DNA of 41,476 nt from Bacteroidota bacterium (GTDB lineage: Bacteria > Bacteroidota > Bacteroidia > Bacteroidales > DTGW01), in NCBI GenBank assembly GCA_020049015.1, contig JAIFLP010000101.1:1-41476 (forward strand). The letters are read 5' to 3'. Below the pieces are notes generated by a model. It saw only the letters and a list, made by a program, of their open reading frames with translations. It did no database searches and was not told the DNA's origin. This document shows positions 1-41,476 of this stretch, in pieces. Positions within the stretch are counted from its first letter, which is position 1, and every line of letters begins with the position of its first letter. Both the position numbers and the translations under genes were made by a program.

Positions 1-609
1 TTCAAGTTCATTATTCAGAAAAATGCAGGACCTGCTGCGGCTCGTAATAATGCAATTAAGAATACTTCTGGCAAGTATATACTACCACTTGATGCAGATG
101 ATAAAATTTCTAAAGATTATATTGGCCTTGCTGTAAAAGTTCTTGAGGCAAGCCCTAATGTAAAGCTTGTTTATTGTGAAGCTGAATTGTTCTTTAAGGC
201 AAAAGGAATTTGGAAGCTGAAAGATTTTTCGCTGAAAGAAATGTTATATGAGAATATGATTTTTTGTTCCGCATTATACAGACGATCGGATTATAATAGC
301 ACTTCTGGTTACGACGAACGTTTTAGGAAGGGTAGAGAGGATTGGGATTTTTGGTTGAGGCTATTAAAAAGCGGTGGAGAAGTGGTGAAGCTTCCTGATG
401 TTCATTTTTATTACCGAAAGCACAAAAAAGCCAGAACGAAATCCGCTAACAAAAATATTGAAGGAATTAGAAAGCTTATTTATGAAAATCATAAAGAGTT
501 ATATAATGATTTTTTTGATAATCCGATCAATATATATCACCAGCATGCATTTTATAAGACTAAGTATAATATTTTAAGAAAATTAACATTTAGAAAACCA
601 ATTGAATAG
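1..609 (+). CDS. Glycosyltransferase family 2 (5'-truncated by window edge)
   Basis: Frame 1 is open from base 1 (FKFIIQKNAGPAAARNNAIKNTSGKYILPLDADDKI...). It has the GT-A 'N-G-AARN' and DADD motifs and a later EDWDFWLR motif. The ORF-track start at 187 is internal. Confidence 0.9.
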   Translation, partial: FKFIIQKNAGPAAARNNAIKNTSGKYILPLDADDKISKDYIGLAVKVLEASPNVKLVYCEAELFFKAKGIWKLKDFSLKEMLYENMIFCSALYRRSDYNSTSGYDERFRKGREDWDFWLRLLKSGGEVVKLPDVHFYYRKHKKARTKSANKNIEGIRKLIYENHKELYNDFFDNPINIYHQHAFYKTKYNILRKLTFRKPIE

Positions 610-614
610 AGGCT

Positions 615-1400
615 ATGGTTTCATTAATTATTTCTTTTTATAAAGACATTATTGCTCTTGATTTAATATTTAAAACATTGAGTATTCAGACTTGTAAAGA
701 TTTTGAAGTAATTGTAGCAGAAGATGATAATGCTGTTTTGTCAAAAGAATTTATTGATAATGCTAAATCTATTTACTTTTTCCCGATTAAACATGTCTCT
801 CATGAAAAGTTAGGCTTCCGTAAAACCAAAATATTGAACGATGCAATAAAAATTTCTTCAAGCGAAAAGCTTGTTTTTATTGACGGCGATTGCTTGTTGC
901 ATAAACGATTTATTGAATCATATACTCAATTTATTAATGAGAATGGTTATTATTATGGCCGACGTGTCATGCTGTCTCCGTCGATAACAAAAAAAATATC
1001 TATTACTGGCGATATTTCGTTATTAAATAGTCTCTCTTTTATTCTTCATCGAGTACCCAATCCTGTCTCTTGGTTGTATTTACCTTTAGTTCCACAAGTT
1101 GCGAAGAGTAGCCGCGAGATTTGGGGTTGTAATTGGGGTGTTTTAAAAAAGTATGTAATAGGTGTAAATGGTTTTGATGAGGATTATAATGCCGCATGTT
1201 ATGGAGAAGATTTAGACATTGCTTGGAGATTGAAAAAAAAATACGAATTGAAACTGTATTCACTTCGCACCAGAGTAATTCAATATCATCTTGATCATCG
1301 TAAAAGCTATGAACAGCATGCCTTGCGTGAGTTGTATATAGAAAAAGTTAATGCGGCGATTGCTTTCTGTAAAAATGGAATTGAGAAACAGGCTTTATAA
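615..1400 (+). CDS. Glycosyltransferase family 2
   Basis: Motifs SLIISFY, EVIVAEDD, FIDGDC (DxD) and WGCNW...VNGFDE...GEDLD. Confidence 0.9.
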   Translation: MVSLIISFYKDIIALDLIFKTLSIQTCKDFEVIVAEDDNAVLSKEFIDNAKSIYFFPIKHVSHEKLGFRKTKILNDAIKISSSEKLVFIDGDCLLHKRFIESYTQFINENGYYYGRRVMLSPSITKKISITGDISLLNSLSFILHRVPNPVSWLYLPLVPQVAKSSREIWGCNWGVLKKYVIGVNGFDEDYNAACYGEDLDIAWRLKKKYELKLYSLRTRVIQYHLDHRKSYEQHALRELYIEKVNAAIAFCKNGIEKQAL

Positions 1401-4400
1401 TTTTGGTAAGGTAATAATGAATTTGCTTCCCTTTCCAAGTGTGCTTTCAACTGAAATACTGCCTTTATGTAGTTGAATAAATTCTTTGCAAATTATTAAA
1501 CCCAAGCCGGTTCCTCTTTCACCTTGCGTGCCCGGAAGGGTAATATTTGAGTCAATTCGGAATAGCTTTTTAATTGTCGATTCATCCATACCTATGCCAT
1601 TGTCTTCAATTATTATTTCAATATTTCTTGTTGGATTAGAGTTATTATATAGGCTTATTATGCCGTCGTTGGGGGTAAATTTTATTGAATTACTTATTAA
1701 ATTTCTTATAATAGTTAGCAACATATTTACATCGCCATTAACTTGCAATTCTTTATCTATAGTGTTTTGAAGAGTTATCTTCTTTTTATCTGCACTCAAT
1801 TGTAATAGTATGAAGCATTGTTTTACAATTTCTGACACATAAAAAATCTCTGGTTTAAACTGAATATTTCCTGATTGAGATCGTGCCCAAGTAAGTAAGT
1901 TCTCTAGCAGCATGGAGGCACTGTTTGAAGATTCTTTGATCATTTTGATCATTTCATTTCTTTGAATTTCATCAATTTCTTTCATTTCTAATAAAAGTTG
2001 AGACAATCCGCTAATTGAGTGAAATGGATTTTTTAAATCATGCCCAATAATGGAGAAGAACTTATCTTTTGTTGCATTGAGTTGAATCAATTCAATGGCC
2101 TGTTTTTCTAGTGATTCTTTTTGAACTATAACTTCTTCTTGCCTTTCTTCTAAAATAGTATTAAGTGATTGTAGCTCCTCTTTCTGCTGCAATAATTCTT
2201 CTTTTTGTGCGCTTAAATCTCTGTTTACCATTCTTAATACTTCAGAATGCTGTTTAATTTCTTTTGTTTTTTCACGCACCAGTTTTTCTAGTTTATTCTT
2301 TTGTATTTTAATTTGCTTAATTCTGCCCCAGAAGATTAATGAGATGGATAAAACTATTAAAGCTAAAGACAAAAACCTGAACCACCATGTTCTCCAATAG
2401 GGTGGATGTACTATAATTTGAAGGCTAGTGGGTATAGTTTGCCATATATCATCAGGATTGCATGATATCACATCCAATTGGTATTTTCCCGGATCTAATG
2501 AAGTAAAATTAATGCTGTTTAGTGGGTATTCAATTTGTATCCAATTTGTAAAATTTTTATCGAAGCCAATCAATCTATATCTATATTTAGTGGCTTTCGT
2601 ATTGCCCATATGACTTGAAAAAAGATGGAATGTAATTATTTTATGATCATAATTGAATTCAATGGTTTGAGTTTCATCTATAGGTTTTTTTAGAATTATA
2701 GTGTTACCTAACGGTACATTAGGTAATATCTCACTTCCAAATACACTAACTTTATAAAACAGTGATTTTGGCTCTGTGGTATCTGTTATAAACATGCAAG
2801 GATTGAATAAAGTGATTCCATTTTGTCCTCCAAATAAGAATAATCCTTCTTTATTTACGTAACTGGCATTATGGTTGAATTCACTATCTCTTAATCCATC
2901 TGATTTATCAAAATTATTGAATGTACTGGTTTTTGTGTTAAAGGTTTTTATGCCTGAATTGGTGCTCAGCCAAATATTTCCATCCTTGTCTTCACTCATG
3001 CAATAAATTTTGTCCTTTTTAAGATCGTTTTGTTGATGCAATTTCTGATATTGCTTAGTTGTATCAAATTCAATTAATCCTGATGCTGTAGCTGAATAGT
3101 ATTTATTATTTTTAGTTTTCAGTATTTGAAATGAATGCTCAATGCTATTTTTATTATCAATAAGAATATAGCTTTTCGATTTTTTAAGAAAAGGGTTGAA
3201 TACTACTATGCCTTTATCATCTGTTGCTAATATTATATTGCCATTTTCAAAAAAATCGATATCCCATATTTGCTGTGACATAATTCCTGATTTTCCGGAT
3301 GAATCATAAGGAAAACATTTAAATTGCCCACTTGTTTGATCATATATTTCTAAACCTTTATCGAGACTCGCAATAAAAATATTTTTCCCTTTTTGCTTCA
3401 TGATTCTGATAGACCAGCCTTTAATACTAAATAGATCATTTTCATCATTGCGAATCCATTTAGAACGGTTGTTTTTTAAATCAATTTCTGTAATTGCTAA
3501 ATTGTAAGTACCTATCCAGTATTTATCATTTCCTAAATCTAATATGGATGAGATCATATTAGAATGTATTTTTAAACCGTTAGTAGCGCTATGAAGTATT
3601 TTTTTGAATCTAAATTCTTTGTCAGTAATAACTAGTCCATCTGTAAATGTGCCTATTAAATAGTCTCCTTGAGAGTTTTGATAAATATCAGTTGTGCTAA
3701 TTTCTGCATTCTTTGATTTTGACGTTGGTATCAGTTGGTGTTTAAATTTACTTTGACCTGTATAATGATAATTTACTCCCTTCATTGTCCCAATCCAAAA
3801 ATTTTTGTATTTGTCTATATAAAAACAAGTTAAACTATGTGGAGATAAAGCATTATTTTTCGAAAATGTGTTATTATATGTATATTCTTCACTCGCTTTA
3901 TTATAAGTTATTAAGCCAACAGAAGTATTAATAAATAAGAAACGCTCATCTCCGGTGATGGATAAAATATCAACAATAGGAGAATTGTTTTTTTGAATAA
4001 GTTTGATTTCACGAAAACTTGTTAATTCCGAATCTATTTTTGTAAAGTATTCGTGCGCTGTTACCCAAATGGTATTACTTTTATCTATAAAAACTTGAAA
4101 TGCAGCGCTTTTATTACTTGGTTTATAATGATACAATTCTTTGCTGAAGTTGTGGTTGTATATAAATAGCCCATTTGTAGATGTAATATATTGTTTATTT
4201 TCATGACTCTTGATTTGATTTATAAAACCGAGCTTATTTTCGGGTAATGAAATTCTCTTCCTTTCAAAGCTTTTAGAGTTTATTGTAAATATGTATTTAT
4301 TATTACGCGCAATTAAATTGCCTTCGTTATCTTCTGATTGAATTGTCAAAATATCTAGTTTAACTGCATTATAATCTTTGGAATATATATGCTTGAAATT

Positions 4401-4745
4401 ATCTTGCTCAGGCTGATATAATGAAATTGCAGAGTTAGTTGTAATATATAGTTGGCCATTTTTACTCTCATAAATATATTTTATTTCTGAATCTTTTAAG
4501 GAATTTGTGTTTTCAGATTGTATGGTGGTTTGATATGTTTTTATTTCGTAACCATTAAGCTTATTTAAACCAACCGAAGTTCCTACCCAAATATATCCTT
4601 TTTTGTCTTGTAAAATACAATTAACAATATTGTTACTCAGACCTTGATCGGTAGAGACGCTTTCAAATTCCATTTGGGGGAATTGACCAAATGCATAAAT
4701 GCTGATGAAGAATAGTGAAAATATGAATGCTGTTTTTAATCTCAC
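1395..4745 (-). CDS. Membrane sensor histidine kinase with periplasmic beta-propeller (Reg_prop) and Y_Y_Y domains; no receiver or AraC domain
   Basis: GTG start, signal peptide, repeated 'DxxGxIWVGTxxGL' propeller motifs, YRYRLIGFD/PGKYQL (Y_Y_Y), PPYWRTWWF + TM helix, coiled coil, H-box FFSIIGHDLKNP, N-box NLISNSIKF, DNGIGM and GTGLGL. Confidence 0.92.
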   Translation of the reverse strand: MRLKTAFIFSLFFISIYAFGQFPQMEFESVSTDQGLSNNIVNCILQDKKGYIWVGTSVGLNKLNGYEIKTYQTTIQSENTNSLKDSEIKYIYESKNGQLYITTNSAISLYQPEQDNFKHIYSKDYNAVKLDILTIQSEDNEGNLIARNNKYIFTINSKSFERKRISLPENKLGFINQIKSHENKQYITSTNGLFIYNHNFSKELYHYKPSNKSAAFQVFIDKSNTIWVTAHEYFTKIDSELTSFREIKLIQKNNSPIVDILSITGDERFLFINTSVGLITYNKASEEYTYNNTFSKNNALSPHSLTCFYIDKYKNFWIGTMKGVNYHYTGQSKFKHQLIPTSKSKNAEISTTDIYQNSQGDYLIGTFTDGLVITDKEFRFKKILHSATNGLKIHSNMISSILDLGNDKYWIGTYNLAITEIDLKNNRSKWIRNDENDLFSIKGWSIRIMKQKGKNIFIASLDKGLEIYDQTSGQFKCFPYDSSGKSGIMSQQIWDIDFFENGNIILATDDKGIVVFNPFLKKSKSYILIDNKNSIEHSFQILKTKNNKYYSATASGLIEFDTTKQYQKLHQQNDLKKDKIYCMSEDKDGNIWLSTNSGIKTFNTKTSTFNNFDKSDGLRDSEFNHNASYVNKEGLFLFGGQNGITLFNPCMFITDTTEPKSLFYKVSVFGSEILPNVPLGNTIILKKPIDETQTIEFNYDHKIITFHLFSSHMGNTKATKYRYRLIGFDKNFTNWIQIEYPLNSINFTSLDPGKYQLDVISCNPDDIWQTIPTSLQIIVHPPYWRTWWFRFLSLALIVLSISLIFWGRIKQIKIQKNKLEKLVREKTKEIKQHSEVLRMVNRDLSAQKEELLQQKEELQSLNTILEERQEEVIVQKESLEKQAIELIQLNATKDKFFSIIGHDLKNPFHSISGLSQLLLEMKEIDEIQRNEMIKMIKESSNSASMLLENLLTWARSQSGNIQFKPEIFYVSEIVKQCFILLQLSADKKKITLQNTIDKELQVNGDVNMLLTIIRNLISNSIKFTPNDGIISLYNNSNPTRNIEIIIEDNGIGMDESTIKKLFRIDSNITLPGTQGERGTGLGLIICKEFIQLHKGSISVESTLGKGSKFIITLPKL

Positions 4746-4854
4746 AATATAAATGATATTTTTAGTGTACGATTTCTTTTAAAATAGGTTTTCTTAAACT
4801 AATTAAATAAGTTATTATAAAATATATTTACTTAATTGCGAAGCTTGTATGCTT

Positions 4855-5286
4855 TTATTTTCCGGCCAGCAAGTCTGCCATATCCATTTTCTCAACTTTA
4901 CTCATGCCACTTATATCATCTAAGGCATGTTGAATTTTGGTTTTGAATTTCCAACAGGTCATTTGCCGCAACGATAGCTGGCGCGCAAATTCATAACTTG
5001 ACGTGGACGATTCTCCTTTGCATACTTGCCAGGCAATATAAAAGGCTTTGTGCATTGGAAATTTACAGTTATGAAATAAGGTATGTGCTGAGGCCGACTC
5101 TTCCGTCTTGCATTTGGTGCAACGACGGGAATAAGGCGATTTACCAGAGCAAGAATTAAGATTCCCACATTTCTTACATTCAAAACCATTTTCCCATTTA
5201 ACTTTAGCTAAAAATGCCAGACAATAATCATCATCCTGAAACAATCTATCCAACTCTTCTTTGCTCAATTCGTTTTTGAAAATCAT
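4855..5286 (-). CDS. Stand-alone IS1595-type zinc-ribbon/HTH protein lacking a DDE catalytic domain; possible regulator
   Basis: 'CLAFLAKVKWENGFECKKCG...RRCTKC...TLFH...KFP...W...SSYEFARQLSLRQMTCWKF' matches the N-terminal Zn-ribbon + HTH of IS1595 transposases. The ORF ends at 143 aa with no DDE domain, and no terminal inverted repeats are visible. Confidence 0.7.
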   Translation of the reverse strand: MIFKNELSKEELDRLFQDDDYCLAFLAKVKWENGFECKKCGNLNSCSGKSPYSRRCTKCKTEESASAHTLFHNCKFPMHKAFYIAWQVCKGESSTSSYEFARQLSLRQMTCWKFKTKIQHALDDISGMSKVEKMDMADLLAGK

Positions 5287-5306
5287 TTTTAACTTATTGA
5301 TTTTGG

Positions 5307-5314
5307 CAAAGGTA
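5307..5314 (-). promoter_or_regulatory. Bacteroidota sigma-A -7 element (TACCTTTG) for the zinc-ribbon gene
   Basis: Matches TAnnTTTG about 20 nt upstream of the ATG at 5286. Confidence 0.65.
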
Positions 5315-5378
5315 AGATATTTTTTAGTGATATTAACATAATTTAAGTGATACTATTGTGATTCAAATAAAAATGTTC

Positions 5379-5386
5379 TATCTTTG
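5379..5386 (+). promoter_or_regulatory. Bacteroidota sigma-A -7 element (TATCTTTG) for the 5402-9515 operon
   Basis: TAnnTTTG 15 nt upstream of the ATG at 5402, with a TTG (-33-like) at 5356-5358. Confidence 0.7.
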
Positions 5387-5401
5387 TAAAAATTAAATGA
5401 A

Positions 5402-5638
5402 ATGGGAGCTTCTTGTGATGTTAAGAATAAGCCAGTTGGTGTTAAAGAATTATTGAGATCATGGTATTTTTGGAAACCAGTTTTAGGTATCTTTGTAGGC
5501 GCGATTGCTGGTTTTGCATATTATTATTTTGTGGGCTGTAAATCAGGTACTTGTCCGATAAATTCAAACCCATATATAAGCACAGCTTGGGGCGGATTAT
5601 TGGGTTACTTTTTGGTGAGCCCTTGTAAATCGTGTTAA
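5402..5638 (+). CDS. Small two-TM membrane protein, DUF6132-like (GC-SGTCPI-SNP motif)
   Basis: Two hydrophobic Gly-rich helices flank 'VGCKSGTCPINSNP', with a C-terminal CKSC. It is the first gene of the operon. Confidence 0.75.
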   Translation: MGASCDVKNKPVGVKELLRSWYFWKPVLGIFVGAIAGFAYYYFVGCKSGTCPINSNPYISTAWGGLLGYFLVSPCKSC

Positions 5639-5649
5639 ATTGATTTGGT

Positions 5650-6300
5650 ATGATGGTAGAAGAAATAAATAAAAGGTATTCTGGTTTGGCCGAAAGCAAT
5701 TGTTGTCTTTCATGTGGCGGGGCTGTAAATTATGTTGAGGCGCAGAAAGGTGAAGTATGTGTTGATTTGGGTTGCGGTAGAGGCAATGACGTACTGCGTT
5801 TAGCTGAAAAGGTTGGTGACGAAGGCTTTGTATATGGAATTGATATTTCAGATGGAATGATAACTAAGGCTCGTGAAAATGCGGCTAAATTTGATGTGAA
5901 AAACGTTGAATTTATTCAATGCGAACTCGAAAAGCTTACAATACCCCAAGGAAGAGCAAATGTTGTTATTTCAAATTGTGTACTGAATCATGCTTCGAAT
6001 AAACAAAAGGTTTGGCATGAAATTTATAAGGTATTAAAATATGGTGGCAGGTTTATCGTTAGTGATATATACTCAATTGAGCCTGTACCTGCAGAATTCC
6101 GCAACGATCCTTCTGCAGTTGCCGAATGCTGGGCTGGTGCTGTTCCTAAAGAAGAATATTTATTAAATATTCAAAGGGCTGGTTTTATAGATGTTGAAAT
6201 TATTGAAGAATCCCAGCCTTATCAGAAAGGGAAAATCCATGTTGCCAGTTTTACAGTAGCAGGTTTTAAGCCTAAAGGCGTTTGTTGTTGTTCAGTATAA
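5650..6300 (+). CDS. SAM-dependent methyltransferase, arsenite methyltransferase (ArsM)-like
   Basis: Class I motif VDLGCGRG, GIDISDGM, ISNCVLN and ECWAGA (ArsM-type As-binding Cys positions), N-terminal CCLSCG and C-terminal CCC. Confidence 0.75.
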   Translation: MMVEEINKRYSGLAESNCCLSCGGAVNYVEAQKGEVCVDLGCGRGNDVLRLAEKVGDEGFVYGIDISDGMITKARENAAKFDVKNVEFIQCELEKLTIPQGRANVVISNCVLNHASNKQKVWHEIYKVLKYGGRFIVSDIYSIEPVPAEFRNDPSAVAECWAGAVPKEEYLLNIQRAGFIDVEIIEESQPYQKGKIHVASFTVAGFKPKGVCCCSV

Positions 6301-6315
6301 TTAATAATTGTTAAT

Positions 6316-6804
6316 ATGGATAAAAAGGTTTTTTTAGTATTAGTGGCATTTGCCTTTACAGTAACTGCCTGTCAGGCTCGCAGTGAAAAATCTGCTGCTG
6401 AAGAGTCTGCTGTGGTTAAAGAAGAAAACGCCGCTGGTTCTGTAATTTATTTAACTACAGCCCAGTTTAAACAAAAGGTATTCAACTATGATGTAAATAA
6501 GGAATGGAAATATGAAGGTGATTTGCCTTGTATTCTCGATTTTTATGCAGATTGGTGCGGACCTTGCCGAATGATTGCACCTACTTTGGAGCAATTGGCT
6601 AAAGAATATTCCGGTAAAATATATGTTTATAAAATTAATACCGATAAGGAAAAAGAATTAGCCCAGTATTTAGGGATTCAAAGCTTGCCTACCTTAGTAT
6701 TTGTGCCATTGAAAGGGGCTCCTCAGGTTTCAATGGGAGCAATGCCTAAGGAAACATTTGTAAAAACTATTAATGATGTAATGCTAAATAATAACAACAA
6801 ATAA
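6316..6804 (+). CDS. Thioredoxin with lipoprotein signal peptide
   Basis: DFYADWCGPC active site and cis-Pro loop SLPT. The N-terminus MDKKVFLVLVAFAFTVTA-C looks like an SPII signal/lipobox. Confidence 0.88.
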   Translation: MDKKVFLVLVAFAFTVTACQARSEKSAAEESAVVKEENAAGSVIYLTTAQFKQKVFNYDVNKEWKYEGDLPCILDFYADWCGPCRMIAPTLEQLAKEYSGKIYVYKINTDKEKELAQYLGIQSLPTLVFVPLKGAPQVSMGAMPKETFVKTINDVMLNNNNK

Positions 6805-6820
6805 TTTAAATCTAATAATT

Positions 6821-6919
6821 ATGAAAACGTTAATTAAAAAACAAAAGGAAAACCGCAAAGAAAAGGTGGCTCAATGCTGTGCTAAAACATCAAAAACTGT
6901 AGCTGGTTGTCACGACTAG
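6821..6919 (+). CDS. Putative RiPP precursor peptide, 32 aa (MKTLIKKQKENRKEKVAQCCAKTSKTVAGCHD)
   Basis: Read directly from the sequence and absent from the ORF track. ATG at 6821 follows an A/T-rich Bacteroidota-type initiation region, and TAG at 6917-6919 ends 1 nt before the ATG of the rSAM/SPASM gene. It has a Lys-rich leader-like half and a Cys/Thr/Ser core-like half. Confidence 0.8.
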   Translation: MKTLIKKQKENRKEKVAQCCAKTSKTVAGCHD

Positions 6920-6920
6920 T

Positions 6921-8225
6921 ATGTACTTTTCAAGATATAATATATTTTCGAAAGTTAGAGATTCAGATAATTATTTTATTCTGAATCTCCTTTCAGGAAA
7001 TGCAGATATATTAAGTCCTGAGGAAGCTAGTTTAATAAGCAGTAAGCAATACGATAAGTTACCTAAGCTTGTAGAATTGGGTTATTATGTTGATGAACAA
7101 CTGGAAAAAAAGTTGTTCATGAATAAGTATCTCGACTTTATTGATGAACGCGATAAAGATGAAGTTCAATTGTTTTTTGTAACTAATTATTCTTGCAATT
7201 TTGCTTGTTTCTATTGTTATCAGGATGAATATGAGGCCGCTGTTACAAGTCTTACAACCGATGTGATTGATTCATGTTTTGAATACGTAAGAAACAATTT
7301 TGCAGGTAAGAGATGCTATTTTACTATTTTTGGAGGTGAGCCTTTACTTCCTTCTGAAAGTCAAATGTCAGTGATTCAGTACTTTCTTGAGAAAGCTAAA
7401 GTTGCCGGAATAGAAACATGTATTGTTACCAATGGTTATTCTCTTTCTAATTACATCCCTATATTAAAGGATATGATGATAAGAGAAATTCAGGTTACAC
7501 TTGATGGAACTGAAGCCATACATAATGAAAGAAGATATTTAAAAAGCAAAAAAGGAACATTTAACGAAATTGTAAGTGGAATTGATTCTTGCTTGGCTGC
7601 AAAAATTCCTGTGAATCTTAGGATGGTAATTGATAAACTGAATGTTGATAATTTACCTGAATTCTCTGAATTTGCTATCCAGAAAGCATGGACTAAAAAT
7701 CCGCTTTTTAAAACGCAATTGGGTAGAAATTATGAGCTTCATCACTGCCAGTCTTTAAAAGACAAGCTTTTTTCTAGAATAGAAATGTATACGCATATTT
7801 ATCATCTATTACTTCAATATCCTCATATAGCAGAATTCTATAAACCAGCTTTTTCAGTTTCTAAGTTTGTATTTGAACATGGCGATTTACCGGATCCATT
7901 ATTTGATTCGTGCCCCGCATGTAAAACAGAATGGGCTTTTGATTATACCGGAAAGATTTATCCTTGTACAGCTACTGTCGGAAAAAAAGGTGAAGAATTG
8001 GGAAGTTTTTATCCAACAGTTAGCTTGAATCAAGCTAAGGTTGATGATTGGATCTCAAGAGATGTTACTTCTATCAGTGAATGTAAATCATGCGAGTTGC
8101 AATTAGCATGCGGTGGAGGATGCGGCTCTGTTGCTAAAAATAATAAAGGTTCTGTATGCAATTCTGATTGCAGACCAGTAAAAGAATTATTAGAAATGGG
8201 TTTCGCTTATTATTTTAAAGAATAG
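6921..8225 (+). CDS. Radical SAM/SPASM-domain peptide maturase
   Basis: CNFACFYC (CxxxCxxC), FGGEPLL, VTNG and QVTLDG. The SPASM region reads CPAC...GKIYPC...CKSC-x5-C-GGG-C...C-x3-C. An ~80-aa N-terminal extension (SRYN...FILNLLSG) is RRE/PqqD-like. Confidence 0.92.
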   Translation: MYFSRYNIFSKVRDSDNYFILNLLSGNADILSPEEASLISSKQYDKLPKLVELGYYVDEQLEKKLFMNKYLDFIDERDKDEVQLFFVTNYSCNFACFYCYQDEYEAAVTSLTTDVIDSCFEYVRNNFAGKRCYFTIFGGEPLLPSESQMSVIQYFLEKAKVAGIETCIVTNGYSLSNYIPILKDMMIREIQVTLDGTEAIHNERRYLKSKKGTFNEIVSGIDSCLAAKIPVNLRMVIDKLNVDNLPEFSEFAIQKAWTKNPLFKTQLGRNYELHHCQSLKDKLFSRIEMYTHIYHLLLQYPHIAEFYKPAFSVSKFVFEHGDLPDPLFDSCPACKTEWAFDYTGKIYPCTATVGKKGEELGSFYPTVSLNQAKVDDWISRDVTSISECKSCELQLACGGGCGSVAKNNKGSVCNSDCRPVKELLEMGFAYYFKE

Positions 8226-8246
8226 TCAATTATTAAATATTTTTTT

Positions 8247-9515
8247 ATGAAAGAAATCAGTTCTTCCGATTTCGAATTGGAAGTGTTATCTCAAAGTGCT
8301 TGCGTTGTTGATTTTTATTCAACCGAGTGTCCACCATGTGAGGCAGTAGCACCTAAGTTTGAATCCTTACATAATTTATATGGTGAGCATGTTCATTTCG
8401 TTAAAATATTTCGCCAAGGAAATAAAGAATTGGCAACAAAATTAGGTGTTAGTTCATCACCTACTTTATTGTTTTATAAAAATGGAGTTAGAGTGGGTGA
8501 TCAATTAAGTGGAGGGGTTAAAAAGTCTGACATTATTAAAAATCTTGATTTACTTATTACTCCTGATGAAGTTGTGAAAATTAAATCGGGTATGAAGCCA
8601 AGTAATACCTCACACGATGTGGTAATTCTAGGAGCAGGTCCTGCGGCTTTAGCTGCCGGAATTTATCTCGCGCAAGCTAAAACTGATACTTTAATTATTG
8701 ATACTGCATTACCAGGAGGCCAGGTTTCAACTACCCATCAAGTTTCAAATTATCCTGGTTTTGAAGAGCCAATACAAGGATATATGTTAGGACATCACAT
8801 GTCAGAACAAGCAAAAAAAGCTGGGGTGAAGTTTAAAGTTGCAGTTGATGTTAGTCATGTTGATTTAATAAAAAAAGAAATTGTAATTGATGAATTTGAA
8901 ACAATAAAGGCAAAAACAATTATTATTGCAACTGGTGCTTCACCCCGCAAGCTAAATATCCCAGGAGAAAAAGAGTTCAAGGGTAAAGGCTTGTCATATT
9001 GTGCTACCTGCGATGCCAAATATTTTCAAGATAAAGAGGTAATTGTTATAGGCGGTGGTAATTCTGCAGTGGAGGAATCAGATTTTATTGCTCGTTTTGC
9101 TTCCAAAATAACTATGGTACATCAATTTGATACCTTAACTGCAAATAAAGAAGCACAGGAGAAGATCTTGAATAATCCTAAAGTTAAAGTATTATTTCAA
9201 CATGAGCCACGCGCCTTTGCGAAGGAAGGCGATAAGATGGTTGTAACAATTGAAGACTTGTTAACTCACGAAACTAAGAAAATCGCTGCCGATGGAGTGT
9301 TTATTTTTGTTGGGATGTCGCCCAATCTCGATATCTTTAAAGAAGACCTGCAAAAAGACAAATGGGGTTATATTCTAACTGATGAAGACATGCATACTAA
9401 TATTAAAGGTGTGTTTGCTATTGGGGATGTAATCAGTAAAAAGTATCGCCAGATTACTACCGCAGTTGCCGATGGAACCATAGCTTCTATTGTAATTGCT
9501 AAAGAGCTGGGATAA
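8247..9515 (+). CDS. Thioredoxin-thioredoxin reductase fusion (N-terminal Trx CPPC + FAD-dependent TrxR)
   Basis: DFYSTECPPC plus SSPTLLFYKNG, then GAGPA (FAD), SYCATCD (redox disulfide), GGGNSA, T-GVFAIGD and RQITTAVADG. Confidence 0.9.
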   Translation: MKEISSSDFELEVLSQSACVVDFYSTECPPCEAVAPKFESLHNLYGEHVHFVKIFRQGNKELATKLGVSSSPTLLFYKNGVRVGDQLSGGVKKSDIIKNLDLLITPDEVVKIKSGMKPSNTSHDVVILGAGPAALAAGIYLAQAKTDTLIIDTALPGGQVSTTHQVSNYPGFEEPIQGYMLGHHMSEQAKKAGVKFKVAVDVSHVDLIKKEIVIDEFETIKAKTIIIATGASPRKLNIPGEKEFKGKGLSYCATCDAKYFQDKEVIVIGGGNSAVEESDFIARFASKITMVHQFDTLTANKEAQEKILNNPKVKVLFQHEPRAFAKEGDKMVVTIEDLLTHETKKIAADGVFIFVGMSPNLDIFKEDLQKDKWGYILTDEDMHTNIKGVFAIGDVISKKYRQITTAVADGTIASIVIAKELG

Positions 9516-9530
9516 AATAAAGCACTAGAT

Positions 9531-10301
9531 TCAACAATGATAGCGTTTTATTATACTGTTGCTAATTAGCTCGTATATATTCCTTTTATTTTCTTCATCT
9601 GTCAGTAATGATTTATGAAATTCGATTACTTGTAAATCATTTCTTCTGGCAGGGCCTGTTTGAGCTGCATGCGGATCGGTTTCAATTGCTTTTTCAACGG
9701 TTTCTTTGATAAGGGGAGTAAGAATGTTGTAATTGATGCCATTTTTATCGGCCAAATCTTTCCCTAATGTAATCATGTGGTTTACAAAATTGCTACAAAA
9801 TATTGCACAAACATGTAATACTCTTCTTTGATTTGTATCCATATAGTACACATTTTTTGTAATCAGATGTGCGGTGTTTTCAATTATTACTTTCGATGTT
9901 TCGTCGCAAAATTCGATACATGCGGGAATACTCATCCAATTAAGACTTCTAAATTTCGAAAATGATTGAAAAAGGTAAATTACTCCGTAATGTTTAGCGT
10001 ATGGTTTAAAAATGTTAATATCAATACTGCCTGCAGTATGCACTAATACATGTTTGTCCCAATTTCTTTGCTGAATTACATTTTCAATAGCATCATCGTT
10101 TACACATATATATACCAATCCGTCGGGAATGTCATGAATGCTTTTTAATTCAATACAACCTGATTCGTCAGCTAGTTTTTTTGATTTTTGGGGATTCCTG
10201 CCATACAAATATATATTCTGTACATTAGGCAGTGAGCACAAACGTTTAGCCAAATGATGAGCAACATTGCCAGTTCCAATGATAGTGATATTTTTGTCCA
10301 T
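9531..10301 (-). CDS. Rossmann-like/DUF2520 oxidoreductase (PanG-like ketopantoate reductase family)
   Basis: IIGTGNVA Rossmann motif, VNDDAI, HTAGS, H...F.SNFVNH and AQTGPARRND. Confidence 0.82.
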   Translation of the reverse strand: MDKNITIIGTGNVAHHLAKRLCSLPNVQNIYLYGRNPQKSKKLADESGCIELKSIHDIPDGLVYICVNDDAIENVIQQRNWDKHVLVHTAGSIDINIFKPYAKHYGVIYLFQSFSKFRSLNWMSIPACIEFCDETSKVIIENTAHLITKNVYYMDTNQRRVLHVCAIFCSNFVNHMITLGKDLADKNGINYNILTPLIKETVEKAIETDPHAAQTGPARRNDLQVIEFHKSLLTDEENKRNIYELISNSIIKRYHC

Positions 10302-10314
10302 GATGCTATAAATT

Positions 10315-10344
10315 AAAAAAGCCGGCCTTATGAGCCGGCTTTTT
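10315..10344 (-). terminator. Intrinsic terminator after acyl-CoA dehydrogenase (potentially bidirectional)
   Basis: AAAAAA-GCCGGC-cttatga-GCCGGC-TTTTT inverted repeat with A and T tails. Confidence 0.85.
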
Positions 10345-10358
10345 ATGTTTCTAAACTA

Positions 10359-12074
10359 TTAGTTTAATTCCATTTTGTATTTGCCCAAATCGTCAACTGT
10401 AGAGTTGCTAATAAAATCAGCTTTGGCTTTATTTTCGCTTTTGCCCATTTTAATAAACACTTCCGCTGAGCGTGTAAACATATCCTCTTTGTTGGCATCA
10501 ATAACTAAAAGATGACCCATTATAATGTTTCCAGCCATTTCGACCATTCTGCGTGCATGGAAATCAATAAAGTCATTATCTTTTATTTCAATTACTTTAT
10601 TTACTACTTTTTCATAATCATCCGTCATTTCAACCAGCGATCTTTTTAATGATTCTAGTTCAGGTTTTACTTGTTCTTTTTCATAGCAATCTCTGATATG
10701 TTTTAGATAAGTATGTGTTGTAACTGCACGAATGGCAGCAACAACTTGAAGCTGAGTAGTACCTTCATATATGGAAGTGATGCGGGCATCTCTGTAAATT
10801 CTTTCAACAGGATAATCTTTCATAAATCCAGAACCGCCATGTATTTGAACCGCATCATAAGCTAATTGATTACAATATTCACTACTCAAACCTTTAGCTA
10901 GTGGGGTATATGCATCGGCCAATTTAGAATAGAATTTCATGTCATCTTGTTCTTCTTTGGTCAGTTTGCGTTCATCCGCAATGTGCATATAAGCTTTATA
11001 AACATCAACAAATCTTGAAGTTTCGTAAAGTAAAGCTCTTGAAGCATCAAGTTTTGCTTTCATATTGGTCAGCATTTCGTATACTGCCGGGAATTTTATG
11101 ATGGGTTTTCCGAATTGTTCACGGTCAATGGCATAAGCCAATGATTCTCTGTAAGCAGCTTCAGATAGGCCAACTGATTGAGCTGCAATACCTAAACGAG
11201 CTCCATTCATCAAAGCCATAACGTATTTAATCAAACCCAATTTTCTTTGTCCTACCAGTTCCGCTGGAGCATTTTTAAAAACCAATTCGCAAGTAGGTGA
11301 TCCTTTTATTCCCATTTTATTTTCAATACGGCGAACGATCATTGCTTGACTGTTTCTGTCGTATATAAACATTGATAAGCCACGACCATCTTGCGATCCG
11401 TCTTCAGAACGTGCCAATACCAAAGAGATGTGTGCATCACCATTGGTAATAAATCTTTTCACACCGTTAAGATACCATTTTTTATCAGCTTCGTTATAAG
11501 TTGCTTTTAATTGAACTCTTTGCAAGTCTGATCCCGCATCTGGCTCTGTTAAATCCATTGCACAAGTTTCACCACCAGAAACACGAGTTAAATATCGCAT
11601 TTTCTGATCGTCATCTGCAAATTCATTAATGGTTTCAGCACAATCTTGCAAGCCCCAAATGTTAACAAATCCCGCATCAGCTCTTGATACCATATCTGCA
11701 GCCATTACGTAAGGAACAATAGGAAAGTTTAAGCCGTTGTACTTGCGGGGTAATGTAATACCCATCAATCCGGCTTGCACTAGCGCATCATAGTTTTCTT
11801 TAGTTCCTTTAGCATATATAACTTCATTATTCACTAAATGAGGACCTTCAATATCAATATCTGCAGCATTGGGTGCAATAATCTCACCACAAATATCCCC
11901 TACAATTTCTAATACTTTGTCATAACTGTCAACAGCATCCTCAAAATCGATGGGCGAATGTTCGTATTTATCTTTTTCAGAAAAATTTCTTTCCTTCAGA
12001 GCAACAATTTTCTTCATCAAAGGATGTTGAAGCTGGAACTGTAATTCCTTATTATCTGTCCAAAAATTAGCCAT
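10359..12074 (-). CDS. Acyl-CoA dehydrogenase (long, Bacteroidales type)
   Basis: MDLTEPDAGSDL, LNGVKRFITNG, ENKMGIKGSPTCEL, REQFGKPI, QIHGGSGFMKDYPVER.YRDARITSIYEGT. Confidence 0.95.
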   Translation of the reverse strand: MANFWTDNKELQFQLQHPLMKKIVALKERNFSEKDKYEHSPIDFEDAVDSYDKVLEIVGDICGEIIAPNAADIDIEGPHLVNNEVIYAKGTKENYDALVQAGLMGITLPRKYNGLNFPIVPYVMAADMVSRADAGFVNIWGLQDCAETINEFADDDQKMRYLTRVSGGETCAMDLTEPDAGSDLQRVQLKATYNEADKKWYLNGVKRFITNGDAHISLVLARSEDGSQDGRGLSMFIYDRNSQAMIVRRIENKMGIKGSPTCELVFKNAPAELVGQRKLGLIKYVMALMNGARLGIAAQSVGLSEAAYRESLAYAIDREQFGKPIIKFPAVYEMLTNMKAKLDASRALLYETSRFVDVYKAYMHIADERKLTKEEQDDMKFYSKLADAYTPLAKGLSSEYCNQLAYDAVQIHGGSGFMKDYPVERIYRDARITSIYEGTTQLQVVAAIRAVTTHTYLKHIRDCYEKEQVKPELESLKRSLVEMTDDYEKVVNKVIEIKDNDFIDFHARRMVEMAGNIIMGHLLVIDANKEDMFTRSAEVFIKMGKSENKAKADFISNSTVDDLGKYKMELN

Positions 12075-12078
12075 ATTC

Positions 12079-13098
12079 TTATTTTGTATTTTGTTTATAG
12101 TACTTGATCATTTTAGGGAGAACTTCAGCAATATCTCCATTGATAATGTAATCAGCAATTTTATTTATAGGGGCATTAGGATCATTATTTATAGCAATTA
12201 CCATTGCTGATTCTTGCATGCCCGCAATATGCTGTATTTGTCCTGAGATACCACATGCGATATATAGTTTTGGACGAACGGTTACACCAGTTTGACCAAT
12301 TTGTCTATCATGATCGGCATATCCCGCATCTACTGCTGCTCTTGATGCTCCAACTTCAGCGCCAATTACTTTTGCTAAATCGAAAAGAAGTTCAAAATTC
12401 GCTTTGCTTCCTACTCCATAACCACCAGCAATAATAATAGGAGAGCCTTTGATGTTTACTTTCGATTTTTCCATGTGGCGTTCAATAACTTTTACCACAA
12501 AGTCAGCATCGGTTAAATATTTATTAACATCCATCGGCTTTACTTCCCCTTTATGGGTAATGGAAAATACTTCTTTTCTCATCACACCTTCTCTAACAGT
12601 TGCCATTTGAGGGCGGTTGTCGGGATTGATAATAGTGGCGATAATATTTCCACCAAAAGCGGGACGTATTTGATAAAGTAAGTTTTCGTATACTTTATTT
12701 TCTTTTTTATCTTCATGACCACCGATTGCAAGTTCGGTACAATCTGCTGTTAAGCCACTTAATAAAGCTGAAGAAACGCGGGGACCTAAATCACGACCTA
12801 TTGGCGTTGCGCCCATAAGTGCAATTTGGGGTTTTTCTTCTTCAAATAATTTTATTAAAAGATTTGAATGGGGTAGGGTGGTATAAGGTTCCAAACGAGC
12901 ATCATCCGCAATATGAATTATGTCGGCACCAAATGGAAATAATTGGTTTTCCACACCATTCAATTGATTTCCAATAACAACGGCTTCCAGTTGGCATTTC
13001 AAATCATTAGCAAGCTTGCGGCCTTTAGTTAATAATTCAAGGCTAACATCAGCAACAACGCCATTTTCAACTTCGCAATAAACAAATATATTATTCAT
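12079..13098 (-). CDS. etfA: Electron transfer flavoprotein subunit alpha
   Basis: GRDLGPRVS, GLTADCT, RPQMATVR, VGASRAAVDAG, QIGQTGVTVRPKLYIACGISGQIQH. Confidence 0.95.
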   Translation of the reverse strand: MNNIFVYCEVENGVVADVSLELLTKGRKLANDLKCQLEAVVIGNQLNGVENQLFPFGADIIHIADDARLEPYTTLPHSNLLIKLFEEEKPQIALMGATPIGRDLGPRVSSALLSGLTADCTELAIGGHEDKKENKVYENLLYQIRPAFGGNIIATIINPDNRPQMATVREGVMRKEVFSITHKGEVKPMDVNKYLTDADFVVKVIERHMEKSKVNIKGSPIIIAGGYGVGSKANFELLFDLAKVIGAEVGASRAAVDAGYADHDRQIGQTGVTVRPKLYIACGISGQIQHIAGMQESAMVIAINNDPNAPINKIADYIINGDIAEVLPKMIKYYKQNTK

Positions 13099-13140
13099 TT
13101 TTTAATTTTTTACGTTTTAAATCCATGCAATAATGATCTA

Positions 13141-14016
13141 CTAACCGATGGTATGGTTAATTATCAAATCTTTCATTAACCAATCAATATCCATATCAGA
13201 AGCCGTTAATGCTTTTGATTCTTTAGCTTGAAATACCACATTCTCAATTTTCTTTACTTTTGTGGGTGATCCTGTTAGTCCCAACCACTTGCTATCGGCA
13301 TTTATTTCAGCAGCGCTGATTTCTTTGATATTTAAGTAAGGTCTTATATTGTATATTGCGATATAATCATCAGTTAGCTCTTGTCTTTCAGTAATTGTTT
13401 TTGCATGTTTAAACTTCATGGTGAGTTTTGCATTGCGCGGGCGGCATTCAGGAGCGCTCGAATTAACTGTAATTACTGCAGGTATTGATCCTTCTACAAC
13501 TTCAATACCTCTATCAAGTCTTCTTTTAACTGTTACTTTTTTATTTTCAGCATGTAAAATTTCTTCTGCATAAGTTATTTGTGCAAGGTTCAATTTTTCT
13601 GCAACTTGTGGTCCAACTTGGGCTGTATCACCGTCAATGGCTTGTCTGCCACAAATTATAAGGTCGCATGTTCCTATACTTTTTATGGCCATAGAAAGTG
13701 CATATGATGTAGCCAAAGTGTCTGAACCTGCAAAAGCTCTGTCTGTTAGTAAATATCCATTGTCAGCGCCTCTGTATAGGGCTTCTCTGATTATTTCAGC
13801 AGCACGTCCGGGACCCATTGTTAACAAGGTAATGATAGTTCCAGGATATTTGTCTTTTAACCTTAATGCTTGCTCCAGTGCGTTCAAATCTTCAGGGTTG
13901 AAAATTGCAGGAAGCACGGCACGATTCACTGTCCCATCTGCTTTCATGGCATCTTTGCCTACATTGCGGGTATCGGGTACCTGTTTTGCTAATACTATTA
14001 TTCTTAATCCAGCCAT
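13141..14016 (-). CDS. etfB: Electron transfer flavoprotein subunit beta
   Basis: KQVPDT, NPEDLNALE, DRAFAGSDTLATS, GRQAIDGDTAQVGP. Confidence 0.95.
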   Translation of the reverse strand: MAGLRIIVLAKQVPDTRNVGKDAMKADGTVNRAVLPAIFNPEDLNALEQALRLKDKYPGTIITLLTMGPGRAAEIIREALYRGADNGYLLTDRAFAGSDTLATSYALSMAIKSIGTCDLIICGRQAIDGDTAQVGPQVAEKLNLAQITYAEEILHAENKKVTVKRRLDRGIEVVEGSIPAVITVNSSAPECRPRNAKLTMKFKHAKTITERQELTDDYIAIYNIRPYLNIKEISAAEINADSKWLGLTGSPTKVKKIENVVFQAKESKALTASDMDIDWLMKDLIINHTIG

Positions 14017-14052
14017 ATTTAATTGTTTGTTACTTTTCTAACTAATGCGGCA

Positions 14053-14060
14053 CAAATATA
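14053..14060 (-). promoter_or_regulatory. -7 promoter element (TATATTTG) for etfB-etfA-acd
   Basis: TAnnTTTG consensus about 36 nt upstream of the etfB start. Confidence 0.6.
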
Positions 14061-14141
14061 AATATTAAAAAGTTATTCTAATATTTTAAATGATATTTAG
14101 AATTATTTTAAATAAAGAATTATCGTCTTCAAACGCTTATT

Positions 14142-15446
14142 TTATTTATGTACTTCAGTTTGGGGCGCTTGTTTAGATTCCTTATGAGGATCGTGAGGAT
14201 TCCAACCTACAATACTTAACATGACAAAGAAACCAACTATATAAGCGAGAGTAACATGCCAGCCTTTTTTTACATAATTTACAACCGATTTGGCTTCAGG
14301 AAACATATTTGAAAGAGCAACACCGGCAGATGAGCCAAACCAAAGCATTGATCCTCCAAAACCAACCGAATAGGCTAAAATACCCCAATCGTATCCGCCT
14401 TGTTCTAAGCATAATTTTGTTAAAGGAATATTATCAAAAACTGCCGAAACAAATCCTAAAATGAATGCGGTAAAATAGGATGCAGGGGGTAAATCATTTA
14501 CAGGCATAAGCGATGCACATGTAACTAAAGCCATTAAGAATATTGTTCCTTGCCATGAGCTTTTTAATTCATGCCATGGAGTTTTGGTGATTAATGCACC
14601 AATAAAAATAGCTATCCATACACCAACTGCAGGAAAATCTAAGAGGTAATTAGTTAGGATAGCTCCAACTAATATAAGCCCTACTACTATTATCTTTTTC
14701 CACTCAATTTTTACATTTGTTGCATTGTTTCTCTGGATGCGTTGATATTTATCCTGCTGAATGGCACCTACAACACCAAATATTAAAAAAGCTGCGATAG
14801 ATCCAATAAATGCATGGGTTACATCTATAGGACTAACACCATCTATCCACATAAGTGTTGTTGTTGTATCGCCTACAACGCTACCGGCTCCACCTGCATT
14901 ACTAGCAGCAACAATTGCGGCCAAATAACCTACATGCACTTTTCCTTTAAATACAACCATGGCAATGGCTCCACCAATCATAGCTGCAGCTATATTGTCG
15001 AGAAATGAAGAAATAACCATAATTAAAAATAATAGTAATAAAGGTCCTTTCCAGTCATTAGGTAATATATTGGGTAGAGCTTCCGGTATTTTTGATTCTT
15101 CAAAATGTTTAGCCAAAATAGCAAAACCAAAAAGAAGTCCAAGCAAATTTAACAATGTACGCCATTCCCCTTCATGGCCATGACCACCAATAATATGGAC
15201 ACCCAAATCAAATTGACTATCGAATATAAACTTGAACGTAAGGATTGCTATAAGACCTATTAAAGCAACATACATTACTTTATTGTGAAAAAGGGCAACG
15301 CCTAAAAGTGTTAATGCAAATAGAATAAATTCTAATCTTATTCCCATTATGGCAGGAACGGCCTCTATATTTCCCATTGAGAAAACTTTGGCAGGAAGCA
15401 AGAATACTCCCAATATTAGAAGCAAGTATTTGAATTTTTTATTCAT
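14142..15446 (-). CDS. Ion transporter superfamily permease (NhaD/ArsB/citrate transporter-like)
   Basis: About 12 hydrophobic segments with motifs SSFLDN, ASNAGGAGSVVGDTTT, SAVFDNIP and GGSMLWFGSSAGVA. Confidence 0.82.
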   Translation of the reverse strand: MNKKFKYLLLILGVFLLPAKVFSMGNIEAVPAIMGIRLEFILFALTLLGVALFHNKVMYVALIGLIAILTFKFIFDSQFDLGVHIIGGHGHEGEWRTLLNLLGLLFGFAILAKHFEESKIPEALPNILPNDWKGPLLLLFLIMVISSFLDNIAAAMIGGAIAMVVFKGKVHVGYLAAIVAASNAGGAGSVVGDTTTTLMWIDGVSPIDVTHAFIGSIAAFLIFGVVGAIQQDKYQRIQRNNATNVKIEWKKIIVVGLILVGAILTNYLLDFPAVGVWIAIFIGALITKTPWHELKSSWQGTIFLMALVTCASLMPVNDLPPASYFTAFILGFVSAVFDNIPLTKLCLEQGGYDWGILAYSVGFGGSMLWFGSSAGVALSNMFPEAKSVVNYVKKGWHVTLAYIVGFFVMLSIVGWNPHDPHKESKQAPQTEVHK

Positions 15447-15531
15447 AATAAATAGATATTTGTTTTTTTATGCATATTTATTTCACGTTAAATTAACGGA
15501 ATTGAGCACCAAAAATAATTAAAATTTGGAG

Positions 15532-15566
15532 AAAAAAAAGGCTTTCATATTCGAAAGCCTTTTTTT
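15532..15566 (-). terminator. Intrinsic terminator ending the rpoBC-DUF3467 transcript
   Basis: AAAAAAAAGGCTTTC-atattc-GAAAGCCTTTTTTT inverted repeat. Confidence 0.88.
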
Positions 15567-15586
15567 ATTTTTGAAAAAAATTATCA

Positions 15587-15901
15587 TCAAGCCTGAGCAG
15601 TAGGTCCGCCGAAACTCATTGGAATCATTGGTCCTCCGGGATTATCTTTGATAACACCATTAATAGATTCATACTTTGTAATATTATCACGCAATGCATG
15701 TAATAATCGCTTGGCATGTTCAGGCGTTAGGATAATCCTTGATTTTACATCAGCTTTAGGGATACCAGGCATAACTCTTACAAAGTCAATTACAAATTCA
15801 GCGGTAGAATGAGTAATGATGGCCAAATTAGAGTAAGTACCTTGTGCGATATCTTCCTTTAGCTCGATATTTAATTGATTGCCCTGATTTTTTTCTTCCA
15901 T
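15587..15901 (-). CDS. DUF3467 family protein
   Basis: IELxEDIAQGTYSNLAIITHS.AEF.IDF...PG.PKA.VKSRIILTP.HAKRL, in the usual position after rpoC in Bacteroidota. Confidence 0.85.
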   Translation of the reverse strand: MEEKNQGNQLNIELKEDIAQGTYSNLAIITHSTAEFVIDFVRVMPGIPKADVKSRIILTPEHAKRLLHALRDNITKYESINGVIKDNPGGPMIPMSFGGPTAQA

Positions 15902-15913
15902 ATTAGAATTAAA

Positions 15914-18900
15914 TTAATCTTGTTCTTCAACCATTTCCATATCTTCAGCCTTCACATTCACCAATTTATCGTATTCTTCCATAGAACCAACGATAATATT
16001 GTTGTATTCGCGTGAACCTGTACCGGCTGGGATAAGATGACCAACGATAACATTTTCTTTTAAGCCTTCAAGATTATCTGTTTTACCCCAAACTGCAGCT
16101 TCATTCAGTACTTTTGTTGTTTCCTGGAATGATGCAGCCGACATAAAGCTCTTAGTTTGAAGAGCCGCTCTAGTTATACCTTGTAAAATTTGGCTACCGG
16201 TAGCGGGTATAGCATCTCTCGATTCAATGGGTTTCAAGTCTTTACGTCGCAATGCAGAATTTTCATCGCGCAATTTTCTGGCAGTAATTATTTGACCAGC
16301 TTTGAATAGGGTTGAATCTCCTGAATCAAAAACTACTTTTTTTCCGTAAATCCAGTCGTTTTCCTCCATGAATTCCCATTTATCTATAATTTGTTTTTCT
16401 AGGAATTTGGTATCACCTGGATCAACAATTTCCACTTTTCTCATCATTTGGCGAACGATAACTTCAAAGTGTTTGTCGTTAATTTTCACACCCTGTAAGC
16501 GATAAACTTCTTGAACTTCATTTACGATATATTCTTGAACTTTAGTAGGCCCTTTAATAGCTAAGATATCAGCAGGAGTTGTGGCTCCATCAGATAATGG
16601 TGTGCCCGCTTTAACATAGTCATTTTCCTGAACTAATATTTGACGTGATAATGGTACAAGATATTTCTTTAATTCATCAGTTTTTGATTTAATGATGATT
16701 TCACGATTACCACGTTTTACTTTACCAAATGAAACTTCACCATCAATTTCAGAAACAACTGCCGGATTGGACGGATTTCTAGCTTCAAATAATTCGGTAA
16801 CCCTAGGCAAACCACCAGTGATATCTCCAGTTTTACCAACTGCACGAGGAATTTTTACTAGAATTTGTCCTGCCTCTGCTTTTTCACCTTCTTCAACAAC
16901 AATGTGAGCTCCTACAGGTAAGTTATAAAGTTTTAAAGTTTCTTTTTTATCGTCCATAATTTTGATTACAGGGTTTTTTGATTTATCCCTGCTTTCAGTA
17001 ATTACTTTTTCTTTATAACCAGTTTGTTCATCTGATTCTTCGCGATAGGTAACACCTTCCGTGATACTTTCAAATCCTATTTTACCTGAGGTTTCAGAGA
17101 TAATAACAGCATTGTAAGGATCCCATTCGCAAATTAATTTGCCTTTGGCTACTTCTTCACCATTTTTGATATAAAGTTTAGAACCATAAGGAACATGTTG
17201 GGTTGTTAGAACGATACCGGTATTTTTATCCAATATCCTCAATTCACCCATACGACCGATTACAATCTGACTCTCGCCATCTTTATCTTTTTTGGTAACC
17301 ACTCTTAATTCTTCAATTTCTGCAACACCGTCGTAACGAGCAACCAAATTAGTTTCGCTGGTCACGTTTGATGCAGTACCCCCAACGTGGAAGGTTCTAA
17401 GAGTTAACTGAGTACCTGGTTCACCAATAGACTGAGCAGCAATAACACCCACTGCTTCACCATTTTGCACCATACGTCCAGTGGCAAGGTTACGTCCATA
17501 ACATTTGCTACAAACTCCCTTTTTGGATTCGCAAGTTAATACAGAACGGATTTCTACTTGTTCAATAGGCGAATCATCAATTATTTTACCTATTTCTTCG
17601 GTAATTTCTTCTCCTGCAGTAATAATTATCTTACCGGTAGTAGGATGGAATATATCGTGAACTGTAGTACGACCTAATATTTTATCATAAAGAGATTCAA
17701 TAACTTCTTCATTATTTTTTATTGCTGTAGCAACCAAACCACGAAGTGTTCCGCAATCAACTTCATTTATAATAACATCTTGAGCAACGTCAACTAAGCG
17801 ACGTGTTAAATAACCCGCATCAGCTGTTTTTAAAGCGGTATCGGCCAATCCCTTACGAGCACCGTGAGTAGAAATAAAATATTCAAGAACTGATAGACCT
17901 TCCTTAAAGTTTGAAAGAATTGGATTTTCAATAATTTCAGATGTTGAAGCACCTGATTTTTGAGGTTTTGCCATCAATCCACGCATACCTGATAACTGGC
18001 GAATCTGTTCCTTAGAACCACGAGCACCCGAATCCAACATCATATATACAGGATTAAATCCTTGATTATCGGTGGAAATTTGCTTAAGCAAAATTTGAGT
18101 TAAGCGGGCGTTGGTATGTGTCCAAATATCAATAATCTGATTGTATCTCTCGTTATTGGTAATGAAACCCATATTGTAATTATTCATTACTTCTTCTACT
18201 TGTTGATAGCCTTCCTCAACCAAAGTATTTTTTTCTGCAGGGATAATAACATCATCAAGGTTGAAAGACAAGCCTCCTTTAAAAGCCATCATATAACCAA
18301 GATTTTTAATATCATCAAGGAACTTAGCAGTACGTGATGTTCCAGCTTTTTTCAAAACGTTTCCGATGATATCGCGTAATGATTTCTTGGTCAATACTTC
18401 ATTGATATAGCCTACTTCTTCGGGTACAAATTCATTAAATAGAACTCGACCTACAGTCGTTTCAATTAATTTATCCTTACTAGGAAGCGTAGAATTTTCA
18501 AACCATCTCACTTTAATGATAGCATGCAAATCAGCTTTCTTTTCATTGTATGCAATTTTCACTTCCTCTGCGGAGTAAAAAATCATACCTTCTCCCTTAA
18601 CTATTTTTTCAGGAGTTGAGCGGCGCATTTTGGTGATATAATAAAGTCCCAAAACCATGTCTTGTGAAGGAACTGTAATGGGAGCACCATTTGCGGGGTT
18701 TAAAATATTATGTGCAGCTAACATTAATAATTGAGCTTCTAGAATAGCTGCATTACCCAAAGGTAAATGAACCGCCATCTGGTCACCGTCAAAGTCAGCA
18801 TTGAACGCAGTACACACTAAAGGGTGAAGCTGGATAGCCTTACCTTCGATGAGTTTTGGCTGGAATGCTTGTATACCTAATCTGTGTAGAGTAGGGGCAC

Positions 18901-20209
18901 GGTTTAACAATACAGGATGTCCTTTTAGGATGTTTTCCAGAATATCCCAAATAACAGGTTCTTTTCTGTCAACAATTTTTTTAGCAGATTTAACTGTTTT
19001 TACAATACCTCTTTCAATTAACTTGCGAATTACAAAAGGTTTGTATAATTCAGCTGCCATATCCTTAGGCAAACCACATTCATGAAGTTTTAATTCAGGT
19101 CCAACGACAATTACCGAACGGGCTGAGTAGTCTACACGTTTACCCAAAAGGTTTTGACGAAACCTACCTTGTTTTCCTTTTAAGCTATCGCTTAATGATT
19201 TAAGAGGGCGGTTTGCTTCAGTTTTTACAGCACTTGATTTTCTTGAATTATCGAATAATGAATCAACGGCTTCTTGCAGCATACGTTTTTCATTACGTAA
19301 AATAACATCAGGAGCTTTAATTTCAATCAATCGTTTTAAACGGTTGTTGCGAATAATAACCCTGCGATAAAGATCATTTAGGTCAGATGTTGCAAACCTA
19401 CCACCATCAAGGGGTACAAGAGGTCTTAATTCAGGTGGAATTACAGGTACCACCTTGGTAATCATCCATTCAGCCTTGTTTACATTTTTTGATTCACGGA
19501 AAGCTTCAACTACCTGCAAACGTTTTAGTGCATCGTTTTTACGTTGTTGAGACGTTTCGGTGTTAGCTTTATGGCGTAAATCGAAAGACAATGAGTCTAA
19601 TTCAATTCTCTCTAGTAATAAATATAAGGCTTCACCACCCATGCGGGCAATAAACTTATTAGGATCTTTATCATCTAAAAGTTGATTTTCCTTAGGAAGA
19701 CTATCTAGAATTGCAAGGTATTCTTCTTCGGTAAGTAAATCGAAAGAATTAATACCATCAGGTTTTTTAATACCTGGATTAACTACAATGTAACGTTCGT
19801 AATAAATTATAGAATCTAGTTTTTTTGATGGAATACCTAGCAAATAACCAATTTTATTCGGATTTGATCTGAAGTACCAAATATGAGCCACAGGAACAAC
19901 TAAAGAAATATGTCCCATTCTTTCGCGGCGTACCTTTTTTTCAGTTACTTCAACCCCGCATCGGTCACAAACAATACCTTTGTAGCGAATACGCTTGTAT
20001 TTACCGCAATGACATTCATAATCTTTCACAGGACCAAATATTCTTTCACAAAACAAACCATCCCGTTCAGGTTTATATGTCCTATAGTTGATTGTTTCAG
20101 GCTTTAACACTTCACCGCTAGAGCGCTCAAGTATTTCTTCAGGAGAAGCCAATCCTATGGTGATTTTTGTAAAGCTGCTTTTTGTTTTATTATCTTTTCT
20201 GAATGACAT
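15914..20209 (-). CDS. rpoC: RNA polymerase beta' subunit
   Basis: [11 protein letters not shown] catalytic motif, N-terminal Zn finger, 1431 aa. Confidence 0.99.
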
Positions 20210-20229
20210 ATCAATTTTTTTAAGTGTTA

Positions 20230-20256
20230 ATGGATGGGACTATACATCCCATCCAT
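20230..20256. repeat. Stem-loop between rpoB and rpoC
   Basis: ATGGATGGGA-ctataca-TCCCATCCAT perfect 10-bp inverted repeat with no strong U tract. Confidence 0.7.
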
Positions 20257-20262
20257 AAATCA

Positions 20263-23200
20263 TTAAACCAAGTTAATACTTAATCCCAAACCACGTAATT
20301 CATGTAATAATACATTCAGTGATTCTGGAATACCGGGGCTAGGCATTGGCTCACCCTTAACGATTGATTCGTAAGCTTTAGCTCTACCTGCAACATCATC
20401 TGATTTGATGGTGAGTATTTCCTGAAGAATATTGGAAGCACCGAAAGCTTCGAGTGCCCAAACCTCCATTTCACCAAAACGTTGACCCCCAAATTGAGCC
20501 TTACCGCCTAATGGCTGTTGTGTGATCAGAGAGTATGGACCAATGGAACGAGCATGCATCTTATCATCAACCATGTGACCAAGTTTCATCATGTATATGA
20601 TTCCTACGGTTGCAGGTTGGTCAAATTTATCGCCTGTATTACCATCAATCAAGTAAGTTTTCCCAAATTTAGGTACGCCTGCTTTTTCGGTATATTCAGT
20701 TATTTGTTCTAGCGTGGCTCCATCGAAAATAGGGGTAGCAAATTTTACTCCTAGTTTTTCTCCTGCCCAAGCTAATACGGTTTCGTAAATCTGTCCAAGG
20801 TTCATACGCGAAGGTACACCCAATGGGTTCAGAACTATATCTACAGGAGTACCATCGTCTAAGAAAGGCATATCTTCATCGCGGACAATTCTGGCAACAA
20901 TACCTTTATTACCATGTCGACCGGCCATTTTATCACCTACCTTAATTTTACGTTTTTTTGCGATATATACCTTAGCTAATTTCACTATACCTGCAGGTAG
21001 TTCATCTCCAATAGTGAGGTTATATTTCTTACGTTTAAAAACACCATCTATGTCCTTAAATTTTAACAGATAATTATTAAATAATTCTTTTATCAAATCA
21101 TTTTTATCTTTATCTGTTGTCCATTTATTAGGATTGATATTCATGAAATCAAGATCCTGTAAAGATTTTTGAGTGAATTTGGCTCCTTTTGCTATGATGT
21201 CTTTGTTGTAATAATCTTTAACACCTTGTGAGGTTTTGCCATTTACCAAAGTAAACAGTTTTTCAGCCATTTGCTCGTTTATCGCTGTTAATTGAAGAGT
21301 AAATTCTTCGTCAATTTTGGCCAGGATATTTTTTTCGTTAACCCTTGTTTTCTTTAAATCTTTAACAGTTTTGGAGAAAAGAACTTTATTAATTACTACA
21401 CCTTCAAGTGAAGGAGAAGCCTTTAATGAAGCGTCTTTTACATCACCTGCTTTGTCACCAAAGATAGCTCTCAATAGTTTTTCTTCTGGAGAAGGATCTG
21501 ATTCCCCTTTTGGTGTAATTTTACCTATTAGGATATCACCAGGTTGAACATGAGCACCTACTCGAATAAGTCCGTTTTCATCCAAATTTTTAGTAGCTTC
21601 TTCACTTACATTAGGTATGTCAGCAGTTAGTTCTTCTAAACCTCTTTTGGTGTCTCTAACTTCAAGCATATACTCATCTATATGAATAGACGTAAATATA
21701 TCCTCTCTAACAACTCTTTCCGAAAGAACAATAGCATCCTCAAAGTTATAACCCTTCCAAGGCATAAACGCAACTTTCAGGTTTCTACCTAAAGCCAATT
21801 CTCCTTTTTGAGTTGAATATCCTTCAGAAATAATTTGTCCTTTAACAATTTTATCACCTTTTTTAACAAAAGGACGCATGTTTAAGCAAGTGCTTTGATT
21901 GGTTTTTTGGAATTTAGGAACCGGATATTTTTTTACAGGTTCGTTGAAGCTTAGGAATTTTTGTTCCTCATTCATTTCATAACGAATGGTTATTTCGCGG
22001 GCATCAACAGATTCTACAGTACCATTTCCTTCAGCAAGAATAAGTAAACGAGAGTCATTTACCACCTGATGTTCAATACCAGTACCAACAATAGGTGCTT
22101 CAGGTACTAAAAGTGGAACAGCCTGACGCATCATGTTTGATCCCATAAGGGCACGGTTTGCATCATCATGTTCAAGGAAAGGAATTAAAGATGCAGCTAT
22201 AGAGGCAATCTGATTAGGTGCAACGTCCATCAGGTTAACATTTTCAGCAGGTTCATTAGGGAAATCACCATTGAATCTAGATTTTACTCTACTTTCAGTG
22301 AATGCTCCATCGTCTTGAATCTGAGCGTTAGCCTGTGCTATTACTTTTTCTTCTTCTTCTTCAGCGCTTAAGTATATAATTCCTTTATCAGTTAAATCTA
22401 CTTTCCCTGTTTCTACTTTCCTGTAAGGGGTTTCGATAAAACCTAATGGATTAATTTTAGAGTACACGCAAAGAGAAGAGATCAGACCAATATTAGGACC
22501 TTCAGGGGTTTCGATAGGACAAAGTCTACCATAATGGGTAAAGTGAACGTCACGAACCTCAAAACCTGCTCTATCACGAGAAAGACCTCCCGGACCTAAA
22601 GCCGATACTCTTCGTTTATGGGTCATTTCCGATAGCGGATTGGTTTGATCCATAAACTGAGAAAGCTGGTTGGTACCAAAGAATGAGTTTATAACCGAAG
22701 AAAGAGTTTTTGCATTGATAAGATCGATAGGAGTAAATACCTCATTGTCCCTAACATTCATTCTTTCTCTTATGGTTCTTGCCATACGGGCTAAGCCAAC
22801 ACCAAATTGATTAGCAAGTTGTTCACCTACTGTTCTTACCCTACGATTGCTTAAGTGGTCAATATCGTCAACATCAGTTTTCGAATTGATCAGTTCAATA
22901 AGGTATTTGATGATACTAATAATATCTTCTTTAGTTAAAACCTTAGTTTCTGCAGCGATATTAAGTCCCAATTTTTTATTGATTCTGTAACGTCCAACAT
23001 CCCCAAGATCGTATCGTTTGTCAGAGAAAAACAATTTATCGATAACGTCTCTAGCGGTAGATTCATCGGGTGGTTCAGAATTTCTTAATTGTCGGTATAT
23101 ATGTAATACAGCTTCTTTCTCTGAGTTACAGGGGTCTTTATGAAGCGTATTATAAATAATTTCATAATCAGAATGGTTGTGGTTTTCTTTATGAAGCAGG

Positions 23201-24075
23201 ATGGTATTAACACCTGAATCGATAATTAGATCCACATGATCATTTTCAAGTACTGTTTCTCGATCGATAAGTACTTCGTTTCTTTCGATAGAAACAACTT
23301 CACCGGTATCTTCATCCACGAAGTCCTCAATCCATGATTTAAGAACCCTAGCAGCTAATTTGCGACCGACTAATTTCTTCAGTGCAGTTTTAGAAACCTT
23401 AATTTCATCAGCAAGGTCGAAAATTTCGAGGATATTTTTATCATTTTCGTAGCCAATAGCTCTTAACAAAGTTGTTACTGGAAGTTTTTTCTTACGGTCG
23501 ATATAGGCATACATAACATTGTTAATGTCTGTAGCAAATTCTATCCATGATCCTTTGAAAGGAATAATTCGGGCTGAATAGAGTTTGGTTCCATTGGTAT
23601 GTATGCTTTGACCGAAGAATACGCCTGGAGAGCGGTGTAATTGGGAAACGATAACACGTTCTGCACCATTAATTACAAAGGTACCCCTTGGGGTCATGTA
23701 AGGAATAACACCGAGGTAAACATCTTGAATAATTGTTTCAAAATCTTCGTGCTCCGGATCGGTGCAATAAAGTTTTAGTTTTGCTTTTAGCGGTACGCTA
23801 AAAGTTAATCCCCTAGCGATGCACTCTTCGATAGAATATCTTGGAGGATCAACATAATAATCCAGGAATTCTAACACGAAGTTATTCCTGGTATCCGAAA
23901 TAGGGAAATTTTCGGAAAATACTTTATACAAACCTTCTGTTCTCCTGTTTTCGGGATTAGTTTCCAATTGAAAGAAATCAGTGAACGACTTCAATTGGAT
24001 TTCGAGGAAGTCAGGATATTCAAGTTGGTTTTTAGTAGATGCGAAACTTATTCGCTGATTTTTTATTGAAGCCAT
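20263..24075 (-). CDS. rpoB: RNA polymerase beta subunit
   Basis: [28 protein letters not shown] and GGQRFGEME. Confidence 0.99.
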
Positions 24076-24115
24076 GAAAGCAATTAATTAGTTGAACTTA
24101 ACAAAACGACAAACA

Positions 24116-24153
24116 AGGATAAGGGTACCCTGTTATACAGTTACCCTTATCCT
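24116..24153 (-). terminator. Attenuator/terminator hairpin between rplL and rpoB
   Basis: AGGATAAGGGTA...TACCCTTATCCT inverted repeat followed by a U-rich tract on the minus strand, in the same position as the rplL-rpoB attenuator. Confidence 0.75.
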
Positions 24154-24176
24154 AAAACAAATTTTGTTTGCGCTGA

Positions 24177-24557
24177 TTATTTAAGTTCAACTTCAGCTCC
24201 TGCTTCTTCTAACTTAGCTTTTAATGATTCAGCTTCTTCTTTAGACACACCTTCTTTGATAGGTTTTGGGCAAGCATCTACAAGTTCTTTAGCTTCTTTT
24301 AAGCCAAGACCTGTTAAGTCTTTTACAACTTTAACAACTTGTAATTTAGCTGCACCAGCATTTTTCATAACAACATCAAATGTGGTTTTTTCAGGTGCAG
24401 CAGCGCCAGCACCGGCACCAGCAGCAGGACCAGCAACTGCAACAGCTGCAGCAGCAGGTTCAATACCATATTCATCTTTAAGAATTTTTGCAAGTTCATT
24501 TACTTCTTTTACAGACAAGCTCACTAATTGTTCTGCAAACGCCTTTAAATCTGCCAT
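24177..24557 (-). CDS. rplL: 50S ribosomal protein L7/L12
   Basis: Ala-rich hinge and [24 protein letters not shown]. Confidence 0.99.
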
Positions 24558-24594
24558 TTCAAATAATTTTAAAAGGTTATTTTAATACTAATAT

Positions 24595-25113
24595 TTATTC
24601 TTTTTTTTCTGATAAAGTTTTAACAATTCCAGCAAGTTTATTGCCACCCGATTGTAATTGGGAAACAACTGTTTTTGCAGGAGATTGTAACAGTGCTATA
24701 ATATCGCCAATCAACTCATCTTTTGATTTCAGACTAGCTAAAGCTTCAACCTGATCGCCAATGTATACAGATTCCTCAACGAAAGCTGCTTTAACAATGG
24801 GTTTGTCTTTGGTTTTTCTGATTTCTTGGATAAGACGTGCCGGAGAATTAGCTATTTCGGTAAGCATTAAAGAAGTACTTTGTGTTAACACTGGGTACAA
24901 TTCTTCATAGTTACCATCAAGCTTTTCTAAAGCCTTGCGTAAGAGTGTATTCTTAGTAACAATCAATTTGATATTACCATCGAAGCATTTCCTTCTTAAT
25001 TTACTGGTATCATCTGCATTTAATGCTGATATATCAGTAATATAGAAGTGTTTACTACCTTTAAGTTGCGTAACTAAATGGTCAATTATCGCGTTTTTTT
25101 CTTCTAACTTCAT
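24595..25113 (-). CDS. rplJ: 50S ribosomal protein L10
   Basis: LRRKC...KNTLLRKA motif and position between rplA and rplL. Confidence 0.97.
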   Translation of the reverse strand: MKLEEKNAIIDHLVTQLKGSKHFYITDISALNADDTSKLRRKCFDGNIKLIVTKNTLLRKALEKLDGNYEELYPVLTQSTSLMLTEIANSPARLIQEIRKTKDKPIVKAAFVEESVYIGDQVEALASLKSKDELIGDIIALLQSPAKTVVSQLQSGGNKLAGIVKTLSEKKE

Positions 25114-25135
25114 AATTCACTTATTATCGATTTAA

Positions 25136-25831
25136 TTACTCAACCATAGTTTTGGTGTCAATTCTTAAGCCTGGGCTCATGGTAGTAGAAAGATAAACAC
25201 TTTTTACGTAAGTACCTTTAGAGGCAGAAGGCTTTAACTTCAGGATTGTATTGATAAATTCCCTGGTATTTTCTGAAATCATATCTGAAGAGAAAGAAAT
25301 TTTTCCTACAGAGCTGTGAACGATACCAAATTTATCAACCTTGAAATCAATTTTACCCGCTTTTACTTCTTTAACAGCATTTCCAATATCCATAGTAACA
25401 GTACCGCTTTTAGGATTGGGCATTAAACCACGGGGACCAAGCACCCTACCGAGAGGGCCAAGTTTTCCCATAACAGAAGGCATAGTGATAATAACATCAA
25501 TATCCGTCCATCCACCCTTAATTTTCTCGATGTATTCATCGAGGCCTACAAAATCAGCGCCTGCTGCTTTTGCTTCGGCTTCTTTTTCAGGGCTGCACAA
25601 TACTAAAACCCTAACCTGCTTACCTGTCCCATTGGGAAGTGTCACAACGCCACGAACCATTTGATTGGCTTTTCTGGGGTCAACACCCAAACGAACGTCC
25701 ACATCAACTGATGCATCAAATTTTGTAAAAGTTACCTCTTTCAAAAGTGATGCTGCTTCATTCAATGTGTAAGCTTTCTCGGGATCAACTTTCGAGTTGG
25801 CCAATTTTCTGTTTTTTGTTAATTTACTCAT
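25136..25831 (-). CDS. rplA: 50S ribosomal protein L1
   Basis: [23 protein letters not shown] and STTMSPG. Confidence 0.99.
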
Positions 25832-25855
25832 TTTGTATAAGCAGAATTTTAATGA

Positions 25856-26296
25856 TTAAAACTGGGGGGCTTCACCCGTAACGGATATGCCCATACTTCT
25901 GGCTGTTCCTGCAACCATACTGGCAGCAGATTTCAACGTAAAACAATTAAGGTCGCTCATTTTATCTTGAGCAATTTGCGTAACCTGATCCCAGGTAACA
26001 GCGCCTACTTTGTTTCTGTTGGGTTCAGCCGAACCACCTTTAACTTTAGATGCTTCAATAAGTTGTACGGGCACGGGTGGAGTTTTTGTAATAAAATCAA
26101 ACGATTTATCAGAATAAACCGTGATAATTACAGGGATAACTTTTCCTGCCTTATCTTGGGTTCTTGCATTGAATTGTTTGCAAAACTCCATGATATTTAC
26201 ACCTTTAGAACCTAAAGCCGGACCTACGGGAGGTGAAGGGTTCGCTGCACCACCTTTAATTTGTAATTTAATTTGTCCTGAGACTTCTTTTGCCAT
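25856..26296 (-). CDS. rplK: 50S ribosomal protein L11
   Basis: [27 protein letters not shown] and GTARSMG. Confidence 0.99.
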
Positions 26297-26312
26297 ATTA
26301 CATCTATTTAAG

Positions 26313-26365
26313 CGGCATTTTTATTGGTCAGGAAGCATTTAAAATGTTGACTTCTAAAAATACCG
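26313..26365 (-). promoter_or_regulatory. Structured RNA leader upstream of rplK (candidate r-protein autoregulatory element)
   Basis: On the minus strand CGGUAUUUUUA pairs with UAAAAAUGCCG (11 bp, one G-U), enclosing GUCA/UGAC and CAUUU/AAAUG inner pairings. Confidence 0.55.
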
Positions 26366-26375
26366 GCGGTTTCTA

Positions 26376-26921
26376 TTATTCTTTTTCTACTTGCATAAAG
26401 CTTAACTCAAGTGGTGTTTTTCTACCGAAAATTTTAACCATAACTTTGAGTTTCTTTTTCTCTTCATTTATTTCTTCTATCACACCAGAAAAACCATTGA
26501 ATGGTCCGTCAATTACTTTAACGGGTTCTGCTATGATAAACGGAGTGAGCATTTCTTCACCTTTATCGGCCAGTTCATCCACTTTGCCAAGTAATCGGTT
26601 TATTTCTGATTGTCGTAACGGTGTAGGCTCATTACCTTTTGAACCTAAAAATCCAATTACATTAGGTATGTTTTTGAGCATGTGAGGTATTTCCCCAATC
26701 AATGCTGCTTCAACCAAAACATAGCCCGGAAAAAATATCCGTTCTTTGCTGATTTTTTTACCATTTCGAACCTGATATATCTTTTCAGTAGGTATCAGCA
26801 CTTGGGCGATATACTCTTCCAATTTTTGGCTCTTTACCTCGAAATCGATGTACTCTTTTACTTTTTTTTCTTTTCCACCAATAGCCCGGACAACATACCA
26901 TTTTTTTTCCAATTCTGCCAT
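26376..26921 (-). CDS. nusG: Transcription termination/antitermination factor NusG
   Basis: WYVV, FFPGYVLVE, KOW motif VIDGPFNGFSG and IFGRKTPLEL. Confidence 0.98.
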   Translation of the reverse strand: MAELEKKWYVVRAIGGKEKKVKEYIDFEVKSQKLEEYIAQVLIPTEKIYQVRNGKKISKERIFFPGYVLVEAALIGEIPHMLKNIPNVIGFLGSKGNEPTPLRQSEINRLLGKVDELADKGEEMLTPFIIAEPVKVIDGPFNGFSGVIEEINEEKKKLKVMVKIFGRKTPLELSFMQVEKE

Positions 26922-26935
26922 TTTAGCTTATAATA

Positions 26936-27124
26936 TTAAACTATACTATACAACAACTTAATAAGCTGCTCGAAAGAAAAATCCATTGCAAAAATCAGCA
27001 GTGAAAATATCACAGAAGCAATCATAACAACCATTGCGCTACTTTGCAGTTCAGACCAAGTAGGCCATGATACTTTGTGTAGCAGTTCGTTATATGTTTC
27101 TTTAAAATAATTAACTATTTTCAT
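26936..27124 (-). CDS. secE: Preprotein translocase subunit SecE
   Basis: ELLHKVSWPTWSEL motif plus one TM helix. The start was moved to the ATG at 27124 because the longer ORF overlaps tRNA-Trp. Confidence 0.95.
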   Translation of the reverse strand: MKIVNYFKETYNELLHKVSWPTWSELQSSAMVVMIASVIFSLLIFAMDFSFEQLIKLLYSIV

Positions 27125-27139
27125 ATAAATTTTAAATTG

Positions 27140-27212
27140 CACGGGAGGAGCGACTCGAACGCCCGACACTCGGTTTTGGAGACCGATGCTCTACCAACTG
27201 AGCTACACCCGT
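27140..27212 (-). tRNA. tRNA-Trp (CCA)
   Basis: ACGGGTGTAGCTCAGTTGGTAGAGCATCGGTCT-CCA-AAACCGA...GTTCGAGT cloverleaf; CCA end not encoded. Confidence 0.96.
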
Positions 27213-27224
27213 ATTTATAAACAC

Positions 27225-27259
27225 TTAAATGAGGAGCATGAATCCATGCCCTCATTTAA
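27225..27259 (-). terminator. Stem-loop downstream of tuf (terminator or processing site)
   Basis: TTAAATGAGG(a)GCATG-aatc-CATGCCCTCATTTAA inverted repeat. Confidence 0.65.
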
Positions 27260-27280
27260 TGTATTTATTAATCAATTGTA

Positions 27281-28465
27281 TTAATCCATAATTTCAATTA
27301 CCTGACCAGCACCAACGGTTCTGCCACCTTCGCGAATCGCGAAACGAAGACCTTTGTTGATTGCAACAGGATAAATAAGTTTCACAGTGATGGTTACGTT
27401 ATCACCAGGCATTACCATTTCACGACCTTCAGGTAACTGAATTTCTCCAGTAACGTCTAATGTACGTAAGTAGAACTGTGGTCTGTAGTTATTGTGGAAA
27501 GGAGTGTGGCGACCGCCTTCTTCTTTCTTCAACACGTAAACTTCAGCTTTAAATGTTGTGTGAGGAGTTATACTACCTGGTTTGGCAATTACCATACCTC
27601 TTTTGATATCTTCCTTATCAACACCACGTAATAATAAACCTACGTTATCACCAGCTTCACCTGTATCTAAAATTTTACGGAACATTTCAACACCTGTAAC
27701 AACAGCTTTTTTGTCTTGTCCTAAACCTATGATTTGAATTTCTTCACTTGTTTTTACAACACCTGTTTCAATTCTACCTGTAGCTACTGTACCACGACCT
27801 GTAATAGAGAATACATCTTCAACAGGCATTAAGAATGGTTTTTCAACTTCACGAGGAGGAATTGGAATAAATGTATCAACAGCTTCCATCAGTTCCATGA
27901 TTTTAGGTTCCCATTTAGCGTCACCATTAAGACCACCTAGAGCAGAACCACGAATAACAGGAGCTTTATCTCCATCAAAACCGTAGAATGTCAATAATTC
28001 ACGTACTTCCATTTCAACTAGGTCAAGCATTTCTGCATCTTCAACCAAGTCAACTTTGTTCATGAAAACAACAATCTTAGGAACGTTTACCTGACGAGCT
28101 AATAGGATGTGTTCTCTGGTTTGAGGCATAGGACCATCGGTAGCAGCAACTACAATGATTGCGCCGTCCATCTGTGCAGCACCAGTAACCATGTTTTTAA
28201 CATAGTCAGCGTGACCAGGACAGTCAACGTGAGCATAGTGACGATTTGCTGTTGAGTATTCAACATGCGCAGTATTGATAGTAATACCTCTTTCTTTTTC
28301 TTCAGGAGCGTTATCGATTGAATCGAAAGAACGTATTTCTGAAAGACCTGCTTTTGCAAGAACAGTAGTGATAGCCGCGGTTAATGTAGTTTTACCGTGG
28401 TCAACGTGACCGATAGTCCCGATATTTACGTGAGGTTTCGATCTGTCAAATTTTTCTTTAGCCAT
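27281..28465 (-). CDS. tuf: Elongation factor Tu
   Basis: [21 protein letters not shown] and NKVD, 394 aa. Confidence 0.99.
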
Positions 28466-28531
28466 AATTCAGATATGTTTTATTTGATAAATATTTATTT
28501 TAAAATTATTAACACTTTAAAGTCTAAAGAG

Positions 28532-28603
28532 AGCCAATGATGGGAATTGAACCCATGACCCCTTCCTTACCAAGGAAGTGCTCTACCTCTGAGCTACATC
28601 GGC
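28532..28603 (-). tRNA. tRNA-Thr (GGT)
   Basis: GCCGATGTAGCTCAGAGGTAGAGCACTTCCTT-GGT-AAGGAAG...GGTTCAATTCC. Confidence 0.96.
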
Positions 28604-28691
28604 TTGCTAAAGCCTTTTGTACCTTTGCTTTTCCAATTCTCAAAGGGGACGCAGAAGGATCTCAAAAGCCCTCTAATCTTTTTCGTATAAG

Positions 28692-28764
28692 AGCGGGAGA
28701 CGAGACTCGAACCCGCGACCCTGACCTTGGAAGGGTCATGCTCTACCAACTGAGCTACTCCCGC
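28692..28764 (-). tRNA. tRNA-Gly (TCC)
   Basis: GCGGGAGTAGCTCAGTTGGTAGAGCATGACCCT-TCC-AAGGTCA...GGTTCGAGTC. Confidence 0.96.
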
Positions 28765-28783
28765 GTGATATATTGAGCCATAG

Positions 28784-28866
28784 TGGGGAAAGGAGGATTC
28801 GAACCTCCGAAGTCATAAGACAACAGATTTACAGTCTGCCCCAGTTGGCCGCTTTGGTATTTCCCC
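28784..28866 (-). tRNA. tRNA-Tyr (GTA)
   Basis: GGGGAAATACCAAAGCGGCCAACTGGGGCAGACT-GTA-AATCTG with long variable arm and GGTTCGAATCC. Confidence 0.96.
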
Positions 28867-28921
28867 ATAACCAACATATCATCACAAATACCGCACTTAT
28901 ACTAAAAGTTTAAGCAACATG

Positions 28922-28994
28922 AGCCGAAGAAGGGACTCGAACCCCCGACCAGCTGATTACAAATCAGCTGCTCTACCAGCTGAGCTACTTCGGC
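28922..28994 (-). tRNA. tRNA-Thr (TGT)
   Basis: GCCGAAGTAGCTCAGCTGGTAGAGCAGCTGATT-TGT-AATCAGC...GGTTCGAGTCC. Confidence 0.96.
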
Positions 28995-29031
28995 AATAAT
29001 CAAAGAACGAATACCGAAAAATTTCGGACTG

Positions 29032-29039
29032 CAAATGTA
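29032..29039 (-). promoter_or_regulatory. -7 promoter element (TACATTTG) of the tRNA-tuf operon
   Basis: TAnnTTTG consensus about 38 nt upstream of tRNA-Thr(TGT). Confidence 0.7.
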
Positions 29040-29091
29040 GAGTTTTTTATTAATTAAACAACAAAAATTAACTTTTTTTTAGTATTTAAGG

Positions 29092-29391
29092 TTATTTCCC
29101 TTTAAGTTTTTCTTTGTGTTTCTCTAATTGCTTTTTCAAAGCATCAATGGCATCGTCGACTGCTTCTTCAAAACTCTTAGCATTTTTTTTCGCAAAGTTG
29201 TCAGAACCAGGCACTTCTAGTCTTATTTCCGCCAATTTATTTTCGGCTTTTTCATCTTTTTCTAATTTTAAGGTTACCTCAGCGCCTATGATACCTTCAT
29301 AAAACTGAGACACTTTCTCTATTTTTTTATTGATGAACTCAATAAGTTTTTTGTCTGCATCAAAATGCACCGAATTGATTTTTATCTTCAT
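29092..29391 (-). CDS. hpf: Ribosome hibernation promoting factor / RaiA
   Basis: I.SVHF.AD.KL, NK.AEIRLEVPG and SFEEAVD.A, in the conserved position. Confidence 0.9.
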   Translation of the reverse strand: MKIKINSVHFDADKKLIEFINKKIEKVSQFYEGIIGAEVTLKLEKDEKAENKLAEIRLEVPGSDNFAKKNAKSFEEAVDDAIDALKKQLEKHKEKLKGK

Positions 29392-29416
29392 TGCTTTATA
29401 TTTTATTTCATTTATT

Positions 29417-30301
29417 CTATTCCCTTGGATGGGCTTTTGTATATGTGTCTTTTAATTTCTCAAATGTGTTATGGGTGTAAACTTGAGTTGCAGATAAATT
29501 AGCATGTCCCAAAATTTCTTTAATTGCGTTTAAATCAGCGCCTTTGTTTAACATGTGTGTAGCAAAACTATGTCTTAAAACATGAGGGCTTTTCTGATCC
29601 AGTGTGGTCACCATACCTATATATTTTACTACCAATGTGTGAACTTCTTTAGGATAAAGCTTTTTACCTTTTATTCCAACAAAAAAATTAGCAGTTTTAT
29701 TATACAGAAGATTTCTATCCTCAATATACTTTTTTAAAACGGCAACAAACGATGGATGAAAAGGAACTATGCGTTCTTTATTTCTTTTACCCAGTATTTT
29801 CACTTGCGCTGCATAGAAATCGATATCCTCATCCTTTATGTTTATAAGCTCAGATAATCGAATGCCTGTGCGGTAAAAGAATTCTATAATCAAGCGGTTC
29901 CTTTGTGCCATAAACCCACTTCCAAAATCCAAATCTTCAAAGAGCGTTGTTAACGATTTTTCTTCAACAAATGCAGGTAGCCTTTTTTTAGTTTTCGGGG
30001 CTGTAACTTTATCTAAGGGATTATATTCCAAGTGACCTTCCCTTATAAGGAATTTAAAGTAACTTTTTAGAGTCGAAAGCTTCCGGTTTACAGATCTTTC
30101 AGTTATCAATCCATCCATTAACTCTGAAATCCAAGACCTGACATGGCGGTGTGTTATCTCATTTTCTGATTGTAAACCGGTTGTGCCCGATAAAAAACCG
30201 TAAAATTGCCGCAAATCAGTTTCATACGAGATTATCGTATGGGATGAGTACCGTTTTTGATACTTCAGGTAGTCAATGAAACTAATGTTATACCCCAGCA
30301 T
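29417..30301 (-). CDS. xerC: Tyrosine recombinase XerC-like
   Basis: TGIRLSEL, GKRNKERIVP, SPHVLRHSFATH and LGHANLSATQVYTH, in the housekeeping rpsU-xer-hpf context. Confidence 0.88.
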   Translation of the reverse strand: MLGYNISFIDYLKYQKRYSSHTIISYETDLRQFYGFLSGTTGLQSENEITHRHVRSWISELMDGLITERSVNRKLSTLKSYFKFLIREGHLEYNPLDKVTAPKTKKRLPAFVEEKSLTTLFEDLDFGSGFMAQRNRLIIEFFYRTGIRLSELINIKDEDIDFYAAQVKILGKRNKERIVPFHPSFVAVLKKYIEDRNLLYNKTANFFVGIKGKKLYPKEVHTLVVKYIGMVTTLDQKSPHVLRHSFATHMLNKGADLNAIKEILGHANLSATQVYTHNTFEKLKDTYTKAHPRE

Positions 30302-30317
30302 CCCTTAAACAGTGCAA

Positions 30318-30509
30318 CTATTCTTCGTTTGCCTGTAATTGCTGAACGTATATGGCTTTTAACTTAGCTTGTCTTAAACGAATTGATGGCTTTGTGAATG
30401 CCTGTCTGTCACGCAATTCCTTTACAGTCCCTGTTTTTTCAAATTTTCTTTTGAATTTTTTAAGGGAGCGTTCTAAATTTTCGCCTTCTTTAATTGGTAC
30501 AATAATCAT
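30318..30509 (-). CDS. rpsU: 30S ribosomal protein S21
   Basis: IKEGENLERSLKKFKRKF...ELRDRQAFTKPS. Confidence 0.96.
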   Translation of the reverse strand: MIIVPIKEGENLERSLKKFKRKFEKTGTVKELRDRQAFTKPSIRLRQAKLKAIYVQQLQANEE

Positions 30510-30532
30510 AATCCCATTTTTTTTGTGAGCCG

Positions 30533-30540
30533 CAAATTTA
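30533..30540 (-). promoter_or_regulatory. -7 promoter element (TAAATTTG) of rpsU
   Basis: TAnnTTTG followed by CGGC, 23 nt upstream of the ATG. Confidence 0.7.
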
Positions 30541-30657
30541 TAATTTTTGTTTATAATTATATGTTTTTTTAATTAATATTTTACAATTATTGTTATTAAT
30601 GAACAGAAAAATAGCAATAAAATTGCGTAAAAGGGGATATAACAAGCTTTCTAATAC

Positions 30658-31353
30658 TTAAAAGTTTAAATAGGGCTTTATTTTCAAGGCCAAATCTTCT
30701 GAGATGATGTTGTTACTTATAAGCTCATTCAAACTATTTATTTTCCCGTTGTATTTTTTGAATTTCAAAATATCTCCGGCTATGTTTTTTCTTAGGTAGG
30801 GATGGTTTATAAGTGTTTTGTAATCGGCATCATTTATATTTATCTTTTTTAGCCGTGTTGTATCACATGTTGTATAGGATTGAACTTGCTTCAATAAGCT
30901 CGAGTCAATACCATAGACTTCTGATAATTGTGCTGTACTATACCAACCTCCAAGTTTGCGTCCGTACTTTATAATTCTGGAAGCAATAATAGGTCCAATC
31001 CCTTTTAAAAGTGTTAAATCAGCTGAATCGGCATGATTTAAATCCAAAATAGGAATCACTTTCTCCTCCCTTTGCTTTTTGGCATAAAAAGGTTTCTTGC
31101 TTATGAATTCATTTTTTGTAGTCTTATTTCGATACTTTAGTTTTGGTTTTTTTGGATACACCGCTTGTAATTCCTCTTTTTTATTAAGAGCTTTTAGTAA
31201 ATTAGGATCTATACTATTGGCAGGAGGATTTAAGTATTCATAAATGTATGGAAAAGCCAAGCTAATGAGGATGATAAATACCAATACCAGACTGCCGCGG
31301 AACTCTGATTGTCTTATCCCCCATGGGTTATGTATTAAATTTTTAAAATTCAT
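30658..31353 (-). CDS. ComEA-like helix-hairpin-helix DNA-binding membrane protein
   Basis: N-terminal TM helix, LDLNHADSADLTLLKGIGP..ASRIIKY...LGG and a second ININDAD repeat. Confidence 0.85.
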   Translation of the reverse strand: MNFKNLIHNPWGIRQSEFRGSLVLVFIILISLAFPYIYEYLNPPANSIDPNLLKALNKKEELQAVYPKKPKLKYRNKTTKNEFISKKPFYAKKQREEKVIPILDLNHADSADLTLLKGIGPIIASRIIKYGRKLGGWYSTAQLSEVYGIDSSLLKQVQSYTTCDTTRLKKININDADYKTLINHPYLRKNIAGDILKFKKYNGKINSLNELISNNIISEDLALKIKPYLNF

Positions 31354-31376
31354 TTTCTTAATGGTTTAGGGGTATT

Positions 31377-33671
31377 TTAAAAGGGGTAGCCGATACCAAA
31401 ATTATAGCCAAAGTCGTCGGGTTTGTATTTTGTTGGATTTAACTTCCAACGCTGGTTTTCGGGCAACGCTGGATCACGAAGTTTGATACCTACATCGAAT
31501 CTGAAAATGAAGAAAGAGAAATCGACTCTCAGCCCTGAACCATAGTTGATGGCTATTTCTTTATAGAAGCGGTTAGGGTAAAAAATGTGATCATCGAATC
31601 TGCTCTTTACTGACCAAATATTTCCTGCATCTACGAATAATGCGGCAGCAAAGTTGTTTATTATTTTGAAACGATATTCTATATTGGCTTCTAATTTGAT
31701 ATCGGCTGTTTTAATAGGGAAACCTGTGGTTTTGGTTGTGTCAGAGCCGGGTCCTAAATCTCGGATTTGCCATGCTCGCATACCATTTGCTCCTCCTGAA
31801 AAATATCGTTTTTCAAAAGGCATTGCACGGGAATTTCCGTATGGTAATGCCCAGCCGCCAAAGATGCGGTAAGCAATATGATCGGTGCGGTTTACTGGTC
31901 GATAGAATCTTACGTCAATATCGCTTTTTACATACTGAGCAAATTCTAAATTAAATAATTCATAGGCTCCATTAGTATTTACTTGTTTGTCTGTTAGGTT
32001 GTATATACCCCGCAGAATATTGCCTGCTAATTCCCCTCCAATTCTGAAATACATAGATGGATTATTTTGTGAAGGATTATTGCTGTTGTATATAAATGAC
32101 ATACTAGAGGCTGTTACTATATGGTTATAGTAAATAAACTGATAATAACTATTATTAAAAAAATCGGTTGTTTTAGGTAATTGCACAAAAGTTAATTCAA
32201 AAGGATTAACAAAAAAATTGGTATAAGTATTTCCTTTCCAGTTGTAACCGAAGTTTGTATTAATCATGGTGTATATATAGTCAGGCCTAGCTTGATAATT
32301 ATAAGCTAGTTGTATGTTGGTTTTGGGATTATACTTTTTAACAAAATTTATTTGAGAGAATGGCAGTAATAATTGCGGGATACTGAGTGATAGTTCCGAA
32401 CCAAAAGCGGTAGTGTTATAAATTGTAGGATCATCTTTTTTTCTGAGAGTTTCAAAAGCTCCCCGCACTTTAAATTCTAGTATTTGTGCTCTTTTAAAGA
32501 GGTTTTTATGTTGATACGAAGTGTTAAATGCAATTCCCAAATGACCTGTATTATTGGTTCCTTCAATTTGAGCTTGATATGATTGTCGGTTATAAGCCGA
32601 AAGTGAAATATGAGCATCTAACTGGTAATGACAATCTGTGCTATCATTTAAAGGAACTTCGGTATAAACTATTTGTACTGTTTTGAAATTTCTAAGCGAG
32701 TTTATTTTTTGCAATGTATGTTCAGTTTCACTTGATTTGTATTGGTGTCCGGGAAGGATGTAAACGGATTGTGTTAGCGTGCGGGGTGTATATTTATTAT
32801 TACCATTACTGATGATATAAATATCGTCATGCAGGAGGGTATCAGTGTAAGCCGGTTTTAAATTGTCGGCTTGAGATATATAATCAGGATAGATATAAAC
32901 ATTTCGAATGGAATATCTTTTATGATTTTCCGAGCTAATTCTGTTTGCAGAATCAACTTGCAAATGTTTAGTAAAACCGATGGTAAGATTTACTTTATAA
33001 TTTCCAATACTGGTATCTGCCTCATAGTAAATAAATTCTTTATTAAAAAAATAAAACCCTAAATTCTTAATCAATCCTTCTAGTCTTTCTCTTTCCAGTT
33101 GCAATAAATCCAGATCAAATCGTTGACCTCTATGAATTAATCGAGCCGATGTATCAGGAAGGATATGGTGCATCAGGAGGCTATCATCGAATTTATATTC
33201 TATATTGTTTATAAAATATGGTTTACCGGTTGTGATTTGGTAAGAAGTATAGGATTTTTTATTTTTGAAAACGCTAGTATCAGAAACAACAGGATAAAAA
33301 TATCCTTTATTATTAAGAAAAACATACATCTGATTACGAGTTCTTCTTACTTCCCCTTCATCATAAATTACGGGTTCTTCCCCAATTTTTCTAAGCCATT
33401 TGTTTATTTTGGAACTACTTTTTTCATTCGATTGATTAAATAGCCAAAGGTGAAAACGGCCGCCCAATATTTTTTTATTGGGTTTTTGTTTCAGTATTCG
33501 CTGCAATTCGTAAATCTGAATGGCGCTGTTATCGCAATAAATGCTATTTTTCTCAACTAAATATTTCCCATCGGGTATTTTTTTAGTTGGGTTGCAAGCA
33601 ATTAAAAACAATATTGTAGAACCGTACAGGAATCGCTGCAAATATTTGTATACGTGTATTGTTGATAGCAA
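31377..33671 (-). CDS. BamA/TamA (Omp85) family outer-membrane lipoprotein
   Basis: Lipobox-like LIAC, POTRA-like region, FSGGANGMRAW...LGPG, LFVDAGNIW and C-terminal NFGIGYPF. The exact start is uncertain. Confidence 0.9.
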   Translation of the reverse strand: MLSTIHVYKYLQRFLYGSTILFLIACNPTKKIPDGKYLVEKNSIYCDNSAIQIYELQRILKQKPNKKILGGRFHLWLFNQSNEKSSSKINKWLRKIGEEPVIYDEGEVRRTRNQMYVFLNNKGYFYPVVSDTSVFKNKKSYTSYQITTGKPYFINNIEYKFDDSLLMHHILPDTSARLIHRGQRFDLDLLQLERERLEGLIKNLGFYFFNKEFIYYEADTSIGNYKVNLTIGFTKHLQVDSANRISSENHKRYSIRNVYIYPDYISQADNLKPAYTDTLLHDDIYIISNGNNKYTPRTLTQSVYILPGHQYKSSETEHTLQKINSLRNFKTVQIVYTEVPLNDSTDCHYQLDAHISLSAYNRQSYQAQIEGTNNTGHLGIAFNTSYQHKNLFKRAQILEFKVRGAFETLRKKDDPTIYNTTAFGSELSLSIPQLLLPFSQINFVKKYNPKTNIQLAYNYQARPDYIYTMINTNFGYNWKGNTYTNFFVNPFELTFVQLPKTTDFFNNSYYQFIYYNHIVTASSMSFIYNSNNPSQNNPSMYFRIGGELAGNILRGIYNLTDKQVNTNGAYELFNLEFAQYVKSDIDVRFYRPVNRTDHIAYRIFGGWALPYGNSRAMPFEKRYFSGGANGMRAWQIRDLGPGSDTTKTTGFPIKTADIKLEANIEYRFKIINNFAAALFVDAGNIWSVKSRFDDHIFYPNRFYKEIAINYGSGLRVDFSFFIFRFDVGIKLRDPALPENQRWKLNPTKYKPDDFGYNFGIGYPF

Positions 33672-33687
33672 ATTATTGATTTTACCA

Positions 33688-33695
33688 CAAAGATA
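33688..33695 (-). promoter_or_regulatory. -7 promoter element (TATCTTTG) for the Omp85 gene
   Basis: TAnnTTTG in the divergent intergenic region. Confidence 0.55.
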
Positions 33696-33737
33696 ATAGA
33701 AAATGTTTTATAAAGTTCCGGAATATTACTTTTAGGG

Positions 33738-33745
33738 TATATTTG
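33738..33745 (+). promoter_or_regulatory. -7 promoter element (TATATTTG) for the TrmH gene
   Basis: TAnnTTTG 15 nt before the ATG at 33761. Confidence 0.6.
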
Positions 33746-33760
33746 CATGAAAATAGCAGT

Positions 33761-34543
33761 ATGAAAATCAGCAAAAATGAGATCAAATATATCAGACAAC
33801 TGCATCAGAAGAAATATCGTGATGAGCGAGGGGTATTTATGGCTCAGGGTGAAAAGTTGGTGAAGGAGTGCATACAATTTCAGAAGGGATTAGAGTATTT
33901 GGTGGCAGGTGAAGAATGGATAAAAGAGCAAGGGCGGTATTTTGTAAATAATAATAAATTGCTGGTGAAAGAAGCCAGTTTTTTGGAGATGCAGCAAATT
34001 ACTACTTTAACTACGCCGCCAGAAGTGTTGTTGGTGATGAAGAAATTGTTACCTCCTCAAGATTTAAATCCAGAAAAGGGTAAATGGTCTTTATTATTGG
34101 ATGGGATAAAGGATCCGGGTAATATGGGTACAATATTGCGTTTGGCCGATTGGTTTGGGATTACCAGTGTTTTTTGTACTTTAGGGACAGTTGAATTGTA
34201 TAATCCAAAGGTAATACAAGCCAGTATGGGTGCATTTTTGAGAGTTAATGTGAGTTATATCGAAAATGATTGGCTTGAAAATATGAAAAGGCTAGGCTTT
34301 GATTTGGCAGGTGCTGATTTGGAAGGAAAAAATATTTATGAAGAAGATTTTAGGGGAGGGGGAATTTTGGTATTGGGAAACGAAGCCCATGGATTATCAA
34401 TGGGCTTGGAGGCTTTGTTAAATAAAAAAATAACGATTCCCAGTTTTGGAAAGCGTAAGACTAGTGAATCATTGAATGTAGCGATGGCTACAGCAGTAAT
34501 ATGCGGGGAAATAAGCAGACAGATGATGAATTATTCGAAGTGA
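33761..34543 (+). CDS. TrmH/SpoU family RNA 2'-O-methyltransferase
   Basis: LDGIKDPGNMGTILR, LVLGNEAHG and ESLNVAMA. The start was moved to the ATG at 33761. Confidence 0.92.
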   Translation: MKISKNEIKYIRQLHQKKYRDERGVFMAQGEKLVKECIQFQKGLEYLVAGEEWIKEQGRYFVNNNKLLVKEASFLEMQQITTLTTPPEVLLVMKKLLPPQDLNPEKGKWSLLLDGIKDPGNMGTILRLADWFGITSVFCTLGTVELYNPKVIQASMGAFLRVNVSYIENDWLENMKRLGFDLAGADLEGKNIYEEDFRGGGILVLGNEAHGLSMGLEALLNKKITIPSFGKRKTSESLNVAMATAVICGEISRQMMNYSK

Positions 34544-35244
34544 AAAGATACCATTACGATTTTCGATGTAAGTTTATCAAACGATCTGGCATACTGCTCA
34601 TTAAAGGGCGCAGGTTCATGTACTAAAACGTCATTAAAACCAAGACACAATTTTATTTCGTAGGCAAATTTAAAATATTGCATATAATTGTCGACACCGA
34701 AGCCTGCTTCTAAATAAAAATCCAAAGGTTTAAGTCTTACATATACTTCACTCTCCTCGTTATAGTCTTTTCGGGCAGCGAGATCGTATTTGGCGCTTAA
34801 TCCGGCAATAAAGTAGGGGGCAAAATTATTAACGCGTTTGGCTCGGTATTTAAAGAGGAAAGGCAGGTCTATAAAATTTGATTCAATGCGCATTTTCGAA
34901 GCCAGTTGATTGCCTTTGTAAAATGATAGGCTGCGCTGCCCAAAATTAATCCCGGGCATGCAACGGAGGTTGAAATACTTGCCCAAGCGCAAATCGGAGA
35001 TAACATTTACTTGAAATCCGGGTTCCATGATGGCAACATCGCCAAAAAGGGTGTCGTTGTTGGCAAAATCGATGGAGCGCCTAAAGCTGAAATCCATTCC
35101 ATTTAAACCGAGAGAAAATCCGAAATGCAAGCGTCTATCGTCATGAGTAGGATCGTTCATCACTTTGGGTTTCTGACCAGATGCTTCATAGTTGAATGTA
35201 AGGGCAGATAAGAATATTATGATATTAATTTTCAGCAAGTGCAT
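34531..35244 (-). CDS. porT: Type IX secretion outer-membrane protein PorT/SprT
   Basis: D.R.LHFGF.LGLN, PGF.V...DLRL...NLR..PG..FGQR, R.NN..PY...G and C-terminal FHFE. It lies downstream of menG; the start is uncertain (35244 or 35259). Confidence 0.8.
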   Translation of the reverse strand: MHLLKINIIIFLSALTFNYEASGQKPKVMNDPTHDDRRLHFGFSLGLNGMDFSFRRSIDFANNDTLFGDVAIMEPGFQVNVISDLRLGKYFNLRCMPGINFGQRSLSFYKGNQLASKMRIESNFIDLPFLFKYRAKRVNNFAPYFIAGLSAKYDLAARKDYNEESEVYVRLKPLDFYLEAGFGVDNYMQYFKFAYEIKLCLGFNDVLVHEPAPFNEQYARSFDKLTSKIVMVSFHFE

Positions 35245-35296
35245 ATAGGCAAAACGCATTTGAGGCGAAAATAGTATTTAATTTGCACATTCAAGT

Positions 35297-36025
35297 CTAT
35301 TTTGTACAAAAATAAGCAGAACAAATACCTCCGCTGTATTTTTTTTGTTGAATTGGTTGAAACCCACAAGAGATAAGGATATTTATAAATTCTTCATCTT
35401 GTGGAAACTGCAAAACAGAAGCGGGTAAGTAGGTATATGCTTCTGCATCTTTGGATAAAGTTTTTCCTAAAAAAGGCAGGATAGACTTAAAGTAAAACAG
35501 GTAGAGTTGTTTTAGGGGGAAGAAATGGGGTTTAGAAAATTCGAGAATGAGTACTTTTCCGTTTGGTTTTAAAACACGAAACATTTCAATGAGTCCTTTT
35601 TGAAGGTTTTCAAAATTCCTCACCCCAAACGCAACGGTAATGATATCGAAGCTGTGATCGGGAAAAGTCATATTTTCAGAGTCTCCTGTTTGCAATGAGA
35701 TAATGTGTTGCTGCTTTTTTTTGTTGATTTTTACCCTGCCGTATTCGAGCATTTTTTCGGAGATATCTATACCCACAATTTTTTCGGGTTGAAGTTTCAG
35801 ACAAGCCAAGGCCAAATCGCCTGTACCAGTTGCCACATCAAGAATTACAGGTTTTTTTTCGATGGATAGATTTGATAATATTTTTATGGCATTATATCTC
35901 CAGTAGGTATCAATATGTAAAGAAAGAAAGTGGTTTAAAAAATCATATTTTCCAGCAATATTGTCGAACATGCGGGAAACTTGAGATTTCTTATTATCAG
36001 AATCGGAATAAGGTTTTATTGACAT
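35297..36025 (-). CDS. menG: Demethylmenaquinone methyltransferase UbiE/MenG
   Basis: MFDNIAGKYDFLNH.LS, ILDVATGTGD, VAFGVRNF, ILEFS and AYTYLPAS. The start was moved to the ATG at 36025; a TATCTTTG promoter lies at 36038-36045. Confidence 0.93.
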   Translation of the reverse strand: MSIKPYSDSDNKKSQVSRMFDNIAGKYDFLNHFLSLHIDTYWRYNAIKILSNLSIEKKPVILDVATGTGDLALACLKLQPEKIVGIDISEKMLEYGRVKINKKKQQHIISLQTGDSENMTFPDHSFDIITVAFGVRNFENLQKGLIEMFRVLKPNGKVLILEFSKPHFFPLKQLYLFYFKSILPFLGKTLSKDAEAYTYLPASVLQFPQDEEFINILISCGFQPIQQKKYSGGICSAYFCTK

Positions 36026-36053
36026 GAATTTTTTGTGCAAAGATATAAAAAGA

Positions 36054-36079
36054 AAATGGATGGCTTGAACCATCCATTT
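36054..36079 (-). terminator. Intrinsic terminator after asnB
   Basis: AAATGGATGG-cttgaa-CCATCCATTT inverted repeat followed by TCTTTTT on the minus strand. Confidence 0.75.
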
Positions 36080-36085
36080 CTAGAA

Positions 36086-37675
36086 TTATTTTGCAACTGA
36101 TTTTTCATGTATTTCATTTGCTCTACCTGAAGGATCTTCACTTTTCTGCCATTTTGGTACCCATTTAAGAACACTTTTTACAGCATCGATGTGCGGGTAG
36201 TATTTTTCGAATATACTACGGTAGTAGAAAGCCTCTTTAGTAGAGGGTGTATTATGAGGAAATCTTTTGGCAGCGGTTGCAAATTCAGCATCTGATACCA
36301 TTTTTGTTGTATGGGCAACGATGGAATCAATCCAGTTGTATCCAACGCCATCGCTGAATTGTTCCTTTTGTCTCCAAAGAATTTCAGCAGGTAAATAGGG
36401 ATCGTTTTTATCGTCAAAAGCTCTGCGCAGAATGTCTTTCTCCATTTTACCTGCGGCTTTGTTGGGTTGTTTTGATTCGGGATTAAAAGTCATAACAGCA
36501 CCAACAAAATATCTATCTAAGAAAGGCACTCGTACTTCTAAGCCATGAGCCATGGTTGATTTATCGGCACGCAAACAGTCGGCTGTAGATAGGAGGCCAA
36601 CTCGGCGGATGGTTTCTTTTTGGAATTCCTCAGCTGAAGGGGCATTATGGAAATATAAGTATCCACCAAATATTTCATCGGCACCTTCTCCGGATAGTAC
36701 TACCTTGATTCCACTTTCGGTAATTGCCTTGGCCAAAAAGTACATAGGCGTTGAGGCGCGAATGGTAGTTACATCGTATGATTCGAGGTACCAAATAAGT
36801 TTTTCAACAATAGCTATGCCTTCTTCAACTGTAAAAGTGATTTCGTGGTGTTTGGTTCCAATAAATTCTGCAACTTTTCGGGCCGCTTTCATATCAGGAA
36901 CATCGTGATTGAGGCCTACGGAGAAAGAATGTAGCTCTTGATTGGTTCCTCTCATTATGCGTTTGGTAATAGATGAAATAAGGCTAGAATCGAGACCACC
37001 TGACAATAATACACCTAGTGGCACATCGCTCATAAGGCGTTTTTTAGTAGCTAAGGTAAGAGCATCATTTAATTTTACTGTATTACCATCATCTACACCC
37101 TCGTTATAATCAAAATAGCGAGGTTTGTAATATCTTACCAAGCCTTTTTCGCTTGAATAATAATGTCCAGGAGGAAAAGCTTCGAAATGTTCGCATTGGT
37201 CGGCAATAGGTTTCATTTCGGAAGAAAAGTATAAGTTACCTGCTTTGTCTTTACCATAATATAGAGGTTTAACACCAATGGGATCGCGACCGGCTAAAAA
37301 TTTATCACCATCAATTACAACAAAAGAGAAATCACCATCTAGGAAATTGCAAATTTCATCGCCAAATTCTTCATATAAATGTACAATTATTTCGCTGTCG
37401 CAGGTGGTTCTGAAATCATGACTAGGCAGCATGGCGCGCAGTTCAGCGTGGTTATAAATCTCACCATTGTGCACTACCCATGCATTATTGGTGCCCTGTA
37501 TTGGTTGGCGACCCGTTTTTAAATCAATAATGGAGAGTCTTTCGTGTGAAAGGATATATCCATTTGGAGCTTGGTAGATTCCGTTTTCGTCTGGCCCCCT
37601 GTGGCTCATACGGGCTGATAACTGCTTTATTTCCTGCACATCCCGTTTACCTATAACTGCTAATATTCCGCACAT
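36086..37675 (-). CDS. asnB: Asparagine synthase (glutamine-hydrolysing)
   Basis: N-terminal MCGI (Ntn Cys), HRGPD, NGEIYN, LSGGLDSS, SGEGADE and WRQKEQFSDGVG. Confidence 0.97.
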   Translation of the reverse strand: MCGILAVIGKRDVQEIKQLSARMSHRGPDENGIYQAPNGYILSHERLSIIDLKTGRQPIQGTNNAWVVHNGEIYNHAELRAMLPSHDFRTTCDSEIIVHLYEEFGDEICNFLDGDFSFVVIDGDKFLAGRDPIGVKPLYYGKDKAGNLYFSSEMKPIADQCEHFEAFPPGHYYSSEKGLVRYYKPRYFDYNEGVDDGNTVKLNDALTLATKKRLMSDVPLGVLLSGGLDSSLISSITKRIMRGTNQELHSFSVGLNHDVPDMKAARKVAEFIGTKHHEITFTVEEGIAIVEKLIWYLESYDVTTIRASTPMYFLAKAITESGIKVVLSGEGADEIFGGYLYFHNAPSAEEFQKETIRRVGLLSTADCLRADKSTMAHGLEVRVPFLDRYFVGAVMTFNPESKQPNKAAGKMEKDILRRAFDDKNDPYLPAEILWRQKEQFSDGVGYNWIDSIVAHTTKMVSDAEFATAAKRFPHNTPSTKEAFYYRSIFEKYYPHIDAVKSVLKWVPKWQKSEDPSGRANEIHEKSVAK

Positions 37676-38143
37676 AATATTTAAGTTTTAATATTTTTTG
37701 CAATAATAAATTGTAATCAATAATTTCTGATACAAAAATAATAGAAAAATATAAAAAATCAAAGAAAAATACGAAAATGTTATAAAAAAACTCAAAAAAC
37801 AGCAAAAATGTATTAATTGTTGATAGAAAATAGATGATTTGATTTAAAATCATCTATTTAATTACAATTTGAATGTTATATATTTTTACTAAAACTATCA
37901 TTTAATTAATAAAATGGTATCATAAAAGGGTAGATGGATGTTGAAAGTCAGGTATTTTTAAAACAACCTTATAGAAGTATAGGGGGACGGGGAAGAAAAA
38001 TCGATATTTAGAAACCTTAGGCTTCAGATTTGAGGTTACAGTTTGATAGTTGTAAATATTGATATGTAAATTGAATATTATAAACGTTAGCACTTTTTAA
38101 GTGCAACTTTTATATTTTTATTTTTTGGTTTCAAAAATAATTG

Positions 38144-38170
38144 TAAATTTGTAACCATTGTGTAAGGTTA
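38144..38170 (+). promoter_or_regulatory. Methyltransferase promoter (-7 TAAATTTG) with an adjacent inverted repeat TAACC-N9-GGTTA
   Basis: TAnnTTTG at 38144-38151, TTTG at 38124-38127, and an inverted repeat at 38152-38170 covering the expected TSS. Confidence 0.5.
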
Positions 38171-38182
38171 AGTAATTTGGTT

Positions 38183-39421
38183 ATGAAAGAATATTTAACA
38201 CTGTCTGAAGTAGCAGAATTTGTAGGTAAGAGTAAGGAAACTTTAAGAAGATGGGACAGGGAAGGTAAATTAACAGCTGTTCGTGAACCTATGAGTAATT
38301 ATAGGGTTTATAAACGAGACCAAATTGAAATTTTTTTTAAAGAATTTACAAATTTCAAAATCCAAGCATCAGACCTTAACTATGTTGTACCAGAAAATAA
38401 ATATACCGTATTGGAGTTATTTGCAGGCGCTGGAGGATTAGCTGTTGGTTTGGAAAAAGCAGGATTAAAATGTGTTGCCTTAAATGAAATTGATAAATGG
38501 GCTTGTGAAACATTGCGTACAAATCGTCCTAATTGGAAAGTTTTTGAAGGAGATATTAAGCTGTTTGATTTTTCAGCTTACCATAATAAAATAGATGTTG
38601 TAACTGGAGGTTTCCCATGTCAAGCATTTAGCTATGCTGGCAAAAAACTTGGCTTAAACGATGCACGAGGCACTTTATTTTATGAATTTGCAAGGGTAGT
38701 TAAAGAAGTTAATCCCCCTATATGTATTGGTGAGAATGTTAGAGGCTTATTAAGTCATGAAAATGGCAAAACATTACAAGGCATGATATCTATATTGGAC
38801 GAAATTGGTTATAATGTTGTTCCATATCAAGTTTTAAAAGCCATAAACTATAATGTGCCTCAAAAGCGAGAACGGTTAATAATAGTGGGAATTAGAAAAG
38901 ATATCAATACTAGATATGAATATCCTATTCCAAGTAAAAAAGTTTATAATCTTTATGATGCTCTGAAAAAGGGCGAACTATTTGATTGCAACGTTCCTTT
39001 TTCGGAAGGAGCAAAGTATCCTAATAGTAAGAAAAAAGTATTAGATTTAGTGCCTCAGAAGGGCTATTGGCGAGATTTACCCGTAGAAATACAGAAAGAA
39101 TTTATGGGTCAAAGTTTTTATTTGGGGGGTGGCAAAACAGGAATGGCTCGCAGAATTGGATGGGATGAGCCTTGTTTAACTTTAACTTGTAGTCCTGCTC
39201 AAAAACAAACGGAAAGATGTCATCCAGAGGAGACACGTCCTTTTACAGTTAGAGAATATGCAAGAATCCAAACTTTCCCAGATGATTGGACTTTTTCGGG
39301 TTCTACAGCTCAACAATACAAACAAATAGGAAACGCTGTTCCTGTTAATTTAGGTAAAGAAGTAGGATTCTCAATCGTGAAATTTCTAAACAATTATTAC
39401 CGTGAATTAAAAATGAAATAA
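38183..39421 (+). CDS. Type II DNA (cytosine-5) methyltransferase with N-terminal MerR/excisionase-type HTH
   Basis: LTLSEVAEFVGKSKETLRRWDREGKL (HTH), ELFAGAGG (I), GGFPCQAFS (IV), ENVRGL (VI), PQKRER (VIII), REYARIQTFP and QIGNAVP (IX/X). The TRD resembles the Sau96I/Eco47II type. Confidence 0.93.
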   Translation: MKEYLTLSEVAEFVGKSKETLRRWDREGKLTAVREPMSNYRVYKRDQIEIFFKEFTNFKIQASDLNYVVPENKYTVLELFAGAGGLAVGLEKAGLKCVALNEIDKWACETLRTNRPNWKVFEGDIKLFDFSAYHNKIDVVTGGFPCQAFSYAGKKLGLNDARGTLFYEFARVVKEVNPPICIGENVRGLLSHENGKTLQGMISILDEIGYNVVPYQVLKAINYNVPQKRERLIIVGIRKDINTRYEYPIPSKKVYNLYDALKKGELFDCNVPFSEGAKYPNSKKKVLDLVPQKGYWRDLPVEIQKEFMGQSFYLGGGKTGMARRIGWDEPCLTLTCSPAQKQTERCHPEETRPFTVREYARIQTFPDDWTFSGSTAQQYKQIGNAVPVNLGKEVGFSIVKFLNNYYRELKMK

Positions 39422-40120
39422 GGGCGAGTACCTTATTTCGTTTGCCAATTCTTCACATCCCTTTTTAAAGAAGTCTTTAGTATTAAGGTTTGCAATACAT
39501 TCATGCAGTGCAATAACCAATTGGTCATAGAAATTCGAAAAACCTGTAATTCTATGCCAAAAATCACGACCAATAAGAACAGGATGAATTTTATCGATTA
39601 TTTTGTAATGCATACTTAATTCTGATTGCTCGCCATAAAGAACACCTACTATAAAGTCAGTATTGTTAATACCTATAAGTGCCTTATTCGTTCTAGCCAA
39701 ATTTATTGTATCGGTAAATTTTTTAATTAAAGGGTTTACATCTTCTGAATTAATAGTATTGGGTCCTGATTTTAATTGACACCATTTTTTTCTACCATCA
39801 ATCTGATCAACAAATTCAATATCCATTCCTTTTATCATAGAACCTTGAGCAATACCAAGTTCAACGAACATGTCCTGAATTCTAGTGCCAAATGAGGTAT
39901 TAATGGAGGTTCCTAAAACTCTAGGATAAAACAATGCTTTTGCTACGCCTTCGGGACTATATTTATCATCCAATACCTTAGATAAATACTTTACAACTAT
40001 TGGATTGATGTTATAAGATTTAAGTTTTGTATGGTTTTTAAGTGATGAGTTTATATGTTGCTGAAATATATTCTTTTCAAAATAGACTACAATAATTTTA
40101 ATAAGTTCCTTTTCAGTCAT
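39407..40120 (-). CDS. Type II restriction endonuclease (PD-(D/E)xK-like; PmeII-like family, tentative)
   Basis: Convergent with the C5 MTase and overlapping it by 15 bp. The motif GMDIEF...WCQLKSGPNTIN is a D...QxK catalytic variant. Confidence 0.75.
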   Translation of the reverse strand: MTEKELIKIIVVYFEKNIFQQHINSSLKNHTKLKSYNINPIVVKYLSKVLDDKYSPEGVAKALFYPRVLGTSINTSFGTRIQDMFVELGIAQGSMIKGMDIEFVDQIDGRKKWCQLKSGPNTINSEDVNPLIKKFTDTINLARTNKALIGINNTDFIVGVLYGEQSELSMHYKIIDKIHPVLIGRDFWHRITGFSNFYDQLVIALHECIANLNTKDFFKKGCEELANEIRYSPLFHF

Positions 40121-40154
40121 TTTTATAAATTATGTATAAAGCCTATGAAATTTA

Positions 40155-41030
40155 CTATTTCAAAGCTTCCGCTCCACTTACTACTTCCAAAATTTGATTG
40201 GTAATGGAAGCTTGACGTGCTTTGTTGTAGTTTAATGTCAAGTCTTTTATCAGATCCGATGCATTATCAGTTGCCTTATGCATAGCGGTCATTCTAGCAC
40301 CTTGCTCTGAAGCATAGGAATCGCGTATAGCTTTGTATAACTGAATTTTAAGTGACTTAGGAATTAATTCTTCGATGATGTATTCTTTTGTTGGTTCAAA
40401 GATATAGTCTTTGTTGGCTTGTTTGTTATCGTTTTGTTTTGGAACCAAAGGCAGAAATTGTTCTCTGGTTACAATTTGAACGGCAGCATTTTTAAATTGA
40501 TTGTAAACAATTTCAATGACATCATATTTTTTTTGAGCAAAAGCGGCCATCAACCATTCAGCCAGCTCTTTGGTTGCATCAAATGAAATATTATCAAGAA
40601 TATGATTGTGTTGAGCAACCATAGGTAATTTCTTTGATTTGAAAAAATCACTGCCTTTTTTTCCAACTGCCAAGAAAGAAAGATTGCCTGAATCTAGAGC
40701 TGATTTATATTGACTTTGTGCGAGGGTGTAGGCAGATTTAATAACATTTGAATTAAATGCACCGCACATACCTCTATTCGAGGTTACCAATACAATTAAA
40801 ATTTTATTTTTATCCTCATTGCGGGTGTATGGATTGCTCTCGCTGAGGTTGACCGTTTGACTTACGTTTGACATAATGTCTTGTAATTTAACAGCATAAG
40901 GGCGCATTTGTGTAATGGCATCCTGGGCTTTTTTAAGCTTGGCAGCAGATACCATTTTCATTGCGCTGGTTATTTGACGCGTAGTAATAACTGAAGCAAT
41001 GCGAACCCTTATTTCTTTTAAATTGGCCAT
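40155..41030 (-). CDS. atpG: ATP synthase F1 gamma subunit
   Basis: QITSAMKMVSAAKL, RGMCGAFN, SEQGARMTAM and YNKARQASIT. Confidence 0.98.
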   Translation of the reverse strand: MANLKEIRVRIASVITTRQITSAMKMVSAAKLKKAQDAITQMRPYAVKLQDIMSNVSQTVNLSESNPYTRNEDKNKILIVLVTSNRGMCGAFNSNVIKSAYTLAQSQYKSALDSGNLSFLAVGKKGSDFFKSKKLPMVAQHNHILDNISFDATKELAEWLMAAFAQKKYDVIEIVYNQFKNAAVQIVTREQFLPLVPKQNDNKQANKDYIFEPTKEYIIEELIPKSLKIQLYKAIRDSYASEQGARMTAMHKATDNASDLIKDLTLNYNKARQASITNQILEVVSGAEALK

Positions 41031-41044
41031 AAATAAAGCGTATC

Positions 41045-41476
41045 TTAATTATATTTTTTCGACAAATCCAAAGCTGTTTTTTCAAGTACAGATGTTTCTT
41101 TTTCGCTGATATTACCTGCTTTAAGAGAATCTAAAACATCTCTGTGTTTCATTTCCATATACTCTAAAAAATCACTTTCAAATTCTTTAATTTTGATTTT
41201 GGGAATATCTTTCAATAAGCCTTTAACACCGCAATAAATGAGAGCAACTTGTTTTTCAACGGGCATGGTTTGGTGCAGACCTTGTTTTAATATCTCCACG
41301 TTTTTGGAACCCTTATCTAATACTGATAATGTAGCAGCATCTAAGTCGGATCCAAATTTTGAAAATGCTTCTAGTTCTCTATATTGAGCTTGGTCAAGTT
41401 TTAAAGTACCTGCAATTTTCTTCATTGATTTAATCTGTGCGTTACCACCAACACGTGATACTGATATACCAACATT
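41045..41476 (-). CDS. atpA: ATP synthase F1 alpha subunit, C-terminal part (truncated by window edge)
   Basis: NVGISVSRVGGNAQIKSMKKIAGTLKLDQAQYRELEAFSKFGSDLD. Confidence 0.97.
   Translation of the reverse strand, partial: NVGISVSRVGGNAQIKSMKKIAGTLKLDQAQYRELEAFSKFGSDLDAATLSVLDKGSKNVEILKQGLHQTMPVEKQVALIYCGVKGLLKDIPKIKIKEFESDFLEYMEMKHRDVLDSLKAGNISEKETSVLEKTALDLSKKYN

Follow-up and report, generated by a model that had tools for sequence, protein, structure and literature searches.

The locus described here is one copy of a widespread four-part accessory module that joins a short cysteine peptide, a radical SAM (rSAM)/SPASM peptide maturase, a short ArsM-paralogue methyltransferase and a thioredoxin-thioredoxin reductase (Trx-TrxR) system. 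The gene cassette is real and widely conserved, and it is apparently undescribed. Our literature search found no published account of such a module, which agrees with an earlier suggestion, made in a preliminary description of this DNA, that the system might be new. In anaerobic bacteria, its probable role is the intracellular handling of sulfur or metalloid compounds that react with thiols. The best overall explanation, to which we give a probability of roughly 35%, is an operator-controlled module in which an rSAM-crosslinked peptide would act as a carrier that feeds ArsM-type methylation.

Organization and predicted control of the locus

Features are given by their positions in the window, the whole 41,476-nt stretch of DNA that was analysed (Table 1). 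The preliminary description reported six co-oriented genes with gaps of 1-21 nt behind a TAnnTTTG promoter. The ORF list of the window bears this out, with six plus-strand ORFs at 5402-9515 separated by 11, 15, 16, 1 and 21 nt, as does the sequence TATCTTTG read at 5379-5386. TAnnTTTG, which we take to be the -7 promoter element of Bacteroidota type, also follows the operator when the intergenic regions of 31 loci are aligned. The unit is nonetheless larger than the original six genes and comprises seven genes and the operator once the divergent Zn-ribbon gene is added. Its core consists of the peptide, rSAM, methyltransferase and Trx/TrxR genes; the genes for the DUF6132-like protein and the lipoprotein-type thioredoxin are optional.

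Table 1 Features of the locus and their positions in the window.
Feature	Position	Strand	Length	Remark
Cys-rich Zn-ribbon protein	4855-5286	-	143 aa	Divergent; proposed dedicated regulator
Tandem operator-like repeats GTGATA-N7-RATTYA	5327-5345 and 5347-5365	+		20-nt register
Predicted promoter motif TATCTTTG (TAnnTTTG)	5379-5386	+		15 nt 5' of the ATG at 5402
DUF6132-like small membrane protein	5402-5638	+	78 aa	Optional member
Short ArsM-paralogue SAM methyltransferase	5650-6300	+	216 aa	Core member
Lipoprotein-type thioredoxin, WCGPC	6316-6804	+	162 aa	Optional member
Precursor or carrier peptide MKTLIKKQKENRKEKV-AQCCAKTSKTVAGCHD	6821-6919	+	32 aa	Core member
Radical SAM/SPASM peptide maturase	6921-8225	+	434 aa	Core member
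Thioredoxin (CPPC) fused to low-Mr thioredoxin reductase (CATC)	8247-9515	+	422 aa	Core member

The Zn-ribbon protein matches Pfam Zn_ribbon_IS1595 (31.3 bits) and, over positions 1-56 only, NCBIfam transpos_IS1595. It thus resembles a transposase N-terminus, and the Pfam and NCBIfam profiles detect no DDE domain in it. The gene is syntenic, and its product 56-66% identical, in 29 of the 63 loci with enough flank, and eight cysteines (C22, C37, C40, C46, C56, C59, C89 and C111) are invariant in 31/31 sequences. Atlas clusters of stand-alone Zn-ribbon proteins of 138-150 aa are mostly from Bacteroidota. We consider this protein a candidate dedicated regulator of the operon that most likely binds the tandem operator. 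The operator-like repeats overlap the -33 region of the predicted promoter. Their motif has two matches in the window against 0.07 expected (0/100 shuffles reach two), and the tandem arrangement is the sole match in the 2.37-Mb host genome at up to 2 mismatches, with none in the control. The paired motif is present at 25 of 30 loci that carry the Zn-ribbon gene but at only 3 of 50 that do not; at 9 more loci without the gene, a single copy lies just 5' of the operon's first gene.

The DUF6132 assignment is marginal (23.9 bits against a Pfam cut-off of 23.2). This protein bears a CxxxxC and a C-terminal CxxC motif, with C46 retained in 46/48 sequences, C51 and C75 in 45/48 each and C78 in 27/48. 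The WCGPC thioredoxin scores 102.7 bits on TIGR01068, over the cut-off, and reads as a putative lipoprotein from an N-terminal hydrophobic stretch or signal peptide that ends in Cys.

Conservation and linkage of the core genes

The arrangement recurs at 83 genome loci and at loci from 80 metagenome contigs, far beyond chance. The rSAM-based genome loci are close kin, as they were drawn as the best 80 of 494 relatives. Next to these rSAM genes, Trx-TrxR is encoded at every locus with at least 2.5 kb of downstream sequence (68/68), the methyltransferase at 67/70 loci with enough flank and the peptide at 77/80. The possibility raised at the outset, that rSAM-peptide pairs occur mostly without methyltransferase and Trx genes, is not what was found. 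The predicted neighbourhood linkage to this rSAM clade therefore holds for the methyltransferase and Trx-TrxR; DUF6132, which had been included in it, is optional and, among loci with enough flank, occurs at 47/64 from genomes and 16/45 from metagenomes. The Trx-TrxR fusion scores 328 bits on TIGR01292 and matches PDB TrxRs at E 3e-72, with CPPC kept in 63/64 sequences and CATC in 64/64.

The metagenome loci were chosen by the exact peptide core motif, so that this set is unable to reveal core variants. Loci found via the peptide motif alone range in GC content from 0.28 to 0.74, and their gene order is shuffled with the same four parts together: MT-pep-Trx-TrxR with the rSAM gene on the opposite strand (L205), rSAM-pep-Trx-TrxR (L180) and TrxTrxR-MT-pep-rSAM (L137). 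At high-GC loci the matches to Trx and to TrxR do not share a reading frame, and we read them as probable separate, adjacent genes right after the peptide gene. Fourteen metagenome loci have at least 3 kb upstream and at least 3.5 kb downstream; 13 of these carry the rSAM gene, 12 the methyltransferase, 12 Trx/TrxR and 11 all three. At least one of the three is found at 75 of the 80 metagenome loci.

Linkage of the parts is not absolute. The rSAM and Trx-TrxR genes occur without the peptide or an intact methyltransferase in L014, L019 and L046, the methyltransferase is missing from L131, and L152 and L164 hold only methyltransferase plus peptide and peptide plus rSAM, respectively. Such partial versions (L152, L164, L014 and L019), and a locus periphery made up of a variable set of thiol/sulfur genes, would suit a collection of co-regulated but mechanistically independent stress genes, in which nothing but a common signal joins the ranthipeptide pair to a small-molecule methyltransferase and an additional Trx system. 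We consider this improbable, as the methyltransferase paralogue and the rSAM enzyme are identically distributed in a 401-genome sample: methyltransferase orthologues of at least 60% identity (60-65%) are found in exactly the 4 genomes with an rSAM orthologue, and beyond these, no methyltransferase exceeds 45%. (G129, G213 and G333 each hold a further copy in this class of up to 45% identity.) Likewise, the four parts remain adjacent despite rearrangements across very different GC contents, and wherever the rSAM gene has moved, Trx still comes directly 3' of the peptide gene. Functional coupling of the four parts is thus very probable.

The cysteine peptide and its maturase

The peptide core reads AQCCAK-x-(S/A)-x4-GCHD-stop; exceptions among the sequences read are one Gly, one Ser, one Arg and one truncation. 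In the 32 aligned peptides, A17, Q18, C19, C20, A21, K22, S24, G29, C30, H31 and D32 are all invariant. Clustering at 50% identity in a set of 1.84 billion representatives gives 126 peptide clusters, almost all of them 30-62 aa long with a C-terminal core (exceptions seen are P0334, of 134 aa with the core within residues 1-31, and the truncated P0310). The core is near-constant while the enzymes are ~60% identical and the Lys-rich, variable leaders run from ~14 to 46 residues, some lineages having an additional CC pair in the leader.

The rSAM protein combines an N-terminal leader-recognition-like domain, a Radical_SAM domain and a C-terminal SPASM cysteine pattern. Its CX3CX2C cysteines (C92/C96/C99) and SPASM cysteines (C334, C349, C388, C391, C397, C401 and C417) do not vary among 41 sequences. 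Its scores stay under the cut-offs of all named maturase families in NCBIfam, including that of SCIFF maturases (66.5 bits against 425). The best Foldseek match of its AF2 model (pLDDT 77.6) is CteB (5WGG/5WHY), at E 9e-17 over the full length, N-terminal domain included, with anSME next. CteB is a thioether-forming rSAM/SPASM maturase, and we lean towards the view that the present enzyme makes thioethers on its peptide. As in the CteA-CteB (SCIFF) pair, a short, strongly conserved, Cys-containing precursor adjoins the maturase, and neither an exporter nor a protease is dedicated to it. The SCIFF core has six cysteines as compared to three here, and the linkage to an ArsM paralogue and Trx/TrxR is, to our knowledge, not a feature of SCIFF loci.

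The module also shares properties with PQQ (PqqA/PqqE) and mycofactocin (MftA/MftC), redox cofactors made from peptides by rSAM/SPASM enzymes. In each case the near-constant C-terminal core of a small peptide is worked on by an rSAM/SPASM enzyme, and the neighbouring genes encode redox enzymes and not export machinery. The near-invariant core resembles that of peptide-derived cofactors and is unlike that of diversifying antimicrobials, in line with the cofactor role that the preliminary description raised as a possibility. In contrast to these systems, the module has no recurrent peptidase or further tailoring enzymes and, as compared to PQQ, no PqqD-like stand-alone chaperone. Moreover, all 16 core residues are conserved here and only two in PQQ and mycofactocin, an argument for the entire peptide as the functional unit.

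RiPP clusters often include a methyltransferase for tailoring, the peptide gene adjoins the methyltransferase or Trx gene as well as the rSAM gene, and the maturase model is CteB-like. These observations are compatible with an ordinary RiPP pathway, in which the ArsM-like enzyme S-, O- or N-methylates the crosslinked peptide itself, Trx-TrxR only keeps cysteines reduced for the rSAM step, and the product is a signalling or antimicrobial ranthipeptide with generic release. The lipoprotein-type Trx and the membrane protein of DUF6132 type might point to the envelope, but both are optional, and the former precedes the peptide gene at 32/70 loci. There is no transporter or immunity gene between 4855 and 9515, and no ABC exporter among 39 annotated flanking clusters (ranks 4-39 and three smaller) of the 80 related loci; a single HtrA-like protease cluster appears in 3 of the 80. 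The absence of export and protease genes noted earlier therefore extends to these neighbourhoods, in which none recurs. Combined with a core that stays near-constant over GC 0.28-0.74, unlike antimicrobials, and with the retention of ArsM cysteines (64/64) and Trx/TrxR (68/68), which simple peptide methylation leaves unexplained, these data make an ordinary RiPP pathway unlikely.

The ArsM paralogue and a proposed working

The methyltransferase matches Methyltransf_31 (122 bits) and, at 193.6 bits, stays under the cut-off of 263 of the ArsM subfamily model NF008823. The cysteine motifs first listed for each gene product stand except for this enzyme, which has 11 Cys (positions 18, 19, 22, 37, 42, 91, 110, 160 and 212-214). 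Alignment to CmArsM (PDB 4FR0/4KW7), with which it shares the class I SAM fold, pairs C22 with C72, C110 with C174 and C160 with C224, and C18, C19, C22, C110 and C160 are invariant in all 64 methyltransferases. The N-terminal CC is also found in canonical ArsMs of the same phylum, and the Cys-rich C-terminal tail and Trx/TrxR partner are further ArsM-like traits. The 216-aa enzyme leaves ~57 N-terminal positions of the subfamily model unmatched. As compared to canonical copies of 262-349 aa, it lacks a loop of ~25-30 residues between the CC and GCG cysteines and the C-terminal domain, and it lies outside ars operons, though canonical ArsM co-occurs in three of the four carrier genomes. The initial ArsM-like assignment thus holds for the cysteine set; judged by its sequence, the enzyme is a short paralogue in its own right, with every catalytic cysteine retained, and not an ordinary ArsM in an ars context.

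In a dedicated arsenic/antimony system, the peptide would chaperone As(III)/Sb(III) with its three thiols in the manner of ArsD, and the enzyme would be a true arsenite methyltransferase, recycled by Trx-TrxR, for detoxification or for making toxic methylarsenite. ArsD binds through Cys12/13/18, and the peptide supplies CC plus C. The three As(III)-binding cysteines of CmArsM are aligned and invariant, alongside the CC motif, and the enzyme falls within the operational ArsM definition (SAM domain and at least 3 of 4 Cys) given in PMC5552862. Thioredoxin is the physiological donor for Methanosarcina acetivorans ArsM and ArsC, according to PMC12685052. Set against this, arsenic resistance genes are not linked to the module methyltransferase: acr3 and arsC are found at 0/83 genome and 0/80 metagenome loci, and an ArsR-family or ArsP gene at 2/83 and 3/80, whereas 10 of the 15 canonical ArsM loci in the same sample of the phylum have an adjoining ArsR gene. 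The host's own arsR-arsC-acr3 genes sit on another contig, canonical ArsM is already present in most sampled carrier genomes as noted above, and the need for an rSAM enzyme is left unexplained. We regard a dedicated arsenic system as quite unlikely.

For the preferred carrier reading, we propose the following working. The rSAM enzyme would install one or more intramolecular thioether cross-links in the peptide core, and the peptide would stay uncleaved and unexported as a dedicated intracellular thiol carrier that presents a thiophilic atom to the ArsM-like enzyme. This enzyme would follow the ArsM cycle, in which a methyl group is passed to a thiolate-held lone-pair atom and the subsequent reduction costs a Cys-Cys disulfide; Trx-TrxR and NADPH would then re-reduce the methyltransferase and/or the peptide. 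The trigger may be thiol-reactive sulfur or metalloid stress, not a classical ArsR-controlled arsenic response. Sulfane sulfur/selenium, suggested by the gene context, and As(III)/Sb(III), suggested by the ArsM ancestry, have about equal odds as the methylated atom. If all three core cysteines became thioethers, no carrier thiol would be left on the peptide. As a whole, the scheme of carrier and ArsM-type methylation is tentative.

The recurrent neighbours of the module are sulfur/thiol trafficking genes. At least one of DUF302, YgaP-TM, rhodanese, CoADR-rhodanese, YeeE, TauE and Pyr_redox_2 is found at 65/83 genome and 26/80 metagenome loci, and none of these sulfur-linked neighbours is in the window itself; from family names and general knowledge, we take DUF302, YgaP-TM, rhodanese, TauE and YeeE to be markers of sulfur trafficking. 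The same families make up sulfide/persulfide stress loci of the cst/BigR/YgaVP type (rhodanese, TauE, CoA-persulfide reductase, YeeE). Those loci have an ArsR/CsoR-type sensor where the module has a Zn-ribbon protein, and we know of none with an rSAM enzyme, a ribosomal peptide or an ArsM-like enzyme. These families also flank orphan copies of the peptide gene, which adjoin TauE in L144, L183 and L194; a rhodanese gene is also present at L144 and at L194, and Pyr_redox_2 at L183.

A discrete module conserved in distant lineages

The preliminary description proposed a run of six co-oriented genes joining a RiPP peptide and its radical SAM (rSAM) enzyme to an ArsM-like methyltransferase and thioredoxins (Trx). 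We recovered all six open reading frames (ORFs) on the plus strand, separated from 5′ to 3′ by 11, 15, 16, 1, and 21 nt. Base composition of the operon region showed no anomaly, and no intrinsic terminator was found downstream of position 9515. A sigma-70 promoter scan returned 23 sites against 24.4 expected and is thus uninformative for this type of organism. A terminator-like hairpin at 6902–6920 was rejected as an attenuator, with a folding z-score of 0.01 and 91 of 200 shuffled sequences also folding. In Pfam and NCBIfam searches, the DUF6132 gene scored slightly above its cut-off (23.9 bits), the lipoprotein Trx gene matched thioredoxin TIGR01068 (102.7 bits), and the 32-aa peptide had no family match.

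Coordinates of the operon and its flanking elements in the window
Feature	Position	Strand	Remark
DUF6132 ORF	5402-5638	+	ORF listing
Methyltransferase ORF	5650-6300	+	ORF listing
Lipoprotein Trx ORF	6316-6804	+	ORF listing
Peptide ORF	6821-6919	+	ORF listing
rSAM ORF	6921-8225	+	ORF listing
Trx-TrxR ORF	8247-9515	+	ORF listing
Divergent flanking ORF	4855-5286	-	upstream operon boundary
Convergent flanking ORF	9531-10301	-	downstream operon boundary
Promoter -7 box TATCTTTG	5379-5386	+	read in sequence
Operator-like repeats GTGATA-N7-RATTYA x2	5327-5345, 5347-5365		20-nt register, just upstream of -7 box

A scan using one genome per species gave 494 relatives of the rSAM enzyme. The best 80 of 494 (59–63% identity, labeled nearly all as Bacteroidales-type MAGs) were kept and, with three more distant loci (L084, L085, and L109; 55–61% identity), make up the 83 genome loci onto which the window proteins were mapped. 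Among loci with sufficient flank in this set (best 80 of 494 plus three), we found Trx-thioredoxin reductase (Trx-TrxR) in 68/68, the methyltransferase in 67/70, the peptide in 77/80, DUF6132 in 47/64, the upstream lipoprotein Trx in 32/70, and the upstream Zn-ribbon protein in 29/63. Because of the first three counts, the proposed partner linkage stands: rSAM–peptide pairs do not mostly occur apart from the methyltransferase and Trx genes. The three exceptions (L014, L019, and L046) keep the rSAM and Trx-TrxR genes but have neither the peptide nor an intact methyltransferase.

The module family is discrete and patchy. An even phylum sample of 401 genomes contained rSAM matches at E 1e-20 or better in 22 genomes, and orthologue level (at least 55% identity) was reached in only 4 of the 401, the window's own genome among them. 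The next best matches in this sample were 29–30% identical and lie beside other Cys-rich precursors, with no methyltransferase. A class sample gave an rSAM match in 2/301 genomes, and the window's own order, sampled with 8 genomes, showed no orthologue.

Linkage was also approached from the peptide side. A metagenome scan with the back-translated peptide core yielded at least 120 stretches, 80 of which were made into loci (GC 0.28–0.74). Profile searches placed at least one of rSAM, methyltransferase, and Trx/TrxR in 75 of these 80 motif-selected loci. Fourteen metagenome loci have flanks of 3 kb or more upstream and 3.5 kb or more downstream: 13 of them carry rSAM, 12 the methyltransferase, 12 Trx/TrxR, and 11 all three. 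Of the others, L131 has no methyltransferase, L152 holds just the methyltransferase and the peptide, and L164 just the peptide and rSAM. Gene order varies, from methyltransferase-peptide-Trx-TrxR with rSAM on the opposite strand (L205) to rSAM-peptide-Trx-TrxR (L180), TrxTrxR-methyltransferase-peptide-rSAM (L137), and TrxR-methyltransferase-peptide (L210). A tblastn reading of the high-GC loci as lacking rSAM was discarded, since profile searches revealed rearranged or opposite-strand rSAM genes in L205 and L180; contigs of the remaining high-GC loci are too short for a call. Functional coupling is best supported by the parts staying together despite rearrangement in such disparate genomes. 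That the parts are merely co-regulated we consider improbable. Peptide, CteB-like rSAM enzyme, ArsM paralogue, and Trx/TrxR form a discrete module conserved in distant lineages.

Several loci carry insertions or unexpected labels. A DUF1847 protein without an NCBIfam name lies between the rSAM and Trx-TrxR genes in 20/80 loci (best 80 of 494; e.g., L024, 7245–7796). L032 and L201 hold a second, TehB/BioC-like methyltransferase and a second DUF6132 copy between the methyltransferase/peptide genes and the rSAM gene. A Bacteroidales-type operon with its Zn-ribbon gene occurs on a contig labeled as an uncultured Hyphomicrobiales MAG (L053), possibly a binning error.

The rSAM enzyme and the nearly constant peptide core

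The rSAM gene matches Pfam Radical_SAM (61.4 bits), and its CX3CX2C motif (CNFACFYC; C92, C96, and C99) is invariant in 41/41 aligned sequences. SPASM domains follow the pattern CX9-15GX4C ... CX2CX5CX3C ... C, for two auxiliary clusters. The window enzyme carries this pattern as C334-x9-G344-x4-C349, C388-x2-C391-x5-C397-x3-C401, and C417, all invariant. Its AlphaFold2 model has a pLDDT of 77.6 and forms three strands and helices at residues 7–77, where a leader-recognition (RRE-like) domain may lie; values below 50 at the cluster-binding loops (residues 382–417) are expected, as the model is built without clusters. Sequence comparison with the PDB by phmmer was nearly blank (three weak hits, E between 5e-05 and 3e-04), so a fold search was needed. 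Foldseek placed the model nearest to thioether-forming CteB (5WGG/5WHY; E 9e-17) over its whole length (473 alignment columns, 440-residue chain), followed by anSME, SuiB, ChlB, and TigE. Scores fell below every NCBIfam maturase cut-off (bits/cut-off: CefB 146.2/600, TIGR04463 124.4/525, Clo7bot 116.5/600, PapB 114.2/340, SCIFF 66.5/425), which makes the enzyme a separate family within the radical SAM/SPASM peptide maturase class. Its likeness to CteB and its profile neighbors CefB, TIGR04463, Clo7bot, and PapB suggest that the enzyme most likely forms thioethers on the peptide.

The short candidate precursor lies next to the maturase gene in 77/80 loci with sufficient flank, and its core is nearly constant. 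In all 77 copies read at genome loci, AQCCAK(T/I)S-x4-GCHD stands immediately before the stop codon, and ahead of it come an MKSLIKKK-like N-terminus and a Lys-rich linker whose length varies. Searching 1.84 billion representative proteins with a profile built from 32 peptides gave 126 clusters (E ≤ 0.001), all but one of 30–62 aa. The match reaches the C-terminus except in P0334 (134 aa, core at residues 1–31) and the truncated P0310 (35 aa), and none of the 126 clusters showed the core fused onto the end of a larger domain. AQCCAK-x-(S/A)-x4-GCHD is kept in 28 of 32 divergent peptides read, including those with long Pro/Ala/Arg-rich leaders; besides the truncated cluster, departures are AQGCAK (P0355), AQCCSK (P0356), and GCRD (P0338). 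P0334 is a further variant with GCQT in place of GCHD, and a few other peptides have T, V, or F at the (S/A) position. A constant core, enzymes of ~60% identity, and variable leaders argue that the peptide must fit several conserved partners. These sequences do not have the look of a diversifying antimicrobial.

Peptides from L184, L195, L207, L141, L159, L173, L198, and the high-GC group have an extra CC (or CxC) pair in the leader, ~9–13 residues ahead of the core CC, suggesting that maturation does not just remove the N-terminal part. Among annotated recurrent neighbor clusters (best 80 of 494), no peptidase was found save an HtrA-like cluster in 3/80 loci. In this the module differs from the PQQ and mycofactocin pathways, which have a dedicated peptidase and further tailoring enzymes.

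Peptides with the same core also occur apart from the three enzymes on short contigs (L144, L183, and L194, GC 0.71–0.72; also L160 and L174). Those of the first three adjoin TauE (TauE/SafE), with a rhodanese also nearby in L144 and L194 and Pyr_redox_2 in L183. A thioredoxin lies beside the peptide gene in L160.

An ArsM paralogue, a thioredoxin reductase, and a candidate function

The methyltransferase is a class I enzyme; among named families, it comes closest to the ArsM subfamily NF008823 (193.6 bits, below the cut-off of 263; the match begins at model position 58 of 272). C18, C19, C22, C110, and C160 are invariant in 64/64 orthologues, and ~53/64 have CxC or CCC as their C-terminal tail. 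A methyltransferase of 65% identity is also encoded by Williamwhitmania taraxaci. By phmmer, C22, C110, and C160 align with C72, C174, and C224 of the solved CmArsM; by eye, CC 18–19 matches the position of the canonical ArsM CC, from which we infer a C44 equivalent. As excerpted, PMC5552862 defines ArsM operationally by a SAM-binding domain plus at least three of four Cys (CmArsM 44, 72, 174, and 224), and the operon enzyme falls within that definition. Copies at least 60% identical occur in exactly the 4/401 sampled genomes holding an rSAM orthologue; the next best methyltransferases in this sample are at most 45% identical and 262–349 aa long. Three of these four genomes (G129, G213, and G333) each have an additional canonical ArsM copy. 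Canonical forms read SSCCG...(~25–30 residues)...GLGCG with a longer C-terminus, whereas the operon form reads CCLSCGG, with the loop deleted, and ends at ~216 aa. By alignment, then, the operon methyltransferase is a paralogue separate from canonical ArsM.

Genomic context separates the two as well. An ArsR gene lies beside 10/15 canonical ArsM loci examined, several of which also carry ArsC, Acr3, ArsP, or aquaporin. Near the operon methyltransferase, acr3 and arsC were found in 0/83 genome loci (best 80 of 494 plus three) and 0/80 metagenome loci, and ArsR-family or ArsP genes were near it in 2/83 and 3/80, respectively; on this context a classical ars operon was rejected. The window's own genome has an arsR-arsC (thioredoxin type)-acr3 cluster beside rho on another contig (C181; locus L110, 1100–2901), unlinked to the operon. 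In this 87% complete assembly we found no second ArsM-like gene and no ArsB.

Recurrent neighbors in the best 80 of 494 genome loci instead include DUF302 (44/80), a YgaP-like transmembrane protein (28/80), DUF1847 (20/80), a Crp regulator (19/80), DUF134 and OsmC (17/80 each), NifX-like proteins (16/80), a second methyltransferase, ferredoxin-like proteins, and Pyr_redox_2 (14/80 each), and rhodanese (9/80), with CoADR-rhodanese, YeeE, and TauE with DUF1634 recurring in a few. From family names and general knowledge, we take the sulfur-linked families to be markers of sulfur trafficking. At least one was detected by tblastn in 65/83 genome loci (best 80 of 494 plus three) and 26/80 metagenome loci; none lies within the window. 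The module is accompanied by optional membrane or periplasmic thiol proteins and by sulfur-type neighbors. Together with the missing ars genes, this context indicates sulfur and thiol chemistry rather than arsenic resistance. A true arsenic system, to which the ArsM-like Cys residues would point, is therefore unlikely.

The fused reductase scores slightly below the TIGR01292 cut-off (328 vs 343.45 bits) and matches Pyr_redox_2 (200.6 bits) and PDB TrxRs (E 3e-72 over residues 122–414), with CPPC in the Trx part of 63/64 and CATC in the TrxR part of 64/64 orthologues. On these matches it is a bona fide low-Mr TrxR. Trx and TrxR are fused in the window and all Bacteroidales-type loci. In seven high-GC metagenome loci (L186, L197, L172, L176, L206, L205, and L180; GC 0.65–0.74) the two match in separate frames immediately behind the peptide and are read as distinct genes, giving a natural split/fusion pair. 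In the window protein, residues 142 and 192 are Ala; 62/64 and 61/64 orthologues, respectively, have Cys there.

An ArsM-type cycle requires a Trx-like reductant, and plain methyl transfer does not. Thioredoxin is named as donor for Methanosarcina acetivorans ArsM and ArsC in excerpts of PMC12685052. We propose that the rSAM enzyme would cross-link the peptide by thioethers, that the uncleaved peptide would act inside the cell as a thiol carrier, and that the ArsM paralogue would carry out redox-coupled, ArsM-type methylation of a thiophilic atom, with Trx-TrxR recycling. Candidates for this atom are sulfane sulfur or selenium versus arsenic or antimony. In a more far-reaching version, to which we give a probability of roughly one in four, the peptide would be a ribosomal, rSAM-crosslinked thiol cofactor with an obligate ArsM-type partner, a stand-in for glutathione-like carriers in anaerobes. 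Sulfane sulfur, selenium, or a metalloid bound to it would be methylated and let go, the private Trx/TrxR closing the cycle. In its boldest version, the rSAM enzyme would make a carbon-heteroatom bond to bound arsenic or selenium, giving a peptide-bound organo-metalloid. The peptide itself could also be the methyl acceptor, a possible but doubtful alternative. Complex prediction for methyltransferase and peptide scored 0.02 (mark 0.32) in a run without controls, which speaks neither for nor against a complex.

No published description of the module was found in a full-text literature search whose scope excludes most subscription journals and supplements; excerpts of a study of other Bacteroidales RiPP clusters (PMC10352776) mention neither thioredoxin nor arsenic. 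Provided that the coupling is real, a share of the "arsM" signal recorded in anoxic soils, peat, and sediments would come from a paralogue with another job, which bears on the interpretation of arsenic-cycling surveys. The module would also be a case of a conserved, intracellular rSAM-modified ("housekeeping" ranthipeptide) product with named partners, an ArsM-type enzyme and a Trx system, and may expose an anaerobic, oxygen-independent route for detoxifying or volatilizing reactive sulfur, selenium, and metalloids.

A Zn-ribbon protein facing the operon

Besides a Zn-ribbon, the divergent 143-aa protein matches positions 1–56 of the IS1595 transposase model; it has no catalytic domain. It is syntenic and 56–66% identical at the genome loci that carry it, and has eight invariant Cys, four of them outside the ribbon. 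Synteny in 29/63 loci, these Cys, and the conserved operator facing the ORF reject a dead IS1595 remnant. The operator motif is found twice in the window (0.07 matches expected), and its tandem form occurs once in the 2.37-Mb genome. Operator pairs are present in 25/30 loci with the Zn-ribbon protein vs 3/50 without it, and single copies lie upstream of the operon in 9 further loci. A short IS1595-type Zn-ribbon/HTH protein without the transposase domain seems to have been co-opted for regulation. We infer that it is a dedicated, possibly thiol-sensing regulator with a one-operon regulon, which would control the module. If the coupling is real, this single-target regulator and its operator would provide a simple reporter for the inducing signal. 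Stand-alone Zn-ribbon proteins of 138–150 aa also form Atlas clusters of 84–269 members, mostly from Bacteroidota.
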